This document shows positions 1-64,000 of a stretch of 64,000 nt of DNA, piece by piece. Below the pieces are notes generated by a model that did not search any database, was not told the origin of the DNA, and worked only from the letters and a program-made list of their open reading frames with translations. The translations under genes and the position numbers were made by a program. Within the stretch, counting starts at the first letter, position 1, and each line of letters opens with the position of its first letter. Source of the stretch: Thermoprotei archaeon (GTDB taxonomy: Archaea; Thermoproteota; Thermoprotei; Gearchaeales; WAQG01); assembly GCA_038881895.1 (NCBI GenBank), contig JAVZOV010000004.1, positions 34,521-98,520 of the forward strand, written 5' to 3'.

Positions 1-441
1 TACTCATTAGGCTTAGCAATAAAAAATAACAACGCACAATGGGCTGGTGATGAGGATGGCGGATACATTACTAGTAATACCATACTAGGCTTTGATGCAA
101 TAAGCTCACTTCTTCATATAATTAGTTATATGGCTGAACACAGAATCAAATTGTCAGAAATCGTTGATTCGTTACCATCAATACAATTAATCAGTGATGA
201 ATTGTATTGTCCAGCAAACTTAAGAGGTTCAATTTTAGAGAAACTATATTACAATTACATGAACAATATGACAGATCTCATGAGAGGATTAAGAATAAAA
301 TTTGAAAACGGATGGGTGTTCATCGTCCCATCGTTAGATGAATCGATAATAAAAGTATATGCTGACGCAAAAGAACGAGAATATGCAAAGACATTACTTG
401 AAAAAATAAAGAATGATATACAACAATACATAAGAGAATGA
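1..441 (+). CDS. Phosphoglucomutase/phosphomannomutase family protein, C-terminal part (5' end lies outside the window; frame is open from position 1)
   Basis: C-terminal motif ENGWVFIVPSLDESIIKVYADAKE resembles the PGM/PMM C-terminal domain signature (GW.l.RPSgTEP.irvYaEa). No stop codon between position 1 and the listed ATG at 130 in this frame. Confidence 0.55.
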   Translation, partial: YSLGLAIKNNNAQWAGDEDGGYITSNTILGFDAISSLLHIISYMAEHRIKLSEIVDSLPSIQLISDELYCPANLRGSILEKLYYNYMNNMTDLMRGLRIKFENGWVFIVPSLDESIIKVYADAKEREYAKTLLEKIKNDIQQYIRE

Positions 442-449
442 CACACGTA

Positions 450-605
450 TAAACATAACCCATAGAGCTCATTACCCTGGGATTATAAAGTTATGAGCTA
501 CGCAAATCAGCAGATGAGGGAATGAACATGAAGCTCATCCTAAACGCTGGAAACTCATGACTTCAGTCGCGGAGTAGCGCACTTAGTCACGTTTAGCTAA
601 TAGAA
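450..605. repeat. Short divergent copy (copy C) of the interspersed repeat family, sharing the conserved 3' core ...gaaGyyCATCCTAAACGCTGG...
   Basis: Sequence catagagctcatt...atgaagctcatcctaaacgctggaaactcatgacttcagtcgcggag aligns with the 3' half of the copies at 8761-9012 and 20053-20295. Confidence 0.4.
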
Positions 606-611
606 ATTATA

Positions 612-1403
612 TTAGAGTGTTAAAAATCTTAGTTCATTATTATCCTTTACTAATAATGCTCCTGCATATCCACCATGATATCGACTTGAAAATACTGTTA
701 TTACTAATCCATTAAAATCAATTCTATAACCCTCAGGACAAACTTCATGCCCTCTAACTAGCATATACAGTTCATTTTTCTTTAAAAACTTTTCAGCAAC
801 ATCCATTCCAAAGAGATAGATGCCTGAGCCTCGCGGACTAGGCTCAAAGCCTCTAATATCTGGACTAGGATCATTCCAGAGAATCTGAAATGCTATAGGA
901 TCCCTTGGTTCTTCATCACCTTTTTGTATTTCTGTAATTCTAGAAAGATCCTCTACATCACGAGGAATACCACCATGTAATCCTAATACACCGTTCACCT
1001 TTATAGAATATGGCATCACAGAGAATAATTCTACAAACTGATTATAAAATCCAGAACCTAGTTTTGCCAAAATTTCCTCATAAAATCCATAGTAATAATT
1101 AGTAATCGGGCTTTCATGATTACCACGCAACACTATAATGTGTTCTGGATCTCTTAGTTTGGCTGTCAGTATAAGTCCAAGATTATCAAGTCCTGTATCA
1201 CTTCTATCCACATAATCGCCAAGAAATACTATTAAATCAACAACACCCCGATACTCCCGAAGAACTTTCTGTGTAACATCTACAGCGCCATGCGTATCAC
1301 CTACAAAGAGCGCAGATTTAGCAGTAGTCTCTATTAAACTAGGTTCATCCATAAAACGTTGTATTGATTCATGTATGAGATCATCTAAATTATTAAAAAC
1401 CAT
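612..1403 (-). CDS. Ser/Thr protein phosphatase, PPP-family metallophosphoesterase (archaeal PP1-like)
   Basis: GDTHG, GDYVDR and GNHE motifs in canonical order. Listed ORF starts at TTG (1412); an ATG three codons downstream (MVFNNLDD) is the more likely start. Confidence 0.8.
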   Translation of the reverse strand: MVFNNLDDLIHESIQRFMDEPSLIETTAKSALFVGDTHGAVDVTQKVLREYRGVVDLIVFLGDYVDRSDTGLDNLGLILTAKLRDPEHIIVLRGNHESPITNYYYGFYEEILAKLGSGFYNQFVELFSVMPYSIKVNGVLGLHGGIPRDVEDLSRITEIQKGDEEPRDPIAFQILWNDPSPDIRGFEPSPRGSGIYLFGMDVAEKFLKKNELYMLVRGHEVCPEGYRIDFNGLVITVFSSRYHGGYAGALLVKDNNELRFLTL

Positions 1404-1482
1404 TTCTCTCAATAAATAAAAAATAGGCAGCTATTTATTTCTGTATGTATAATTATCTAATGATACATGGTGTGATAATGAG

Positions 1483-2385
1483 ATGTATATGACACGTATA
1501 ACATTAGAATTTATACCCGAATCCACTATTACCATAGATGGTTTTACATCAACAGTATCGAAACTCATACTTAAAAATGTACAGAATTATGAAACTACAA
1601 TTTTAGATATTATTACTAACAATGCATTAAGCAACTTAACAGTATCACCTATCATGAGTAATAATAAGCCCATATATAAATTTCAGAATCCACGAAAAAA
1701 ATCATCGTTAGTTTCACTATATGAGAATAAAAAATATGTCTTTCATGTATCATTTTTATCTAAAAATCCTATTAACGAATTACAAGACTTTCTTGCAAAA
1801 AATATATCAAGCAGTTGGCGCATTTCACTTTATAATACTGACATCCTCTTGGCAGCATCGCAAGTTAAAAGCGTCAATATCAATGAATTGTTAATAAATA
1901 TTACAGGTGATTTCAGGGTAGACTTCATAACACCAACGCAATTTGTAATCAAAATACCAATGCCCACCACAAAATCATGGTTAAGACTATTTCCGCTTTC
2001 TCATACCCTAATATCAAGCATCACATCACACTGGAATAAACATGTTCCAAATGAAATGAAAATCGATGTGGAGAATATAAGTAAAATATCATACAGCTAC
2101 ATACATGAAGCTGGATATCATTTAAACCCAGTAACAATTGTGATACGAGATAACAGCCATAAACACGTGATACGAGGGTTCATAGGTTGGTGTGTATATA
2201 AAGTTGATGAAAGACTCAACCTCAAAACAAGAAACGTTATAGCAAGACTCTTAGCATATGCAGAATTTATCGGTGTTGGTAAAGGAAAAGAAATGGGACT
2301 AGGCATGATAAAAGTGAGACCAGGAAAAATCATACATGAAACACAGAGCGAACAACAAGAAGAAATCATAAAAAATATAGGTTAA
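1483..2385 (+). CDS. Cas6-like RAMP endoribonuclease candidate (orphan, no CRISPR array nearby)
   Basis: C-terminal glycine-rich loop GVGKGKEMGLGMIKV matches the Cas6 G-h-G-x5-G-h-G signature; central FITPTQF motif; length 300 aa. No repeat-spacer array anywhere in the window. Confidence 0.45.
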   Translation: MYMTRITLEFIPESTITIDGFTSTVSKLILKNVQNYETTILDIITNNALSNLTVSPIMSNNKPIYKFQNPRKKSSLVSLYENKKYVFHVSFLSKNPINELQDFLAKNISSSWRISLYNTDILLAASQVKSVNINELLINITGDFRVDFITPTQFVIKIPMPTTKSWLRLFPLSHTLISSITSHWNKHVPNEMKIDVENISKISYSYIHEAGYHLNPVTIVIRDNSHKHVIRGFIGWCVYKVDERLNLKTRNVIARLLAYAEFIGVGKGKEMGLGMIKVRPGKIIHETQSEQQEEIIKNIG

Positions 2386-2462
2386 AATAATCTAATAAAA
2401 GTCGTTATAACTAACATGCAATAAGTTAAATATGTAGTAAAACTATAATACTATGATATTCA

Positions 2463-3965
2463 ATGCCAGGTTTTACGGTCTATGGTAAGAACGGAATTGT
2501 TGTGTCACAAAATTATCATGCATCAATGGCTGGGATTAAAATACTTGAGAACGGAGGAAACGCATTCGATGCGGCAATTACAATAAGTTCAGTTCTTTCA
2601 GTAGTAATTCCTCACACTGGTGGATTAGGCGGTGATGGTTTTATACTCGCAATAACACCGGATAGTATTATAGGTTATAATGGTTCAGGTCCTGCTCCTT
2701 CAGGGTTCGATGAAAAGGAATACATAAACATTAAACCAATACGTGGACCACTAACCATTACAATACCAGGCTTAGTAGACTTATGGCGATGGATTTATGA
2801 CAAGTATTGCACAAAAGGTCTTGAAGAACTACTTTCACAAGCAATATCGTTAGCAGTTAACGGATTCCCAGTTAGTGATGAATTGGCGCGCGCTACGGAA
2901 GCTTCGAAAAATACTCTTGCCGCTTATCAAGGTTGGAATAGATTGTACGGAAATCTAAAATCTGGTGATTGGTTCATACAAAAAGATCTAGGTGAGGTAT
3001 TGAAAAAAATAGGTAAATTTGGACCTGAAGAATTTTACAAAGGAGAACTTGCAGGAGAATTAATTAGTGGTTTAAGAGCACAGGATGTGCCGATAGACAT
3101 TAGAGATTTGAGAGTTTATAAAGGCGAACAAGTCAGACCGTTAAGATCAGAATATAGAAATTATGACGTTTATGAATTACCACCCAATACCCAAGGCATT
3201 ACAACACTTGAAATTCTGTCTATGATAGAAGAATCTAATGTTGATAAGTTAGATTTTAACGATACACAAAGAATTGCATTGCAATTAAAAATCGCAGGAT
3301 TAGCGTATGAAGATCGCGATACGTTTTTAGGAGATCCAAGATTTTTCCAAATACCTGTCGAGAAACTTCTCTCTAAAAATTATCTAAGAAACAGAATACA
3401 AAAGAAACAAGGTAATATACTAAAAGATGCCGATACAACATTCTTTGCAGTTGCTGATAGGTTTGGTAACATGGTAGGATTCATTCAAAGTCTCTTTTAC
3501 CCATTTGGGTCAGGAATAGTAGTTAAAGGAATACCGTTTCAAAATAGAGGTGTAGGATTCGCTAAATCCCTCTCATCTCCAAATAGACCAGGTAAAGGCA
3601 GAAGACCCCTCCATACACTTTCAATACTTCTAGCAGAAAAAGGTGAACGAAAACTTATTATTGGATGTGCAGGTGGAGATTTACGACCTCAAATTCATTC
3701 TGAAATACTTGAAAATATTATTAGCTATAACATGAAAATTTCCAAAGCTGTAGACGCACCAAGGTTTATGTTAACTGAGTGGAATAAACACTTTACTGCA
3801 ATTATTGAAGGAAGGTTATCATTACCAAAAAGTAATGAGATAAAAATAGAAACATTACCATATTACAGTAGCAGTGTAGGGATAGCAAACGTAATCGAAT
3901 ATACACAAGGGATGTACGCTGCCACATCTGATCCAAGAAGTGAAGGAGTCGCTATGGCAATATAA
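2463..3965 (+). CDS. ggt: Gamma-glutamyltransferase (Ntn-hydrolase family)
   Basis: TGGLGGDGF motif and putative Thr nucleophile context DTTFFAVADRFGNMV; 500 aa. Confidence 0.8.
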   Translation: MPGFTVYGKNGIVVSQNYHASMAGIKILENGGNAFDAAITISSVLSVVIPHTGGLGGDGFILAITPDSIIGYNGSGPAPSGFDEKEYINIKPIRGPLTITIPGLVDLWRWIYDKYCTKGLEELLSQAISLAVNGFPVSDELARATEASKNTLAAYQGWNRLYGNLKSGDWFIQKDLGEVLKKIGKFGPEEFYKGELAGELISGLRAQDVPIDIRDLRVYKGEQVRPLRSEYRNYDVYELPPNTQGITTLEILSMIEESNVDKLDFNDTQRIALQLKIAGLAYEDRDTFLGDPRFFQIPVEKLLSKNYLRNRIQKKQGNILKDADTTFFAVADRFGNMVGFIQSLFYPFGSGIVVKGIPFQNRGVGFAKSLSSPNRPGKGRRPLHTLSILLAEKGERKLIIGCAGGDLRPQIHSEILENIISYNMKISKAVDAPRFMLTEWNKHFTAIIEGRLSLPKSNEIKIETLPYYSSSVGIANVIEYTQGMYAATSDPRSEGVAMAI

Positions 3966-5123
3966 TCATGTAACTTTCACCTCAATTTTTTGCAGTATTT
4001 TTCTTAGTATGTCGATGGTGTTTCTTATATCATCGTATGTTATCATGTATGGTGGTAAAAATCTAACAGTAGTTACTCCAGCTTTAAGCGATAAGATCTT
4101 TTCCTCTTGAAGTGTCTTTATGATACTTGATGGGTTTGTACGCATATCGATTCCTATCATAAATCCAATTCCTCTAATATCACGCACAATATCAAAATCT
4201 TTTAAATTAACCTTAAGTAGATTAATAAAATCCTTTCCCTTCTCTCTAACATTATTAGTTACATTATCGCTTTTTAAAACTCTTACTGATGCAGTAACAG
4301 CAGCCATAGCAAGAGGATTTCCACCGTATGTACTGCCGTGATCACCTTCATCCAGCTTACTGGCAATCCAATCTGGCATGAATACTGCACTCACTGGAAA
4401 ACCTCCGCCAATGGCCTTACCAGCAGCCATTATATCTGGTTTTGTATTAAAATGTTGATGCGCCCATATTTTTCCAGTCCTTCCAAATCCACTCTGAATT
4501 TCATCTACTATAAGAATACTACCAGTATCATCAGCAATATCCCTCAAAGCTTTCATAAAATCTGGCTGTGCGGGTATAACGCCTCCTTCACCTTGGACTG
4601 GTTCGACTATTATTCCTGCAACAGTATCGTTCACAACCTTTAATGATTCAATATTATTGAATTCAGCAAATATAACATCACTCATAAGGGGTTCGAAAGG
4701 TTCTCTATACTTTTTATTCCATGTAAGGGATAAAGCTGCAAAAGTCCTGCCGTGAAAAGAATTTTTAAAAGCAACAAATTTCTTTCTTTTTGTGACCTTT
4801 TTAGCAATTTTCACTGCCAATTCTATAGCTTCACTACCACTATTTAAAAGAAAAACATTATTAAGGTCATCAGGTTTCACGTATTCAAGTTCATTTAACA
4901 TTTCATCACGTATTGATGATGAGAAAGCTGTAGACAAAGTCATTATTTCGTTCATTTGTCTACTTAAATATTCAATAACAACTTTATTCCTATGACCAAG
5001 AAAAGCCACACCATGCCCAGTATGTAAATCAAGATATTTGACACCATTTTCATCCCATACGTACTGATCCTTACCCTTAACAATTTTAAGTCCTCTATTA
5101 CCAAAAAAACTAATTAATTTCAA
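3966..5123 (-). CDS. lysJ: Class-III aminotransferase, LysJ/ArgD type
   Basis: PLP-dependent aminotransferase fold with a lysine-containing motif ([13 protein letters not shown]); last gene of the lysWXJ unit. Confidence 0.8.
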
Positions 5124-5977
5124 CGTTTAACAGCCTCTACTATTTTTTCTAACAGTTTACCAGAAACGTTGAACCCGGTTACGCGTACAGTATTTTTATA
5201 CTCGGGAATTCCATTAACTTCATCAACTAAATATCCTCGTGATGGGTCTTCGAAAATATCAATACCCAAAAATAGACCACCCACACTTTCTTTAACTTTC
5301 AAAGATAAATCGATTAATTTATCATCAATCTTTAATGGCTCTGCCCTTGCGCCCAGCGCAGTATTTGTTCTCCAATCCTTTTCATTAACCCTGTATATAC
5401 CCACAGGAACTTCATCACCAATTACAAAAATCCTTATATCCCTATTAGGTTTTCTCACATATTCTTGGATGTAAAAGATATTTTTAAACAATGCGTTTGA
5501 ATATTCCTGGTATTCTAAAAGACTTTTTAATGAATTCTCGTCATCAGCTTTCGCAACCATCCGACCCCAACTGCCATTAACCGGCTTAATAACAACAGGA
5601 TATCCAATCTTTTGAGCCAATTTTATAGCTTCATCCCTATTATAAGCTATTCCAGTTCTAGGCACAGGTATATTATTTTTAGCTAATATTGCAGTAGTGT
5701 ATATTTTGTTCTCACATACTTCTAGTACACGGGATGGATTAACAACAAACAATAATTTTGATTCAAAAAGAATAGTAGAAGTGTACGCTCTGCTATGGCT
5801 AACTCCTCTTTGAATCACAGCATTAATATCTAAGTTTAATCCATCATTTATATTAACAAAAAAATCTTTTAGATAAATTGGTGTGATCTTAATTTGCCGA
5901 TTTTTTGCTTCATTGATTATATCATTTTCTTCCCATCGTAAAAAGTCGTATGCTATTCCTAATTTCACTCTCCCCAA
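5120..5977 (-). CDS. lysX: ATP-grasp ligase LysX (alpha-aminoadipate--LysW ligase, RimK-like)
   Basis: RimK/ATP-grasp architecture; TTG start overlapping the lysW stop; sits between lysW and lysJ. Confidence 0.8.
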
Positions 5978-6129
5978 TCCTCTCCAATCTCTGCTAGCTT
6001 CAGTACAAGACCACCATCATTTACATGCACTTCTAATACTGCACCACAACTGTGTTCTATGATTTCTCCTGGTAATGCATCATCTGGAACTTTTACATTT
6101 CCACCACATAATGGGCATCGAGTGATCAT
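5965..6129 (-). CDS. lysW: Amino-group carrier protein LysW (54 aa); below the ORF-track size cut-off
   Basis: Manual translation of complement(5965..6129): [54 protein letters not shown]. Zn-ribbon CPxCG...C.xG and the characteristic C-terminal EDWGE; GGAGGTG Shine-Dalgarno-like motif 7 nt upstream of the ATG. Confidence 0.8.
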
Positions 6130-6138
6130 TGCCGTTGT

Positions 6139-6180
6139 CACCTCCGAGCTCTAATATATTTTGGTACGATAAATAAAAGG
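6139..6180 (-). promoter_or_regulatory. Putative lysW promoter region (TATA-like ttttatttat about 45 nt upstream of the lysW ATG, plus SD-like GGAGGTG)
   Basis: AT-rich TATA-like element and SD-like sequence read on the minus strand upstream of lysW; position fits an internal promoter downstream of lysM. Confidence 0.3.
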
Positions 6181-6228
6181 ATTTTTATTAAAAATTGTTC
6201 GAAATAAAAATAATCCCGCATGTACATG

Positions 6229-6669
6229 TTACAACCACGTTCTTAAAACAATTATACTGTTCGTACCAGAAACTCCCTCAATACTTCTTATAGCATCGAT
6301 GCTTTTATTGACCATTGTAATGTTGTTTCCTCTTATTATAACTAATATGTCATAATCTCCAGTAGTTTCATAAACTGTCTCTACACCATCAATAGCTATG
6401 ATCTTCTTCGAAACCTCTGGTGTACTTATTGGAGGTGTTGTTTTCACCATCACAACTGCCCTTACCTCATTCTTTAGCTCATAATCGATCGTAAATCTTT
6501 TTATTACACCCATTCGTATTAACTTTTCTACTCTCTTTCTTACAGCAGCTTCGCTCACATTTAGCTCTCTTGCTATCACAGTATATGGTGTTCGCACATT
6601 CTTTCTCAAAATACTAAGTATTCTCAAATCCTTCTCATCAACCTTATTCAATAACAGTCCCCCCATCAT
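6229..6669 (-). CDS. lysM: Lrp/AsnC-family transcriptional regulator of the lysine operon (LysM-like)
   Basis: N-terminal HTH (RILSILRKNVRTPYTVIARELNVSEAAVRKRVEKL) plus RAM domain; located between lysZ and lysW as in Sulfolobales lys clusters. Confidence 0.75.
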   Translation of the reverse strand: MMGGLLLNKVDEKDLRILSILRKNVRTPYTVIARELNVSEAAVRKRVEKLIRMGVIKRFTIDYELKNEVRAVVMVKTTPPISTPEVSKKIIAIDGVETVYETTGDYDILVIIRGNNITMVNKSIDAIRSIEGVSGTNSIIVLRTWL

Positions 6670-7435
6670 TTAATGCATTATTTATAGGATCATCCACTAA
6701 ACCAGACGATATTACCACCTTACGCACCCCAGCATTAACAGCTTCAGACCCCATAAGAAGTTTTCTATTCATGCCAGGACTAATCTTAGAGGCCATTTCT
6801 ATTGCTTCATTAGCAGAAAAGTGCTTCACTATTTTATTGTTAAAAATCACACCATCAACGTCAGTAAGAAAAATCAGCTTTTCAACCTTACCGCTTATAG
6901 CTATAACTTTTGCTACTTGATCACCATCAACGTTAAGAGGAACACGTTCAGAAACATCTATAGCCACTGGAGAGATCACAACAACATCAACAAGACTAAG
7001 TAAAGCATTAAGTAAACTGAAATTCACATCATTGATCTTCCCAGTATAGCCACCATCGATGGCTCGCTTACGCCCACGCTCATCAATAATTATAACCTTT
7101 TTCTTTCGAACAGCAGTGAAAAGAGGACCATCAACACCAGTAACACCTATAACCTTTTTACCAAAACCAATTAACATTGACGTAATCATTTTGTTTATTA
7201 AACTCATCACCATAACATAAACATCTAACTCCTCACGAGACGTATAACGACTCACAACACCTTCAGGTGACATAATAAATTTAGGTTCAATACTCATCCT
7301 TTTACTATACTCAGTCACTTGATCTCCACCACCATGAACAAGAATTAGTTTTCCCTGATAAGATACAATACTCTTAACCAACTTATCCAAATTATTTTTA
7401 ATAACCCTACCGCCAACTTTCACAACAATAACCAT
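6644..7435 (-). CDS. lysZ: Amino-acid kinase family protein, LysZ/ArgB type (LysW-gamma-aminoadipate kinase)
   Basis: VVKVGG...VHGGG amino-acid kinase N-terminus; operon context. Confidence 0.8.
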   Translation of the reverse strand: MVIVVKVGGRVIKNNLDKLVKSIVSYQGKLILVHGGGDQVTEYSKRMSIEPKFIMSPEGVVSRYTSREELDVYVMVMSLINKMITSMLIGFGKKVIGVTGVDGPLFTAVRKKKVIIIDERGRKRAIDGGYTGKINDVNFSLLNALLSLVDVVVISPVAIDVSERVPLNVDGDQVAKVIAISGKVEKLIFLTDVDGVIFNNKIVKHFSANEAIEMASKISPGMNRKLLMGSEAVNAGVRKVVISSGLVDDPINNALNDGGTVIE

Positions 7436-7438
7436 TGT

Positions 7439-8482
7439 TCACACCGGCCTTAAAGGAGGCATCATGAGACCTTCCCCTTCATCAAAACCCATAGATATGT
7501 TAAACGCTTGAACCGCCTGTCCGGCACCACCCTTAATTAGATTATCTAACGCTGCAAACATGGTAACTCTGTTAACACGCTTCTCAAAGGCAAACCCAAT
7601 ATCAGCAAAATTACTCCCAACCACATACTTTGGATCTGGATACGGAGGAAAACCTTTAACAATACGAATAAACTTTTTATCTTTATAAAATCCTGAGACA
7701 ATTTTTAATAAATCCAAATTACTCAATGCATTTTTAACCCAAATATGTGCAGAAGCCAACACACCTCTCACACTGCCTACAGCATGAGGAATAAGGCTTA
7801 CCTTCACAACATTCTTAGAAAATCGATTTAATTCTTGTTCAACCTCAGCTACGTGCCTATGTCCCTCAGCTTCATAAGGTCTAATAGCATGTTCACGTTC
7901 CGGATGATGACTACCCATAGTAGGTTTAGAACCACTCTCGCTGCTGCCAGCTTTTATATCAACAATAACATTATCATAAATTAAACTATTAGCTGCGAGA
8001 GGTGCCAAGGCTAGTATAGAGGCAGTTGCATTACAACCCGGAGATGCTATCAAGCTAGCATTCCGCAACTCATCAAAATGTAATTCAGGTAGCCCATAAA
8101 CAGCCTTAGTCAGGAGATCAGGTTGAGGATGTTCGATTCCATACCAAATCTTATAGAGCTCAGGATCTTTAAGCCTATAATCAGCACTAAGATCAATCAC
8201 TCGCAAACCAACATTTAAAAGGTTTGGAACCAAAGTCATCGAGACACCATGTGGTACAGACAAAAACACTACATCCGATAGGTTCGTTAACTTATTTATA
8301 TCATATTCTGAAAACTTCAAAGAATAAAATCCTCTTAAGTTTGGATGCACAAAAGTTATAGGTTTTCCAACGTATTCTTTAGAAGTCACATAAGTCACTT
8401 CGACTTTCGAATGACTAGCTAAGATCCTTAATAACTCTCCTCCATTATAACCCGAACCACCAACTATGGAAACTCTAACCAT
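7439..8482 (-). CDS. lysY: N-acetyl-gamma-glutamyl-phosphate reductase-type enzyme, LysY/ArgC
   Basis: NAD(P)-binding VSIVGGSGYNGGEL N-terminus and catalytic Cys motif SPGCNATA; the likely start is the ATG at 8482 (MVRVSIVGG), inside the longer listed ORF. Confidence 0.8.
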   Translation of the reverse strand: MVRVSIVGGSGYNGGELLRILASHSKVEVTYVTSKEYVGKPITFVHPNLRGFYSLKFSEYDINKLTNLSDVVFLSVPHGVSMTLVPNLLNVGLRVIDLSADYRLKDPELYKIWYGIEHPQPDLLTKAVYGLPELHFDELRNASLIASPGCNATASILALAPLAANSLIYDNVIVDIKAGSSESGSKPTMGSHHPEREHAIRPYEAEGHRHVAEVEQELNRFSKNVVKVSLIPHAVGSVRGVLASAHIWVKNALSNLDLLKIVSGFYKDKKFIRIVKGFPPYPDPKYVVGSNFADIGFAFEKRVNRVTMFAALDNLIKGGAGQAVQAFNISMGFDEGEGLMMPPLRPV

Positions 8483-8760
8483 AAATACTAAAAATAACTC
8501 CAAAATAAAACATTTTTGTTACATTAAGAACAAAAAGAAAAAACAATAAAACAAATAAAACATTAAAAGCAAACATCACAAGTTTTACAAAAATGAATTA
8601 CACTACTAGCTTGTTATACTAAAGGAAGGAACTATAACCTCAAGTTGAATACCTCAATTATACTAACAATATTATCACGGAACTAAAGTTTAGTCTCTTG
8701 CTGAATTTCTGTAAAGGGGAAATAGGAAATAAAATTTTCTTAAAAATTTCATTTTTATAA

Positions 8761-9012
8761 TGATGAGTCCCAGAAAGCTTAGAGCTTTGCTGGGATGAAT
8801 GGGCAAAGTTTATGATGTTAACCCACTAATTTAAATGTTCCAGATGTGAATGGAAAGAATTTCGTCTGAATTGGAGCGAAAACATAGTCCATAGGATAAT
8901 AAGCTTTATGAGATAGTTGAGTTGTGAGACTCGCAAACCAGCAAATAAAGAAATGAGTGTGAAGTCCATCCTAAACGCTGGGAGTCCCTGCTTTAGCTGT
9001 GGAGAGGTTCGC
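8761..9012. repeat. Interspersed ~240-bp repeat, copy A (near-identical to copy B at 20053-20295)
   Basis: Shares a 5' palindrome (AAAGCTtagAGCTTT) followed by ctgggatgaatgggcaaag, and a 3' core gcaaaccagcaaataaagaaatgagtgtgaagtccatcctaaacgctgg, with copy B. Confidence 0.6.
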
Positions 9013-9310
9013 TACATTGACATTCTCCGTGGCTGAAGCCAGGAGATTCTCGGTTTGTCGTGGGGCCTCCACTCATCCTACCGAGTTCGGGCTGTGCCAA
9101 GGCAGCCCCTGCCATGAGCATATAGCCCATAGCCCGCTCGCTGGAACCCCCCCACCCGTCTTGGATGGGAGCCTTATTCCAGCTTTCGGACGTCCCATCC
9201 ACATCCGAGCGACACGCTCAAGGAGATGGTGGACTTGGATGAATATAAACTTAACGGCGATTCATCTCCACGACTGAAGTCGGAAGCCTTCTCGCCGAAA
9301 GAGTGGTAAC
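9013..9310 (-). pseudogene. tnpB: Decayed tnpB 3'-end remnant. The first ~125 bp is homologous to the 3' end and right end of the intact tnpB at 52797-52921; the rest is GC-rich with no intact ORF
   Basis: 9017-9137 aligns at high identity with 52801-52921, differing mainly in a ~22-nt central segment. The minus-strand frame encodes ...RAMGYMLMAGAALAQPELG, the same C-terminal peptide as the intact TnpB. No TnpB-like upstream reading frame. GC content is far above the flanks. Confidence 0.55.
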
Positions 9311-9347
9311 CTATTAATATTTAAGGTATTGATTTTAATTATAGAAT

Positions 9348-10268
9348 ATGATCGGATCTAGTTATGATTTGGTGGTTATGGGAGATTTATGCTTAGATAT
9401 TGATGTGTATTATTCTAAGAATACTGAAATTTTAGGTAATCAAAGAGAGGCCAAAAAAGTTGATATACTGCTTGGGGGGTCAGGAAGCAATGTTGCACGA
9501 ATTGCCAAAAGGCTTGGCTTATCTGTTATGTTGATCTCATCATTTAGTGATAATCCGATAGGTAATTTGTTAAAGTATTTCATAGAAAGTGCTATGGGAA
9601 AAGAAAACTTGTTATTGGCAGTTCATCATGATAATGAAGCGTATACGGTGATAAATATTGTTGGTAAGAATGGTGTGCGGAGAGCGATTTATCATATTGG
9701 ATCAAAAATTAATGGATATATTGGAAAGGTACAGAGTATTAATCTAAAGATATTTCATATATCAGGATACGCATTAGAACTTATCGATTATGATGAATTT
9801 ATAACACTACTTGATGTACTATCTAAAAAGAATGTCAAGATTGGTTTAGATTTATTTCCAAGAATAAAAAATGTACGGCAAGAATACCTTAACAACATGT
9901 TGGAAAAATTAACATTCTTATTTGGAAACGTTGAAGAATACATAACTCTAACCAATTCACGAAATATAAAGGAAGCAATTAATAAATTAGCTGGCATGAA
10001 GCCTTCTGTAAAAGTCATAAAACTTGGTTCAGGTGGTTCTCTTGCTATCCTTAAGAATAACATTATTAAAGAGAAAGCGTTCAAAGTAAAAGTATTATCA
10101 GTGAAGGGCGCAGGTGATGCATTTATAGCAGGTTTCTATGCTGCATATTTAAAGAATTTGCCATTATGGTTATGTCTTCGCTTTGGAAATTATGTTGCTT
10201 CGTTAGTAGTATCGGGAAATCAGGATATGATATCGGAAGAATTAATAACAAATATACAAACATTGTGA
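9348..10268 (+). CDS. PfkB-family carbohydrate kinase (ribokinase-like; substrate not assignable from sequence)
   Basis: N-terminal GG motif (LLGGSGSNVA) and C-terminal GAGDAF anion-hole motif. Confidence 0.75.
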   Translation: MIGSSYDLVVMGDLCLDIDVYYSKNTEILGNQREAKKVDILLGGSGSNVARIAKRLGLSVMLISSFSDNPIGNLLKYFIESAMGKENLLLAVHHDNEAYTVINIVGKNGVRRAIYHIGSKINGYIGKVQSINLKIFHISGYALELIDYDEFITLLDVLSKKNVKIGLDLFPRIKNVRQEYLNNMLEKLTFLFGNVEEYITLTNSRNIKEAINKLAGMKPSVKVIKLGSGGSLAILKNNIIKEKAFKVKVLSVKGAGDAFIAGFYAAYLKNLPLWLCLRFGNYVASLVVSGNQDMISEELITNIQTL

Positions 10269-10274
10269 GAAAAA

Positions 10275-11345
10275 TTATTCACTTAAAACTATGATAGAAG
10301 CTGCTTTTATTATAAGATAAATTATATCATTTTGTTTTAGTTCAAGCTCTTCAAAAAAACCTCGCGTTATCATAATTTTAATAGGTAAGTTATTAACATT
10401 AACAGTTATCATTATTGTAGGACCGGATGGTTCAATAGCTTCAATTGAACCTTTTAACACATTTCGTGATGTAGAGCGTTCAGGCATGGTTTTACTTATT
10501 AGTATATTTTCAGGTTTAATACCTATCATTATACGGCCATCATGTTTTCCAGGGATAGTGAGTTTAACATTATCAATAAATATTGTACTCATATTATCTT
10601 TACTACTCTTTGCAATACCAGTAAATATGTTCTGATACTGGAGAAATTCTGCAACAAATTTGCTCTTTGGCTTTGAAAATATCTGACCAGTTAATCCTTG
10701 TTCAATAATAGTTCCATTCTTCATTACAGCAAGCATCTCACCCAGATACATAGCTTCTTCCTGGTCGTGTGTTACATGCAGCACTGGTATTTCATAATAT
10801 TTTAATAATTTTTTGATCTCTTTCCAAAACTGTTTCCTTGTAACCAGGTCCAAGGAAGAAAATGGTTCATCCAGTAAGATAACCTTTGGTCTGACAGCTA
10901 AAGCCCTGGCTAATGCCACACGTTGTTTCTCACCACCACTTAAATTTGTCACATAACGGTTTTTCAAATGTTCTAATCCAAAAAGTTTAAGCATTTCACT
11001 AACTCTTTCTTCTCGAACATTTCTAGGAAAACCTCTGGCTAATAATCCATATTCGATATTCTCGTAAACTGTTAAATGAGGGAACAATGCAAGATTTTGA
11101 AATACCATCGAGATATTCCTTTTCTCAGGTGGTAAGTTAGTTATTTCAGTATCATCGATAAACACTTGACCCCCAATAATTTGTCTTAATCCAGCTATAC
11201 TTTCAAGCAATGTAGTTTTTCCAGAACCAGTAGGACCTAGTATCACCATCCATGAACCATTAGGTATTTTGAACGATATATTTCTCAACATAAAAGAACC
11301 CACTTTAACGCTCAAATCCTTAACCGTAAGAACCGTACACACCAC
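10275..11345 (-). CDS. ABC transporter ATP-binding protein with C-terminal TOBE-like domain (molybdate/tungstate/sulfate type)
   Basis: Walker A GPTGSGKTT, signature LSGGEKQRVALARAL, Walker B ILLDEPFSSLD; ~120-aa C-terminal extension. Confidence 0.8.
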   Translation of the reverse strand: MVCTVLTVKDLSVKVGSFMLRNISFKIPNGSWMVILGPTGSGKTTLLESIAGLRQIIGGQVFIDDTEITNLPPEKRNISMVFQNLALFPHLTVYENIEYGLLARGFPRNVREERVSEMLKLFGLEHLKNRYVTNLSGGEKQRVALARALAVRPKVILLDEPFSSLDLVTRKQFWKEIKKLLKYYEIPVLHVTHDQEEAMYLGEMLAVMKNGTIIEQGLTGQIFSKPKSKFVAEFLQYQNIFTGIAKSSKDNMSTIFIDNVKLTIPGKHDGRIMIGIKPENILISKTMPERSTSRNVLKGSIEAIEPSGPTIMITVNVNNLPIKIMITRGFFEELELKQNDIIYLIIKAASIIVLSE

Positions 11346-12153
11346 CTCTCCGTTGAATAATCTTAAGTGTTATAAACAGTATTAGACTCACCAGTACCAA
11401 TAGTGATGTTATCGGCAACGCATTATATAATCCCCTTGTTGTAAATTCATTATAAATAAGAACTGGTGCCGACATACTCCCAGAAAAAGGTCCATAAAGT
11501 ATTACATAAGTTAACACTATCACTGCACCAAATTCACTCATCCCACGAGCCCATGATACTATTAAACCAGTAAAGATAGCATTTTTTATGAGAGGCAATA
11601 TAACCTTATAGAAAGTGAAACCATGCGAAGCTCCTAATGTTCTGGATACCTTCTCTAACGATGGGTCAATAAGTCTGATGGCACTCTCAACTGATCGTAC
11701 ATAAAGCGGAAAACTAACAAATAGCTCTGCAATTACAATCCCCAAAAACGTATCAGTAACTCTAATGCCTTGAGATGATAAAACTGTTCCAAGTAACCCT
11801 CTTGGACCCCACACTATTAATAATGCTATTCCTGCTACCAAATGAGGAATTATCATGGGGAGATCAACAACAGAATCAATAATGTATTTGCCTGGAAAAT
11901 CATATCTAGCTAAAATATAAGCTAACGGTGTACCTAGAATAAAAGAAAGAACAGCAGCAAACGCAGCAGACAAAATCGTAACTAAAATAGCGGAAGTAAC
12001 TTGTGCATCAACAATATAATACATTAAAGTATACGGAGAACTACTTATCAAAAGAGAAAAAATAGGCAACAAAATAAAAAGAACACTAAACAGTGAAATC
12101 AATGAAAAAAACATCAATAAGAGTTTTAAATTGTGCATGATTCCCTCAACCAC
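11320..12153 (-). CDS. ABC transporter permease (ModB/WtpB-like)
   Basis: Polytopic membrane protein immediately upstream of, and overlapping, the ATPase gene. Confidence 0.7.
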   Translation of the reverse strand: MVEGIMHNLKLLLMFFSLISLFSVLFILLPIFSLLISSSPYTLMYYIVDAQVTSAILVTILSAAFAAVLSFILGTPLAYILARYDFPGKYIIDSVVDLPMIIPHLVAGIALLIVWGPRGLLGTVLSSQGIRVTDTFLGIVIAELFVSFPLYVRSVESAIRLIDPSLEKVSRTLGASHGFTFYKVILPLIKNAIFTGLIVSWARGMSEFGAVIVLTYVILYGPFSGSMSAPVLIYNEFTTRGLYNALPITSLLVLVSLILFITLKIIQRRGGVYGSYG

Positions 12154-13186
12154 TAATCGGTGTTATTAATCCAGTATATAAAAGATCTTTCAACTCACTT
12201 GGCAACCCCTCACTACCATAAACATAAGCTGGAGAGAAACTTTTCTGCCCGTTTTTCTCAATAATTTTCCTACCCTCTTCTGATAAAAGAATCTTAATGA
12301 ACTCTATTGCTAACCTCTTATTGGGGGCATTATAAGGTATTGTTAAAGCATACATTATTGGTTGACCACTCACAACTTTACCATTAACTGTAACTGACAC
12401 TTCAGAATATATTTCGGCATATCTTGGATCACCTAGATTTACCTGAGGGGGAAGTCTTACATAATTCAGATGATGCTGTACAGCTAGTGAATAATAAGAT
12501 ATTACATAATCAACTTGTCCAGACTCTAATGGTGCTAATAAATCAACTTCTTTAGGTTTTATTATAAGCTCACCATTAGAATACTTATTTTTATAAAGCA
12601 TATCGTATAGCGTGTGATTATCATGATAATAATACATACTGGCAAGCTTTGTAACCAATACTGCCCTATAACCACTAGGATCTCTATCTTTATCCGAAAC
12701 TCCCACGATAACTCCCGGACGTGCAATTATTTTATACCAATTATTCTCATCAATCTCTGAAGCATACTTACTCCTATTAGTATAAAGAACAACCATTTCA
12801 TTACCTGCAAAAACGATATACCAGCTTGTAAACCTAGGTAGCATGAGGTCACGTATTACATAATAATCAGCAACACCAACAATATCAAACTCGCGACCTA
12901 AATCCGTTACTTGACGAACCGCATCAACACTTCCAAAAGCTTCATCATCGATAACCAAATTAGGATACTTATTTTTTAGCATTCCCTCAATTTGTTGAAA
13001 GGGTATTGTAAGACTACCCGCATGAACCACTCTAAAAACGTTTAAAGAAGCTCCATAAAAACCAATGTTATATCCATCATTGTATCCATATATGTAACCT
13101 ACATAAAAACCGACAACAAGCATTATAACCATAGATATTATCATAATGAGCTTTCCATACTTATCCCACAACGCCACAAAGATCAC
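12146..13186 (-). CDS. Substrate-binding protein of the molybdate/tungstate-type ABC transporter (WtpA/ModA-like)
   Basis: N-terminal membrane anchor followed by a periplasmic-binding-protein-like body; first gene of the three-gene transporter operon. Confidence 0.6.
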   Translation of the reverse strand: MIFVALWDKYGKLIMIISMVIMLVVGFYVGYIYGYNDGYNIGFYGASLNVFRVVHAGSLTIPFQQIEGMLKNKYPNLVIDDEAFGSVDAVRQVTDLGREFDIVGVADYYVIRDLMLPRFTSWYIVFAGNEMVVLYTNRSKYASEIDENNWYKIIARPGVIVGVSDKDRDPSGYRAVLVTKLASMYYYHDNHTLYDMLYKNKYSNGELIIKPKEVDLLAPLESGQVDYVISYYSLAVQHHLNYVRLPPQVNLGDPRYAEIYSEVSVTVNGKVVSGQPIMYALTIPYNAPNKRLAIEFIKILLSEEGRKIIEKNGQKSFSPAYVYGSEGLPSELKDLLYTGLITPISG

Positions 13187-13513
13187 CGATATGTATAACA
13201 GTTCATATCGAATATAAACTTGACTGTGTTTATTCCACCTTGATGATAAACAGTCAACAGTGAAGAGAATCCAATAATATTCGTTAACGTTACTCCCAAC
13301 AAAATACTGACATCAAGGAGAATCGTAAAAAGAACAATACGCCATCATATTTTATAACCCTCTGAAGACGATGCTTTCAGTTGTAGAATGATATTAATCA
13401 TGAATAGAAAAAGTATGGAATTCGTGGCACCGCAAGGTTTATGAATTGCTAGGGAACTCAATCAATCTAAAAAGTTATTAGTGAGCTTGATAATGTTTTA
13501 ATAGTGTAAAAAT

Positions 13514-14593
13514 ATGTTACAGTTTAAACTTCAAACTAGATTTAGTTTCATTTCTAACAATACATTAATCGATGAAGAACTTATTGAATTGCTTAAAGAA
13601 ATAAAAAGAAGCAGTTCTTTAATTTTAGCTGCTAAAAAAATACGCGTATCATATAAGTATGCATGGAAAAAACTCAATGAGACTAGTAGAGCTTTAGGAA
13701 CACCATTAGTAATAACAACAAGAGGAGGAAAATTTGGTGGAAGGACAGAATTGACCATAACAGGTGAAGAATTGTTAAGAAGATATGGACTGTTTACAAA
13801 ATATGCGTCAATAGAATTGCAAAATACTTTTAAAAAATATGTTATTGATAGTGATATAAACATTGTTGGTAGTCATTGTCCAGGCATAGAATTAGCATTG
13901 AAAACAATGGCATCTAAAAACTCAGAATTGAGATTTCATGTAGAAAACACAGGGTCCTTAAATGGTTTAATAAGTATAGAGGAAGGGAAATCTGATATTG
14001 CAGGAATACACCTACTAGATCCAGAAAGTGAAAAGTACAATGAACCATATATAAAGAAGCTTAATCTGAAAAACGTAATACTTATAAAAGGATACAAGAG
14101 AGAACAGGGATTAATAGTAAGAAAAGGCAACCCCAAAGGAATAAGAGGCATGGCTGACATTATCACTAGAAAAGGAATCTTTGTAAATAGAAACATGGGC
14201 TCAGGAACAAGAATACTCTTTGAAAAATTACTCTACAAAACAGCAAAAGAGTTTCAAATTAATTTTGAAGATGCAAAAAATTCTATACGTTATTATCCTC
14301 ATGAAGTCAACTCACACGCTGAAGTAGCACAAATAATACTTAAAGGATATGCTGACGTAGGATTAGGAATAAGAACAGTCGCAGACCAATATGGCTTAGA
14401 CTTTATACCACTAACTCTGGAAGAATTTGACTTTATAACCAATAATCAATCAATTAAGAATCCAGTAGTAAAGAAATTTTTCGCACTACTATCCTCACAA
14501 ACATTCAAACAAAAACTAACAAAATCACTAACAGGGATACATCCAACAGAAAATACTGGAAAAATCGAGAAAATAGATGATCCTCTTCCCTGA
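13514..14593 (+). CDS. ModE-like winged-helix regulator fused to a PBP-like (oxyanion-binding) domain
   Basis: N-terminus (LILAAKKIRVSYKYAWKKLNETSRALGTPLVITTRGGKFGGRTELTITGEELL) matches the ModE N-terminal HTH with its GG..GG motif. The C-terminal domain is homologous to the C-terminal domain of the MoeA fusion at 61725-63701. Divergent to the transporter operon. Confidence 0.65.
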   Translation: MLQFKLQTRFSFISNNTLIDEELIELLKEIKRSSSLILAAKKIRVSYKYAWKKLNETSRALGTPLVITTRGGKFGGRTELTITGEELLRRYGLFTKYASIELQNTFKKYVIDSDINIVGSHCPGIELALKTMASKNSELRFHVENTGSLNGLISIEEGKSDIAGIHLLDPESEKYNEPYIKKLNLKNVILIKGYKREQGLIVRKGNPKGIRGMADIITRKGIFVNRNMGSGTRILFEKLLYKTAKEFQINFEDAKNSIRYYPHEVNSHAEVAQIILKGYADVGLGIRTVADQYGLDFIPLTLEEFDFITNNQSIKNPVVKKFFALLSSQTFKQKLTKSLTGIHPTENTGKIEKIDDPLP

Positions 14594-14641
14594 AAAGCAA
14601 GATCCTCAACTATAAGTTATAGTACACTCCTGATAGCAGAT

Positions 14642-15370
14642 TCATCTCTGATCCTCTTTAATAAAGTTATAAATCCACACATCAGATACTCTAGTTGGGA
14701 AAATAGGCCTCACATATTTTAATACACTGTATGCAGGTATAGTTGAGATCAAAACATGAACTACATTATAAATTCCTGTAAATACTAAAACCCAAAAAAG
14801 TACTGTGAAATCACCTTGTATCAATAAACCAAACTTACTTAATAAGTATTTAGCATAACTAAAGAAGCTAGTCCCATAGATAAGATATATGACAATTATA
14901 TTAGCCAAAGTCATAAGCACAACACGAATCAGTGAGCCAAAAATGATCATTGACACAATAAGACCATGTATCGATGAGCCATTGAATCTCTTGTATAATA
15001 TAGAACCAATCCAGAATCCCAACACCATGGAGAGAACAGCAATATATTTCATCAAAGGACCTATTATAGGCCATCCAGCACCAAAATTAAGTAACAACCA
15101 ATGTATCGTAGTTGTAGCAAGACCGACAACAGGTCCAAAAACCAAAAACGCAGAAACATCAATGATCTCTGCAAAATCAAACTCCAAATATGGAAGTATT
15201 GGAAACGGAATTTCTAATTTAAGAAGAGTAATGGCAGCTGCCAAGCTACCAAAGATTGCTGAGTAAACAATCATTGACGAACGCATACCGTTCACCACTA
15301 AAGGGTAACCGATATCAAAAAGATAAAAGTACTTACAAAATATTTGGTTAATCCGTATAAAGGTCAGCAC
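14642..15370 (-). CDS. Hypothetical polytopic membrane protein
   Basis: Multiple hydrophobic helices; no recognisable catalytic motif. Confidence 0.4.
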   Translation of the reverse strand: MLTFIRINQIFCKYFYLFDIGYPLVVNGMRSSMIVYSAIFGSLAAAITLLKLEIPFPILPYLEFDFAEIIDVSAFLVFGPVVGLATTTIHWLLLNFGAGWPIIGPLMKYIAVLSMVLGFWIGSILYKRFNGSSIHGLIVSMIIFGSLIRVVLMTLANIIVIYLIYGTSFFSYAKYLLSKFGLLIQGDFTVLFWVLVFTGIYNVVHVLISTIPAYSVLKYVRPIFPTRVSDVWIYNFIKEDQR

Positions 15371-15425
15371 ATCAGGATGCTGTCATATATTTTATTTATA
15401 TTTAGACTTTCGTGTATAAAAATCT

Positions 15426-16712
15426 ATGGTAAAATTTATAAGCTACGAATCTTATAAAATTCTGGTGAATTTTATGAATAGAGCAATTTCTCGTTTGACT
15501 GGAATCTCCATTATTATAATAGTAATAATTGCAATAATAGCTGCACTATTTATTTTTACAATGGCTCCCACTCCTACTGCTGGTGGGACGATTAAAATTG
15601 GGTTTACTACATCAGTAACAGGCTCACTTTCTGTAGAAGGGACACGCCAGTTGCATGGCATACAACTATGGCAGGAATGGGTAAATAGCCATGGAGGAAT
15701 AAAAATAGGAAATAAAATCTATAATGTATCGTTATTGTACTATGATGATCAGAGTTCTAAGGATAATGTTGTTGCACTTTATGAAAGATTAATAACTGCT
15801 GATAAGGTTGATTTTCTAATTTCTCCATACTCAAGTGGATTAACTTTTACTGCAGCAGCTATAGCTGAGAAATATCATAAGGTTATGGTCGCTACTGGTG
15901 CTGCCAGTGATAGTATTTTCCAACAGGGTTATAAATATACAGTTCAGCTTTACACTCCAGGTTCGCTATACTTAAAATCTACAATAGATCTACTATTAGC
16001 AAAAGATCCTACTGCTAAAAATATTGCAATAATTTATGAAGATGAAATTTTCGCTGCTTCAGTAGCTGATGGTGCTAAAAAATATGCTGAAAGTAAAGGG
16101 CTTAATGTTGTGTATTATGACAAATACCCATCAAAACCAACGGATTTATCTTCACTGTTAACTGTTATAAAAAGCAAAAATCCTGATGCTATAATAGGAG
16201 GAGGGCATTTTGCTGATGGTGTTCTCTTAATAAAACAGGCTAAACAGTTGAATGTCAATGCGAAGCTCTTTTCAATAGTTGTAGCTGCGCCCGAAGATAA
16301 GTTTAGAGATGCGCTTGGTGCAGATGCAAACTATATTATGGGGCCATCTCAATGGGAACCAGATGTCAAATATACAGTAAATTATGGTCCTTCTGTTAGT
16401 GAGTTTATAAATATGTATGTAAAGAGATTTAATGAGACACCTACATACCATTCTGCAGGAGGATTTGCAGCTGCATTAGTGTTACAAGCTGCTATTGAAA
16501 AGGCACAAAGTCTCGATAGTGATAAGGTGCGTGAAGCATTTAACTCATTAGATCTAAAGATTTTCTTTGGAGCATTTAAGATAGATCCTGCAACAGGGCT
16601 TCAAATAGCTCATCAAATGGTGCTCATACAATGGCAAGGTGGAAAGAAATACACAGTATGGCCTACTGAAGCAGCCTCAAAGGAACCAATATATCCTAAA
16701 CCATCATGGTAA
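15426..16712 (+). CDS. Branched-chain amino acid ABC transporter substrate-binding protein (LivJ/LivK family)
   Basis: N-terminal signal/anchor and Thr-rich linker followed by a type-I periplasmic-binding fold; first gene of a five-gene liv-type operon. Confidence 0.75.
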   Translation: MVKFISYESYKILVNFMNRAISRLTGISIIIIVIIAIIAALFIFTMAPTPTAGGTIKIGFTTSVTGSLSVEGTRQLHGIQLWQEWVNSHGGIKIGNKIYNVSLLYYDDQSSKDNVVALYERLITADKVDFLISPYSSGLTFTAAAIAEKYHKVMVATGAASDSIFQQGYKYTVQLYTPGSLYLKSTIDLLLAKDPTAKNIAIIYEDEIFAASVADGAKKYAESKGLNVVYYDKYPSKPTDLSSLLTVIKSKNPDAIIGGGHFADGVLLIKQAKQLNVNAKLFSIVVAAPEDKFRDALGADANYIMGPSQWEPDVKYTVNYGPSVSEFINMYVKRFNETPTYHSAGGFAAALVLQAAIEKAQSLDSDKVREAFNSLDLKIFFGAFKIDPATGLQIAHQMVLIQWQGGKKYTVWPTEAASKEPIYPKPSW

Positions 16713-16744
16713 ACAAAATTAACACCTTTTTTTGGTGATAAATA

Positions 16745-17611
16745 ATGGTTATTGATGTTGTTTTCCTTCAGACTTTAGTTAATGGTTTGTTGCAAGGAGC
16801 TATATATGGTTTGGTCGCTTTAGGTTTAACGTTGATTTGGGGAGTTATGCGTGTAATAAACTTAGCACATGGAGAATTTATAATTCTGGGCGCATACACA
16901 GCTTTCTGGATGTTTACACTTTATAATTTACAACCATTAGCTTCATTATTAATAGGTATACCATTAGGTTTTGTCATTGGAATGACCATTTATATAGGTT
17001 TAGTTAAAAGGGTTGTTAATGGTCCTGAGCTTTCGTCACTATTAGTATTCTTTGGGCTTTCAATGATAATTCAAAATCTCATGCTTACATATTGGACAGC
17101 TGACGTAAGAGGGTTACCAATTCTCTATTCATCAATAAATATTGGATCAATAACATTAGTTGGAGATAGATTAATTGCGTCAAGTGTCGCAGGCATTTTA
17201 TCGGTTTTTCTATTAGTATTACTCAAATATACATACTTTGGACGTGCTATAAGAGCTGTAGTACAAGATACTGATGCTGCCATGTTAATGGGTGTGAATG
17301 TAAACTACATTTATGCAATGAGTATGAGCATTGGTATTATACTCACATTTTTAGGGGGCATTCTTATAGCATTAACCACACCATTTACGCCTTATCAAAG
17401 TGGTATTTATACTCTTTATTCTTTTTTAGTTGTTGTACTTGGAGGGTTAGGAAATCCTTTAGGTTCTTTGTTTGGTGGTATATTAATAGGTATCATAGAG
17501 AGTTACACTGCAACATACTGGTCTTCAGGTTTAAGCCCAGCTGTTGCTTTTGTGCTCTTAATTTTAATTTTAATAGTAAAACCTGAAGGTATTTTCTCAC
17601 GGAGAAGATAA
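16745..17611 (+). CDS. livH: Branched-chain amino acid ABC transporter permease (LivH-like)
   Basis: Polytopic permease in operon with the binding protein and two ATPases. Confidence 0.8.
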   Translation: MVIDVVFLQTLVNGLLQGAIYGLVALGLTLIWGVMRVINLAHGEFIILGAYTAFWMFTLYNLQPLASLLIGIPLGFVIGMTIYIGLVKRVVNGPELSSLLVFFGLSMIIQNLMLTYWTADVRGLPILYSSINIGSITLVGDRLIASSVAGILSVFLLVLLKYTYFGRAIRAVVQDTDAAMLMGVNVNYIYAMSMSIGIILTFLGGILIALTTPFTPYQSGIYTLYSFLVVVLGGLGNPLGSLFGGILIGIIESYTATYWSSGLSPAVAFVLLILILIVKPEGIFSRRR

Positions 17612-17613
17612 GG

Positions 17614-18567
17614 ATGATCAAAGAAATATCATATAATCTAAGGAATTTAACCTTTTTATCAACTATAGGATTTCTAGTTATTTCAGTGTTAATACTTTTC
17701 TCAGGATCGCAAAGTTTAATTGCATTTTTCTTAACATTACTTGAACTTCTTATTCTTACCTATAGCATTAATATAATAACTGGGTTAACTGGTTATGTTG
17801 ATTTCGGTCATGCAGTCTTTTATGGCATAGGAGCATATACTGCTGCATTTTTAATAGTGAATGTTGGTACTGCAAATATTACACCATATTTATTTTCTTT
17901 AATAGGTGGTTTAGCAGCTGCATTTTTCGCTCTACTTATTGGTGCTCCAGTTCTCAGGTTAAAAGGTGCGTATTTTGCAATTGCAACTTTAAGTGTAAGT
18001 GAAGCAGTCAAAGTTATTATAAGTAATATCAGTGCTTTAGGTGGATCATATGGAATACCACTTGCACGATATGTCTCATATGATGTAGTCTCTGCTTACT
18101 TAGCTATGTGGTTAACTTTATTATTTGCTGTGATTCTCACAATATGGATTTCGAACTCAAAGTTTGGATATGGTTTAAGAGCTATAAGAGAAGATGAGAT
18201 TGCTGCTAATGTAATGGGTATTAATACGAGCCTTTATAAATTAATAGCATATGTGTTAAGCGCATTAGTTGCAGGTATAGTTGGTGGAATTTCTGGGATA
18301 CTTTATGTTTATGTGAGTACTGAATATTTCAAAGTCGACATTTCCGTAAAAATGCTAGTTTCTATGATGTTGGGAGGCCAGGGTACTATCTTAGGTCCTT
18401 TGATTGGGACTCTGTTATATTATGTTATTCAGTATACATTGGTGACTAGTTACCCATTTTTGCATTTATTAATATTCGGTGCAATACTAATTGTTGTAGT
18501 ACTTTTTATACCTGAAGGATTAATTGGTATTATTAAAAGGAAATTTAAGCAATTAAAAGTGAGGTGA
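17614..18567 (+). CDS. livM: Branched-chain amino acid ABC transporter permease (LivM-like)
   Basis: Second permease of the liv-type operon. Confidence 0.8.
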   Translation: MIKEISYNLRNLTFLSTIGFLVISVLILFSGSQSLIAFFLTLLELLILTYSINIITGLTGYVDFGHAVFYGIGAYTAAFLIVNVGTANITPYLFSLIGGLAAAFFALLIGAPVLRLKGAYFAIATLSVSEAVKVIISNISALGGSYGIPLARYVSYDVVSAYLAMWLTLLFAVILTIWISNSKFGYGLRAIREDEIAANVMGINTSLYKLIAYVLSALVAGIVGGISGILYVYVSTEYFKVDISVKMLVSMMLGGQGTILGPLIGTLLYYVIQYTLVTSYPFLHLLIFGAILIVVVLFIPEGLIGIIKRKFKQLKVR

Positions 18568-19310
18568 GAATAGTGATACTCGAGGCGAGGGGCATTGTAA
18601 AAAGATTTGGCGGTGTTATAGCACTTAATAAAGTTGACGTAAGTGTTGCAGAAGATGAAATATTAGGTATTATAGGACCTAACGGCTCGGGTAAAACTAC
18701 GTTTTTTAATGTAGTTAGCGGAGTATATAAGCCTGATGAAGGAAAAGTTATTTTTAATGACAAAGATATTACTGGAAAACCTCCTCACATTATCGCTAGA
18801 ATGGGAATAGCCAGAACATTTCAAATAGTTAGGCCATTCCCATCTATGACTGTTCGTGAGAATATATTAGTTGGGGCTTTCTTTAGCGGAAGAAAACATG
18901 AAGATTCAGAACATACTGATACATTAGTGAACAAGATATTAGAATTAACTGAACTGTCATCTAAGGCTGATTTACCTGCAAAAGCCTTAAATTTGCCTGA
19001 AAAAAGACGTTTAGAGATTGCAAGAGCTTTAGCATTAGAACCAAAAGTTCTTCTTCTTGATGAGACTCTGGCTGGCCTCACTCCAGCCGAAATTGATCAC
19101 GCATTAGACATGATTAGAAAGGTTAAAAGCGAGATGGGATTAACTATAATAATTGTTGAACATATAATGCGTGCTATAATGAAAATCTCAGATCGTATTG
19201 TAGTATTTAGTAATGGTGTAAAGATAGCTGAAGGAACACCATCTCAAGTAGCAAATGATATTAAAGTTATTGAAGCATATCTTGGAAAACCCATTCAAGG
19301 TGAGAGCTAA
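18564..19310 (+). CDS. livG: Branched-chain amino acid ABC transporter ATP-binding protein (LivG-like)
   Basis: Walker A GPNGSGKTT and Walker B LLLDE; 4-nt overlap with the upstream permease. Confidence 0.8.
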   Translation: MRIVILEARGIVKRFGGVIALNKVDVSVAEDEILGIIGPNGSGKTTFFNVVSGVYKPDEGKVIFNDKDITGKPPHIIARMGIARTFQIVRPFPSMTVRENILVGAFFSGRKHEDSEHTDTLVNKILELTELSSKADLPAKALNLPEKRRLEIARALALEPKVLLLDETLAGLTPAEIDHALDMIRKVKSEMGLTIIIVEHIMRAIMKISDRIVVFSNGVKIAEGTPSQVANDIKVIEAYLGKPIQGES

Positions 19311-20017
19311 TGTTAGAAGTTAAGAATTTAAGAGCAGGCTATGGGGAGATCACAATATTATGGGATATTAATTTAAAAGTTGATAAGGGTACCATAACTG
19401 CAGTTCTTGGTTCGAATGGAATGGGCAAAACAACTTTGATTAAGTGTATTGCTGGACTTCAAAAGGTAATTTCTGGCACTATAATGTTTGAGAAGAAAGA
19501 TATTACATATATGCCATCGCATAAAAGGGTTGAAATTGGTTTATCTTTAATCCCAGAGGGTCGTAGAATTTTCCCTGAAATGAACGTATATGAAAACTTA
19601 TTAATTGGCGCATATACTAAAGAATCACGTAAACATATTTCTGAATCAATTGAGATTGTTTATAATTTATTTCCAATATTAAAGGAGCGAAGGAATCAAT
19701 TGGCAGGTACTTTAAGTGGAGGTGAGCAGCAAATGCTGGCAATTGCCAGAGGGTTGATGTCTCGACCTAAACTTCTCATGTTAGATGAACCATCAGCTGG
19801 ATTAGCACCAAAGATTGTGTTTCAGATCATGGATTTAATTCAGAAGTTAAACAAGGAATATGGTGTTACTATAATGCTTATTGAGCAGCATGTTGAAAAT
19901 GCTTTAAGAATAGCTGACCTAGCCTATATAATAGAAAATGGACGAATCATCCTAAGCGGAAATGGTAAAGAACTTTTAGCTAATCCGAAAGTAAAAGAAA
20001 GTTATTTAGGTATTTGA
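19310..20017 (+). CDS. livF: Branched-chain amino acid ABC transporter ATP-binding protein (LivF-like)
   Basis: Walker A GSNGMGKTT, signature LSGGEQQMLAIARGL, Walker B LMLDEPSAGL. Confidence 0.8.
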   Translation: MLEVKNLRAGYGEITILWDINLKVDKGTITAVLGSNGMGKTTLIKCIAGLQKVISGTIMFEKKDITYMPSHKRVEIGLSLIPEGRRIFPEMNVYENLLIGAYTKESRKHISESIEIVYNLFPILKERRNQLAGTLSGGEQQMLAIARGLMSRPKLLMLDEPSAGLAPKIVFQIMDLIQKLNKEYGVTIMLIEQHVENALRIADLAYIIENGRIILSGNGKELLANPKVKESYLGI

Positions 20018-20052
20018 TCTATTTATTGGCTTCATATTTTTATATAGATGGG

Positions 20053-20295
20053 TGTCAAGAAAGCTTAAAGCTTTGCTGGGATGAATGAGCAAAAGTTTAG
20101 ACACGAAGCTAGCTCACTAAATTCTAGATGTTCCAGATGCAATGGAATAACATCTGAATTGGAGTGAAAACATAGCCCATAGGTTAACGAGATCTATGAG
20201 ATAGCGGAGCTGTGAGCACTGCAAACCAGCAAATAAAGAAATGAGTGTGAAGTCCATCCTAAACGCTGGAAGTCCTTGCTTTAGCTGTGGAGTGG
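20053..20295. repeat. Interspersed ~240-bp repeat, copy B
   Basis: Near-identical ends to copy A (8761-9012) with a more divergent middle; 5' perfect palindrome AAAGCTTaAAGCTTT. Confidence 0.6.
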
Positions 20296-20348
20296 CTCAC
20301 AATAGCTATCTTTATATTTTTAAAAAAAGAAGATCTATTGATGATAAT

Positions 20349-20768
20349 ATGCCGGTCGCATTAAAAGTTCGTGATATCATGGAAGGAGGAGTTGTAGTAC
20401 TTGATGGCAATTTACCTGCTATTGAAGCTTTAAAAGCCATGCTTGAAAATCAAGTATGGTCAGTGGTCATTTCTATTAATGATGTGCCATCTGGCGTGGT
20501 GACTGAGCGTGATTTGTTAAGAAGAGTTATTGCTAAAGGTTTTGACATTAATAGAATATTATTAAAGGAAATAATGACATCTCCTTTAATAACAATTAGT
20601 TCTGATGCAACATTAGCTGAAGCTTGGAAACTAATGACAGAAAAAAATATTAGACGTTTATATGTTGTTGAAAAAGGTAAAATCATAGGCAGAGTAACGC
20701 AAACTGGATTATTTAATAAATTATTAGAGGTTATGATTGCAATAAGCTCTATAAAATACTTAATGTAA
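20349..20768 (+). CDS. CBS-domain pair protein
   Basis: Two CBS motifs. The listed ORF start (20241) runs through the repeat and is probably an artefact; ATG at 20349 (MPVALKVRDIMEGG) preferred. Confidence 0.65.
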   Translation: MPVALKVRDIMEGGVVVLDGNLPAIEALKAMLENQVWSVVISINDVPSGVVTERDLLRRVIAKGFDINRILLKEIMTSPLITISSDATLAEAWKLMTEKNIRRLYVVEKGKIIGRVTQTGLFNKLLEVMIAISSIKYLM

Positions 20769-20778
20769 AATTAGAAGA

Positions 20779-22818
20779 TTATTTTGTTTCCTTTTTTGTT
20801 TCTTGTAACGAATTACCTAAAAGTTCTGCTACATCCATTACTTCCATATTGAATTCTGAGGCTTCGCTGCGCAACATTACATTACAAAACGGGCACGCGA
20901 CTACCACCTTATTTACATTAGTTGATGAAGCTTCTCTCATTCTAACTTTGCTTATTCTCTCACCTTTCTTTATATCGAAAAATGCATGTCCTCCTCCGCC
21001 GCCACAGCAAAATGTATTTCGTTTGATTCTATTCATCTCTTTAATTTCAGCAACATTTTTTATGATGTCTCTTGGTTCATTGTAAATGTTATTCCATCTT
21101 GCTAAGTAGCATGGATCATGATAGGTAACACTTTCTTTTGTTTTATTAATGCTTAATTTACCTTCTTTTATGAGCCTTTGTAGTAATATAGTATGGTGTT
21201 CAACCTCTATTTTTACTCCATACTGAACATATTCATGCTTGAAATTATTATAACCATGCGGACAATTAACTAATAATTTCTTGAATTTATATTTTTTAAG
21301 TATGTTTGAATTCTTTTGCACGATGTCCCTAAATAAGTACTCATCCCCTATTCTTCTTGCTGGCTCACCACAACAAACTTCTTCTAGCAAAACTGCAAAA
21401 TTTATATCAGCTTTTTTAAGAATCTTCATCAAATTATAGGCTACACTCCTAATGTTTGGATCGTAACTTGCATTACAACCTAACCAGTATATATAATCAT
21501 ACTCTATTTCTTCACGAGCTATCTCAACATTAAGTTCTGACGTCACAGATTTTAACCATGCCTCTCTATCCGCAGGATTATAACCATAAGGATTACCAGT
21601 TCTCATTATGTTATACGAGACTTGCTGTAATTCAGATGGTGTGTTTTCTCCAGAGGAATATATTCCACGTCTAAGATCTATTATAGTCTCAACCTGATTT
21701 ATTAAGACGGGACATACTTCAACACATGCACCGCATGTTACACAAGACCATATAACATCTGGGTTTATAGAATCTGGCACTAACTTTTTATTAAAATTCC
21801 TTTTATGCATTTCCTTTTTAGTATCAAGCATTACCATCATCGGACTTAATGGCTTCCCAGTGAGATTTGCTGGACATGCATTATGGCATCTCGCACATTG
21901 AGTGCACGCATCAAAATCCATTCGTTGCTTCCAAGACAAATCTGAAAGCATTACAGCCCCTATAGGCTTACCTTCCTCTACCAGCTTGTCCATGTTAGTT
22001 ATTGGTTTGTTAGCTGCAACAACTGGTTCTTCTAGTCTAGAAAAGAACGTATTTAGAATACCACTAACGAACATATGATAGAACTTTGTAAAAGGTATGA
22101 GGGCAATACTAGCAAGTGCTAGTGTTAAATGAAACACCCAAAGTATTCTATAAAACTCAATATAATTATTACCAAAGAGACTTCTAATAGAAAAAGCAAG
22201 AGGATAACCTATTACGTCCCAATCGTCAATCCATTGTAATCTGTAATTTAAAGTATTGATAGCATCCAGTATGAAACCTGTTACTATTATTATTAATAAG
22301 TCGATTAAAATTAGATAATCTTCTCGAGACGTAGGCAAATCTCTGTACGTTTTAAACACTCGTCTAATCAATGCTAATACTATGCCTATAATAGCCAAAA
22401 CACCTGAAATGTTAACCATAAGCTTAAACATTAAATACGCTGAGTCAACAAGAAATCTTGAACCGAAAAATCGTAAATATACATCATACTCTATTCCACG
22501 AAGTATCGTACCTATAAAAAGACCGATCATACCAATATAAATAAACACATGCACTGTGCCTCCTTGTTTCTGTCTTATAACCTTTGCTTGGAGTATGCCA
22601 TATTTGATAAGTCGTGATAATCGTTTTCCAAAATGATCAAAACTTATCCTTTGTCCTCCATAACTCCATAATTTAAAACTTCTGTAAACACCGTAAAGTA
22701 ATATTATAGCTACAATTATAGTATATATGTACACAAGAGATTCTAGATCCTCAACAAGGTTAAAATGTTTAATACCTTCAAATACATATAGAATATTTTG
22801 AACAAAAAACATGTACAT
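20779..22818 (-). CDS. Membrane-bound Fe-S oxidoreductase, fused HdrE-like (membrane, His-containing) + 2x[4Fe-4S] ferredoxin + HdrD-like double CCG domain; candidate ETF-linked quinone reductase (EtfD-like)
   Basis: Five or six N-terminal TM helices with conserved His; CTQCARCHNACP and CVTCGACVEVCP ferredoxin motifs; CCG-domain cysteine clusters (VCCGEP..., CCGGGGGHAFF, ACPFC); directly downstream of etfB-etfA on the same strand. Confidence 0.65.
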   Translation of the reverse strand: MYMFFVQNILYVFEGIKHFNLVEDLESLVYIYTIIVAIILLYGVYRSFKLWSYGGQRISFDHFGKRLSRLIKYGILQAKVIRQKQGGTVHVFIYIGMIGLFIGTILRGIEYDVYLRFFGSRFLVDSAYLMFKLMVNISGVLAIIGIVLALIRRVFKTYRDLPTSREDYLILIDLLIIIVTGFILDAINTLNYRLQWIDDWDVIGYPLAFSIRSLFGNNYIEFYRILWVFHLTLALASIALIPFTKFYHMFVSGILNTFFSRLEEPVVAANKPITNMDKLVEEGKPIGAVMLSDLSWKQRMDFDACTQCARCHNACPANLTGKPLSPMMVMLDTKKEMHKRNFNKKLVPDSINPDVIWSCVTCGACVEVCPVLINQVETIIDLRRGIYSSGENTPSELQQVSYNIMRTGNPYGYNPADREAWLKSVTSELNVEIAREEIEYDYIYWLGCNASYDPNIRSVAYNLMKILKKADINFAVLLEEVCCGEPARRIGDEYLFRDIVQKNSNILKKYKFKKLLVNCPHGYNNFKHEYVQYGVKIEVEHHTILLQRLIKEGKLSINKTKESVTYHDPCYLARWNNIYNEPRDIIKNVAEIKEMNRIKRNTFCCGGGGGHAFFDIKKGERISKVRMREASSTNVNKVVVACPFCNVMLRSEASEFNMEVMDVAELLGNSLQETKKETK

Positions 22819-22824
22819 TTTTTT

Positions 22825-23760
22825 TCACTTGATTGTTTTTTCTTTAAGCTTTTTAATAAATACTGGGAGAAATTGGTATAAATCAGCGATAACACTGTAA
22901 TCCGAATATTTAAATATTGGAGCATTTTTATCCTTATTTATAGAAACTATTACCTTCGCATCTACTGCAGAGATATGTTGGGGAGCACCAGATATCCCTA
23001 TTGCTACATAAAGTTTCGGTCGTATCTTCTTACTAGAAATTCCAATCCACACATCCTCAGGCAACCATTTAAGATCTGCAGCAATAGGCCTACTACATCC
23101 AACTTGAGCATCTATGATTGATGCCAAATCAAAAGCCAACTTTAAATCATCCTTCGACTTAAACCCTCTACCAACACCAACAACGGTATCTGCAGCCTCA
23201 ATATTCACCTCACTCTTCTTCTTCTCTTCAAAACTTACCAGCCTAACATTAGATACTGGAGGTGAGACTTTCTCAATGGCAGCAATTTTCTGAGATATTT
23301 CAAAAGGCTTAAATTTCTTAATTGGTACAGTAACAGCCGCATGTTTTGATGTCACCTCTCTACTTATAGCTCTTCCTCCTAGAATATTTCGTTCAAAAAT
23401 AATATTATTACCATCCAGTGAAACTGAAAGAACTTCTGTTAGCATTGGTAAATTATGCTTGGCTGAAACGCGAGCAAGAATATCATTACCAGTTTTTGTT
23501 GCAGATCCGATCAATAACCTCGGTTTCACCTCATTAAAAATCTTAGAAATAACTTCAGACACCTGATCAGGCAGAACTGCCCCTTCAATAACATATAGTT
23601 TATCAAAACCATAACGTGCTGCCTCGTTTACATCTCCATTGCTAACTGTAATACCTATCATACTGGTGCTGAATCCATTTCGTAACAATTCTGCAACAAG
23701 GCCTGAAGCATCTACTAATAATGAAGGTCTCTCTCCAAAAACTATAACAGTTTCAACCAT
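22825..23760 (-). CDS. etfA: Electron transfer flavoprotein alpha subunit
   Basis: C-terminal FAD-binding region (AVGISGAPQHISAV-type motif) and N-terminal Rossmann-like domain. Confidence 0.8.
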   Translation of the reverse strand: MVETVIVFGERPSLLVDASGLVAELLRNGFSTSMIGITVSNGDVNEAARYGFDKLYVIEGAVLPDQVSEVISKIFNEVKPRLLIGSATKTGNDILARVSAKHNLPMLTEVLSVSLDGNNIIFERNILGGRAISREVTSKHAAVTVPIKKFKPFEISQKIAAIEKVSPPVSNVRLVSFEEKKKSEVNIEAADTVVGVGRGFKSKDDLKLAFDLASIIDAQVGCSRPIAADLKWLPEDVWIGISSKKIRPKLYVAIGISGAPQHISAVDAKVIVSINKDKNAPIFKYSDYSVIADLYQFLPVFIKKLKEKTIK

Positions 23761-23773
23761 TCATATCATCTCC

Positions 23774-24586
23774 TCATATTCTTGGTTTTATAACACCCTC
23801 CTCTATCAGTTTAGAAATTAACTTTTCAGATACTTCATCAAAAGTACTTGCTTCTATTATTATGTTTTTCCTAGAAACCATTAACAACCTCACTGATTCA
23901 CGCCTATGCCCAACGTCAAGTAATTGTATGTTTAAATCGTTCAAAGTAAATTTTTTAAGTGGTTTTGCAAACGCCCTCCGTATTTGCAAGAGCATTGGCA
24001 ACCTAGCCCTATTAATCTCACCAGTCACGCTGATTACTGCAGGTAATGACGCCTCGATCCATTGCAATGAATCCTCTAAGTCACGAAGAACTTTAACTTT
24101 CTTATTCTCTATGTCAAGTTCTATAGCTCGCGCAAATGTTACTGTTGGAAGATTTAAGATCGTTCCAATTCTGGAAGCAATCTGCGCAGAAATAACATCC
24201 ATCGAAGCTTCGCCTGTGAGGTAAAGATCATAATTGCCTGTTTTTTTAACCGCTGATGCAAGTGCTATTGCTGTTTGGAGTGGATTAGCATTTATTAATC
24301 TCTCATCTGTAACCATGTATGCCTCATCAGCTCCCATGGCCAATGCCTCTCTTAATACTGATTCAGTATCATTAATACGTTTTGCAAGCGGTCCCCAAGT
24401 CACAACTGAAAAGACCGCAATTTTTCCACCAAATTTTTCCTTTATTCTTACGGCTTCTTCAACAGCATTCCTATCATATTCACTGATTACAAGAGGTATT
24501 TCCTCGATAAGAAGCTTACCGGAACTGTCAACTCTGATCATGTTAGCATCTAGTGATGCTTTAACCATTACAGCCACATCAACCAT
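23774..24586 (-). CDS. etfB: Electron transfer flavoprotein beta subunit
   Basis: ETF-beta fold with adjacent etfA. Confidence 0.8.
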   Translation of the reverse strand: MVDVAVMVKASLDANMIRVDSSGKLLIEEIPLVISEYDRNAVEEAVRIKEKFGGKIAVFSVVTWGPLAKRINDTESVLREALAMGADEAYMVTDERLINANPLQTAIALASAVKKTGNYDLYLTGEASMDVISAQIASRIGTILNLPTVTFARAIELDIENKKVKVLRDLEDSLQWIEASLPAVISVTGEINRARLPMLLQIRRAFAKPLKKFTLNDLNIQLLDVGHRRESVRLLMVSRKNIIIEASTFDEVSEKLISKLIEEGVIKPRI

Positions 24587-24766
24587 AATACCTCAGTATT
24601 ACATGCAAATCTAGAATTATAAAGTTTTTTATTATGTATTAATAATTTTAAGAAGAAATAATGAAATGCTGTCTTGTATTAAATGTATTGATTTTTGAAT
24701 TAAAATTATTATTATTAGAATAACAAATTTTGTATGAACACTTAATCTAAAGCGATAAAAAATAAA

Positions 24767-25114
24767 TTATGATTTTGCTGCCTCTATCATTTTTCTTAAC
24801 GATGTAGTCTCTATCACATTTCCTGTAATTTTCATTTGACCTCTAATAAATGCAGCCATAGAATCTAATTCGCCTTTCAATATTTTGATAAGAGTTTCCT
24901 TACTCATTGTAAGTGTTGCTGTAGGAGAATTGTGAGAACCCTGAACAACATTCGCACTTCCTTGTTTGAACTCTATATAAAATGGTTCTCCACCTTCTAT
25001 ATTAAACTGAAATATTTTATTCCAACCTGCCATTTCATTCCCCATCTTTAACTTAGCCTTTTCATACACCGCTTGTATTAAAGACTTAATATCTTCGGAC
25101 ATGCTCAACACCAT
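24767..25114 (-). CDS. SCP2 (sterol carrier protein-2-like) lipid-binding domain protein
   Basis: 115-aa alpha/beta protein with an SCP2-like pattern; beta-oxidation cluster context. Confidence 0.6.
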   Translation of the reverse strand: MVLSMSEDIKSLIQAVYEKAKLKMGNEMAGWNKIFQFNIEGGEPFYIEFKQGSANVVQGSHNSPTATLTMSKETLIKILKGELDSMAAFIRGQMKITGNVIETTSLRKMIEAAKS

Positions 25115-25201
25115 TTAAAATATTACCTTATCATCTTATTATATTTAACCATCGATTTTATGTGGCCGATAGCATATAACTGGGTTTTGCGTTATGCGCA
25201 T

Positions 25202-25216
25202 CTTCATAATATGAAG
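25202..25216. promoter_or_regulatory. Candidate operator: 7-bp inverted repeat CTTCATAaTATGAAG upstream of a TATA-like box (tttataa, ~25230-25241) in the divergent SCP2/thiolase intergenic region
   Basis: Palindrome read directly from sequence, about 47-61 bp upstream of the thiolase start; no similar site seen at other promoters in the cluster. Confidence 0.25.
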
Positions 25217-25262
25217 TGGAATTCCAGAATAACTTTATAACGTATTTAATGTATCATTTATA

Positions 25263-26465
25263 GTGGTGTTCTTCTTGGGTAGGAATGTGGCTATAATAGG
25301 TGTTGGGCATTCTAAATTTGGAATACGAACCGACGTAAATGTTGCAGAACTTGCATGGGAAAGCACAAAACAAGCAATGGAAAACGCCGGCGTTGATCAA
25401 AAAGACATAGATTATTATGTTACATCAAACGTTGGTGCATGGAGCAGTGAACCATTACCTGCTGTAGTTGTTGGAGAGTATAGCGACCTTGTACCCAAGG
25501 GCACTGTTAGAGTTGAAGCTGCGTGCGCATCAGGTAGCGCAGCCCTAAAACTTGGACATGATATGATAGCTAGTGGAGAAGCAAATATAGCATTGGTTGT
25601 AGGTGTAGAAAAAATGAACGAATCTCCAACACCAACTGTAGTAGAGTTCATTGGTAGGGCTGGAAATTATTTTTGGGAATTTGAAAACTTTGGTCTTACT
25701 TTTCCTGGATATTATGCTCTTTATGCAACAGCGTACATGTCTAAATATGGAGCCACCGAGGAAGATCTGTGCCAAGTTGCAGTTAAAAACCATTACTACG
25801 GTGCAAGGAATCCTAAGGCACAATTTCAAAAAGAAATCACCGTAGAGGAATGCATGAGATCTAGATATATCGCATGGCCTTTAAAATTACTTGATTGTTC
25901 ACCTATAACTGATGGTTCGGCTGCAATAATACTTGCAAGCGAGGAAATTGCCAAAAAAGTTACAGATACTCCTGTCTGGATTAAAGCTATTGGTTACGCA
26001 AATGATACTGCCAATTTAAGCAGACGTGATAATTTCCTTAGCTTAAGAGCTGCTGTTGAAGCAGCTAAGATGGCTTACAAAAAAGCTGGCATAGATGAGA
26101 CTGATCTTGTTAAGAACTTCGATGTAGCAGAAGTCCACGACTGTTTCACTATAGCTGAGTTACTTGCATACGAGGATCTAGGTTTTGTGAAAAAAGGTGA
26201 GGCAGTAAAATTGATCAGGGAAAAACAGACTTACATCGGGGGTATCATACCAGTCAATCTTAGTGGTGGTTTAAAAGCAAAGGGTCATCCTATAGCTGCA
26301 ACAGGAGTCAGCATGGCTGTAGAACTCACAAAACAGTTGAGACAGGAAGTAGAAAGAGAGCGTCAAGCACCTATTAAAAAAGGTATGGCGATAGCCCATA
26401 ATGTAGGCGGCACAGGTCATTATGCATATGTTACAATCTTCTCTCTTGATAAACCAAGGAGGTGA
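25263..26465 (+). CDS. Thiolase-family protein (acetyl-CoA C-acyltransferase / archaeal-type thiolase)
   Basis: N-terminal VAIIGVGHSKFG and active-site Cys region (EAACASGSAA); 4-nt overlap with the downstream DUF35 partner gene. Confidence 0.8.
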   Translation: MVFFLGRNVAIIGVGHSKFGIRTDVNVAELAWESTKQAMENAGVDQKDIDYYVTSNVGAWSSEPLPAVVVGEYSDLVPKGTVRVEAACASGSAALKLGHDMIASGEANIALVVGVEKMNESPTPTVVEFIGRAGNYFWEFENFGLTFPGYYALYATAYMSKYGATEEDLCQVAVKNHYYGARNPKAQFQKEITVEECMRSRYIAWPLKLLDCSPITDGSAAIILASEEIAKKVTDTPVWIKAIGYANDTANLSRRDNFLSLRAAVEAAKMAYKKAGIDETDLVKNFDVAEVHDCFTIAELLAYEDLGFVKKGEAVKLIREKQTYIGGIIPVNLSGGLKAKGHPIAATGVSMAVELTKQLRQEVERERQAPIKKGMAIAHNVGGTGHYAYVTIFSLDKPRR

Positions 26466-27040
26466 GTGCTATGAGTGCTCAACAGAAGGTTGAGAAAAAG
26501 AAGACACAAAAAGAGCAGACTGAAGAAGTCACAAAGCAATTTAATGAGTTTGTTGAAAGCATAAAGAAATCAACAGGACTACCAATAGTACCAGACATGA
26601 AAAGCGGAGCCGCACAATGGATAGACCAGCGAGAATTAACATTGAAATATGTAATAAGTGTTGACAAAATCAGAAAATTCTTCGATGGATTAATTGACGG
26701 CAAACTTTATGCGACAAAATGTAAACAATGCGGAACACTTTATTTTCCACCACAGGTCGATTGTCCTAAATGTAGGAAATCGGACATGGAATGGATCGAA
26801 TTAAGTAACGAAGGAGAACTGCTCACATACACAATAATAAACGTAAAACCGAACAGCTTTTCACATTATGATGATTACACAGTAGGTATTGCTAGACTAA
26901 AAGAAGGAATTAATATCACAGCATGGGTACGAGAAACTGATCCTAAAAAATTAAGAGTAGGAATGAAAGTTAAGGTTATAGTAACAAAACGTGAACCTGA
27001 AGGATATTTAACTTATGAATTAGAACCACTAACATCCTAA
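26462..27040 (+). CDS. DUF35-type Zn-ribbon/OB-fold protein (thiolase partner subunit)
   Basis: CKQCGTLYFPP...CPKC rubredoxin-like zinc ribbon followed by an OB-fold; conserved pairing with archaeal thiolases. Confidence 0.7.
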   Translation: MSAMSAQQKVEKKKTQKEQTEEVTKQFNEFVESIKKSTGLPIVPDMKSGAAQWIDQRELTLKYVISVDKIRKFFDGLIDGKLYATKCKQCGTLYFPPQVDCPKCRKSDMEWIELSNEGELLTYTIINVKPNSFSHYDDYTVGIARLKEGINITAWVRETDPKKLRVGMKVKVIVTKREPEGYLTYELEPLTS

Positions 27041-27113
27041 AGAATGGGGCTTGATTGTAAACGAATAGTTTTTAAACATGTATAAACAAGTATTTATGTG
27101 GAGGAGATAATAT

Positions 27114-28322
27114 TTGTTTCCCTTCAACAGTATTTTAGATTTTAAAGTAGAATTAACAAATGAACATGAAATGTTCAGAAAAATGATAAGACAATTTGCC
27201 GAAAACGAAATAGCACCAAAAGTTATGGAAATAGAAAAAACAAACACAATACCAGAAGAACTCATCAACAGAGCAAAAGAACTAGGACTAATGGGCGTTG
27301 GAATACCACCAGAATATGATGGACAAGGTGGAGGGGCTATGATGCTTGTCATACTCATGGAAGAACTTTCAAGAATTTCACCAGCATTCGCAACAAAAAT
27401 CGCAGTAAACCATCTATTTACAACACCAGTACTCATTTTTGGCACAGATGAGCAAAAAAAGAAATATATACCACCAATTGCCAGAGGTGAAGCTTTCGCA
27501 GCTCACGCAAATACAGAACCTGCAGCAGGTAGCGATGTTGCAGGCATACAAGCAACAGCTAGAAAAGAAGGAAATTACTGGATAATTAATGGTAGAAAAA
27601 TTTTCATAACAGGTGCAGATAGAGCTAAATATTTAGTAGTTTCCGCAAGAACAAGTCCACCACCAAGCAGAAAAGAAAGATGGAAAGGTTTAACATTCTT
27701 CATAGTAGAAGCTAACTGGCCTGGTATAAAAATTGGGTCAAAATTCAATGTAATAGGATTAAAAGGCGAACAACCTAACGAAGTGATACTTGATGATGTA
27801 AAAGTGCCTGAAGAAAACGTTCTAGGCAGAGAGGGAGAGGGATTCAAAGTTGCCGTCACAACATACGATCATGGAAGACTTGGGATCGCTGCCCAAGGTG
27901 TAGGTATTGCACAAGCAGTGTTTGAAAAATCATTAAACTATGCGCTACAGAGATACGCATTTGAAAAACCACTAATCTCATTCGAAGGAATAGCTTTTAA
28001 ACTATCAGATATGTTAACAGAACTTGAGGCAGCCCGCATGCTTACTTACTGGGCAGCCACACTAACAGATGCACAGAGACCCGAAGCCATAATGGCAGCA
28101 TCGCTGGCTAAAATGTATGCTACCGAAGTGGCGGAAAAAACCTCAGCACTAGCAATAAAGATTCACGGCGGTGTCGGTGTTGATCAAGAAGCAGGGATTG
28201 AGAGATACTTAAGAGATGCCCTCATAACAACAATTTATGAAGGAGCAAATGACATACAAAGAATAACAGTCATCAGAAGTCTATTAAGACAAGTATTTGG
28301 AACCAGCGTTGATATGATATAG
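27114..28322 (+). CDS. Acyl-CoA dehydrogenase
   Basis: ACAD N-terminal, middle and C-terminal domain pattern; TTG start preceded by a GGAGG Shine-Dalgarno-like motif. Confidence 0.8.
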   Translation: MFPFNSILDFKVELTNEHEMFRKMIRQFAENEIAPKVMEIEKTNTIPEELINRAKELGLMGVGIPPEYDGQGGGAMMLVILMEELSRISPAFATKIAVNHLFTTPVLIFGTDEQKKKYIPPIARGEAFAAHANTEPAAGSDVAGIQATARKEGNYWIINGRKIFITGADRAKYLVVSARTSPPPSRKERWKGLTFFIVEANWPGIKIGSKFNVIGLKGEQPNEVILDDVKVPEENVLGREGEGFKVAVTTYDHGRLGIAAQGVGIAQAVFEKSLNYALQRYAFEKPLISFEGIAFKLSDMLTELEAARMLTYWAATLTDAQRPEAIMAASLAKMYATEVAEKTSALAIKIHGGVGVDQEAGIERYLRDALITTIYEGANDIQRITVIRSLLRQVFGTSVDMI

Positions 28323-28335
28323 GAGGGGTAAAACA

Positions 28336-30324
28336 TTGAGTGTTGAACAAATTAAAAAAATCGCAGTAATAGGCGCTGGTACAATGGGACATGGAATAGC
28401 AGAAGTAATGGCATTAGCTGGGTATGAGGTTTGGATAACCGATATAGCCGAAGAATTTCTAAAAAACGCAATAGAGAAAATTAGATGGAGTGTTGGAAAA
28501 TTATATGAAAAAGGGCAAATCAAAGAAAATGTCGACACTGTACTCTCCAGAATACACGCTACACTATCGTTCGAAGAAACTGTTAGGAATGCGGACTTCA
28601 TGATAGAAGCAGTACCTGAGAAGCTGGATCTCAAAAAAGATGTATTCTCCAAAGCTGACAAAATTTTACCACCACATGCAATACTTGCTACAAATACAAG
28701 TAGTCTTCCTATAACGGAAATAGCTAATGTAACAAGCAGGCCTGAAAAAGTCATCGGCATGCACTTCTTTAACCCACCACCATTAATGCCATTAGTTGAA
28801 GTTGTTAAAGGTCAAAAAACTGATGATAACACAGTAAAAATAACGTATGAATTAACAAAGAAGATTGGAAAGCAGCCAGTCATAGTGAAAAAAGATGTAC
28901 CTGGATTCATAGTAAATAGAATACTGGGAAGATTACTTAACGCTGCGTGTTGGATAGTTGCAAATAAACAAGCCGATATTATTGAAGTTGACGCAACAGT
29001 ACGTTATAAATTAGGTTTTCCCATGGGAGCATTCGAGTTGGCCGATTATAGTGGGATAGATGTTTTCTATTTTGTGTTTAAAGCAATGAGCGAACGTGGG
29101 TATGTGGCTCACCCATGTCCATTATTTGAAGAGAAATTTAAAGCAAATGAATTAGGAATGAAAACAGGGAAAGGATTCTACACATATCCAGCACCAGGTA
29201 AATACGTACGACCAGAAATACCAAAAGAAAAAGCAGAAAAAGTAGACCCACTAATGATAATTGCTCCTGCAATAAATGAAGCATCATGGTTACTTAGAGA
29301 AGGAATAGCCAGCAGAGATGATATAGATAAAGCATGTAAACTAGGATTAGGATATCCAAAAGGCATTCTGGAATACGCCGATGAATATGGTATAGATCAC
29401 GTAGTAAGCACACTCGAAAGTCTCAAAAACATAACAGGATGGGAAGAACATAAGCCCGACCCATTACTTAAGCAAATGGTTAACGAGGGCAAACTCGGAA
29501 TGAGAACAGGAAAAGGATTCTATGAATACGGTGTCGTCGAAGAAAGAAAACTTTCCACAATTCTATTAAAACTCGAACCACCACTAGCATGGATAGTACT
29601 CAATAGACCAGAACGCTTAAATGCAATAAACATAGACATGTTAAAAGAATTAAACATAATATTAGATGAACTAGAAGAGGATGAAAGAATAAGAGTTATA
29701 ATACTAACAGGTTCTGGAAGAGCATTTAGTGCAGGAGCTGATGTAACAGGTTTCATGGGAATCACCCCAGTTAAAGCAGCAATATTCTCCAGAAAATTCC
29801 AAGAAATTCTAAATAAAATAGAATACTATACAAAACCAGTAATCATCGCTGTAAACGGATACGCACTAGGTGGAGGGCTCGAAATGGCAATGAGTGGTGA
29901 TATAAGAATAGCCTCCGAAACAGCACAATTAGGACAACCAGAAATAAACCTTGGTTTCATACCAGGTGCAGGAGGAACACAGAGACTATCAAGACTAACA
30001 GGGAGGAGCAAAGCTAAAGAAATAATCTTCACAGGCGATATGATATCAGCAAATGACGCACTAAAAATAGGGCTAGTTAACAACGTAGTACCACCAGAAA
30101 AACTCGAGGAAGAAACACGTAGGTTCGCATTAAAACTAGCAGAAAAACCACCACTAGCACTCATGGCAGCCAAGTATGCAATAAACTTTGGACTTGAATC
30201 AAACATATGGGCAGGCTTAGCATACGAAGCAAGCCTCTTTGGATTACTCTTCAGCACCGACGATGTAGTAGAAGGCGTGAGTGCATTCCTTGAAAAACGA
30301 AAACCAAAATTCAAAGGAAAATAA
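28336..30324 (+). CDS. Bifunctional 3-hydroxyacyl-CoA dehydrogenase (N-terminal) / enoyl-CoA hydratase (C-terminal) fusion
   Basis: NAD-binding IAVIGAGTMGHGIA at the N-terminus; crotonase-fold C-terminus (ALGGGLEMAMSGDIRIAS). Confidence 0.8.
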   Translation: MSVEQIKKIAVIGAGTMGHGIAEVMALAGYEVWITDIAEEFLKNAIEKIRWSVGKLYEKGQIKENVDTVLSRIHATLSFEETVRNADFMIEAVPEKLDLKKDVFSKADKILPPHAILATNTSSLPITEIANVTSRPEKVIGMHFFNPPPLMPLVEVVKGQKTDDNTVKITYELTKKIGKQPVIVKKDVPGFIVNRILGRLLNAACWIVANKQADIIEVDATVRYKLGFPMGAFELADYSGIDVFYFVFKAMSERGYVAHPCPLFEEKFKANELGMKTGKGFYTYPAPGKYVRPEIPKEKAEKVDPLMIIAPAINEASWLLREGIASRDDIDKACKLGLGYPKGILEYADEYGIDHVVSTLESLKNITGWEEHKPDPLLKQMVNEGKLGMRTGKGFYEYGVVEERKLSTILLKLEPPLAWIVLNRPERLNAINIDMLKELNIILDELEEDERIRVIILTGSGRAFSAGADVTGFMGITPVKAAIFSRKFQEILNKIEYYTKPVIIAVNGYALGGGLEMAMSGDIRIASETAQLGQPEINLGFIPGAGGTQRLSRLTGRSKAKEIIFTGDMISANDALKIGLVNNVVPPEKLEEETRRFALKLAEKPPLALMAAKYAINFGLESNIWAGLAYEASLFGLLFSTDDVVEGVSAFLEKRKPKFKGK

Positions 30325-30450
30325 ACCTCTTTTATTTTTTTATTTATAGACTACTAAAAACCACATTTAAGCATGATAGCTCATCATGCATCATATTACC
30401 CAAGATCTTAATAAAAGTTAAATACTATTACAGAATAAAATAATTTGGTT

Positions 30451-30574
30451 GGGGCCGTCGTTCAGCCTGGATTAGGATGCCAGCCTGGGGTGAATACCCC
30501 ACAGGGATTCCCGGAACGCTGGTGATCCGGGGTTCAAAACCCTGAAAAGGGTGAAAATCCCCGCGGCCCCACCA
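30451..30574 (+). tRNA. tRNA-Pro (anticodon GGG) with two predicted introns: 26 nt after position 37 and ~19 nt within the T-loop; genomically encoded CCA
   Basis: Manual folding: acceptor GGGGCCG/CGGCCCC, D-stem GTTC/GGAT, anticodon stem CCAGC/GCTGG with loop CUGGGG|intron|C, T-stem CGGGG/CCCCG enclosing 26 nt instead of 7. Confidence 0.65.
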
Positions 30575-30691
30575 TCTGTTTAAGAATTATGTTTAAATGA
30601 TTCCTTATTTCAAAAATAATAAAAAAGTTTATATTAATCATTTAAAGAAAAATTTATTCTTGTAAATAGATAGAACTACTGATGAACATGA

Positions 30692-30783
30692 TGGGGCCGG
30701 CCGGATTTGAACCGGCGATCCCCAGGGCCCGAGCCTGGTACTCTAGGTTTTTAGCTTCCTAGACCAAGCTAGACTACGGCCCC
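30692..30783 (-). tRNA. tRNA-Pro (anticodon CGG) with a ~16-nt insertion (probable non-canonical intron) in the D-arm; no encoded CCA
   Basis: Reverse complement folds as acceptor GGGGCCG/CGGCCCC, intact anticodon stem-loop CCAGG-CUCGGGC-CCUGG, T-arm GCCGG-UUCAAAU-CCGGC; the D-arm region is 38 nt instead of ~19. Confidence 0.6.
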
Positions 30784-30877
30784 GGATAAATATAAGGAGA
30801 ACAAATATAAATTTCTTTGTTGTATCACTATGTCCAAGCTTAAATAAGAGAGGGTTTATGTTTTAAGTTGATGCAAT

Positions 30878-31279
30878 GTGGGTATCATAGTAAAGGGTAT
30901 AATATTTAGCGGATTAGGTGAAGGTGCCTATTATTTGTCTCAAACAAATTATGTAAATCAAATACAAGAAAAATTAGGCTTCACACCATATCCAGGCACG
31001 CTCAATATTAAAATCGATAAGGATTTAGGTGTTCAGATTTTTAATGAACTCAAAGGATTTAAACATATACGACTAGATCCATTCTTTGATGGTAAACGTT
31101 TTTATGTTGGCGTCTCATGTTACAGAGCAAAAATTAATGGATCAATGTTTGGAGCAGTGATAAGAGCGGATAAAACATACTATGATGAAAGTGTTTTAGA
31201 GGTCATAGCACCTGTATATTTGCGCTCGCATTTTAATTTAAAAGATGGCGATCAGGTAATAGTAGAAATATTAGGGTAA
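30878..31279 (+). CDS. ribK: Archaeal CTP-dependent riboflavin kinase (RibK, MJ0056-like)
   Basis: Small ~130-aa protein with GxGEGAYY and PYPGTLN motifs typical of archaeal riboflavin kinase; GTG start. Confidence 0.65.
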   Translation: MGIIVKGIIFSGLGEGAYYLSQTNYVNQIQEKLGFTPYPGTLNIKIDKDLGVQIFNELKGFKHIRLDPFFDGKRFYVGVSCYRAKINGSMFGAVIRADKTYYDESVLEVIAPVYLRSHFNLKDGDQVIVEILG

Positions 31280-31433
31280 CCTTTTAGAGTGATCACATCA
31301 ATTAACTTGTTCATAAATCTCTTGTATTGATCTTGAACTGTTGTGATGATATTATATGCAGTTCTATACGTTCTTCAACGTTTTTTACTCCCTTTTATGC
31401 TTTAATAAAAATTCTTAATTTATAAGATTTCAG

Positions 31434-32315
31434 TTATTGTATAGAAGATGAGGGATTCCATTTTTTGTCGCATAGCTTTTTGTATACTTTAAAGTTGAGA
31501 TCCTTTAAAATTGGTGCAGCAGTTTTTTCTTGTACTTCTCTTAGACGCGTTATATCTATATCTGTAATAAGTACTGTGTCTTCTTCTTCGTTACCCTCTA
31601 CTATAAATCCATTTGGATTATAATCAGTCGTTGTAATGATTGCTGATTTTCCTCTCAGTTTGTATCCGAGCAGTTCGCCTGTAGGGTCTATTCCACTTGA
31701 GAGGGCAACAATACCTTGTGATTCTATTGCTCTTGCATGTGCAGAGAATCTTATCCAATTATATGCTCCTCTTCCAGGTGCTAGACTTGGCACTAAAAAT
31801 ATTTCGGCACCATCTAATCTCATTATTCTGAAGATTTCTGGAAATCCTACATCATAACATATTCCAGTTCCTATGATTATTCCATTATGTTTGAACGTTA
31901 ATACATTATCGCCTGTATAAAGTCCCATCTGCTTATCGAATAAGTGCAGATGTATTTTTCTATACTTTAATGCAGGTCCGTCAGGTCTAAAAATATGTGC
32001 TGTATTATAATAATTGTCATCATCCCCTAATGTTATCGTACTCCCAGCTAAAATTGTCATACCATATCTCTCTGTTAGTTCACTAAAAATTTCAACATAT
32101 CTGCCATAATAATCATAAAGAATTCTAGTTAAATCAAGAGATGGTTTTCCGAGCAATCTTTTATCCTCTACTAGTTCAAGGGATACTAATTCCGGAAAAA
32201 CGATAATATCAGCCTTTTCATGCCATGCTTTAACAGTATGCCTTGTTACGTGATCAGCAAATTCTTTGAATCCTCCACCAACACGAAACACATACTGAGA
32301 CACAGCAATCCTCAT
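31434..32315 (-). CDS. Carbon-nitrogen hydrolase (nitrilase superfamily)
   Basis: FPEL...(E), catalytic Cys context GTGICYDVGFPE; typical C-N hydrolase length. Confidence 0.75.
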   Translation of the reverse strand: MRIAVSQYVFRVGGGFKEFADHVTRHTVKAWHEKADIIVFPELVSLELVEDKRLLGKPSLDLTRILYDYYGRYVEIFSELTERYGMTILAGSTITLGDDDNYYNTAHIFRPDGPALKYRKIHLHLFDKQMGLYTGDNVLTFKHNGIIIGTGICYDVGFPEIFRIMRLDGAEIFLVPSLAPGRGAYNWIRFSAHARAIESQGIVALSSGIDPTGELLGYKLRGKSAIITTTDYNPNGFIVEGNEEEDTVLITDIDITRLREVQEKTAAPILKDLNFKVYKKLCDKKWNPSSSIQ

Positions 32316-32495
32316 AAATTAACCTCCAACTAATAACTATTTGATCATAAATATAAACTCTTAAGGAAAAGATATGCAGATTGTTATTTCTAAAGATTCG
32401 CTCTTTGAGATAAGATGATAATAGAAGTGATAAACCTTTTTCTAAGATAGGGTTTTTATAGAAAACTTTGTTTCTTCAGGATTGAAGAAAAACGT

Positions 32496-32885
32496 TCAGA
32501 TTATTTCGATTACGACTTTTTCAAACTTTTCATTCCATGCGCTAAATCGTCCTGTACGAGAATCTATTATAAGCCAGATTCCGGGCCAAGCTTTCATACC
32601 CTCATGATCTTTAGAACTAGGTTCTGGAGGTGCAGGATGCGTATGGTATATTCCAATAATTTCAAGCTTTTCAGATTCAGCTTGTTTAATCGCGTTGTAT
32701 GTATCGTTAGGTTTTATCTTAAAACTTACTTTAGTATTATCACTTGCATCTGCATCATATACATATTTTACTATGAAATCCTCTGATCCTCTGATTCCTA
32801 TTAGAAATCCTGCTAGTTCGACAGAGGACTTAACAGCTTTTTTTACTATCTTCTCGATATCATTCTTTTTTATTAATAGTCTCAT
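32496..32885 (-). CDS. JAMM/MPN+ metalloprotease (Mov34 family)
   Basis: JAMM motif IGIYHTHPAPPEPSSKD (H-x-H-x7-S-x2-D) with an upstream Glu; the likely start is the internal ATG (MRLLIKKND). Confidence 0.7.
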   Translation of the reverse strand: MRLLIKKNDIEKIVKKAVKSSVELAGFLIGIRGSEDFIVKYVYDADASDNTKVSFKIKPNDTYNAIKQAESEKLEIIGIYHTHPAPPEPSSKDHEGMKAWPGIWLIIDSRTGRFSAWNEKFEKVVIEII

Positions 32886-32990
32886 ACATGTATACCTATT
32901 CATAACCTATTAATAAATTTGACAACAGGACCTATGATTATGTGAAGAAGAAATTCTACAAAAGACAGCATAAATTATTTATATTTAAGC

Positions 32991-33650
32991 GTGTGTTTTC
33001 ATAATGTGAGTATTGATAATATCTTGCGTACAGCTTTAAGTAGTAAGGCGGTAGGACCTAAACCATCTTATGCATCAGTACATGTAATAAAATGTATAGA
33101 ACTTATAAGAGATCTAGGACCAATAGGCAGGCTTCGTCTTTCTAAGGAATTAAAACTCGGTGAGGGTTCAATGAAAACATTATTAGGAAAACTTAAGGAA
33201 TTAGGTCTGATCATTACAGAACGACAAGGATGCGCCTTAACTAATAAAGGTATTGAGGTAGGATTATGGCTTAAATCAAAAATACCCTCTCGTACATATT
33301 TAGGAAAAACAGTTCTAGCCATTGGTGATCACGCATATGCTCTACTAATAAGAAGTATCGACACGAAAAAACTAAAAACTGGGTTAGAACAACGTGATGC
33401 AGCACTTTTAGTTGGTGCACTGGGTGCATCAACGTTAATCGTGAGAAATAATCAAATAATACTACTACCTGATTTAAATGTTAACGAGAAATACCCTAAT
33501 GAGGCAGAAAGATTGCATGTATTATTAAATCCTCATGACGGAGATATAATAATAATCGGTAGCGGTGATAATCCACTGACAGCTGAGTTTGGCGCCCTTT
33601 CAGCATTTATTACGTTAATAAAAAATCCTGAAATCTTTAGAGTCGCATAA
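32991..33650 (+). CDS. Hypothetical protein with an N-terminal winged-helix-like segment
   Basis: ORF of 219 aa; no catalytic motif recognised. Confidence 0.35.
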   Translation: MCFHNVSIDNILRTALSSKAVGPKPSYASVHVIKCIELIRDLGPIGRLRLSKELKLGEGSMKTLLGKLKELGLIITERQGCALTNKGIEVGLWLKSKIPSRTYLGKTVLAIGDHAYALLIRSIDTKKLKTGLEQRDAALLVGALGASTLIVRNNQIILLPDLNVNEKYPNEAERLHVLLNPHDGDIIIIGSGDNPLTAEFGALSAFITLIKNPEIFRVA

Positions 33651-33682
33651 AGGTCATGATTACTTTAATTTTTATAAAACAA

Positions 33683-34756
33683 TTAAGACTTATTATTCTT
33701 AGTAGGATAAGATAATTTCTCCTCGGAAAATTCCCTGATTTTTTCCTCTTTTTGAATTAAATACTTTCCACTCTTAATAAATACAGATCCAGAAATCGTT
33801 ACATCAAACCATACCATTATGCCTCTAATCAATAATGTTGCGCTAGCAGCCACCGTTCTCGGAATCCCTATTATAATGAAAGATAATGTCATTCCGGTTT
33901 CAACAACCCCTAGTGCTGCCGGTATACCTATTGGCATTATTGTTAATGTAGAATAGATTGGGTATATGGAAAGGAGAATGATATAGTTTATGTTTTTATA
34001 TCCTAATGAGAGTAGCATGGAGTAAATCATTAGAGATCCAAAGATCCATTGGAGTGTCATCACCATTGTGGCTAAAAATATGAGATGCTTTCTATTTTTG
34101 CTTAACTGAATACCCTCGTTAATTCCTGATGCTAAATTGTCTATGTCGTACATTGTTTTATTTATGTTTCTAGGAATCTTGATGATCTTATGGAAGATGA
34201 TTATGAGCTTTTTAAGTATCATGCTAAATTTATTTGGATTCCTCACAAAGAAGACCAGCACTACTATGAGAAAAACCATTGATGCAATAAACCATAAAAT
34301 ATAACCAAGCAATAACGTTCTATTAGACTCATTCAAGAATATTCCTAGTATTATGAGGACTATAAGTAATACTGTATATATAAGGCGTTGGAAGGCGGCT
34401 GTTGCTATTAATTTGTCGGTTTGTCCATTATTTTTGTTTCGCACATAAAGTATTCTAAAAGTCTCCCCAGCTAATGATGCTGTGGGAATCATTATATCAC
34501 CAAAGATAGCAATCAGCGTTGCCTTCAAACTCTCAATATAATTAAGTTTCATACCCATAGCTCTGAGAAGTAAATGCCATCCGAGCGCACTAAGTAATAT
34601 AGCAAGTGATTCAAAAATTATTCCAAACAGAACGTATAACGGGTTTACATGAGAAATCGTGCTGTAAATCATAATAGGATTATTTAAGTAAATAAAAGTA
34701 ATAACTATTATGATACCTATTACCGTGAATAATACGACTCTTGTTTTGATGTTCAT
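33683..34756 (-). CDS. Polytopic membrane protein (flippase-like / UPF0104-like topology)
   Basis: Eight or more predicted TM helices; weak resemblance to the lysyl-PG-synthase-type transmembrane domain. Confidence 0.4.
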   Translation of the reverse strand: MNIKTRVVLFTVIGIIIVITFIYLNNPIMIYSTISHVNPLYVLFGIIFESLAILLSALGWHLLLRAMGMKLNYIESLKATLIAIFGDIMIPTASLAGETFRILYVRNKNNGQTDKLIATAAFQRLIYTVLLIVLIILGIFLNESNRTLLLGYILWFIASMVFLIVVLVFFVRNPNKFSMILKKLIIIFHKIIKIPRNINKTMYDIDNLASGINEGIQLSKNRKHLIFLATMVMTLQWIFGSLMIYSMLLSLGYKNINYIILLSIYPIYSTLTIMPIGIPAALGVVETGMTLSFIIIGIPRTVAASATLLIRGIMVWFDVTISGSVFIKSGKYLIQKEEKIREFSEEKLSYPTKNNKS

Positions 34757-34811
34757 TAAACAGTCTAATGAATACAGGTATATTAATATTTTGCAATTTA
34801 CTTAGTATGCC

Positions 34812-35360
34812 GTGAGCAAAATTCGAGTAAGATACTCAGAAGGACATATAATAGCATATGACCCGAAGGAAGCTCCTAAATTATTCAAGGAAGGCTTTTA
34901 TGGAAGACCTATTGGAATTGGCAAACCCAAAACATTTAATTTCGAAGCACCTCTTCAATTAAGTCTTTACGAAGCACTATATTTATTAGAAAATGGTGTT
35001 ATAGAGGTAGTAGACACTAACAATAATCCAGTATCCTTTGAGAAACTTTTTTTGGATGCGAAAAAGAATTATGAGGATTTTGATTTAGTATATTCAGTTT
35101 ATAAAGATCTCAGGAAGAAAGGTTTTGTGGTGAGACCAGGAATGAAATTTGGTACAACTTTTGCAGTTTACGAATATGGTCCAGGAATCGATCATGCACC
35201 GTTCCTAGTAGAAATAATGAAAAAGGACAGTAAGTTGAAAACTATTGATATAGTAGGTGCAGGAAGATTAACACATACTGTTAGAAAAAAGTTATTATTA
35301 GCAGTAGTTAATGAAGATAATAGTGTTAACTATTACATGTTCAGATGGATTAAATTTTAA
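34812..35360 (+). CDS. endA: tRNA-splicing endonuclease catalytic subunit
   Basis: Conserved EndA core ...DLRKKGFVVRPGMKFGTTFAVYEYGPGIDHAPFLV... (catalytic Tyr/His/Lys context); 182 aa, as in Sulfolobales catalytic subunits; GTG start. Confidence 0.8.
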   Translation: MSKIRVRYSEGHIIAYDPKEAPKLFKEGFYGRPIGIGKPKTFNFEAPLQLSLYEALYLLENGVIEVVDTNNNPVSFEKLFLDAKKNYEDFDLVYSVYKDLRKKGFVVRPGMKFGTTFAVYEYGPGIDHAPFLVEIMKKDSKLKTIDIVGAGRLTHTVRKKLLLAVVNEDNSVNYYMFRWIKF

Positions 35361-35444
35361 AATTAATGAAAAATAATCATGATTTTTCTCATATTCAAGT
35401 TAAATTAATATACAATAATCTTCATATTCTTCTATTGAGAAGTT

Positions 35445-35813
35445 ATGAAAACAGTAGGCATCATCGGGATGTTATTATTCCTTGGAATAATAATCCAAAT
35501 CGTTTTAGGACATGTTGCAGCCAATGATGTTTTCAGGAGTACAATAATACCTGTGCATATAGTAATAGGAGTGTTAGGATTGATACTAATAGGTTATGAA
35601 ACATTTTATGCACTAAAACACAGTAAGAATTATATTAAAATACTTACCATGCTTGCATTAGTTTTAGTTATAATACAAGTAGGGATAGGAGCAAGTATGA
35701 TGGAAAGCGACATAGAAAATTTAACAATTGCGCATCAAATAAACGCATATGCTCTCCTTATTCTGTTAGCTGGTATAGGATACTTAACGTTTAAAGGTTC
35801 TAAAGTAGAATAG
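35445..35813 (+). CDS. Small hypothetical membrane protein (4 TM)
   Basis: Hydrophobic 122-aa ORF. Confidence 0.35.
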   Translation: MKTVGIIGMLLFLGIIIQIVLGHVAANDVFRSTIIPVHIVIGVLGLILIGYETFYALKHSKNYIKILTMLALVLVIIQVGIGASMMESDIENLTIAHQINAYALLILLAGIGYLTFKGSKVE

Positions 35814-35847
35814 ATAAGAAAATAACGTTCTTATTTTTTTAATAAAG

Positions 35848-36579
35848 ATGATAAATATGAATATGAATGAAAAGGCCAAAACCATATTCAGAATCTTAAA
35901 AAGTACGTACAAAATTGATCTCAATGATTTTGCTGTTATGCATGTATTTAAAAAGAATGTTGATGTTTTTAAAGTCCTTGTCATTACAATTCTCACCCAA
36001 AATTCTACTGATAAAGCAGCTTATAGAGCATATCAAAAATTAGCAGATATGATCAATATAACACCAAGCGACATTGTTAATTTGGATATAAGAAAATTAA
36101 AAGATGCTATACGTGAAGCAGGCTTATATAACACAAAGGCTAATGCGCTGAAAAAACTTTCTAAGATAGTCCTAGAGAAATATAACGGATCTTTAGATTT
36201 TTTACTGAACATAGACTTAAATGAAGCTAGAAAAATACTAACATCTTTGCCTAAAGTTGGGCCTAAAACCGCTGATGTAGTCTTACTTATGTTAGGCAAG
36301 AGATCGACAATACCAATTGATACTCATATAAATAGAGTTTCAAAGAGATTGGGGCTTGTTTCTCAAAAAAGTGGTTATGAAGAAATACGTTTAATGCTCA
36401 TGAAACTCTATGATCCTAGCGAATATCTCGATGTTCACTTATTATTAATACAACATGGTAGAAAAACATGCAAAGCCATTCGTCCTAGATGCTCCGAGTG
36501 CCCAATCAACATATTATGTGATTATTATGATAGAGCAAAACAAACAAGCAATCCCAGCTTACTTACAAAAATGTTTTAA
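35848..36579 (+). CDS. nth: Endonuclease III (HhH-GPD DNA glycosylase with [4Fe-4S] cluster loop)
   Basis: LTQNSTD, helix-hairpin-helix GPKTADVVL, catalytic D in PIDTH, C-terminal C-x6-C-x2-C-x5-C cluster. Confidence 0.8.
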   Translation: MINMNMNEKAKTIFRILKSTYKIDLNDFAVMHVFKKNVDVFKVLVITILTQNSTDKAAYRAYQKLADMINITPSDIVNLDIRKLKDAIREAGLYNTKANALKKLSKIVLEKYNGSLDFLLNIDLNEARKILTSLPKVGPKTADVVLLMLGKRSTIPIDTHINRVSKRLGLVSQKSGYEEIRLMLMKLYDPSEYLDVHLLLIQHGRKTCKAIRPRCSECPINILCDYYDRAKQTSNPSLLTKMF

Positions 36580-36620
36580 GTAATAGGAAATATAAATAAT
36601 TTGAGTGTAGGATAATAGGG

Positions 36621-37988
36621 ATGGAAATGAAACTTTATTATGACAAAGGCACGATAGTATTAGTTAGCAGGGATCGTATTCCATTACAACTGGTAAAATT
36701 CTTTAAATTTGACCCTAGAATCAATGCGTATAGAAGCTTAGCAATGTATTATCCTGTTATCACATCAATACTTCGAAATTTAAAGATTAGTTTTCTAGAT
36801 AATGTCTTTTATCCTATGGGTTGCCTAAAATTTAATAAACGATTTGATGTGAAATTAAGAGGTTATCAGAGTAGAGCACTAAGCAACTGGATGAATACTG
36901 ATAAACGTGGAATAATTGTGCTACCTACAGGTTCAGGTAAGACACTTATAGGAATTATGGCGATTCTAGAGTTAAAAGAACCAACATTAGTAATCACACC
37001 AACAATAGAGTTGATGGATCAATGGGCTTTGCTTATTCAAAAATATCTTGATGTGGATGTAGGATTATATGGTGGTGGTGATAAAGAATTAAAGTGTATC
37101 ACTGTAACTACATACAGTTCTGCATACCTTAATGCTGAATTAATTGGCAATAGGTTTAAGTTAATAATATTCGATGAAGTACACCATTTACCTAGTGAAG
37201 GTTATAGACAGATTGCTGAACTTTCAGCCGCTCCGTATAGAATGGGCCTTACAGCCACACCAGAGAGAGAGGATGAGGCGCATAAAGATTTAGATCAATT
37301 AGTTGGCCCGATAGTATATAGAAGTGGTGTGAAAGATCTCGCAGGCTCATATTTAGCGAATTTTGAAATTAAAAGGATCTACGTGCCATTGACTAAAGAA
37401 GAATATGCAGAATATAAAAAGCTGAGTAGTATATATGAGGAATATTTCAAGAAACGTGGCTGGACCTTACGGTCATTAAGGGATTTCGAGAAATTTATAA
37501 TGAGAACGGGTAATGATATGAAAGCACGTAAAGCACTTCTAGCATGGAGTAGGGCTAGGTCTATTGCACTAAACTCTTCCACTAAAATGGAAAAATTACG
37601 TGAACTATTACGTTATCACAGAGGCGAACGCATTATCATATTCACTGAACATAATGAACTTGTTAAGCATATTTCTAATGAATTATTAATACCAATCATA
37701 ACACATAAAACTAGCGATGATGAAAGAAAAGCTGTCATGAATGGTTTCCGAACAGGAATATTCAGTACTATAGCAACTAGTAAGGTTCTCGAAGAAGGCA
37801 TCGATGTACCAGATGCAAACATTGCTATAATTCTTAGCGGGTCAGGTAGCAAACGAGAGTTCATACAAAGGCTTGGCAGAATACTAAGACCTAAGGAAGG
37901 TAAAAAAGCAATACTCTATGAAATAATAAGCTCAGGAACAAAAGAAGTACGCGTATCAAAGAAACGATCAAAAGCATTAGGTGAATAA
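36621..37988 (+). CDS. xpb: XPB/Rad25-type SF2 helicase
   Basis: Walker A PTGSGKT, Walker B DEVHH, RED motif (TATPEREDEAH); 455 aa. Confidence 0.75.
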   Translation: MEMKLYYDKGTIVLVSRDRIPLQLVKFFKFDPRINAYRSLAMYYPVITSILRNLKISFLDNVFYPMGCLKFNKRFDVKLRGYQSRALSNWMNTDKRGIIVLPTGSGKTLIGIMAILELKEPTLVITPTIELMDQWALLIQKYLDVDVGLYGGGDKELKCITVTTYSSAYLNAELIGNRFKLIIFDEVHHLPSEGYRQIAELSAAPYRMGLTATPEREDEAHKDLDQLVGPIVYRSGVKDLAGSYLANFEIKRIYVPLTKEEYAEYKKLSSIYEEYFKKRGWTLRSLRDFEKFIMRTGNDMKARKALLAWSRARSIALNSSTKMEKLRELLRYHRGERIIIFTEHNELVKHISNELLIPIITHKTSDDERKAVMNGFRTGIFSTIATSKVLEEGIDVPDANIAIILSGSGSKREFIQRLGRILRPKEGKKAILYEIISSGTKEVRVSKKRSKALGE

Positions 37989-39429
37989 AATGCTTCCAAC
38001 ACAACTACTACGTGTACAAATACGCGGAGGATACATTAAACCAGTTTATGCCGAACTATCCCATGAGAATTTATATCTTGCAGAAAAATTAATCAATATA
38101 TTTAAAAGTTTTATTAATAAAAAACTTAAAGAACTAGAAGATGAACTTAACGAAGCTGAAACAATAGCTGAAAGTGAAGGATATAATTATAAATTCATTA
38201 AAGGATTGATAACCTTGCTAAAACGCAGACTAACTATTAAGGAGACAACTCTCTCCTATGATCCCTTATTTATAAGGCTAGAAATCTTTAAAACAGTAAA
38301 TCAGCTTTATAGAGGATTTGCTTTAACACAAGAAGAACGTAAAAACGTAATAGATCTAGTAGCACAAAAGCTTAACATAAACCATGATGATGTAGAAAAC
38401 GGTTTCAGAGCAGTTTATGAAGAAGAAAACACGATCGATAACTTTCAAGAGATATCACCAGAAGAACTCATAAAACTTTACAATCTATCATTGACACAAA
38501 CATTACTTTTTAAATGCACAAATCTTGTTGCAGATATAAAAACAACAGGTCATAAAACCAGGCAAATCTTATGGAGTATAAAAAGAAATGGTCTACTTTA
38601 CATGGCTGAGAAAATTAATGAATCTGTACGCATAACAATAGATGGGCCTGCATCGATAATAAAGCAAACTGAACGCTATGGAACAAACTTAGCTAAAACG
38701 TTACCATTAATAATTTCTGCAGACCATTGGAACATTGAGGCATCAATAATTAGGAAAACCAGATATAAAAATAAACACTTAACTTACAAATTTATAACTA
38801 ATGATACAAACAAACACCTATATCCAGTTCAATTACTAGAAGGCACTGTGATATATGACAGTTCTCTAGAAGAAGATTTTCATAAAAGATTTAACACATT
38901 AAAAAGCGATTGGACTATTATTAGAGAGCCAGAACCATTAGTGGTCGGGACAAAAATATTCATACCAGACTTTGTTTTTATCAGAAATAATGAGAAAATA
39001 TATCTCGAGATCGTAGGATTTTGGACAAAAGAATACATAAAAAGAAAGATAGAGAAAATGAGAGATTTGAAAAATGTAAAAATGATAATAGCAATAGACG
39101 AAAGTATTGACGAATTCAAAACAGAAGAATTACCTCACACAATAATAAAATTTAAACGTTCATTACCATCATACGAAGTACTCAAAACACTTAACTCTTT
39201 ATCTCCAAAAAACATTACCAAAGAAATGACAGAACTAAAAATAACAGGTGAATCGCAATTAATTAATGTTAACTTAGATGGTATGACGCTTTCAGATGCA
39301 ATTGAAGTATTTAAAACACACAACATAAGTGACGCTAATCTTGAAATAATATTAGAGAAACTTGGCTATAAAGTAGAATGGAATACTCTTGACCCTAACA
39401 AGACAATAATACGAAAAATCAAAAAATAA
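37981..39429 (+). CDS. bax1: Bax1-like nuclease partner of XPB (DUF790)
   Basis: Translationally coupled to xpb (8-nt overlap); size and conserved position fit archaeal XPB-Bax1 pairs. Confidence 0.6.
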   Translation: MNKMLPTQLLRVQIRGGYIKPVYAELSHENLYLAEKLINIFKSFINKKLKELEDELNEAETIAESEGYNYKFIKGLITLLKRRLTIKETTLSYDPLFIRLEIFKTVNQLYRGFALTQEERKNVIDLVAQKLNINHDDVENGFRAVYEEENTIDNFQEISPEELIKLYNLSLTQTLLFKCTNLVADIKTTGHKTRQILWSIKRNGLLYMAEKINESVRITIDGPASIIKQTERYGTNLAKTLPLIISADHWNIEASIIRKTRYKNKHLTYKFITNDTNKHLYPVQLLEGTVIYDSSLEEDFHKRFNTLKSDWTIIREPEPLVVGTKIFIPDFVFIRNNEKIYLEIVGFWTKEYIKRKIEKMRDLKNVKMIIAIDESIDEFKTEELPHTIIKFKRSLPSYEVLKTLNSLSPKNITKEMTELKITGESQLINVNLDGMTLSDAIEVFKTHNISDANLEIILEKLGYKVEWNTLDPNKTIIRKIKK

Positions 39430-39492
39430 CTAATATTTCTTTTCTAAATTTTAACTAAATAATTTAGTAACAGATAAGAATATTTTGTATAA

Positions 39493-40287
39493 ATGAAAAT
39501 AATACATGGAATGCTAAAATGTCCATACCTACAACAATTATCATTGGATGATAGCACATGCGTCATCACAAAAACTAAAATAGCTAAAGAGTACCTTGAA
39601 AAATTCTGTTCAAATAATTATGTAAATTGCAAATATTATGAGACCATTAAACTAAACCAAACAGAAAATACCCCAAAGAACACACAATTACGTGAACCTT
39701 TACGTGTAAGAATAATTGACAATTCACGTTCAAAAGAACTCATAAAAAAAGAATCTACAAACATACAGATAGTACCACAAAATCAATCATTAAACATTAA
39801 TATCAACAACATGCTAAATGAGCTCAATAGTGCATGGCATCAATACGAGACAAAAGTAAAAGAAATCATTGAACGTTGGAACACTGAAAAAGAAAAAATT
39901 CTTTCCAGAATATTAAACGAGCGTTCCGGGCTAAATTCAATGTTGGTAAGAGAAGAAGAATTAGAAGGACGAAAAATAATTGGCCTAATAACTGATGAAG
40001 AATACAATACTCTTAAAGCAAAAATTAATGAAGAAAAGAAAATAATAGAAAATAAAATTAAAGAACTCACTGAACATATAATATCTTTTGAAAAAGAATT
40101 AAGCTTACACAGAAAACGTTTAAATTTACCAATAAAACAGGAGGATCTTAATACGTTAAATAAAAAATTAGCTGATCTAGAAAATGCAAAAGAAAAGGGC
40201 ATGATATCTAATACAACTTACGAAAAATTAAAACAAGAAATTACTTTTCGAATAGATTTACTTAAAGAAATATACAAGATGCTTTAG
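39493..40287 (+). CDS. Hypothetical protein: N-terminal Cys-rich segment plus long C-terminal coiled coil
   Basis: CPYLQQ...C...C..NC cysteine pattern followed by a K/E-rich heptad-like region. Confidence 0.4.
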   Translation: MKIIHGMLKCPYLQQLSLDDSTCVITKTKIAKEYLEKFCSNNYVNCKYYETIKLNQTENTPKNTQLREPLRVRIIDNSRSKELIKKESTNIQIVPQNQSLNININNMLNELNSAWHQYETKVKEIIERWNTEKEKILSRILNERSGLNSMLVREEELEGRKIIGLITDEEYNTLKAKINEEKKIIENKIKELTEHIISFEKELSLHRKRLNLPIKQEDLNTLNKKLADLENAKEKGMISNTTYEKLKQEITFRIDLLKEIYKML

Positions 40288-40579
40288 TCAATGGTTTCGG
40301 ATAAATTGGCTTAAATGGATGAGTGCCATACTCTTTTTTGAAAAAACTCTGCTTAGTCGCTTAAGACCTATGGATAATGCCAGCTTCAGATGTGGTAATT
40401 TCCCAAAAGGAATTCCCAATGAAATAATCGAAAAAGAAGAGTTAAGTAGAGACGTAAGAATACACTCTTACAATTGAAAGTCTCCCTTTTAAGGGTGAGA
40501 GGAGGTAGCTTATCAGCAATTCTCAGAGTTCTAGGTTTTCTTGTCAAGCCTTTATAAAAATGAAATGATTTTTTAATAT

Positions 40580-41497
40580 TTAAACATAGTCTAACCATGA
40601 TTCGTACTCTTTAATTTTACCTCTTACTATGTCAAAGTATAATGATTGTAGTTTCTTTGTTATCGAACCTGGTTTTCCTGACCCTATTATTATTCCATCA
40701 ACATTTACTACAGGAGTTATCTCCGCAGCTGTCCCTGTAAGGAAGACCTCATCAGCCATGTAGACATCTGCTAATGTGATTTCACTTTCTGTAGCTTTAT
40801 ATCCTAAGTCAGCTGCAAGTTTCATAACTGTTTTTCTAGTAATTCCAGGAAGCACGCTGGAGTACAATGGTGGGGTAATAATCTCGTCATCACGCACTAT
40901 AAAAATATTCTCGCCAGTACCTTCAGAAATTACACCTCTATAATCAAGCATCAATGCCTCATCGAAACCTACTTCCTTTGCCTCGATCTTAGCTAACACA
41001 GAATTCAAATATTGTCCGGTCGCTTTCGCTTCTAAGGGAAGACTTTGAGGAGGTATTCGTCTCCATGTGGATGTTTTAAGTTTTATACCATTTTCCAATG
41101 CATTTTTTCCTAGATATGCACCCCATTCCCAAGCAGCGACCATAAAAGATACAGGAACATCTGTAGGATCAACTCCCAATTGTTTATATCCACGGAATAC
41201 TAATGGTCTGATATAACATTCTTTTAGTTCATTAATTCTCACAACCTCTTTAATGATATCAAGTATCTGATCACTGCTATATGAAATGTTCATTCTGTAG
41301 ATCTTTGATGAATGTAATAAACGTTTAACGTGATCTTTTCCACGAAATATGGCGGTTTTTCCAGAAACAGTTTCATATGCTCTTATACCCTCAAATACTC
41401 CAGTCCCGTAATGAAGTGCGTGCGTAAGAACATGAATTTTTGCATCGGCCCATGGAATAAACTTACCATCAAGCCAAATATATTTACTTTCCTTCAT
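40580..41497 (-). CDS. ilvE: Branched-chain amino acid aminotransferase (fold-type IV PLP enzyme)
   Basis: Class-IV aminotransferase pattern (GTGVFEGIRAY... EVFLTGTAAEITPV); the likely start is the internal ATG (MKESKYIWLDG). Confidence 0.8.
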   Translation of the reverse strand: MKESKYIWLDGKFIPWADAKIHVLTHALHYGTGVFEGIRAYETVSGKTAIFRGKDHVKRLLHSSKIYRMNISYSSDQILDIIKEVVRINELKECYIRPLVFRGYKQLGVDPTDVPVSFMVAAWEWGAYLGKNALENGIKLKTSTWRRIPPQSLPLEAKATGQYLNSVLAKIEAKEVGFDEALMLDYRGVISEGTGENIFIVRDDEIITPPLYSSVLPGITRKTVMKLAADLGYKATESEITLADVYMADEVFLTGTAAEITPVVNVDGIIIGSGKPGSITKKLQSLYFDIVRGKIKEYESWLDYV

Positions 41498-41597
41498 AAT
41501 GCTTTCACCACAATAAACGTGAAAAATCTTCTTATTAAGTTTGTTTATTAAAAAGAATAACAGAATCATGATAAAAAGACAAGAATCAGTCAACTTA

Positions 41598-42407
41598 TTA
41601 GTTTTTTTCTAATAATTGCTTTACCTCTTCTATGAGTCCGCTGTCTTTTATTGCGAAAAACACGCACTTCGGTATTCCCGTTTTAGGAATCAATTCAGGA
41701 CAGCGTTCTGATATCAATTTATTTTCATCAGAATTAATTAACTCCTTGAGGTCAATGGGTTCTTTTCTGACTTGGTTCTCTGCAAGGAGACATCTTGGTC
41801 CTGCATATTTAAAAAGTCTGGGATGTACCTTCATAACTTCTATCCACATCATCCATGCGACTTGTCTAATTTCCCATTGAGCCTTTGTGCATAATCTCAA
41901 TCCAAAGAAGTTTAGTAATTCTCTTGCATTCATTGTAACGACAATTTTTGAAACAATAGCCTGAGGCAACACATATCTGGCATCTTCTGGTTGAACACCT
42001 AGAGATAAGAGCTTTTCATAAACCTTTCTAGAATACTCTATTGCGTCCTTGTATATTTGCTCTATGTTAGGATCACGCTTTATGAGGGGGGGTGTTATAT
42101 AGTTAAAATATTCACCTTTCATTTCAGCATAGCGCTGGCTTAATTGAGTATAGCTAGCTAATCTATGTCTTACCAATTGATGCGTTAATACTCTGCTCAC
42201 GTTTTCTATATCAAATGTATAGATTGAGTGTTCCCATGGTGACAGATGGCCTCTGATTAATGTTTCTTTGATCCATGTTTCAACTTCTTCATCACTCATT
42301 TTTTGCCACTGATAATCAAAAGGTTTTCTTGATAAACTCTGTTTTGATGCGACTGCAACCAACTTTTCACCATTGTTGGTATAAGAAACTAACTTCACAC
42401 TCACCAT
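41598..42407 (-). CDS. thyX: Flavin-dependent thymidylate synthase
   Basis: ThyX signature RHRLASYTQLSQRY (RHR-x7-S-x-R). Confidence 0.8.
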   Translation of the reverse strand: MVSVKLVSYTNNGEKLVAVASKQSLSRKPFDYQWQKMSDEEVETWIKETLIRGHLSPWEHSIYTFDIENVSRVLTHQLVRHRLASYTQLSQRYAEMKGEYFNYITPPLIKRDPNIEQIYKDAIEYSRKVYEKLLSLGVQPEDARYVLPQAIVSKIVVTMNARELLNFFGLRLCTKAQWEIRQVAWMMWIEVMKVHPRLFKYAGPRCLLAENQVRKEPIDLKELINSDENKLISERCPELIPKTGIPKCVFFAIKDSGLIEEVKQLLEKN

Positions 42408-42499
42408 TCATATTCAATAATATACTCTTCATCTAATATTAAAATTTATATCTATTTTAGAGGAATACATGAAATATTCGAAATAAAGCTAGAAATAGC

Positions 42500-44722
42500 T
42501 CAAACCAGCATCCTCTCAAATGTTGATGGTAATGGTTCTAGTACTTTTAGTTTCTTGGAAGCCACTCCTTCAAGCACCTTTAGCGCATTTTTCCTAGATA
42601 AAATATGATTATTATTTCCACAATAAGGAGAGTATACACAACGTGGACAACCATCTTCACAATCACACGTTGAGATTATTTGAAACGTACGTTGAAAGAC
42701 CAAATCAAATCTTTTCATTAATAATTTTGAAAGCCCTGATCCGCCTTGTACACCATCATAAATCACTATTAATCCATCAGGATTACTTATTCCACCTAGC
42801 TCTCCTGATCCAGCTCCGATAATCATTTGGGCAGAAGATATAAGAGTATGTTCTATTGCATGAAACGCTTCACCATTCATTAGATCACTCCAGTCATTAT
42901 AGCCTTGCAACCTTAATATTAGACCCTTTGTTTTAAACCTGTAGTTAACTGGATGTTCAAGAATTTTTTCATTTATAATTTCATTGGTTACCATGCGTTT
43001 TATTACATATCCATGAACATTATTCTCTATCTCCATTTTTCCATAAAGTATCTTTCCATCCAAAAATGTGCTTTCATCTAGAGGTTTGAAATTAACTGGA
43101 AAACTTGATTTTAAAGGAAGAGTATAAAAACTAAAATCGTATGGAAGCTGTGTGACTAATGCCCTGTATGGTTTACTAGATATATTAAGTTCAATAACCT
43201 TGTAAATACGGCCACCATGAAAATATACAGCCTCTGGATGAAGCTCCCCCAATGCCATCGGTAATTCTCTATCTCCAATTTCTTGATTATTTTCATTAAT
43301 TATAATTACCCTATCACCTGCACCCCTAATACTAGTTTTATAAAATATCCTCTTACCATCAGGTGTTGGATAATAATTCTTGCCTCGTTTTATTAACAGA
43401 CCATCACTGACTAGACTATCAACTATTTCTTTATTAAATAGTCTATCATCTTCTCTCAATGACTTATCAATAGAGGCAGAGAGAATTTGATGTCTCTGGA
43501 CATCCTCATTGGTGAGATCCAATGGTAATTCATCAGGAGCTTGATAATAATACTCGTGAGGTTTACGAGCATAATAGGAACTAATAGGATCCTCACCAAG
43601 AACCATTATTACATATCCCTCATCATGCCTTCCACATCTTCCAGCTCTATGTATATATCTGGTGTAAGTTGGCGGTATGCCATCTAAGACTACAGCATCG
43701 AGATCACCAATATCTATACCAAGCTCCAATGTAGGAGTAGATATGACAGCCATTAACTCACCAGTCCTTAACATACGCTCAACTTTACTCCTCTCAATCC
43801 TTGATAGTCCTGCCCTATGCACACCAACGTTAATACCGTACTTTCTTGACAAAAAAGCAAGGTATTCAACAGTTCTATGACTATCACCAAAAACCAACGT
43901 CTTTAAACCAAGGTTAACAAGATTTTTTACAATACGCAAAACCTCAATATGCTTAGAAACCTCATCAGACTTTACCATCACATGCATAAGCCTCCCTTTC
44001 CTTCCATAACTCTCCACAACAGAAATAGAGCGATCAAATAACATTGATGCAAATGACTGCGCATTACCTATAGTTGCTGTAGAACCTATAAACTGTATCT
44101 CATTAAACAAACGAGCTAGTCGACGAATCAAATACGCTACATGAGCACCAAACACTCCATTATAGACGTGCATCTCATCAAAGACAACAAACTTCAAATT
44201 AGAAATAATCTCCCTAAACCTAGGTATCGATAAGGAAAAATGTATCATGTCAGGATTAGAAAGTAATACTTTCGGAGGCTTAGCAAATAACTTTTTTCTC
44301 TCAGATTCTGTAGTATCGCCATCATAGATCCCAACATTAAGACCTAACGATCTTGATGTATAAAACTGAACTCTATGTAACTGGTCAGCAGTTAACGCCT
44401 TGGTAGGATAAAGTATAAGAGCGTTCACACCTGGCTCACTCTCTCTTATCACTCTGTTTAGGATAGGTATAAGAAAAGCCTCTGTCTTACCCATACCAGT
44501 ACCACTCACTATCACTACATCATGACCCCTATCAATTAACTGCATACTTCGCAATTGAAACTCATAAAGATGTTTAATACCTTTAACTCTTAACGCAACC
44601 TTTAACGATTCATCTATATCAATATCATCTATAGAAGGCCCTAGTTCAGGGCCTTTTGGCTCCTCAATCCACGAATATATCACACTTTTGTTGAGCCTAA
44701 GCTCTTTAATTATATCAAACAT
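42500..44722 (-). CDS. DEAD/DEAH-box helicase with C-terminal DUF1998 zinc-binding domain (YprA/MrfA-like)
   Basis: Walker A SGTGMGKTEAF, DEAD-type Walker B FDEMH, helicase C-domain HRAGRCGR, C-terminal CDCEDGCPRCV...C cluster. Confidence 0.75.
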   Translation of the reverse strand: MFDIIKELRLNKSVIYSWIEEPKGPELGPSIDDIDIDESLKVALRVKGIKHLYEFQLRSMQLIDRGHDVVIVSGTGMGKTEAFLIPILNRVIRESEPGVNALILYPTKALTADQLHRVQFYTSRSLGLNVGIYDGDTTESERKKLFAKPPKVLLSNPDMIHFSLSIPRFREIISNLKFVVFDEMHVYNGVFGAHVAYLIRRLARLFNEIQFIGSTATIGNAQSFASMLFDRSISVVESYGRKGRLMHVMVKSDEVSKHIEVLRIVKNLVNLGLKTLVFGDSHRTVEYLAFLSRKYGINVGVHRAGLSRIERSKVERMLRTGELMAVISTPTLELGIDIGDLDAVVLDGIPPTYTRYIHRAGRCGRHDEGYVIMVLGEDPISSYYARKPHEYYYQAPDELPLDLTNEDVQRHQILSASIDKSLREDDRLFNKEIVDSLVSDGLLIKRGKNYYPTPDGKRIFYKTSIRGAGDRVIIINENNQEIGDRELPMALGELHPEAVYFHGGRIYKVIELNISSKPYRALVTQLPYDFSFYTLPLKSSFPVNFKPLDESTFLDGKILYGKMEIENNVHGYVIKRMVTNEIINEKILEHPVNYRFKTKGLILRLQGYNDWSDLMNGEAFHAIEHTLISSAQMIIGAGSGELGGISNPDGLIVIYDGVQGGSGLSKLLMKRFDLVFQRTFQIISTCDCEDGCPRCVYSPYCGNNNHILSRKNALKVLEGVASKKLKVLEPLPSTFERMLV

Positions 44723-44902
44723 GTACCACTATTAATACTATAAAACACCTAAATAACTATTATTCATGATCCATTACTCATAAACAATTAATGTTCTATA
44801 AAATTAGAAGTTCTAGGTTCTATTTTCCTAAAACAATAGTTCTAGAATCCTGTAACAATGTGAATTTAAACATGAAAATCTAAATAATAGTGGTGCAGAA
44901 AA

Positions 44903-46624
44903 ATGAAAAACCTTATGTATAAAATATCGGCATTAATAATGTTAATAATAATATTAGCGCCAATAACATTCGCTGCAACCACTACAACAACACAACCAAC
45001 CGTTACTCAACAAAAATACTACTTTGAAAAATATGGCTGGAAAATATTCACGAATGGCATAATAACTATTCTCATAGTGGGGAATGGCACAAAGCCTATG
45101 TTTATATGGTGGTACAATAAAGACAATTCAACGGCCTATGTATTCAAATATAATGGACTAGCAGAAGTTTGGCTACCTGTATCGAAATTCAAGCACACAC
45201 TCATCTTCAACGATAACGAAGACTACCAAAAACAATTAGATAACCTATTAAGAAATTCTACAAAAGAGGGCAAATCATTAAAGGATCAGTTCAAAGATAT
45301 AATTGACAAATTAAAAGAAGTGCTGAACCTTAAATTAGTGGAAGACGGAAAAGTAAACCTCGATGAAGTGGACAAAGCCATCTCAATCATCAAGGAACTT
45401 AAAAATGACATCAATAATCTAACTTTCGATGAAACAAAGACTCAAATAATAGAAAAACTCAATAGTATCGAACAGCAATTACAGGATCTAAAGAATAATC
45501 CGCAGGTACAAAACGCAATGAAGATAAAAACAGGCATCGTGCAAGTCTTTAATGATCTATTAAAGATGTTTACTGAATATCTTAGTAGAACAATAAGAGC
45601 CTTTGAAATGATCATGCGCGCTATTAAGCATCCGTTCTACCTTCCATTTGATAGTACAGGATGGTCTCTCATAGGACCCCGAAACATTACAGATAATAAA
45701 GGAAACGTAATAGGTGTGCAGTTCACCTTCAATCTAACAAAAGTTCATAACGAACGTTTTAAGTTTGCAGAGGGAAACATCCTCATAAGAAACACGCTCT
45801 ATTTTGTTCCAGTTCAAGTGAAAATTAATAACACAACTATGAACATGACAAGAGCAGAGATGAAAAGCGATATAATAATAAAGCATTGGAACTGGAATTT
45901 CTACGATGCATTGAAAGGAGGACATGAGAATAAGACAATAGAACCTTTTATAATAAGTATTCTGAGCAACCTTTCTCCAAGGTTAGTGCTTATAGCACAT
46001 TTCACAGCACCAAACATGACAAAAGACCCTTATGAAGCCTTCAGGGTGTTATTAAAGGCCGGTGGGGAAGATGAATTAGAGATCGAGAATGGAGAAGTTG
46101 AAACTCATGGTGTTCATGGTTTAAAGCTTGGTGTGAATATGGAGGACGATACAGAAATTAATGAACATGAAATTAACCGTGTTGAAATGCCAGGATTAGT
46201 TATTAAAAGTAGTGAAGGATTAATCGGTGGTTTCTTTAGATTTGTTCCTAATGCGACTGTAACTTACCTGAATGGTACTAAAGAAACAGTACCAGTAAAA
46301 GGATATTTCATATTACATGGAAAACACGTAACAACGTTCTTAGTGTATCCATACTTTAATAATGGCACTTTAGAGCATGATCCATCAATAGGTATCACGG
46401 CCCCAGACATAACACAGGAACAACCAGTGTATCAGGTAAGTGTGTCAACAGGAGGACAGACAACAATAACACCAATATCAACCTCAAGTACATCTTCTAC
46501 TGTCAGCACCTCTAGTGCGGTAACATTAATGCCTCAACAGAATTATTTTACTATGGCATTAGTAATAACAATAGCACTATTAATTGTGATATTTCTAGTA
46601 TTGCGTAAAAGGAATAATGTTTAA
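44903..46624 (+). CDS. Putative extracellular glycoprotein with signal peptide, Thr/Ser-rich stalk and C-terminal membrane anchor
   Basis: N-terminal hydrophobic signal, many N-x-S/T sequons, TSSTSSTVSTSS linker and C-terminal TM helix + basic tail. Confidence 0.5.
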   Translation: MKNLMYKISALIMLIIILAPITFAATTTTTQPTVTQQKYYFEKYGWKIFTNGIITILIVGNGTKPMFIWWYNKDNSTAYVFKYNGLAEVWLPVSKFKHTLIFNDNEDYQKQLDNLLRNSTKEGKSLKDQFKDIIDKLKEVLNLKLVEDGKVNLDEVDKAISIIKELKNDINNLTFDETKTQIIEKLNSIEQQLQDLKNNPQVQNAMKIKTGIVQVFNDLLKMFTEYLSRTIRAFEMIMRAIKHPFYLPFDSTGWSLIGPRNITDNKGNVIGVQFTFNLTKVHNERFKFAEGNILIRNTLYFVPVQVKINNTTMNMTRAEMKSDIIIKHWNWNFYDALKGGHENKTIEPFIISILSNLSPRLVLIAHFTAPNMTKDPYEAFRVLLKAGGEDELEIENGEVETHGVHGLKLGVNMEDDTEINEHEINRVEMPGLVIKSSEGLIGGFFRFVPNATVTYLNGTKETVPVKGYFILHGKHVTTFLVYPYFNNGTLEHDPSIGITAPDITQEQPVYQVSVSTGGQTTITPISTSSTSSTVSTSSAVTLMPQQNYFTMALVITIALLIVIFLVLRKRNNV

Positions 46625-46634
46625 ATAAAAAAAT

Positions 46635-47498
46635 TTATTTTTTTATTCCTAACACTCCTTGTATTTCATACAATTTTTTGATTGAAAATCCGATTGATTT
46701 TAAACGTTCTGATATGCCTTTAATTAAGTTGACTCCTCGCTTTTCACCAGGAGCTCCTATATAATGAAAAATGACACCTCTTGGTTTTAGAACTCTATAA
46801 AATTCTTTATATAGTTCTTTGCTGTAAAGTTCTCCCGCTAACTTCATGCGTGGCGGATCATGAATTATTCTATCAAAATATCCATCTTTTAGGTAACTGA
46901 TAGCGTTTTTCGCATCATCTAGTATTATGGTAATTTTTTTGTCGGTCAGTTTCCATGACCATGGATTGTATTCGGCAATTTTAAGTACTGAAGGATTTTT
47001 TTCTATTGTTATAACTTTCGATGCTCCAAAGTTAAGTGCATGTATTGCTGTATATCCTAATCCTGTGCACACATCAAGCACCGTTTTATTTTTTAATGGC
47101 AGTATTGACATCACTTTTGATGTACTATCTCTCCACGGTGTTGTATCTTTTATCCTATGCATATGTATACCATTTATTTCTAAAGTAGGAGCTGTATTAG
47201 GTGAAACATTCCTTAACTTTAGATACATATTATCATCAAACCATGCAATTTTCACTAGTTTATTATTAGCTATCATGTATATTTCAGTAGTCTTATTTAC
47301 TATTCTTTTTAGTTCATCCTTGCTTAAAATCTGGGAATTGGGAAATTGTACATGAGCATCACCTACGATGACTTCTGTGGTCGTTAAGCCTATATCTAGC
47401 GACACTCTAGTTTTACGATTTTTAGATTCTAACAGATGCTTTGCAGTGTGAGAGGTTATTAATGGATAATATTTGGGTTTAAAAAGGTAGATCCTCAT
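46635..47498 (-). CDS. Class I SAM-dependent methyltransferase (putative RNA methyltransferase, DPPR motif)
   Basis: Motif I VLDVCTGLGYTAI and motif IV IIHDPPR in a Rossmann-fold arrangement, with an N-terminal extension domain. Confidence 0.5.
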   Translation of the reverse strand: MRIYLFKPKYYPLITSHTAKHLLESKNRKTRVSLDIGLTTTEVIVGDAHVQFPNSQILSKDELKRIVNKTTEIYMIANNKLVKIAWFDDNMYLKLRNVSPNTAPTLEINGIHMHRIKDTTPWRDSTSKVMSILPLKNKTVLDVCTGLGYTAIHALNFGASKVITIEKNPSVLKIAEYNPWSWKLTDKKITIILDDAKNAISYLKDGYFDRIIHDPPRMKLAGELYSKELYKEFYRVLKPRGVIFHYIGAPGEKRGVNLIKGISERLKSIGFSIKKLYEIQGVLGIKK

Positions 47499-47499
47499 T

Positions 47500-48750
47500 T
47501 CATATACTATCTACTGATTCCATCAGTATAGCATAAACTTTAGTCATATTTATTACGTCATCTATATAAACATACTCATTAACAGTATGAACAGTTTCAG
47601 ATCCAGGACCGAGCAAAATAGTAGGTATGCCTGCTTTTCTTAAATAGTGAGCATCACTTGAAGTATGAGTAACCAAAGGACTAGGTTCATAATTATATAC
47701 CTTATTAAACGCTTCTGATGCTATTTTTACTATCGGTGAATCGGAATTGGTCATACTAGGTTCTGCAATCCCAACTATATGATATTTTGCATTGTATTTT
47801 TTCAGAACATTCAAAATAACATCAACAGACAATCCTATTGGTATTCTTATATCTAAACCAACCATGCATTCATCCGGAACTATGTTTATGGAACTACCTC
47901 CTTTTATAAAACCTATGTTAAGAGTTGTATTAAGTATTGATTCTATAAGAGCTTCGCGTGATATACCTAAAGCATTAGCGTAATTTTCAAGAAATGAAGT
48001 GGACGATTTTAATAACTCATTAACACTCCTATTCACTTCATGAATCTCACCTAATTGTTCTCTCAAATCATAAATGATCGTTATAACCTCTTCTATTGCG
48101 TTAAGACCAGCTATAGGTAAGCTTCCATGAACAGCTTTTCCTTTAACTGCTAAATGTAGCCAAATAAAGCCTTTCTCACCCACTACTATTGAGAAACCAG
48201 TTTTCTGAGAACCAGTCGGTTCACCAACTATAGCATACTTGCCCTTCAATAACCCATTTGAAACCAAATAACCAGTACCATTAGTACCACCAGCTTCTTT
48301 ATCCGATGTTAACGCTATGGTAATACCGCTTTTTGGCTTAAATCCATTCTCTATTAAAGCATACAAAGCATAGAGAAATGCAGAAACAGCACCTTTCATG
48401 TCAGCAGCACCCCGTCCATAAAGCTTATCATCAGATCTTGTTGCAGAGAATGGTCCATATTTCCATTGAGACTGATCACCTACTGAAAACACATCGAGAT
48501 GCCCGAGAAAAATAAGCCCGTTCTCAGGCTTCTCACCATACGATATAATAATATTATTAAACTTATCCTTAGAAAAATTCACATCATAATCAAGACCACG
48601 TTCCTTTAACCACTTCTCTATAACCTGAATAACTTTTAATGTACTGCCACGGGGATCATCACCAGATTTTATAAGCTTAGCCGCAAGACCGTGAATATTT
48701 TCACGTTCCTTACTAATCATTTTTAAAGTTTTTGAAATTACACCAGTCAT
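47500..48750 (-). CDS. M20-family metallopeptidase/deacylase (ArgE/DapE/LysK-type)
   Basis: GHLDVF...GRGAADMKG metal-binding motifs; dimerisation-domain insertion. Confidence 0.75.
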   Translation of the reverse strand: MTGVISKTLKMISKERENIHGLAAKLIKSGDDPRGSTLKVIQVIEKWLKERGLDYDVNFSKDKFNNIIISYGEKPENGLIFLGHLDVFSVGDQSQWKYGPFSATRSDDKLYGRGAADMKGAVSAFLYALYALIENGFKPKSGITIALTSDKEAGGTNGTGYLVSNGLLKGKYAIVGEPTGSQKTGFSIVVGEKGFIWLHLAVKGKAVHGSLPIAGLNAIEEVITIIYDLREQLGEIHEVNRSVNELLKSSTSFLENYANALGISREALIESILNTTLNIGFIKGGSSINIVPDECMVGLDIRIPIGLSVDVILNVLKKYNAKYHIVGIAEPSMTNSDSPIVKIASEAFNKVYNYEPSPLVTHTSSDAHYLRKAGIPTILLGPGSETVHTVNEYVYIDDVINMTKVYAILMESVDSI

Positions 48751-48895
48751 CTCGCTTTATTTATAAATATCGTTAATATAAGTTTAATGATTAAAAACGA
48801 GTAACAATATACAGCATACTGTCAGAAGAATATTAGGAAATAAATATACCTGTTTCTTAATTCAAAGTGAATCAGGAACTCAGAGTGACCAGATA

Positions 48896-50419
48896 ATGAG
48901 TAACATAAGATTACAACGCGCAGGCCTAATAGGTTTTACAGTCCAGTTAATCAGCGCTTTTACTGGGTTTCTTTTTGTAATCATAGTTAGTAGACGTTTG
49001 ACACCAGAGGATTTAGGTACGTGGCAATTAGTAATTTCTACAGCCATGTTCTTTTCATTTCCTTCTCCTATAATAACATATTGGATAGTAAGATTTTTTG
49101 CTAGAAAAATAGACGTAGCGAAAACAGGTTTTATATTAACATTTGTTCTATTATTAATGATAACACCAATTTATTTAATCTCCAGCTTTCTTATAAGCAT
49201 AAAAACTAATACTCCCTTTGTATATTTCCTCTTCGGAATTTTTCTCCTCATATCCTATTATCTAAGAGATAATCTAAATAGTCTCATATTCAGCGTCGAT
49301 CCAGAAAAGGGGTCATTAGCTTTTTTGTTTTCGGAGATCAGTAAAGTAATTATAGCCATCATGGTAGTATTTTTTGTCGGATTAAGTATAATAAATGCAC
49401 TTTCTATAGTGTTTATAGCACTTATTGTGCAAAATTCTGGACTATTTCTCTACACAAAGAGGTACATAATGAAAAGTTCCTTTAATAAGTCTGTAGCATT
49501 GAAGATAATAAAAAATTCGTGGATTCCGCTTTATAGTTCTATAAGCGGATTCTTAGGAATGTTAGATGGAATAATCATAGCTACCATCACAGGTTCCACA
49601 GAATTCATAGCATATTATAAAAATGCTGCAGCAGTAGCATCATTAATAAGCTATGCATCACCCATAGTAGGTGTATTGTATCCCAAAATTTTAGGAAGCG
49701 AACAAGAAACACACGAAATACACATTAGAAATGTTTTGAACTTACTTTTTATGATAATAATACCATCATCGTTAGGAATATTCATACTTGCTAGGCCAAT
49801 ACTCTATATATTGAGACCCGATTACATGAAGGTCACAGAAATTGCACAAATTCTCATTATATCTCAGATAATATATTTAATAGGCTACGTGGCGCAATCA
49901 GCATTACTTGGAATGGAAACAGCAGACCTTAATAATCACTCCTTTAAAGAATTAAGAAAAAGCCTACTAATAAAAATACCAACAATAAACATATTATCGA
50001 ATGTGCTCTACATAACCGGAGTAACACTTGCATCACTCTTTTTCTTCTTAATAAAAGATTTGATTAATTACATGATTATCTTATCATTAATTAATATCAT
50101 AGCTCAAGCAATCAGTTTATACATTTTATGGGCTATGTTGAGTAGAAGAATCAAAAATACATTAAACTATAAATTATCCATTAAATATTTCATAGCATCG
50201 TTACTAATGGGTATAACCATATATTACATGCAACGAGTAATAAAGTTTACCTCAGTATATGAGACTGCACCAGAACTTTTCTTGGTAATAGGAACAGGAG
50301 CACTAACATATTTTATAACACTTTATATAATATCAAAAGAATTCAGAACACTCATCAGAGCAATAATAAATGAGATTAAAAAATCTTTAATAAAAAAATT
50401 CATTCACCTCTATCACTAG
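48896..50419 (+). CDS. Polysaccharide biosynthesis/oligosaccharide flippase (MOP superfamily, Wzx-like)
   Basis: ~14 TM helices with the MOP-flippase N-terminal pattern. Confidence 0.65.
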   Translation: MSNIRLQRAGLIGFTVQLISAFTGFLFVIIVSRRLTPEDLGTWQLVISTAMFFSFPSPIITYWIVRFFARKIDVAKTGFILTFVLLLMITPIYLISSFLISIKTNTPFVYFLFGIFLLISYYLRDNLNSLIFSVDPEKGSLAFLFSEISKVIIAIMVVFFVGLSIINALSIVFIALIVQNSGLFLYTKRYIMKSSFNKSVALKIIKNSWIPLYSSISGFLGMLDGIIIATITGSTEFIAYYKNAAAVASLISYASPIVGVLYPKILGSEQETHEIHIRNVLNLLFMIIIPSSLGIFILARPILYILRPDYMKVTEIAQILIISQIIYLIGYVAQSALLGMETADLNNHSFKELRKSLLIKIPTINILSNVLYITGVTLASLFFFLIKDLINYMIILSLINIIAQAISLYILWAMLSRRIKNTLNYKLSIKYFIASLLMGITIYYMQRVIKFTSVYETAPELFLVIGTGALTYFITLYIISKEFRTLIRAIINEIKKSLIKKFIHLYH

Positions 50420-50702
50420 TTGATTTAGAAAAAATCTTTAATAAATTCCTGAAAGGCGCACTAAGAATTATCTCATTTTTATGTAACGCCATATTTAAGT
50501 AATACACACCAAATACAAACCCTACGATGCCTATTATGAATGCCCAATTCGTAGGTGATAAACCTGTTTTGTCGATGAGATTACGAAATGCATTTACATG
50601 AGAATACAATATCCTAAACCCAAATGATAGAAATCCAGGCAACAAAACTAACACCACACTTAACAACAATTTCCATGTAGAGATGCCCTTACTCTCTTCC
50701 AT
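50400..50702 (-). CDS. Small hypothetical membrane protein
   Basis: 100-aa ORF with two hydrophobic helices; weak evidence only. Confidence 0.3.
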   Translation of the reverse strand: MEESKGISTWKLLLSVVLVLLPGFLSFGFRILYSHVNAFRNLIDKTGLSPTNWAFIIGIVGFVFGVYYLNMALHKNEIILSAPFRNLLKIFSKSTSDRGE

Positions 50703-50740
50703 ACGACCTCAATACTAAATCACACAACTTAAAAATATAC

Positions 50741-50800
50741 TTTTACCAGAACTCCGACAAGAGAGTTCAGAACTTTAGTTCTGGGATGAATTGCCGAAAG
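50741..50800. repeat. Partial, divergent copy (copy D) of the 5' module of the interspersed repeat: palindrome CAGAACTttAGTTCTG + gggatgaattgccgaaaggtttgatg
   Basis: Same architecture as the 5' ends of copies A and B (palindrome followed by ctgggatgaatgNgcNaaRgtttRtgatg), but the palindrome arms have a different sequence. Confidence 0.4.
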
Positions 50801-50940
50801 GTTTGATGCTCGTTAAGGATTCTAATTCTTGGGTAGTTCAGCGGCATCCAGAAGATCTTAGAACTCTAACCCTCTACAGCTAGAGGAAGTTATTGTTCCT
50901 TTAGGGGTCAGGTTTATTTATACTGAATCTTATTTTGTAA

Positions 50941-52200
50941 ATGATAATTATGGACTTCAGTTTTAGTGAAGATGAGAATGTTTTTAGAGAAATGGTTAAA
51001 GAGTTAGCATCAAAATATATTGCACCTCGAGTAAAAGAAATTGAAGAAAAGGGACGAATACCCAAAGAGATTATTAACGCTTTGGCTGGTCAAGGTTTGC
51101 TCGGACTAACAATATCTTCCAGCTACGGTGGAGCCGGGGCATCAATAACAATGGCTGCTATAGCAGCTGAAGAAATTGCTTATGCAGATATAAGTGTGGC
51201 AACAGCAGTCTATTATCTTCTTAATGCTGGGTGGCCTATGATACTTGAGCGATATGCTTCTGAGGAAGTTAAAGAAGAAATACTTCCCAATATTCCACGT
51301 GGTGAGACATTTTTTGGTATAGCGGTTACCGAACCTTCAGGCGGCTCTGATGTAGCTGGAATAAAAACTAGTGCGACAAAGAAAGGTAATAGATGGATAG
51401 TAAATGGAGAAAAGGTCTATATCAGTGGAGTAAGAGAAAGTTTAGAATTACCTAAAGGAGGAGGCATGTTGTTGTTGACTAGAACTGGTGGTAATGAACT
51501 TGGTTATAAGGCATTCACATCTTTTTCATTTCTCTTAAAGAAAACTGATGGTGGTATAACTAATGGTGTAACTCCAACGTTTTTTGAAGATATTGGCAGA
51601 AGAGGAATTTCTACAGGTGGTTTTGTTCTTAAAGACGTTGAAATAGATGATAAATATAGGGTTGGTGATGAAGGTAGAGGTTTTTATATTATAATGGAAG
51701 GTTTTAACGTTGCTAGAACATTAGTTGCTGCAGCATGTATTGGTGCCGCAAGGAGAGCTCTTGATATTGGAATGGATTATATTAAACAGAGAATTCTCTT
51801 TGAACAACCCATTGCAAAATTTGAGGCAATACAATTTGAGTTAGTTGATGATTATGCTAAGCTGGAAGCAGCTAAACTTTTTACTTATAAGGCTGCATGG
51901 CTCCTTGATAGATTCTATAAAGGTGATAAGAGTGTTTCGGTTTCTGACATTAATAAACACGTAGCTATGGCTAAAATGACTGCGCCACAAGTTGCTTATG
52001 ATATCTTTACGCACGTGATGTTATGGCACGGAGCTTATGCATATACTAAAGAGTCAGAACTCGGAATAGGACTGACTGGTGTGTTATCCTATCTTATAGG
52101 CGCTGAAGGAACCATGAATATAATGAAAACTATTGTAGGCCGCGAACTATTAGGTAGGGAATACTCAGTCACAACACGATGGGCTGGTAAAAAAGGATAA
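50941..52200 (+). CDS. Acyl-CoA dehydrogenase (second paralogue)
   Basis: ACAD domain pattern; 419 aa. Confidence 0.8.
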   Translation: MIIMDFSFSEDENVFREMVKELASKYIAPRVKEIEEKGRIPKEIINALAGQGLLGLTISSSYGGAGASITMAAIAAEEIAYADISVATAVYYLLNAGWPMILERYASEEVKEEILPNIPRGETFFGIAVTEPSGGSDVAGIKTSATKKGNRWIVNGEKVYISGVRESLELPKGGGMLLLTRTGGNELGYKAFTSFSFLLKKTDGGITNGVTPTFFEDIGRRGISTGGFVLKDVEIDDKYRVGDEGRGFYIIMEGFNVARTLVAAACIGAARRALDIGMDYIKQRILFEQPIAKFEAIQFELVDDYAKLEAAKLFTYKAAWLLDRFYKGDKSVSVSDINKHVAMAKMTAPQVAYDIFTHVMLWHGAYAYTKESELGIGLTGVLSYLIGAEGTMNIMKTIVGRELLGREYSVTTRWAGKKG

Positions 52201-52205
52201 CACTT

Positions 52206-52754
52206 TTAGAGTACTTGAACCTCCCTGCCCTTTAATTCTTTTTTCTGCTTTTTCATTCTAACTTCTAGGACACCATTATTGTATGTTGCTTTTGTTTCAT
52301 CGGGATTAACTTCGGATGGAAGCTCTACCTTTTTGTAGAATTTATCACCAGCTTTAATCTCTAACTCCTTTTCAGTAGCATGGACCTTGATTTCCTCTTT
52401 CTTTACACCAGGCGTTTCTGCCGTAACTATTATTTCATCGTTTGTTTCATTAATATCAACTAAAGGTTCTCTTTCGATGATGGGTTTTTCACCAATCTTC
52501 TTTGGCACAGTCCCAAATTCTCTAATCGTAGGCTTTCCATCAGGACCAATTGTTATAGAATAACCATATATTATTGGACCAAAACGCTGCTCACCAAAAG
52601 GTCTAGTTCTCATGCGCTCTAAATCTTTGAAAAACTCTCTCTGCATCTCCTCAAAAACTCTATCAAAATACTCCATTAAATCCCAAGGATCAGTAATATC
52701 AAACTCTCTCTTCTTCCTTCTGAATGACATAAATAACCACCCATATAAAAACAT
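52206..52754 (-). CDS. Small heat-shock protein (Hsp20/alpha-crystallin family)
   Basis: Alpha-crystallin domain with the conserved ...ATYNNGVLEV... segment. Confidence 0.8.
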   Translation of the reverse strand: MFLYGWLFMSFRRKKREFDITDPWDLMEYFDRVFEEMQREFFKDLERMRTRPFGEQRFGPIIYGYSITIGPDGKPTIREFGTVPKKIGEKPIIEREPLVDINETNDEIIVTAETPGVKKEEIKVHATEKELEIKAGDKFYKKVELPSEVNPDETKATYNNGVLEVRMKKQKKELKGREVQVL

Positions 52755-52796
52755 TTGAAAGCACTTAATAAAGTTTACTTAAAACAAGACTTTGAA

Positions 52797-52960
52797 AATT
52801 GACATTCTCCGCGGCTGAAGCCGGGAGATTCTCGGTTCCTCAGGCTCAAGCCTTCATCGTACCGAGTTCGGGCTGTGTCAAGGCAGCCCCTGCCATGAGC
52901 ATGTAGCCCATAGCCCGCTTAAGGATGTTCGTTGCTCCATTATAGTCTGCGTTGCATTGG
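52797..52960 (-). ncRNA. Predicted omega-RNA (reRNA) scaffold overlapping the tnpB 3' end and right end
   Basis: Inference from the TnpB family's known architecture; the same ~125-bp segment is what survives in the remnant at 9013-9137. Extent not determinable from sequence alone. Confidence 0.35.
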
Positions 52961-53922
52961 ATTCCGCAGTTTTGGCATTTGAAGAGGCCTCCGACTCGAA
53001 GCCCCCTATGCCCGCATTTATGGCACAGCTTTGAAGTGTTTCTCTCGCTTATCTTAACAACTTTGATTCCGCGCCATCTCGCCTTATACTCTATGAATTG
53101 GCTTAGCCTATGGTATGGGAATCCGTTGTTGAGCTTTCTTTTGAAAGTCCTACCTCTGCCGTTTCGTCTTATGCCCTTGAGTTTTCCAAGAATTATCATG
53201 GAGTCGTTCGCCAAAGCTTCGTTGACTATGGCTCTGCTAATCTTATGCAGGATGTCGCTAACAACTCTTCTCTCTTTACGCCCAATCTTCTTTATGGTTC
53301 TGTAGGCCCTCTTTAAAGCTAAAGACCTTCTAAGGTAGAAGTAGTGCCCCTTAACCCTTCTAAGCTCCCTCCCATAGAACTTCGGTCTCGGATTGGTTGA
53401 GTTGACTGTTGTGGCTATCCAGCGTATCCCCATATCTATAGCTAAAGTCGACTTAGGATTTCTCTCCTCGACTTCTTTTTCAACAGTTATGTGGACGAAC
53501 CACTCATTACCTTTCTTTACGATTTTTGCCTCTCTGCAAATCATGTCATCAGTTATTGGTTCATGGGTCTTTATAGGGACGTTTATTCCGCCTCTAACCC
53601 CATAAATTGGAATCTTGAGCCAATAAGGCGTCAGCTTGGTGTCCGCTCTGTACATGTCCCTTCTAAGGATTAGCGGGTATTCCTTGTTAGGCTTAACATT
53701 TCCAAGCCTCTTTAGAAGTCTGTCAGCCTGTTGCTTTGTAGCGGAATAAAGTGGAACAGACTTGTCTCCATGCAAATAGCGTTGCCAATTCTCGTATTCC
53801 CTTCTAAGAAGCTCTTCCTTGCCTTTGCGAAGTTCAAGAACCTTTGCCTTAATGGTTTTCTTAGCCTTCATGAGCGACTCGCCCATAGAAAAATTAACTG
53901 ACAAGTATTTAAACGCATTCAT
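52846..53922 (-). CDS. tnpB: TnpB (IS200/IS605 OrfB; RuvC-like RNA-guided nuclease family)
   Basis: RuvC-I LAIDMGIRW, RuvC-II Glu region, zinc finger CHKCGHRG...CQNCGIQC, RuvC-III NADYNGATNI; GC content clearly above flanking genes. An internal Met (MKAKK...) may be the true start. Confidence 0.85.
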   Translation of the reverse strand: MNAFKYLSVNFSMGESLMKAKKTIKAKVLELRKGKEELLRREYENWQRYLHGDKSVPLYSATKQQADRLLKRLGNVKPNKEYPLILRRDMYRADTKLTPYWLKIPIYGVRGGINVPIKTHEPITDDMICREAKIVKKGNEWFVHITVEKEVEERNPKSTLAIDMGIRWIATTVNSTNPRPKFYGRELRRVKGHYFYLRRSLALKRAYRTIKKIGRKERRVVSDILHKISRAIVNEALANDSMIILGKLKGIRRNGRGRTFKRKLNNGFPYHRLSQFIEYKARWRGIKVVKISERNTSKLCHKCGHRGLRVGGLFKCQNCGIQCNADYNGATNILKRAMGYMLMAGAALTQPELGTMKA

Positions 53923-54185
53923 CCCATGATTAAAATCATGGGCTTTCTGCTACGTCTCTGTAAAATTACGTAAGAGAGCGTCCCTTTACGAAGGGTTTAA
54001 CGCAGAAGAGAGAGATTAAGTATAGATATGGAATCCATACTTAGTCCAGAACCATTAATAGGTTTTAAGACATCTCATTTAAAATCTCGTCCATTCATTC
54101 CAGGACTAAAGTTCTAAGTTTTTTGGACGTCCAATAGTATAAATAAATTTTTATTAAAGAAAAGAAACATAAAAATGTGGTACTT

Positions 54186-54797
54186 ATGAAGATTGTTCTT
54201 GTAGCAGTCCCAGGCGGTGGAAAAACAACAATAATGAACATTGTTAAGAGTTTAGTTCCCGATGTAAAAATAGTTAATTATGGTGATGTGATGCTTGAAA
54301 TTGCTAAAGAGAGACGTGGGATAATGGATCGCGATATGATGCGAAAAATTTTAAGCGTGAATGAGTATAGAGAACTTCAATTAGATGCAGCTAAAAAAAT
54401 TGGCGAAATCAAAGGGGATGTAATAATCGATACGCATGTTACCATAAAAATGAAAGGCGGGTATTACCCGGGTTTACCATTTGATGTAGTAAGATTGATG
54501 AGACCTGACATGATAGTGCTTTTAGAATTCGATCCTCATGATGTTATTGAAAGACGTATGAAAGATATTACGTCATCATCGCAAAAAAGAGCAGGCCGTG
54601 ATATAGAAACGCCTGAAGACATAGAATTACAACAAGAAATGAATAAATACTTTGCAGTTGCAGCAGCTAATGCTGCAGAATGCATAGTAAAAATAATAAA
54701 CTTACGATTTAGACAATCTCGTCCATTTGAACAAGCCGAAAAAGCTGCCCGAATAATTGCCGAAATAATATCTACCGAAAAATCATCTAGATACTAA
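54186..54797 (+). CDS. adkA: Archaeal-type adenylate kinase
   Basis: P-loop VPGGGKTT and overall similarity to archaeal adenylate kinases (IVNYGDVMLE..., IIDTH..., GGYYPGLP); TATA-like tataaata about 45 nt upstream of the ATG at 54186. Confidence 0.75.
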   Translation: MKIVLVAVPGGGKTTIMNIVKSLVPDVKIVNYGDVMLEIAKERRGIMDRDMMRKILSVNEYRELQLDAAKKIGEIKGDVIIDTHVTIKMKGGYYPGLPFDVVRLMRPDMIVLLEFDPHDVIERRMKDITSSSQKRAGRDIETPEDIELQQEMNKYFAVAAANAAECIVKIINLRFRQSRPFEQAEKAARIIAEIISTEKSSRY

Positions 54798-56369
54798 TTT
54801 TTTAAAATATAGCAATATCAATAAAATAATAGACACTAAAACTATGTAAGGTAACAAAACAACATACATATAAATTATTAATGCCACACTTGCATAAAAT
54901 CCAGCCAAAAGCAATCTACCTTTCTCTAAATTATCCCTAGCCATATTAATGAATATCTCAGTAATCCATCTAATAGATTGCATCCACCATGGTAAAGATT
55001 CAGCATTGTGAGCAACGTTTTCTATGAATGTTCTTAAGCTTAACACATCATTACGCTGTAGGGGAGTAAATCCCCATTTTATAAACAAAGGTGTCACATC
55101 AGTATTCCATGCATCATTTAAAGCTTCAATAATATCTTGAGTCGATGAAACTCTTCTTCCTGACAACACTCTAAAGAATTTAGAATAACCATCTAAACCA
55201 CCATACAGTTCACTCAACTTTTCAAAAATAGCATAGGAAGCAGCATAATACACAAGAATATCGCTCACCTGTTCGCTTGGTTTCCAATTCTCTATAAATC
55301 CATAACCACTTAAATTCCTGGCTAAATTATTAAGCAACCTAATTCTATTAATACTAGCAGGTAAATCCTTTATTAGCGATGTGCTAATGAACTCAGCAAG
55401 CCCTTCATGAACCCAGAGCAGTTCATACGGGTTAATATTCAATTTAAAAAGAAATCTATGTACCAATTCATGAAGTATTATGAGTGAAATCTCACCATCA
55501 ACACCACGATAATAAATTAAATTCACATGAATATCACCAACATTACCCCCAGAGTAAGGAACATAACCACCAACACTAAAATCACTCTGCGATTCAGGAA
55601 CATAAAATGTAATCACAGTTTCCTCGAGAGAAAAACCAAAAAGCTTTGTCATATTATTATAACGAGTATAAACTTGATCCAATAAATCACGCGCTAAGGA
55701 ATAATAACGCTCAGGTGTTCTAATTACTAAATCACCCTTTGAAATATTGACAAAACTTTCATAATTATTCACGGTCAAGAATAAACTAACACGATTAAAA
55801 CTACTACCCTCAAATATAGCTCTTAAACCATTCTCATCGATTATTATTTTAGCCGGAGATGGAGAAACACTTCTTATCTCCCTAAAACTTACGTTTCTTA
55901 TATCCAAAACATAAGTTCTCCTCAACCACAATGAATGCCCAAGTAAAGGTGAAAAATAGGCAGCGTTAGGCTCAACGATCAATAGCGTATAAGGATGCTT
56001 ATAAGTTATAGAAAGGGAAACGGGACCATGATAATTAATCGTCAAATTAACATAAAATGGATTCTCCTCATTGTTTAAATATAAAACGTGCCTTTCAACA
56101 TTTAATGGTAAATTATTAGACGATATGATATTCCCATTCCAATTCTTGGGCACTATTAACCACAATGAATTAGGGGCACTCTTATAAATTGTTATGTTTA
56201 TATATACCATAGAAGTAGTTAAATTCGCACCATCAATATAATTATAATATTCTATAGACCCATAATATTGCTGAGCCCAAACAACATCACTAACGTTCAT
56301 TAACATTACTATATAAGTATTAATGACCAAAATAAACATGAAAATAATCGATAAACATTGCTTCTTCAT
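54783..56369 (-). CDS. Putative membrane-anchored extracellular gluzincin-type metallopeptidase
   Basis: HELVH followed ~18 residues later by a Glu in WVHEGLAEF (HExxH...E); N-terminal signal, many N-glycosylation sequons, C-terminal TM anchor. Confidence 0.45.
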   Translation of the reverse strand: MKKQCLSIIFMFILVINTYIVMLMNVSDVVWAQQYYGSIEYYNYIDGANLTTSMVYINITIYKSAPNSLWLIVPKNWNGNIISSNNLPLNVERHVLYLNNEENPFYVNLTINYHGPVSLSITYKHPYTLLIVEPNAAYFSPLLGHSLWLRRTYVLDIRNVSFREIRSVSPSPAKIIIDENGLRAIFEGSSFNRVSLFLTVNNYESFVNISKGDLVIRTPERYYSLARDLLDQVYTRYNNMTKLFGFSLEETVITFYVPESQSDFSVGGYVPYSGGNVGDIHVNLIYYRGVDGEISLIILHELVHRFLFKLNINPYELLWVHEGLAEFISTSLIKDLPASINRIRLLNNLARNLSGYGFIENWKPSEQVSDILVYYAASYAIFEKLSELYGGLDGYSKFFRVLSGRRVSSTQDIIEALNDAWNTDVTPLFIKWGFTPLQRNDVLSLRTFIENVAHNAESLPWWMQSIRWITEIFINMARDNLEKGRLLLAGFYASVALIIYMYVVLLPYIVLVSIILLILLYFKKLVSR

Positions 56370-56692
56370 ACATCTAAATTTTTTATTAACTCATATATTA
56401 AGCTATTCAAATCTATACTCTGCCAACGAATCATTTAAACTGCATTATTCCGCTCATTTATTGACATCTTATTCAAAATAACTTAAATAATACTATAACC
56501 TAACATTCAAGTATTTATGTTTTACGATTGAACGCATCAACACTTCAAGGCAAGGTGTTTAAAGTAAGTAGTCCTGTGAATTGTCGTAATGATAATATAA
56601 ATATATTAAAACCGCATGACAATCAGATTATAATAAATTTAAAATATGCTCAAAATAAATAGAAGCAAAAAAGGATAAATACTTTAAATCTT

Positions 56693-57742
56693 GTGAAAAA
56701 ATTGGTGAGAATTTTGGTTGTAAGAGTGGGTGTTGTAGGTTATGGAACTATAGGAAAGCGCGTTGCTGATGCTGTTCTTCGTCAAAATGATATGAAACTC
56801 GTAGGTATCGTTGTGAGAAGAGCAGATTGGAGGACAATGTTGGCTATTGAGCGTGGGATTAATATTTACACATCTAATGATGTAGATTCAAAGAGTTTTT
56901 CAGAAAAAAAGATTACGCCAGCAGGTAACATGGAAGACTTGCTTAATTCCGTTGATGTAATTGTAGATGCGACGCCAGATGGTGTTGGTGAGAGGAATAA
57001 ACCTCTCTATGAGAAACATAATGTAAAGGCGGTGTTTGAAGGAGGAGAAGATCATGAACTTACTGGGGTTAGTTTTGTTGCTACGCGTAATTATGCTGAA
57101 AGTGTTGGAAAACAATTTACTAGGGTTGTGAGTTGTAATACGACTGCAATTAGCAGAGTAGTCGGAGGAATACATGAAAAAATTGGTTTAAAAAAGGCTA
57201 GGGTGGCAATATATAGGCGTGCAGCTGATCCATGGGAATCTCATTTAAAAGGTGTGATGAATACTGTGGTTCCTGAATTAAAAATACCATCACACCATGG
57301 CCCTGATGTACAGACTGTAGTACATGATTTAGACATTGTTACTATAGCTGCAAAGGGTAGTCATAATCTATTTCATTTGCATGTGGGATTTCTTGAAGCG
57401 CAAAATCAGATTACAAGGAATGAAGTAATTAGAGTATTAGAAGAAGAACCTAGAGTTGTTTTAGTTAGAGGGGCGGATGGCATTGTAGCATTAAATTCTA
57501 TCTTCGAGCTTGGTAGAGATCTAGGACGACCTAGAGGTGATCTTTATGAAATACCCGTATGGGAAGAGAGCGTGAAAGTAAATGGGAACGAGATCTATCT
57601 GATATGGGCCACGCCCAATGAGAGTAATGTTATACCAGATAATATAGATGCTATTAGAGCCTTAACTATGATTGAAAAGGATGGTAAAAAATCTGTGGAA
57701 AAGACAGATAAGGCATTAAATATTCTGAAAAAGTTGTATTGA
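56693..57742 (+). CDS. gap: Glyceraldehyde-3-phosphate dehydrogenase, archaeal type
   Basis: NAD(P)-binding GVVGYGTIGKRVA and active-site SCNTT; start codon uncertain (several in-frame GTG/TTG). Confidence 0.8.
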   Translation: MKKLVRILVVRVGVVGYGTIGKRVADAVLRQNDMKLVGIVVRRADWRTMLAIERGINIYTSNDVDSKSFSEKKITPAGNMEDLLNSVDVIVDATPDGVGERNKPLYEKHNVKAVFEGGEDHELTGVSFVATRNYAESVGKQFTRVVSCNTTAISRVVGGIHEKIGLKKARVAIYRRAADPWESHLKGVMNTVVPELKIPSHHGPDVQTVVHDLDIVTIAAKGSHNLFHLHVGFLEAQNQITRNEVIRVLEEEPRVVLVRGADGIVALNSIFELGRDLGRPRGDLYEIPVWEESVKVNGNEIYLIWATPNESNVIPDNIDAIRALTMIEKDGKKSVEKTDKALNILKKLY

Positions 57743-57745
57743 GAG

Positions 57746-59050
57746 TTGATTAAAATGGCTGGAGCATTAGGTGGTAGGGTACCTGAAGAGATAGAAAGCG
57801 CAATGTTAAAAATAGATATTGGTTTTAAGACAATGGACGATATTGATTTTGAAGATAAAGTAGTGTTGCTTCGTACCGACATGAATTTACCGCTAAATCC
57901 TAAGACTAGCATGCCGATTGATCTTACTCGCATGAAGGTACTTGCAGAAACAACATTAAAAGAACTATTAGTTAGAGGAGCAAGAGTTGCTATACTCACA
58001 CACCAAGGTAGGCCTGGTGATCCTGAATTCACAACAACAGATTTACATGCAAAATTATTAGCAAAAATGTTAAAAACACGAGTACACTATGTACCAGACC
58101 TCTATGGTCCACTGGCAATAGAGGCAATGAAAAAATTAAGAAAAGGCGAATATAGAATAGTAATGCTTGAGAACGTAAGGACCGACCCCGATGAAATGAT
58201 CAAAAGACCCCCCGAAGAGCAAGCTAAAACTAAACAAGTTCAAACATTATCAATGTTAGCGGACATATATGTTAATGATGCTTTTGCAGCATGCCACAGA
58301 AGTAACGTATCATTAACAGGATATCCAGTAGTGATGCCAGCTGTAGGAGGTAGAGTACTCGAATGGGAAATGAGAGCACTTACTTGGGTACTTCGCTATA
58401 GTGAAGCACCTAGAATTTTTATTTTAGGTGGTGCAAAATTAGAGGATGCAACAGCCATAACTGACCATGTCCTCTCTACTAAGAAAGCCGATTTTGTTGC
58501 TATGGCAGGTCTAATCGCCAACCTTTTCTTAGCAGCAAAAGGAGTTGATCTAGGAGAAATAAATATGAAATTCTTAGAACGTAAAGGAGGATTACTTCTC
58601 ATGGAAGATGTGAAAAAAGTACTCGAAAAATACAAAGACTCCATAATACTACCTACAGATGTAGCTGTAGAAACTGGTAATGGAATACGAGCCGATATTC
58701 CTATAGGATTACTTCCAATCAACTCCCCTATAAAAGATATTGGCATGTTAACCGCTGAAACTCTTGAACAAATAATTTTCAAAAGCAGAACTGTAGTAAT
58801 TAGCGGTCCAGCCGGAGTCTATGAGGAACCCGCGTTTATTTATGCTACAAAAAGAATATTCAAAGCAGCAGTCGAATCAAATGCTTTCTCCGTAGTGGGA
58901 GGAGGGCACACAGTCGCTGCATTGAACATGATGGGATTAGCAAGCAAATTTAGTCATGTCAGCACTGGTGGTGGAGCATTGATAGAAATGTTAATGGAAA
59001 GACCACTACCCGGTGTAGAAGCTTTAAAATTAGGCGCAAAAAATATTTAA
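57746..59050 (+). CDS. pgk: Phosphoglycerate kinase
   Basis: PGK N-terminal pattern (...DKVVLLRTDMNLP...) and C-terminal GGGA motif region; conserved gap-pgk arrangement; true start may be an internal Met. Confidence 0.8.
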   Translation: MIKMAGALGGRVPEEIESAMLKIDIGFKTMDDIDFEDKVVLLRTDMNLPLNPKTSMPIDLTRMKVLAETTLKELLVRGARVAILTHQGRPGDPEFTTTDLHAKLLAKMLKTRVHYVPDLYGPLAIEAMKKLRKGEYRIVMLENVRTDPDEMIKRPPEEQAKTKQVQTLSMLADIYVNDAFAACHRSNVSLTGYPVVMPAVGGRVLEWEMRALTWVLRYSEAPRIFILGGAKLEDATAITDHVLSTKKADFVAMAGLIANLFLAAKGVDLGEINMKFLERKGGLLLMEDVKKVLEKYKDSIILPTDVAVETGNGIRADIPIGLLPINSPIKDIGMLTAETLEQIIFKSRTVVISGPAGVYEEPAFIYATKRIFKAAVESNAFSVVGGGHTVAALNMMGLASKFSHVSTGGGALIEMLMERPLPGVEALKLGAKNI

Positions 59051-59090
59051 TTTTTATTAATTTTAAGAATATTATAAAAACTATTAATAA

Positions 59091-60068
59091 TTATCTATTT
59101 AATTGTTTAGACCACTGTAATAATGTTTTCACTCGTCTTACTGGATGCGGGTGTGTGCTGAGAAATTCTGCAAGCCTTTCAGAAAATGTTAACTCTCTCC
59201 TAGCTAAGTCATAAACTATTACCTCATCTCCACTAATCGTCATTGGTTTCGCAGCTTCAGGATCCGAAATAAGCAGTGCTCTAAACTTTGATGAGGAACT
59301 TATCGCATCTGGATTTCTCTCTCTTATTTCTGACGTAGAGTTACTTATTTTAACTAAAGCTACTGCTAACTTCATTGCACCACCATCGACAACTGTTGCA
59401 CCGTTATAATCTGCGTACGTCTCACGTTGTCTACTAAAAGCAAGTAACAGTAAGTTTAGTATAAAGTACACTATAAATCCTATGATGCCAATCAACACTA
59501 AAATAAAACCAGAATTTCCATTATTCCTTCTGCCACCACTAATTGATGAAAACCATCCTGAATAATACAAGGCTTGTGAAATCGCATACACTATAGCTGG
59601 AAGAACACTAAGCAAAGTTATAACTTGCACATCATGATGCCTTAAATGTCCAACCTCATGACCTATCACAGCTTCAAGTTCATCAGGTTTTAGCACTTTT
59701 AAAATACCCTTTGTCACTGCTATTCTTGGACCCGTAAGCCAACTACCATAAGCGAATGCATTAGGCACTGGTATATCAGCTATCATAAGTTTTGGAATCT
59801 TCCTTAACTTACTTCTCTGTGCAACTCTCTCGACTACATCATAAAGCCACTTATATGACTCATCAGCAGGTTTAACCTTATAACTCCATTCTATTACATA
59901 AGGACCAATGAGCCATTCAATAAAAACCCACAGTGCTACTAGTATTGCTAAGGCTAACGGTGTCAATCCACCTATTAACGCTAGAATTGGCATCAGAAAG
60001 AGTGCTGTAACACCTACGATAACTAAGAACGTGATAGTCATAATGATCCACAGTCTCCATGGCATCAT
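59091..60068 (-). CDS. htpX: M48-family zinc metalloprotease (HtpX-like)
   Basis: HEVGH zinc motif (IGHEVGHLRHHD) with flanking TM helices. Confidence 0.75.
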   Translation of the reverse strand: MMPWRLWIIMTITFLVIVGVTALFLMPILALIGGLTPLALAILVALWVFIEWLIGPYVIEWSYKVKPADESYKWLYDVVERVAQRSKLRKIPKLMIADIPVPNAFAYGSWLTGPRIAVTKGILKVLKPDELEAVIGHEVGHLRHHDVQVITLLSVLPAIVYAISQALYYSGWFSSISGGRRNNGNSGFILVLIGIIGFIVYFILNLLLLAFSRQRETYADYNGATVVDGGAMKLAVALVKISNSTSEIRERNPDAISSSSKFRALLISDPEAAKPMTISGDEVIVYDLARRELTFSERLAEFLSTHPHPVRRVKTLLQWSKQLNR

Positions 60069-60252
60069 TTATACTCACCTAGCATATAGTAAAACAAAAC
60101 TTTCTTATAAATCTAGTTCACACACAGTCTATCTTTTTCTCTACTTTTTAAGAGAATTATTCAGAATCACTCACAAATCACCATTACCTGCCGTGGTCAA
60201 CAGTTTTGGAATAGATAGGTTTAAATATTTGTTCAACTCTATTAACTCTTTG

Positions 60253-60438
60253 ATGGAAGAAGAACTGCTTAGACCAAAGGATGTTGCAAAGATATTCAAC
60301 ATCTCAGTTAAAACGCTCTGGAAGTGGCAGAGGAAAGGCATTATTAGAGCAGTTAAACTTCCAACTGGCAAGCTCCGCTACCCGAGGAGCGAAGTTGAGA
60401 GGCTATGGAAGCAGTTAAAAGCTACAGGATCCCAATAG
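60253..60438 (+). CDS. Small MerR/excisionase-type HTH protein (61 aa), resembling only the DNA-binding N-terminus of an IS607-type TnpA
   Basis: MEEELLRPKDVAKIFNISVKTLWKWQRKGIIRAVKLPTGKLRYPRSEVERLW; overlaps the tnpB start. The listed 176-aa ORF is a spurious upstream extension overlapping htpX. Confidence 0.55.
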   Translation: MEEELLRPKDVAKIFNISVKTLWKWQRKGIIRAVKLPTGKLRYPRSEVERLWKQLKATGSQ

Positions 60439-61592
60439 AGGCTCCAAAAGATTTAATCGAAGAATACTTCAAAGCTAAGCGGAAGGCTTTAGACGCAATA
60501 TTCTCACACGTTAAAATTTCCAAGAAGGCTCACCTTAACTTGAAAGCTGAGGATAGGAGAGAGCTTAGAGATGAACTGCTGAAAGACTGGAGGTTTTCAA
60601 AGCATTACGTTGATTCAGCAATGAACTCCGTTATCGGATTGGTTAAGGGCTGGATAACACTATATAACAAGGGGAAAGCTGAAGGTAAGCCTGAGATAAC
60701 TAAAAAAACCGTTTACATTAAGAGCACGCTCTTCAGCTTTAGAAATGGTATACTGAGGATAAGCGTAGAGCCTAGTAAGCGGTATCTTGAGGTTGACTTA
60801 AGAAAGTGTTCGTGGATTCCGAGAGACTTTGATAAAGTCGGTGGACTACTTATGACTGAAAGTGAGCTGATAATTACAGTTAAGAAGAGGGTTGAGCCCA
60901 AAGCTGATAAGTGGGCTTCCTTCGATGTGAACTTAACGAACGTGACGGCGTTCATAGGTGGCGAGATCAAGCGCTATGACTTAAGAGAGCTCTACCACAT
61001 TCACAGAGTTTATGAGGTTAAAAGACAGAGGATACAAAAGTTATCTAAGATTAAGCCTCTAACCTCAAAGAGACTATTAGAGAAGTACTCTAAGCGTGAG
61101 GAGAATAGGGCTAAAGACTTCATGCATAAGTTAACCACGCAGGTTGCGAGGGAGCTCAAGGAGAAGGACTGCGGAGCGATACTTGAAAACCTGAAAGGTA
61201 TAAAGGGGCGAATTCTTAATGGCTCAAGGAAAAATAACAGAAAGCTCTCAAAGTGGAACGCAAGAACATTCCAACTCATGCTCGAATACAAGCTGAAATG
61301 GCTTAACCTACCAACAAAATACGTTAGCCCAGCCAACTCATCTAAAACTTGCCCAGCCTGCTCAGGAAGCATGGCTTCCTATCTGGGCAGGATAATGAAG
61401 TGCGAAGAATGCGGGTTAACGATGGATAGGGATGTTGTAGCGGTGTTGAACCTTCAGATGCGGGGAGAAGGGTTCACCCAGAGAGCCCTCAATGAAATAA
61501 TTGAGGGGGAAGGGTTAAGTAGGAATAAAAGCAACAATTCACTATGCATTCCTACTCAACTCAGAACCCATTACATAAAGCTAACCGTTTGA
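60405..61592 (+). CDS. tnpB: TnpB (second, distinct family member; RuvC-like nuclease with zinc finger)
   Basis: RuvC-I ASFDVNLTNV, RuvC-II Glu (AILENLKG), zinc finger CPACSGS...CEECG, RuvC-III DRDVVAVLNL; GC-rich relative to flanks. Confidence 0.85.
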   Translation: MEAVKSYRIPIEAPKDLIEEYFKAKRKALDAIFSHVKISKKAHLNLKAEDRRELRDELLKDWRFSKHYVDSAMNSVIGLVKGWITLYNKGKAEGKPEITKKTVYIKSTLFSFRNGILRISVEPSKRYLEVDLRKCSWIPRDFDKVGGLLMTESELIITVKKRVEPKADKWASFDVNLTNVTAFIGGEIKRYDLRELYHIHRVYEVKRQRIQKLSKIKPLTSKRLLEKYSKREENRAKDFMHKLTTQVARELKEKDCGAILENLKGIKGRILNGSRKNNRKLSKWNARTFQLMLEYKLKWLNLPTKYVSPANSSKTCPACSGSMASYLGRIMKCEECGLTMDRDVVAVLNLQMRGEGFTQRALNEIIEGEGLSRNKSNNSLCIPTQLRTHYIKLTV

Positions 61593-61724
61593 AAACTGCT
61601 GAAGAACCCTTAAAGAGTGAATGTTGTCCGTTGTCAGATAATATGGAATCAGTATCGTTACATTAAAAAGTTAAACCATAATAAATCAAAAACACACCAT
61701 CGGTTTTTAATAAAATACTTTGTG

Positions 61725-63701
61725 TTATTTGGATATTATTTGACCGGTATCTTTGTGTATTTTATATCCGGATAAACGTTTTTGAAGGGCATCAGCAAAT
61801 TCTTGCGATTTTAATACGTTGACAAATTTCTTTACTGAATCTTTTTCTAAGCGATCTATTGGTATTAGAAAATCATAAAATTCTTCTCCAATAGGTATAA
61901 AATCTAAATCATAAGCGTCAGCAACACTCTTGATTGCAACACCTACATCAGCTCGGCCTTGAGCAATAGCAGCCGCAACACCAGAATGTGTTTTTGCCTC
62001 AGTATAATACCCGCGTATCATGCTTATTAGTTCTTGAAAACTAATATTTTTTGTAAATGCTAATTCTCTTAATTTCATATCTATTAATGCGCGTGTGCCA
62101 GAACCTTTATTCCTATTTATAAATCTTATATTGGGTTTTAATAAATCTTCGAAACTTTTTATATTTAACGGATTACCTTTCTCAACGATAAATCCTTGCA
62201 GTCGTACATATCCTCTAATTAACACAGCTTTACCCCTTAATCCATATGTATCCATGAATGGTATATTGTACTCATTCGTCTGTTCATCAAATAAATGTGT
62301 GCCTGCAATATCAGCCTCTCCTCTTTTTACTGCAAGCCAGCCACCTACAGACCCAATGTTTATAACTTTTATGTATTCAAAGTCGCCCAGCTCAGTAATT
62401 AAATCTACACCTGGACAGTGGCTCCCTATGATTATGAGATCGGCTGGCCTAAAATATCGTGAGATTAATTTTACTTCCACACTCTCATTTTCCTCTAGAA
62501 ATTCATGAGACTCGGGTATCTCTATAAACCCGTCTGCAAATGCTAAAACAGTAGCTGAACCTGAACTAGCAAGCAATGGGTATGCTTTATAACGATCCTG
62601 AACTTGGACTATATTTACTGGCAGATACTCTCTCTTACCTTTACCGGTTTGAACTTTAAAAGCCATTTCTGCTTGGATTTTTGCTTCGCTCTGTTTTGGT
62701 GAAAGTCCAATAATCTTAGCAAGTATAGGTCGAACAAAGACTAGAAATGCTACCATTGAAGATAGAGGAAATCCAGGCAATCCAAATAATAATTTATTAT
62801 TAACAACAGCAGCTATTGTTGGTTTTCCAGGCTTAATCTTGAGACCGTGAACTATTAAACCTGGTTTACCTAAATTATTGAAAACCCTATATATAGTGTC
62901 TCTAATACCAGCTGATGTACCACCCGAAGTAATTACTACATCATAGTTCTCGTATGCTCTTGAAATAACATCCTCAATTAGCTTAGGATCATCCGGTAAT
63001 ACACCTAGATAACTTGGTTGTGCGCCCATTTCAGCAACCATGCTGCTTAACGAGAAACCATTAACATCGTATACTTTGGCTGGCCCCAATTTGGAACCCG
63101 GCATCACAATTTCGTCGCCAGTAGAGATAATAGCGATACGTGGTTTCACATACACCCTGACCATGTGTATGCCTAAGCCTGCTAATACTGCTATTTCTCT
63201 TGCGTTAAGTAGTGTACCTTTTCTCAACGCTCTTTCTCCAATCCTAATATCGGAGCCAGTTTGTGCAACGTTCTCACCTGGATGAACAGATTTATAAATA
63301 AGAACTCTTTTTTCATTAATTTTTTTGGTATGTTCAACCATAACTACAGCATCAGCACCTCTAGGTAAAGGAGCGCCAGTATCTATCTCTACAGCCTCAT
63401 TAAGATTTACCTCAACACCTGGTATTTTTCCAACAATTGAAGTACCTACAATTTTTAACTCAACAGGCTTATCTTCATCGGCTTCAAAAGTACTACGAGA
63501 ATCTACAGCATAACCATCGACCTCTGAACGATCAAAAGGAGGTAAATCAATTGTTGCATAAACATTTTCTGCTAATACACGTCCTAGTGCGCGTTCTAAT
63601 GGTATTATTTCTACTCCAAGGGGTTTAAGCCCGCCAAGAGCATTTTCAACAGCTTGGATCGCTTCTTCAACAGTTAAAAGCTTATGAAATATTATTGCCA
63701 T
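61725..63701 (-). CDS. moeA: Molybdopterin molybdotransferase MoeA fused to a C-terminal PBP-like domain
   Basis: MoeA N-terminal and MPT-binding domains, plus a ~250-aa C-terminal domain homologous to the C-terminus of the ModE-like protein at 13514-14593. Confidence 0.75.
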   Translation of the reverse strand: MAIIFHKLLTVEEAIQAVENALGGLKPLGVEIIPLERALGRVLAENVYATIDLPPFDRSEVDGYAVDSRSTFEADEDKPVELKIVGTSIVGKIPGVEVNLNEAVEIDTGAPLPRGADAVVMVEHTKKINEKRVLIYKSVHPGENVAQTGSDIRIGERALRKGTLLNAREIAVLAGLGIHMVRVYVKPRIAIISTGDEIVMPGSKLGPAKVYDVNGFSLSSMVAEMGAQPSYLGVLPDDPKLIEDVISRAYENYDVVITSGGTSAGIRDTIYRVFNNLGKPGLIVHGLKIKPGKPTIAAVVNNKLLFGLPGFPLSSMVAFLVFVRPILAKIIGLSPKQSEAKIQAEMAFKVQTGKGKREYLPVNIVQVQDRYKAYPLLASSGSATVLAFADGFIEIPESHEFLEENESVEVKLISRYFRPADLIIIGSHCPGVDLITELGDFEYIKVINIGSVGGWLAVKRGEADIAGTHLFDEQTNEYNIPFMDTYGLRGKAVLIRGYVRLQGFIVEKGNPLNIKSFEDLLKPNIRFINRNKGSGTRALIDMKLRELAFTKNISFQELISMIRGYYTEAKTHSGVAAAIAQGRADVGVAIKSVADAYDLDFIPIGEEFYDFLIPIDRLEKDSVKKFVNVLKSQEFADALQKRLSGYKIHKDTGQIISK

Positions 63702-63704
63702 CTT

Positions 63705-64000
63705 TCATTCCTCCTCATAAATAGGTTGGGTTAAGATTATTTCAACTTCATCACCCTCATCATATCCCTCGATGTTCTCAGGTATTACCAGTAAACCATT
63801 AGCCTTTGTTAATGTTGAAAGAATGCCCGAACCTGTTAAACGTAATGGTTCTGCAATGTATCCTTCTTTACTTTTCCTAACTTTTACTCTCATGAAAGAT
63901 CTAAACCCAACTGGTGCAGCAATCCTTCTGAATAATCTAGCCCTAATCTTTGGCATAGGTTCTTCGGGCTGATTGAGAAGCATCTTAAGTACTGGTCTCA
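63705..64000 (-). CDS. MoeA-family protein, C-terminal domain (N-terminus outside the window)
   Basis: Frame stays open to the window edge; sequence resembles the MoeA C-terminal beta-barrel domain (...GILSTLTKANGLLVIPENIEGYDEGDEVEIIL). Confidence 0.5.
   Translation of the reverse strand, partial: RPVLKMLLNQPEEPMPKIRARLFRRIAAPVGFRSFMRVKVRKSKEGYIAEPLRLTGSGILSTLTKANGLLVIPENIEGYDEGDEVEIILTQPIYEEE

Follow-up and report, generated by a model that had tools for sequence, protein, structure and literature searches.

The window, the whole 64-kb stretch of DNA that was analysed, contains a GC-rich element of 1,161 bp (positions 52799-53959, minus strand) that encodes a TnpB protein of 341 aa. The element is an intact-looking member of IS200/IS605 and belongs to the TnpB-only (IS1341) group, a class already known in archaea. 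We propose with considerable confidence that it is a horizontally acquired, non-autonomous insertion sequence moved by a TnpA in trans, and that its TnpB serves as an omega-RNA-guided nuclease with a rearranged active site that brings about re-copying of the element at the donor site. The TnpB-only IS200/605-type element with an intact ORF that had originally been predicted was thus recovered: the longest tnpB ORF (52846-53922, minus strand) is uninterrupted, and its product matches the Pfam profiles OrfB_IS605 and Cas12f1-like_TNB in addition to the NCBIfam profile guided_TnpB (174 bits, cutoff 100).

Extent and ends of the element

The ends were set by comparing 17 independent copies, consisting of 15 loci from genomes other than the window's own, the window element and a short derivative (PATE) in the same window. 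At the right end, DNA homology to 13 full copies halts at TGTCAA, which places the element end at 52799 and not at 52797 as proposed before. At the left end, homology begins directly after TTAC (53960..53963, minus strand) in 17/17 copies, so that the element ends at 53959; the previously assigned end at 54113 overshoots by 154 bp of host intergenic DNA. The stretch 53964-54139, once considered as part of the element, does not occur in any of its relatives and was treated as host promoter DNA; it carries a short motif that also occurs upstream of other host genes. The 154-bp overshoot stretch lies upstream of a kinase-like gene. Beyond the limits of homology, the flanks are unrelated in each copy at both ends. 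Since the right flanks are unrelated and the left flank is not repeated there, insertion took place 3' of TTAC without target-site duplication. TTAC, which sits in the flank outside the element, represents the target tetranucleotide as well as the cleavage site at the left (C_L); the C_L of IS608 is likewise TTAC (PMC3201880). TTAC is also the putative TAM of the element's TnpB. An empty site was not definable: the element is missing from the closest relative (L028), but gene order is disrupted there, and the remaining intergenic DNA has no significant similarity.

Terminal inverted repeats are absent, and both ends instead carry subterminal hairpins, both of which covary. No transposase gene lies inside the element, where the gap from TTAC to the start codon is 88 nt, compared to 87-111 nt in other copies. 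The left end (LE; 53872..53959, minus strand), as delimited by alignment of copies, contains on the minus strand a 17-nt linker ending in AAAG, the subterminal hairpin, the motif GATGAAT, a TATA box, a 13-nt palindrome and the start codon, in this order. The AAAG (G_L; 53943-53946) closes the linker immediately 5' of the hairpin (53923..53942), in which 9-bp arms pair perfectly across a 2-nt spacer. Across the 17 copies, 95.5% of cells in the hairpin alignment are paired, with compensatory changes in 6/8 pairs. The perfect 9-bp inverted repeat described earlier at 53923-53942 is therefore real, and its pairing is maintained. It does not adjoin the tnpB ATG as had been thought, being the LE subterminal hairpin located upstream of the promoter and 51 nt before the conserved start. 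An outer stem that covaries in other copies (TCGACA/TGTCGA) has a 3' arm ~7 nt shorter in the window copy.

Downstream of the hairpin, the archaeal TATA-box-like motif TTTAAATA (53906..53913, minus strand), kept as a TTAAATA-like sequence in most of the 17 copies, is the putative tnpB promoter. The palindrome GGGCGAgTCGCTC (53872..53884, minus strand), located by alignment of copies, adjoins the start codon. Its core GCGAGTCGC is nearly invariant in all copies, with one position varying in two of them, and one flanking pair covaries between A-T and G-C (AU 10, GC 6). The conserved tnpB start codon is at 53871, giving the protein of 341 aa. The ATG at 53922, taken as the start in the original prediction, was rejected because it falls within the conserved LE motif GATGAAT and upstream of the conserved TATA box.

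Host, relatives and spread

The GC content of the element is 45.5% compared to 35.1% for the window; among 629 windows of 1,161 bp, it has the highest GC content, in agreement with the earlier remark that it markedly exceeds its neighbours. The host phosphoglycerate kinase (PGK) is closest (71%) to those of 'Thermoproteota archaeon' MAGs and has ~50% identity to those of Bathyarchaeota. Judging from this marker, the host is a low-GC uncultured Thermoproteota lineage outside Sulfolobales, the group that had been suggested for comparison. Copies in Korarchaeota, Nitrososphaeria, Bathyarchaeia and Methanophagales share ~77-83% amino-acid and 76-78% nucleotide identity with the element, and Brockarchaeota and more distant copies 66-73%; the nearest database protein to TnpB is 95% identical. 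The GC excess and the presence of the family in several archaeal phyla fit a horizontal acquisition.

Different flanks in the 15 genome loci and at least 120 metagenome contigs indicate independent insertions of the family, and the neighbouring genes are unrelated at every locus, with no conserved partner gene. The syntenic region of L028 (85% DNA identity) does not contain the element, hence its insertion is fairly recent. Three related copies (L001, L009 and L011) are pseudogenes with premature stops, and the 64-kb window harbours one full copy only. A tblastn search of the 64-kb window, including the element, and of the flanks of related loci with an approximate IS608 TnpA query found no Y1 TnpA, which is a weak negative. 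Exact-protein look-ups returned no match for Hsp20 and the kinase-like protein (two starts each) or for the two closest TnpB homologues.

Relative to L028, the closest genome, the window carries an inversion of a 6-kb block (54140-60128) that is bounded by the element and by another TnpB element unrelated to it (60254-61592). Both breakpoints coincide with the two TnpB elements, and the left ends of both face the block; the outgroup L029-L031 did not give the ancestral arrangement. It is conceivable, but very unlikely, that breaks or single-strand intermediates at TnpB-bearing elements can drive such local rearrangement without homologous IS copies.

TnpB protein and 3' RNA module

The tnpB CDS (52846..53871, minus strand) encodes 341 aa plus a stop codon. 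AlphaFold predicted a model with a pLDDT of 83 and a pTM of 0.75, which adopts the TnpB fold (WED/REC/RuvC and zinc-finger TNB) with a Foldseek probability of 1.00 to Cas12f, TnpB and Fanzor2. Its best PDB matches are AsCas12f (TM 0.70), ISDra2 TnpB (8h1j) and Fanzor2. The C-terminal 18 residues, which are encoded over the 3' RNA, are predicted to be disordered. Comparison with five copies yielded a tnpB dN/dS of 0.06-0.14, indicating purifying selection, a measure that alone cannot tell nuclease-active from nuclease-dead TnpB. The ORF is full length and retains every invariant residue of the family.

The original prediction that all RuvC motifs and the zinc finger are kept holds for the zinc finger (C283/C286/C299/C302), RuvC-I D146 (53434-53436) and RuvC-III D309 (52945-52947), all on the minus strand, but fails for the canonical RuvC-II Glu. 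The canonical D-E-D triad is absent, as the Glu position is occupied by Gly229 (53185-53187, minus strand), which is Gly in 121/121 family members. Six residues ahead of the first CxxC of the zinc finger is E276 (53044-53046, minus strand), which is invariant in 119/119 ungapped family members. Residues 146-309 match the published Ealt pattern D{P}G-x(120-160)-E-x6-CxxC-x(12-18)-CxxC-x(4-8)-D (PMC10711439). In the AlphaFold model, E276 comes directly after strand beta5, where the catalytic Glu was described for rearranged TnpBs (PMC10691335). Altogether, the sequence and model fit a rearranged Gly plus alternative-Glu (Ealt/TnpB2) site, in which E276 would replace the canonical Glu. The Glu of the FIEYKA segment, E261, was rejected as the catalytic residue, since E276 is the residue indicated by alignment with AsCas12f as well as by the definition of Ealt in the literature. 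DNA cleavage has been shown for the rearranged TvTnpB and Fanzors (PMC10530073); by analogy with the other members of this class, the rearranged-site TnpB of the element is predicted to be active. Candidate branches for this TnpB are RIIr-5, or the archaeal RIIr-6 or RIIr-8.

Overlapping the last ~77 nt of the ORF is a predicted omega-RNA scaffold of ~127 nt with five helices (52799..52925, minus strand), in which the stop codon TGA (52846-52848) is in the loop of helix 4. The fold has an energy of -57.5 kcal/mol (z = -3.9). Among 15 sequences, 94.6% of positions in the helices are paired, compared to 24-44% with slid partners, and 17/32 pairs show compensatory changes. Likewise, 79 further distinct metagenomic sequences gave 95.4% paired versus 24-40% in slid controls, with compensatory changes in 18/32 pairs; in these sequences, 8/9 pairs of helix 1 occur as several pair types. 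The tnpB-sense strand has 24 G-U pairs versus 13 A-C mismatches, which is modest as strand evidence. With the covariance model R1, the module scores 141 bits, matching the best of any copy. No Rfam family reached its gathering threshold within the element, and HgcC (RF00062) matched below threshold at model positions 1-130 (26.3 bits versus a gathering score of 50; E = 2e-4 to 1e-3). The covariation supports the assignment of the module as an omega-RNA scaffold, and the earlier suggestion of a functional 3' structured RNA agrees well with the five covarying helices.

Helix 5 is at the same time the right-end (RE) subterminal hairpin (52807..52827, minus strand), which has 8 bp, a UUCA tetraloop and one bulge, and matches the 'RE-like tetraloop' (PMC4615843). 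It is directly preceded by GAAT (G_R; 52828-52831) and followed, after a 4-nt spacer, by TCAA (C_R; 52799-52802), with which the element ends on the minus strand; both G_R and C_R are the same in IS608 (PMC5934647). Searching metagenomes for the exact pattern of the RE hairpin in the window gave no match. Following the TnpB/omega-RNA paradigm, the guide is likely to be TTTTCAAAGTCTTGTTTTAA (52779..52798, minus strand), in the flank directly 3' of TCAA. The source of the guide had been placed beyond the right end and upstream of Hsp20, and this flank indeed precedes the first ATG in the Hsp20 ORF by 25-44 nt. It differs in every copy, and at ≤2 mismatches the guide matches only its own flank in the window. 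The initial TTTT of the flank might act as a premature terminator of archaeal transcription and thereby yield a shorter guide.

The segment 52798-52919, comprising the last 72 nt of the ORF and 47 nt downstream, has 87% identity to 9016-9138 of the window. This confirms the conservation of the tnpB 3' end and right end reported for 9017-9137, but the latter is no remnant: it belongs to a complete PATE/MITE-like non-autonomous derivative of 289 bp (9017..9305, minus strand) with its own TTAC and left end, one of a recurrent ~290-bp family. On the minus strand, the PATE has a TTAC flank (9306-9309), an LE hairpin (9266-9286), a PATE-specific hairpin (9163-9200), an omega-RNA-type scaffold with a terminal TCAA (9017-9144; 130 bits with R1) and a predicted guide (8997-9016). 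It also contains the TATA-like TTTATAT and a start-region palindrome without ATG. A PATE-specific segment of ~75 nt has no significant similarity to the full-length element.

Proposed mechanism, alternatives and known systems

We propose that a Y1 TnpA supplied in trans would move the element as single-stranded DNA. It would bind the covarying subterminal hairpins, and the cleavage sites would be recognised by base pairing exactly as in IS608, TTAC by AAAG (left end) and TCAA by GAAT (right end); such reading would lead to insertion 3' of TTAC without target duplication. Transcription of tnpB would be driven from the TATA box within the left end, and transcript reading through the right end would, once processed, give an omega-RNA consisting of the five-helix scaffold (the last ~127 nt) and ~16-20 nt of flank. 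Using D146, the relocated E276 and D309 for catalysis, the omega-RNA-loaded TnpB would cut the vacated donor site, namely TTAC followed by the former right flank, and this cut would cause the element to be copied back by recombination. Its 289-bp non-autonomous relative at 9017-9305 has retained the two ends together with the promoter region and the scaffold, and would need both TnpA and TnpB to be provided in trans.

An immobile fossil, with an ORF intact by chance, no cognate TnpA, a damaged left end, and a functionless or decaying TnpB and RNA, is a rather unlikely alternative. It is favored by the lack of TnpA in the window and locus flanks (approximate query), the loss of ~7 nt from the LE outer stem, the several pseudogenes among related copies (L001, L009 and L011), the single full copy in 64 kb, and a nearest database protein no closer than 95% identity. 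However, the ORF has its full length, none of the invariant family residues is lost, and the hairpin, AAAG, TTAC, GAAT and TCAA are all undamaged. Moreover, the RNA module scores as high as that of the best copy, the insertion is fairly recent given its absence from the syntenic region of L028, and the scope of the TnpA search was 64 kb of the host genome.

The invariant Glu at the published Ealt position and the intact D146 and D309 (PMC10711439, PMC10691335, PMC10530073) make it highly improbable that TnpB is a nuclease-dead, RNA-guided DNA-binding regulator like TldR, perhaps acting on the adjacent Hsp20 promoter. Such a role would be in line with the Gly at the canonical RuvC-II position throughout the family, and with a guide overlapping the upstream region of hsp20, which is co-directional with tnpB. 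Nevertheless, the transposon ends are complete, the neighbours are unrelated at every locus, and the guide-matching flank in situ is preceded by TCAA rather than TTAC. It has also been considered that the 3' structure works at the DNA level only, as single-strand hairpins for the transposase, because helix 5 in its GAAT/TCAA context corresponds to the recognition elements of IS608-type TnpA (PMC5934647), and the LE hairpin covaries too, though upstream of the promoter. This is extremely unlikely: IS200/IS605 transposases require a single subterminal hairpin at each end, whereas four more helices covary here over ~100 nt into the ORF, with G-U pairs outnumbering A-C mismatches. Furthermore, the module resembles HgcC RNAs, which were first found as expressed RNAs, and mapping in several archaea has revealed 3' sense-overlapping transcripts of IS1341-type tnpB genes (PMC4615843).

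The element with its guided nuclease, as we favor it, leaves the current picture of TnpB biology unchanged. It adds a well-delimited archaeal TnpB of compact size (341 aa) and rearranged site, with defined ends, a putative TAM (TTAC) and a covarying scaffold of ~127 nt, which together suffice for direct testing as a thermophilic miniature genome-editing candidate. One element family and its ~290-bp guide-RNA-bearing parasite are spread over several archaeal phyla from hot environments.

Comparison with IS608 of Helicobacter pylori revealed the same tetranucleotides in equivalent places, namely TTAC in the left flank, AAAG and GAAT on the 5' sides of the left and right hairpins, respectively, and a terminal TCAA (PMC3201880, PMC5934647), in addition to subterminal hairpins without terminal inverted repeats or target duplication. 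They differ in that IS608 has both tnpA and tnpB, whereas the window element has tnpB only and an archaeal host; the spacings are 17 versus 19 nt at the left end and 8 versus 10 nt at the right end. The archaeal IS1341-type sotRNAs, HgcC and PATE RNAs (Gomes-Filho et al. 2015, PMC4615843) also come from TnpB-only elements, with an RNA that overlaps the tnpB 3' end past the stop, an 8-bp UUCA-tetraloop hairpin near the end, and short LE-RE fusions (PATEs) that retain the RNA. Compared to HgcC (RF00062), the RNA of the window, here a predicted one, falls below the gathering score and outside the Rfam family, and the host phyla and protein clade differ.

Similar to the rearranged TnpBs (TvTnpB, PMC10530073; Ealt, PMC10711439; RIIr, PMC10691335), the window TnpB has Gly at RuvC-II, a Glu that follows beta5 six residues before the first CxxC, and a RuvC-I motif of D-hydrophobic-G. 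However, TvTnpB of Thermoplasma volcanium belongs to an IS605 element with TnpA and has the TAM NTGAC, compared to the putative TTAC here. ISDra2 TnpB of Deinococcus radiodurans shares the overall fold, an omega-RNA encoded by the 3' end of tnpB together with the right end, a flank-derived guide, and a TAM identical to the transposase target site, as in the homing model (PMC10055086). It differs in the canonical D-E-D site, the length of 408 aa versus 341 aa, the TAM TTGAT and the tnpA carried by the element. In contrast to TldR regulators, the window TnpB keeps the alternative Glu and both Asp residues, together with intact ends and no fixed association with a target gene.

Boundaries and left end of the element

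The longest ORF of the flagged interval (52846-53922, minus strand, 358 aa) matches Pfam OrfB_IS605 and Cas12f1-like_TNB as well as NCBIfam guided_TnpB (174 bits, with the cutoff at 100), which bears out the tnpB gene of the original prediction. When one genome per species was scanned for close relatives of tnpB, 17 loci emerged, with 64-83% amino-acid identity to the window TnpB. In the 13 loci covering the 3′ end, DNA homology to the window stops at a common point, each copy ending with ...TGTCAA and diverging beyond; the element therefore ends at 52799, and the proposed right end at 52797 was near but 2 nt off. At the opposite side, homology starts immediately after TTAC in all 15 loci covering the 5′ end, as well as in the window element and the second window copy, so that the element (1,161 bp) begins at 53959 and TTAC occupies 53960-53963. 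The left end had been placed at 54113, 154 bp too far out. The segment 53964-54139 matches no related element, and we read it as host DNA carrying the promoter of the kinase-like gene (AAA_17). A motif of ~25 nt in this segment recurs upstream of other window genes: TCATTCCAGGACTAAAG, which extends to ~25 nt, is found at 54095-54111 (+), 50773-50789 (-) and 6769-6785 (+), each intergenic and upstream of genes (three copies in the window versus 0.23 expected), and a similar sequence lies at ~12517-12535 of L028, the contig of the closest relative. This motif possibly serves the host as a regulatory site.

In tnpB orientation, the conserved order at the left end is TTAC, a 17-nt linker ending with AAAG, a hairpin, the conserved GATGAAT, a TATA-like TTTAAATA (53906-53913), a spacer of ~21 nt, a palindrome (53872-53884) with a nearly invariant GCGAGTCGC core, and the start codon. 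At the position of 53871, 14 of the 16 copies with tnpB have ATG as their start codon, one has GTG and another TTG. The ATG at 53922, originally taken as the start, was rejected, as it sits within GATGAAT upstream of the TATA box; the ATG at 53886 shows no conservation in other copies. Accordingly, TnpB most likely has 341 residues. The inverted repeat at 53923-53942 is real, with 95.5% of cells paired and both-side changes in six of eight pairs, but instead of lying immediately upstream of the tnpB ATG it precedes the promoter, and because of this position we regard it as acting at the DNA level. An outer stem TCGACA/TGTCGA, which covaries with TCGGCG/CGCCGA, encloses it in most copies, and the window copy has lost ~7 nt of the 3′ arm of this stem. 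The 13-nt palindrome (minus strand) abuts the start codon, about where transcription is expected to start, and occupies the same position in 16 other copies, with one covarying flanking pair (A-T 10, G-C 6); translational control or protein binding are possible roles.

The TnpB protein and its active site

By sequence, the closest solved structures are AsCas12f and ISDra2 TnpB. The AlphaFold model, for which 30 family members were used, has pLDDT 83 and pTM 0.75 and matches AsCas12f (TM 0.70), ISDra2 TnpB and mimivirus Fanzor2. In the 121-member family alignment, D146 is invariant, D309 is kept in 115 of 116 sequences, and the four zinc-finger cysteines are conserved. The catalytic E324 of AsCas12f, however, aligns with a glycine in the motif MIILGKLKGI, and this residue, G229, is glycine in 121/121 members. 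E276, exactly six residues ahead of the first CxxC and invariant in all 119 ungapped sequences, directly follows strand β5 in the model. Together with Gly229, this is the arrangement of the “rearranged” RuvC-II branches, in which glycine replaces the canonical glutamate (PMC10691335), and the protein fits the published alternative-glutamate pattern of TnpBs and Fanzors (PMC10711439). Taken literally, the original claim that TnpB retains all RuvC motifs is thus wrong. Members of the rearranged class, such as Thermoplasma volcanium TvTnpB and Fanzors, perform TAM-dependent DNA cleavage, and TvTnpB and Fanzors have no collateral activity (PMC10530073). The inference that TnpB is probably active stands. 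The dN/dS values of 0.06-0.14 against five other copies indicate purifying selection. In three copies (L001, L009 and L011), tnpB has premature stops (124, 25 and 139 codons, respectively), and the ends and the 3′ RNA module are intact.

The 3′ RNA module, its predicted guide and a non-autonomous relative

The last 127 nt of the element (52799-52925) form a structure of five helices (-57.5 kcal/mol, z = -3.9). Across 15 copies, 94.6% of the RNA cells are paired, compared to 24-44% in slid controls with the 3′ partners moved by 1-3 columns, and 17 of the 32 pairs show compensatory changes. With a pattern taken from helices 3-5, at least 120 metagenome contigs were recovered, from which 79 distinct new sequences were aligned to a covariance model of the first set; here 95.4% of cells are paired versus 24-40% in slid controls, a fit somewhat biased to the structure of the model and one that fixes the outer half of helix 5. 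In this alignment, helix 1 displays several pair types at eight of nine pairs (for example, CG 36 and GC 34, or AU 30, UA 19, UG 15 and CG 7). The tnpB-sense strand has 24 G-U pairs against 13 A-C mismatches, an excess that only mildly favours a sense RNA. The module overlaps the final ~77 nt of the ORF with the stop codon falling in the helix 4 loop, and disorder is predicted for the last 18 residues of TnpB; the 3′ part of tnpB thus looks shaped by RNA rather than by protein. Helix 5, an 8-bp stem with a UUCA loop, matches the “RE-like tetraloop” known from the 3′ sense-overlapping RNAs of IS1341-type tnpB and from HgcC RNAs (PMC4615843). The Rfam HgcC model scores 26.3 bits at 52786-52891, below the gathering score of 50; the module thus resembles this family but does not belong to it. 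Overall, the conserved structure and covariation support the predicted omega-RNA at the element 3′ end.

Going by TnpB systems already characterised, the predicted guide comprises the 16-20 nt after TCAA, TTTTCAAAGTCTTGTTTTAA (52798-52779), at a distance of 25-44 nt upstream of the first Hsp20 ATG in the ORF. This ATG is at 52754 (-), whereas the L028 protein starts at the equivalent of ATG 52730 (MSFRRK...). The latter is probably the true start, in which case 68 nt would separate the gene from the right end of the element upstream. With up to two mismatches, the guide matches only the flank itself in the window, and this flank in situ follows TCAA, not TTAC. Such a context agrees with the homing model, which confines cutting to the donor site once vacated (TTAC plus former right flank) (PMC10055086). 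The right flank begins with four T's, which might cause early archaeal transcription termination.

The match at 9016-9138 (87% identity to the right part of the element) had been regarded as a remnant. In fact, it belongs to a complete element of 289 bp (9017-9305), of which it makes up the right-hand portion; this element has its own TTAC (9306-9309), AAGG in place of AAAG, a left-end hairpin (9266-9286) plus outer stem, a TATA-like TTTATAT, the start-region palindrome lacking the ATG, and an RNA module with all five helices (130 bits with the covariance model). Nine metagenomic elements of 264-293 bp (L042, L048, L062, L066, L081, L092, L114, L115 and L131) share this layout at 69-74% identity in different flanks, which points to a propagating non-autonomous (PATE/MITE-like) lineage, not a decayed fragment. 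They also have in common an internal segment of ~75 nt that shows no similarity to the full-length element and possibly takes the place of the scaffold's 5′ part in the guide RNA; within this segment, a lineage-specific 8-bp hairpin at 9163-9200 (-) is paired in 10/10 sequences with three covarying positions. Non-autonomous elements that carry an omega-RNA to be used in trans have been described before (PMC10055086, PMC4615843).

Distribution, rearrangement and transposition signals

The host phosphoglycerate kinase (PGK) is 95% identical to that of one assembly, 71% to those of “Thermoproteota archaeon” MAGs and ~50% to those of Bathyarchaeota, and its best 120 matches include no Sulfolobales, the group initially suggested for comparison. 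For TnpB, by contrast, identity reaches ~77-83% with the copies from Korarchaeota (Methanodesulfokora), Nitrososphaeria, Bathyarchaeia and Methanophagales, with a nucleotide identity of 76-78%, and is 66-73% with those of Brockarchaeota and with more remote copies. As originally remarked, the element is GC-rich (45.5% versus 35.1% for the window), ranking first among 629 windows of equal size. The cross-phylum identity and the GC excess indicate horizontal transfer among thermophilic archaea.

L028 (85% DNA identity) contains neither this element nor a second, unrelated TnpB element at 60254-61592 (+). The latter encodes a 61-aa HTH_17/MerR-like protein (60254-60438, +) overlapping the start of a 395-aa TnpB (60405-61592, +), which is 28% identical to the first TnpB and keeps the canonical RuvC-II glutamate (AILENL). 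Nearby, ~130 nt, possibly RNA or a right end, precede the stop codon of a MoeA-like gene. Comparison of the breakpoints (52777-54140 and 60128-61732) against L028 showed that a 6-kb block (54140-60128) is inverted; the kinase-like gene stands at one end of it, followed by GAPDH and PGK, and the M48 peptidase gene at the other. In L028, the genes for the M48 peptidase and Hsp20 lie side by side in divergent orientation. Both breakpoints coincide with the two TnpB elements, the left ends of which face the block. At gathering threshold, Rfam gives a single match in the window, a weak and partial tRNA (30699-30758, -, 31 bits) spanning model positions 7-64.

The original observation is largely right, and its interpretation needs correction in the left boundary, start codon, hairpin meaning, catalytic motif, remnant and host. 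No copy has sufficient room for a transposase gene, and a search of the window and the locus flanks, giving a weak negative, found no Y1 transposase similarity. The family is thus TnpB-only and would have to depend on a TnpA in trans. In Helicobacter IS608, the Y1 transposase TnpA binds hairpins on single-stranded DNA, and guide tetranucleotides base-pair with the cleavage sites (PMC3201880, PMC5934647). The tetranucleotides 5′ of the left hairpin (AAAG) and of the right hairpin (GAAT), the flanking TTAC and the final four bases TCAA are identical to G_L, G_R, C_L and C_R of IS608, respectively, with similar spacings (left, 17 nt versus 19 nt in IS608; right, 8 versus 10 nt). Altogether, the element is well preserved and belongs to a known kind: it is an IS200/IS605 element carrying tnpB only, with ends of the IS608 type, a scaffold of the omega-RNA type and a RuvC site that is rearranged, accompanied by a matching non-autonomous element elsewhere in the window.

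What the first reader, a model, noticed from the sequence alone, without database searches (positions are those of the whole stretch)
60253..61660. Second tnpB preceded only by a 61-aa MerR/excisionase-like HTH gene instead of a full TnpA recombinase
The upstream ORF has only the DNA-binding N-terminal module typical of IS607-type serine recombinases, and overlaps the tnpB start, suggesting translational coupling. An intact TnpB retained with a truncated or absent transposase may mean domestication or a mini-element mobilised in trans. The tnpB 3' end (~61465-61480, gagaagggttcaccc) is complementary to sequence just downstream of the stop (61598-61612), a possible long-range omega-RNA pairing.
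Basis: partly seen in the sequence, partly recalled or inferred. Interest (0 to 1): 0.5.

Follow-up and report, generated by a model that had tools for sequence, protein, structure and literature searches.

The report
Transposase-less archaeal IS607 element with HTH
The second tnpB sits in a 1.38-kb archaeal IS607-type insertion sequence that has lost the cutting domain of its transposase but keeps the DNA-binding part as a conserved 61-residue gene, most likely a regulator; this is a modest new variant, not a new kind of system.

Summary
The two overlapping ORFs are real: a 61-aa MerR-like HTH (60253-60438) and an intact TnpB (60405-61592).

- **Element.** Sixty-one related loci from archaeal MAGs of at least eight lineages define a 1,380-bp element, 60190-61569. 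It has no recombinase remnant, no inverted ends and no target duplication.
- **Family.** Its left end (GCCGTnGTCAnCAGTTT, then a TATA box) matches that of autonomous archaeal IS607 elements: ISSis5, an Acidianus virus copy and pFS01. In those, a full serine transposase overlaps tnpB in the same way.
- **The HTH is not a recent truncation.** It belongs to a stand-alone family of 123 clusters, all 35-93 aa, under purifying selection (dN/dS about 0.09).
- **It is also dispensable.** Five Brockarchaeota copies share a dead HTH but keep a selected TnpB. A sister clade has the same ends with a divergent RHH-like gene instead.
GGGTTC (61470-75) pairs with the element's last bases, GAACCC (61564-69), closing a covariation-supported omega-RNA scaffold. 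The proposed partner lies in unconserved flank.

Best reading: a non-autonomous IS607 derivative, moved in trans, whose HTH regulates the element. The regulatory role and the trans mobilisation are inferred, not shown.

The parts
60190..61569 (+). Whole mobile element, 1,380 bp: left end, HTH gene, tnpB, omega-RNA scaffold and right end. The boundary is uncertain by 1-3 nt because the dinucleotide CC occurs at both junctions.
   Evidence: Similarity to 61 loci from other archaeal genomes starts at 60187-60201 and stops at 61569-61574. Flanks differ in every copy. Full copies elsewhere measure 1,355-1,398 bp.
60190..60227 (+). Conserved left-end block GCCGTGGTCAACAGTTTTGGAATAGATAGGTTTAAATA. It holds the candidate crossover dinucleotide CC (60191-60192) and an archaeal TATA box, TTTAAATA (60220-60227), about 26 nt upstream of the HTH start. 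That spacing implies a leaderless or near-leaderless transcript.
   Evidence: Conserved in all HTH-clade copies. It is also shared with the autonomous IS607 elements ISSis5 (GCCGTCGTCAACAGTTTC...GTTTATATA), ATSV and pFS01. Its role as a promoter is inferred from the consensus and spacing only.
60233..60248 (+). Two direct repeats, TCAACTC (60233-39) and TTAACTC (60242-48), 9 bp apart, between the TATA box and the ATG. Candidate operator for the HTH protein; tentative.
   Evidence: The motif is not over-represented in the window as a whole, yet 3 of its 16 plus-strand matches fall in the element's ends. Repeats of 9-10 nt period but different sequence occur at the same place in L041 and L028. 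Pooled over 12 copies, shuffles give P about 0.008, though most single copies are not significant. This was a post-hoc motif choice.
60253..60438 (+). 61-aa stand-alone MerR-like winged-HTH gene, corresponding to the DNA-binding domain of IS607 TnpA.
   Evidence: Pfam HTH_17, MerR and MerR_1 hits. There are 123 homologue clusters, all 35-93 aa, at 63-92% identity. dN/dS is 0.09. It is 35-39% identical to the N-termini of bona fide IS607 TnpAs. The AF2 model has pLDDT 88, and its best structural matches are BldC, then transposon and phage excisionases.
60405..61592 (+). tnpB, 395 aa, RNA-guided nuclease with an intact active site. In other copies the gene ends at a TAA 10 nt before the right end (381-384 aa). 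Here that codon is CAA (61557-59), so the ORF runs 11 codons on, across the right end and into flanking DNA.
   Evidence: NCBIfam guided_TnpB scores above its cutoff. Alignment to ISDra2 TnpB places D174, E261 and D343 on D191, E278 and D361, and two CxxC motifs are present. ORF lengths in other copies come; the position of their stop relative to the right end is.
61449..61569 (+). Predicted omega-RNA scaffold overlapping the 3' end of tnpB. It has a closing helix GGGTTC 61470-75 with GAACCC 61564-69, a hairpin at 61486-61509, and a terminal hairpin 61512-61526 with 61548-61562. The 5' limit is uncertain.
   Evidence: RNAalifold on 24 copies. In the named structure 97.1% of cells pair, against 60% or less when partners are slid. 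The terminal hairpin carries compensatory changes: UA to CG in 8 sequences, AU to CG in 2. The same architecture is seen in the RHH clade and in ISSis5. No Rfam family matches. Expression was not tested.
61570..61589 (+). Predicted guide segment (ATTACATAAAGCTAACCGTT), the flank immediately after the right end. The length is assumed from known TnpB systems.
   Evidence: Conservation stops abruptly after GAACCC in all copies and the following bases are unrelated between copies. This is the defining layout of omega-RNA guides as described for IS607 and IS605 TnpB (PMC10690162).

Best explanation
The locus is one copy of a 1.38-kb non-autonomous insertion sequence of the archaeal ISSis5-like branch of the IS607 family. 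An ancestral element lost the serine-recombinase catalytic domain of TnpA. It kept the N-terminal winged-HTH as a separate 61-aa gene that still overlaps tnpB.

The element carries a TATA promoter in its left end, the HTH gene, an active-looking TnpB, and an omega-RNA scaffold that ends exactly at the right end, so the flanking bases serve as guide.

Shown in silico: the boundaries, the family relationship, the intact TnpB active site, the conserved RNA structure, purifying selection on the HTH, and dispensability of the HTH.

Inferred:
1. Copies are excised and integrated in trans by a full-length IS607 TnpA that recognises the shared ends, crossing over at the CC dinucleotide present at both junctions.
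2. TnpB with its omega-RNA cuts emptied donor sites (putative TAM ending in GCC) to restore the element by recombination, as shown for other IS607 and IS605 elements.
3. The HTH protein binds subterminal left-end DNA around the promoter. There it represses HTH-tnpB-omega-RNA transcription and/or competes with full-length TnpA. This would be the same role as DNA-binding-only transposase derivatives in other ISs, and as the Arc repressor of IS605 elements.
For: **Boundaries and mobility.**
- 61 loci in Brockarchaeota, Bathyarchaeia, Nitrososphaeria, Jordarchaeia, Archaeoglobales, Methanomethylicaceae, Baldrarchaeota and Desulfurococcaceae MAGs share the element, with sharp ends and unrelated flanks.
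- Single MAGs hold several diverged copies. Twelve or more TnpB variants of 85-90% identity map to three large contigs labelled Thermoprotei archaeon; whether they are one genome was not checked.
- A decayed relic lies at 40384-40470 in this window.

**IS607 affiliation.**
- The closest annotated TnpBs (32-34% identity) lie in ISSis5, pFS01 and ATSV elements, where a full TnpA overlaps tnpB.
- The left-end terminus is nearly identical to theirs.
- CC occurs at both junctions, and there are no terminal inverted repeats or target duplication. This matches published IS607 hallmarks (PMC6188088; PMC10690162).

**HTH is functional but accessory.**
- Homologues are 35-93 aa only.
- dN/dS is 0.09.
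- Among the best 150 hits of an exhaustive search of 1.84 billion representatives, no full-length TnpA has an HTH more than 47% identical to this one.
- Five Brockarchaeota copies share a 16-nt deletion and stop codons in the HTH, yet keep an intact TnpB with dN/dS 0.15-0.27.
- A sister clade with the same end sequences carries a divergently transcribed RHH-like gene at the same position.

**Regulator analogy.**
- The fold is BldC/excisionase-like.
- IS1535 TnpA, through its DNA-binding domain, binds repeats 20-60 bp inside the left end (PMC6188088). In this element that stretch is the TATA-to-ATG segment.
- Arc represses IS605 promoters (preprint 10.64898/2026.09.24.754181).

**TnpB and omega-RNA:**
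Against: - No full-length TnpA partner was found. There is none in the window or in about 390 kb around relatives, and whole genomes could not be scanned. Trans mobilisation is therefore unproven.
- Copies within one genome are 8-18% diverged. Recent transposition is not demonstrated, and some copies could be separate acquisitions.
- No binding site for the HTH is established. The direct repeats are significant only when pooled and were chosen post hoc. There is no clear co-variation between the HTH recognition helix and left-end sequence.
- The TAM and crossover dinucleotide are inferred from conservation. No empty site was available; look-ups of the neighbouring genes failed.
- TnpB identity to proven IS607 TnpBs is low (32-34%).
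- The window copy carries a mutation that removes the usual stop codon and breaks one hairpin pair.
Confidence: 0.6

Rival explanations
1. Toxin-antitoxin-like pair. TnpB is a toxic nuclease and the small DNA-binding protein is its antitoxin and autorepressor, as was proposed for archaeal RHH/MazE-TnpB loci.
For: A small DNA-binding gene sits immediately upstream of and overlapping a nuclease gene. The PNAS 2023 survey proposed a toxin-antitoxin role for archaeal RHH/MazE-TnpB pairs (PMC10691335). A sister clade here carries an RHH-like gene.
Against: Five Brockarchaeota copies have a dead HTH but an intact, selected TnpB, which an essential antitoxin would not allow unless it were supplied in trans. 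The pair sits inside a bounded, multi-copy transposon with an omega-RNA. The published RHH/MazE clade has a rearranged RuvC-III site and is non-mobile, whereas the triad here is canonical.
Confidence: 0.1
2. Split transposase. The HTH protein is the end-recognition subunit and recruits a separately encoded catalytic subunit or host recombinase, so the element depends on its own HTH to move.
For: The HTH is homologous to the TnpA domain that binds IS607 ends (PMC6188088). It is strongly conserved. No close full-length TnpA was seen among the best 150 hits of the exhaustive search.
Against: The Brockarchaeota lineage produced at least five copies that all inherit the same HTH-killing deletion. 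RHH-clade elements have the same end sequences without any HTH. No stand-alone resolvase catalytic gene was seen near any copy.
Confidence: 0.1
3. Neutral remnant. The small ORF is just what is left of a degraded tnpA and has no function.
For: It corresponds to a fragment of tnpA. Some lineages have lost it.
Against: dN/dS is 0.09 with saturated synonymous change. There are 123 clusters of the same 61-65-aa architecture across several archaeal lineages. The start, TATA box and overlap are conserved. No catalytic-domain debris remains.
Confidence: 0.05
4. Domesticated host regulator or RNA-guided factor. The pair has been exapted, TldR-like, and is no longer a transposon.
For: There is no transposase in cis. 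The HTH is intact while tnpB decays at one locus seen in 20 metagenome contigs.
Against: The RuvC triad is intact. Genomic neighbourhoods vary, several diverged copies occur in single MAGs, the ends are sharp, and both genes decay roughly in proportion to their lengths. There is no conserved host-gene partner.
Confidence: 0.05
5. Programmed -1 frameshift in the 34-nt overlap (at UUA AAA G) fuses the HTH to TnpB, giving an HTH-TnpB protein, as in IS1/IS3 OrfAB.
For: tnpB lies in the -1 frame relative to the HTH ORF, and an A-rich run (GTTAAAAGC, 60414-60422) lies in the overlap.
Against: The heptamer is weak, because only the A-site tRNA can re-pair. The A-run is explained by the TnpB N-terminus MEAVKS. 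Other HTH variants overlap by 11-20 nt, some in a different frame, and bona fide tnpA-tnpB pairs overlap similarly. tnpB has its own ATG and a GAGG motif.
Confidence: 0.03

Closest known systems
Autonomous archaeal IS607-family elements: ISSis5 on Sulfolobus islandicus pYN01, the copy in Acidianus tailed spindle virus, and the copy on Methanocaldococcus pFS01
   Same: The first gene overlaps tnpB. The left end is GCCGTnGTnAnCAGTTT followed by a TATA box. The right end finishes in AACCC(C), with an omega-RNA closing helix GGGGTT/AACCCC. There are no inverted repeats. The HTH aligns with the TnpA N-terminus.
   Different: Those elements encode a 194-210-aa TnpA with the YARVSS catalytic serine motif. 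Here only the first 55 or so residues' worth exists, as its own gene. TnpB is only 32-34% identical and about 50 aa shorter. The element is about 0.55 kb smaller.
tnpB-only non-autonomous elements (IS1341-type), thought to be mobilised in trans
   Same: There is no transposase in cis, copies are multiple, and tnpB plus omega-RNA is retained.
   Different: This family keeps a selected DNA-binding gene derived from the transposase, and its ends are of IS607 type, not the IS200/IS605 hairpin type. The window's first tnpB (52846-53922) is the ordinary hairpin type.
Arc (ribbon-helix-helix) repressor of IS605-family transposons (bioRxiv 10.64898/2026.09.24.754181)
   Same: A small transposon-encoded DNA-binding protein sits beside tnpB, next to the element's promoter. 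The sister clade of this element carries a divergent RHH-like gene in exactly that place.
   Different: The fold differs (winged HTH, not RHH). The orientation is co-directional and overlapping, not divergent. The origin is a transposase domain. Repression is not tested here.
BldC and the Xis/RDF excisionases (minimal MerR-like winged-HTH proteins)
   Same: These are the best sequence and structure matches: BldC at E 6e-5 and TM 0.73-0.86, the GIsul2 excisionase, Pukovnik Xis and RdfS. They have the same size and lack an effector domain. BldC binds direct repeats head to tail.
   Different: No integrase or developmental regulon is present in the context. Identity is only 22-33%.
RHH/MazE-TnpB, and the 'additional HTH protein' noted with Ser-3 TnpBs (Altae-Tran et al., PNAS 2023, PMC10691335)
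   Same: A small DNA-binding gene upstream of an archaeal tnpB. An HTH cargo gene with serine-recombinase-branch TnpBs was mentioned in passing.
   Different: The RHH/MazE clade is described as non-mobile with a rearranged RuvC-III site. Here the triad is canonical and the element is bounded and multi-copy. The paper does not describe the HTH as a TnpA-derived replacement for the transposase.

Membership tests
IS607 family insertion sequence | Encodes a serine-recombinase TnpA: an N-terminal MerR-like HTH plus a PF00239 catalytic domain with the catalytic Ser | tested here: not met
   Only the HTH part is present. No Resolvase hit appears in the ORF. tblastn with three IS607 TnpAs finds no catalytic-domain match in the element, the window, or the 61 related loci.
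IS607 family insertion sequence | tnpB immediately downstream of the first gene and overlapping it | tested here: met
   The overlap here is 34 nt. Overlaps of 20-23 nt occur in ISSis5, pFS01 and ATSV.
IS607 family insertion sequence | No terminal inverted repeats, no subterminal palindromes at the left end, no target-site duplication | tested here: met
   Flanks of 12 complete copies show no duplication. The repeat scan finds no inverted repeat between the two ends and no left-end palindrome. Published hallmark: PMC6188088, PMC10690162.
IS607 family insertion sequence | The same GG/CC dinucleotide at both element-host junctions (crossover core) | tested here: inconclusive
   CC is present at 60191-92 and at 61568-69 in all copies. 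No empty site or excision product was available to show that it is the crossover point.
IS607 family insertion sequence | End sequences homologous to those of autonomous family members | tested here: met
   The left-end terminus and TATA spacing align with ISSis5, ATSV and pFS01. Right ends finish in AACCC(C) in all.
TnpB / OMEGA RNA-guided nuclease | RuvC D-E-D triad and a CxxC...CxxC zinc finger | tested here: met
   D174, E261 and D343 align to ISDra2 D191, E278 and D361. CxxC motifs lie at residues 316 and 333. NCBIfam guided_TnpB scores 112, above its cutoff of 100.
TnpB / OMEGA RNA-guided nuclease | Structured omega-RNA scaffold overlapping the tnpB 3' end and ending at the right end, followed by a copy-specific guide | tested here: met
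   Three helices, 97% of cells paired, compensatory changes in the terminal hairpin, and conservation ending at GAACCC. This is in silico only; expression and processing were not tested.
TnpB / OMEGA RNA-guided nuclease | Defined TAM next to the left end | tested here: inconclusive
   G precedes CC in all junctions of the three clades that were read off by eye, and a pyrimidine precedes that in most HTH-clade junctions. Whether these bases are flank (a TAM of YGCC) or element cannot be told without an empty site.
MerR-like winged HTH (Pfam HTH_17; BldC/Xis class) | HTH_17/MerR domain above the curated cutoff, and the matching fold | tested here: met
   HTH_17 scores 45.9 bits against a cutoff of 27, and MerR 28.6 against 28.2. 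The AF2 model has pLDDT 88 with a strand-helix-helix-strand-helix layout. Foldseek's top hits are BldC at TM 0.73-0.86.
Canonical MerR-family regulator | C-terminal coiled-coil dimerisation and effector-binding domain | tested here: not met
   The protein is 61 aa and ends after one helix that follows the wing. Matches to SoxR and CueR cover only their N-terminal 55-60 residues.
Excisionase / recombination directionality factor | Works with a cognate integrase encoded nearby | tested here: not met
   No integrase lies in the element or next to it; the neighbours are htpX and moeA. The TIGR01764 hit, 24.4 bits, is below its cutoff of 28.8.
Domesticated nuclease-dead TnpB (TldR-type) | Inactivated RuvC site, single-copy, fixed host-gene context | tested here: not met
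   The triad is intact. The element is multi-copy with variable contexts.
IS200/IS605 (Y1 transposase) element | Y1 TnpA and/or subterminal palindromic hairpins at both ends | tested here: not met
   There is no palindrome at the left end. The right-end hairpin changes sequence while keeping its pairing, as an RNA element does. The nearest annotated relatives are IS607, not IS605. A dedicated Y1 search was not run.

The most novel reading that the evidence does not exclude
A transposase reduced to its DNA-binding domain has been kept for a long time, across several archaeal lineages, as a dedicated governor of a TnpB/omega-RNA element. It would repress the element's promoter and/or block TnpA filament assembly at the ends. 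It has been swapped for an unrelated RHH protein in a sister lineage with the same ends. That would make a small DNA-binding regulator a recurrent third component of TnpB transposons, and would show that such elements can persist and cross lineages without ever carrying their own transposase.
Probability: 0.35. Interest if true: 0.55.

Novelty: new variant of a known kind. Interest (0 to 1): 0.42.

Why it matters
- It gives a clean natural example of how IS607-type TnpB elements are organised once the transposase is gone: precise ends, a promoter, an omega-RNA and a putative TAM for a thermophilic archaeal TnpB clade.
- It points to a testable regulator. The HTH is small, well defined and conserved. 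Its role can be assayed directly by end binding, promoter repression and inhibition of TnpA-driven excision, alongside the recently reported Arc repressor of IS605.
- The HTH-to-RHH swap at the same position argues that what is selected is a DNA-binding regulatory function, not recombination.
- For annotation, these 61-65-aa genes are currently labelled 'putative resolvase' or 'helix-turn-helix protein', and the TnpBs 'transposase'. Both labels mislead.

Tried and rejected
- **Rfam.** A scan of 59000-62500 at a permissive threshold found no known omega-RNA family.
- **Exact-protein look-ups failed.** The window's TnpB, MoeA and HtpX, and the closest homologues P0001, P0264 and P0265, are not on record. 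The source genome, an orthologous empty site and the closest multi-copy contigs could therefore not be examined.
- **Full-length TnpA with a near-identical HTH.** An exhaustive HMMER search of 1.84 billion representatives was run, and only its best 150 hits were inspected. The best N-terminal-HTH proteins of about 200 aa (P0185, P0210, P0213; 46-47% identity) lack the catalytic serine. Two of the three were looked up, and both sit in non-IS neighbourhoods, so they were rejected as partners.
- **Viral contigs.** No close relative was found.
- **Left-end/right-end motif co-variation.** TYAACTC in both ends looked promising in the window and in L053, but fails in L041, L014 and L020.
- **Co-variation between HTH recognition-helix variants and left-end sequence.** Nothing clear emerged.
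- **The left-end-like 10-mer and AGAACC in the right flank.** This could be a second end or a relic, but it is present only in this copy and remains unresolved.
- **HTH retained after TnpB decay (domestication).** Loss patterns fit the 6:1 difference in gene length, so no claim is made.
- **Junction similarity to ISSis5 tnpA-tnpB,** as a way to trace the deletion breakpoints: none found.
Full report
**1. What is in the sequence**

The window is AT-rich (35% G+C). Around the finding it carries archaeal-type housekeeping genes: GAPDH, PGK, an HtpX-like M48 peptidase at 59091-60068 (-), and MoeA at 61725-63701 (-).

Between htpX and moeA lie two co-directional ORFs:

| ORF | Size | Best family hits |
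|---|---|---|
| 60253-60438 | 61 aa | Pfam HTH_17 (45.9 bits, cutoff 27), MerR, MerR_1; NCBIfam BldC family (sub-threshold); positions 1-49 of 187 of the IS607-transposase model (33.8 bits, cutoff 110) |
| 60405-61592 | 395 aa | NCBIfam guided_TnpB above its cutoff; Pfam Cas12f1-like_TNB and OrfB_IS605 |

- They overlap by 34 nt, and GAGG precedes the tnpB ATG.
- The 176-aa ORF that the ORF listing reports from 59908 is an artefact of an open frame. Homologues start at MEEELL, and a TATA box lies at 60220-60227.
- The other tnpB in the window (52846-53922, minus strand) is only 28% identical. It belongs to a different element type.

**2. Boundaries: a 1,380-bp element**

A scan of one genome per species found 61 loci that encode relatives (29-85% protein identity in the best-matching segment), nearly all of them archaeal. 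They come from Brockarchaeota, Bathyarchaeia, Nitrososphaeria, Jordarchaeia, Archaeoglobales, Methanomethylicaceae, Baldrarchaeota and Desulfurococcaceae MAGs, and several MAGs hold more than one copy.

- Nucleotide similarity to the window starts at 60187-60201 and stops at 61569-61574 in copy after copy.
- The left end begins GCCGTnGTCAGCAGTTTC...TAGGTTTAAATA (window 60190-60227).
- The right end finishes ...CTACTTAACTCAGAACCC (window 61569).
- Beyond those ends the flanks are unrelated.
- Complete copies measure 1,355-1,398 bp.
- There is no target duplication and no inverted repeat between the ends.
- tblastn with three genuine IS607 transposases finds nothing beyond the HTH in the element, the window, or about 390 kb of related loci.

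So the boundaries hold no recombinase pseudogene.

**3. Family: IS607, ISSis5-like branch**

The closest annotated TnpBs in plasmid and virus collections (32-34% identity) are three elements. Two of them are annotated as IS607-family:
- ISSis5 on S. islandicus pYN01,
- a copy on Methanocaldococcus pFS01,
- a copy in Acidianus tailed spindle virus, whose two ORFs are labelled only "transposase".

In each, a 194-210-aa TnpA overlaps the start of tnpB by about 20 nt.

| Element | Left end |
|---|---|
| ISSis5 | GCCGTCGTCAACAGTTTC...GTTTATATA |
| ATSV | GCCGTTGTTAGCAGTTTC...GTTTATAT |
| Window | GCCGTGGTCAACAGTTTT...GTTTAAATA |

- Their right ends finish in AAACCCC, with an upstream GGGGTT.
- The 61-aa protein aligns over its whole length with the N-terminal domain of these TnpAs at 35-39% identity. 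They then continue into the YARVSS catalytic motif, which is absent here.
- Published hallmarks of the family are met, apart from the catalytic domain itself: no inverted repeats, no duplication, and a GG/CC dinucleotide at both junctions (PMC4058570; PMC6188088; PMC10690162).
- By analogy with the CboIStron (TAM TGGG, core GG), the invariant G, and the usual pyrimidine, before CC at the left junction may be target preference and TAM (YGCC). Without an empty site this stays open.

**4. The HTH is an old, selected, stand-alone gene, but it is dispensable**

*Evidence that it is a real gene*
- A search of 5.8 billion proteins gave 123 clusters at 63-92% identity. Every one is 35-93 aa, and they come from many archaeal lineages.
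- An exhaustive HMMER search of 1.84 billion representatives was inspected down to its best 150 hits. No full-length transposase with a closely related HTH appeared. The best candidates of about 200 aa (46-47% identity) have lost the catalytic serine. Two of the three were looked up, and both lie in non-IS contexts.
- Among ten intact copies, the non-overlapping 48 codons give dN 0.12, dS 1.29 and dN/dS 0.09.
- From the TnpB side, nearly every locus of this clade that has upstream sequence carries the ORF, usually with the same 34-nt overlap. From the HTH side, both contexts examined have tnpB next door.

*Evidence that it is accessory*
- Five copies in one Brockarchaeota MAG are 82-92% identical to each other. 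They all share a 16-nt deletion and premature stops in the HTH. Their TnpBs remain intact (381-384 aa) with dN/dS 0.15-0.27. The element therefore multiplied, and TnpB stayed under selection, after the HTH died.
- A sister TnpB clade (59-66% identity) has the same left terminus (GCCTTG.GAAGCAGT) and right terminus (CTGAACCCC). Instead of the HTH it carries a divergently transcribed 46-77-aa RHH-like gene; its Pfam RHH hits are below the cutoffs.
- Two further HTH variants, 45-55% identical, occupy the same slot with overlaps of 11-20 nt.

What is conserved at this position, then, is a small DNA-binding protein, not a recombinase part.

**5. Structure and analogues of the HTH**

- AlphaFold2 with 44 homologues gives a confident model (pLDDT 88): a short strand, two helices, a two-strand wing and a C-terminal helix.
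- The best structural matches are BldC (TM 0.73-0.86), the N-terminal part of SoxR, the GIsul2 transposon excisionase, Pukovnik Xis and RdfS. CvkR, the MerR-type repressor of type V-K CAST, appears lower in the list. BldC is also the best sequence match in the PDB.
- In IS1535, TnpA binds direct repeats 20-60 bp inside the left end through its DNA-binding domain (PMC6188088). In this element that interval is the TATA-to-ATG stretch.
- That stretch holds two 9-bp-spaced repeats, TCAACTC and TTAACTC (60233-48). Repeats of similar period but different sequence occur in some other copies. The signal is modest and was found post hoc.

**6. TnpB and the omega-RNA**

- Alignment to ISDra2 TnpB puts D174, E261 and D343 on the catalytic D191, E278 and D361. 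Both CxxC pairs are present.
- In other copies TnpB ends at a TAA 10 nt before the right end. In the window that codon is CAA (61557-59), so the ORF reads across the right end into the flank and adds 11 residues.
- The last 120 nt or so are far more conserved than the protein requires.
- RNAalifold on 24 copies predicts three helices:
  - a closing helix, GGGTTC 61470-75 with GAACCC 61564-69;
  - a hairpin at 61486-61509;
  - a long terminal hairpin, 61512-26 with 61548-62.
- In that structure 97% of cells pair, against 60% or less when partners are slid. The terminal hairpin has compensatory changes. The closing helix is invariant within this clade, and a similar GGGGTT/AACCCC complementarity is visible in the RHH-clade and ISSis5 sequences.
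- The T-to-C change that removes the stop codon also breaks one pair of the terminal hairpin.
- Conservation ends exactly at 61569, so 61570 onward is the predicted guide.

The proposed partner, 61598-61612, is unconserved flank. The 8-nt match there has about a 1% chance of arising in shuffles, and it is part of an unexplained left-end-like motif unique to this copy.

**7. How it most likely works**

*Shown in silico*
- A bounded IS607-type element without a catalytic transposase.
- An active-looking TnpB.
- A conserved scaffold RNA that abuts a copy-specific guide.
- A selected but dispensable HTH gene behind a TATA box in the left end.

*Inferred*
- Movement depends on a full-length IS607 TnpA supplied in trans. 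The ends are those of autonomous ISSis5-like elements, and internal-deletion derivatives that keep both ends also exist (L050, L054).
- TnpB with its omega-RNA re-cuts emptied donor sites, as shown for IS605 and IS607 (PMC10690162).
- The HTH binds the subterminal left end. There it represses the HTH-tnpB-omega-RNA transcript and/or competes with TnpA. This parallels the Arc repressor and DNA-binding-only transposase derivatives in other IS families; the latter comparison rests on my own knowledge.

*Rivals ranked lower* (reasons are given under each rival)
- toxin-antitoxin pair,
- split transposase,
- neutral remnant,
- domestication,
- frameshift fusion.

**8. Novelty**

- The PNAS 2023 census mentions rare "additional HTH domain proteins" with serine-recombinase-branch TnpBs, and an archaeal RHH/MazE-TnpB group.
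- A 2026 preprint shows Arc repressing IS605 promoters.
- In four full-text searches and the papers read here, I found no description of a conserved HTH-only TnpA derivative that replaces the transposase in a widespread archaeal IS607 lineage. The literature search covered open-access text only.

This is a new variant of a known kind, of moderate interest.

**9. Limits**

- No whole genome, empty site or expression data could be reached.
- The trans-acting transposase, the TAM, the crossover point, the HTH binding site and RNA expression are all untested.
- Many relatives come from MAGs, where frameshifts may be assembly errors.

Noticed in passing
window 40384-40470 (+), intergenic between ORFs 39493-40287 and 40580-41593: Decayed relic of the 3' end and omega-RNA region of a related element (CTTCAGATGTGG...CCCAATGAAATAATCGA...GAAGAGTTAAGTAGAG). 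The stems are broken and no tnpB remains. It shows that this genome has held at least one more copy.
   Followed up: partly
window 61590-61611, right flank of the element: AAACTGCTGA-AGAA-CC mirrors the left-end half-site (CC-GTGG-TCA[A/G]CAGTTT) and includes the left-end consensus 10-mer TCAGCAGTTT on the minus strand, 24 nt after the right end. It is found in none of 27 other copies and has roughly a 1% chance expectation. It could be a relic of an inverted older copy, a pseudo-recombination site, or coincidence.
   Followed up: partly
window 52846-53922 (-), with upstream palindrome at about 53923-53942: The first tnpB (358 aa) is only 28% identical to the second and has a perfect subterminal palindrome, CCCATGATTTTAATCATGGG, just upstream. 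This is an ordinary IS200/IS605 (IS1341-type) tnpB-only element with neither tnpA nor HTH.
   Followed up: partly
L023, L025, L027, L029, L030, L031, L033, L043, L046 (for example L023 3789-3950, minus strand): A sister TnpB clade (59-66% identity) has the same left and right termini but carries a divergently transcribed 46-77-aa RHH-like gene in place of the HTH. About 60-70 nt of TATA-containing spacer separates it from tnpB.
   Followed up: partly
L002, L003, L004, L005, L007 (Brockarchaeota DRTY-1.bins.18): Five copies, 82-92% identical to each other, all inherit a 16-nt deletion and in-frame stops in the HTH gene. Every TnpB is intact and under purifying selection (dN/dS 0.15-0.27).
   Followed up: yes
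L071-L080 (HTH at 3001-3186 in each): A single insertion between an IscS/NifU operon and an MFS transporter recurs in 20 metagenome contigs. The HTH protein is identical in all, but tnpB is broken into different fragments in different samples. The look-up selects for identical HTH, so this is not evidence of selection.
   Followed up: partly
P0185 (L066 779-1402), P0213 (L067 4001-4600), P0210: Proteins of about 190-207 aa have this type of HTH followed by a resolvase-like domain that has lost the catalytic serine (YVRVLQ, YVRHI, YIRIP instead of YARVSS). P0213 sits in a conserved neighbourhood without tnpB and may be a domesticated dead IS607 transposase.
   Followed up: partly
window 61557-61559: The usual TAA stop of this TnpB clade is CAA here. 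The ORF gains 11 residues encoded by the last bases of the right end plus the guide region. The same T-to-C change breaks an A-U pair of the terminal omega-RNA hairpin.
   Followed up: yes
window 60183-60187 and 61570-61574: ATTAC occurs in both immediate flanks, at different offsets from the ends. No other copy shows a flank repeat, so it is probably chance rather than a target duplication.
   Followed up: yes
L050 and L054 (HTH 3826-4017, then tnpB residues 289-391 only): An internal-deletion derivative keeps the left end, the HTH, the tnpB 3' end with its omega-RNA region, and the right end, but has lost about 290 codons of tnpB. It is a still smaller, MITE-like form of the element, seen in two related Bathyarchaeia MAGs.
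   Followed up: no
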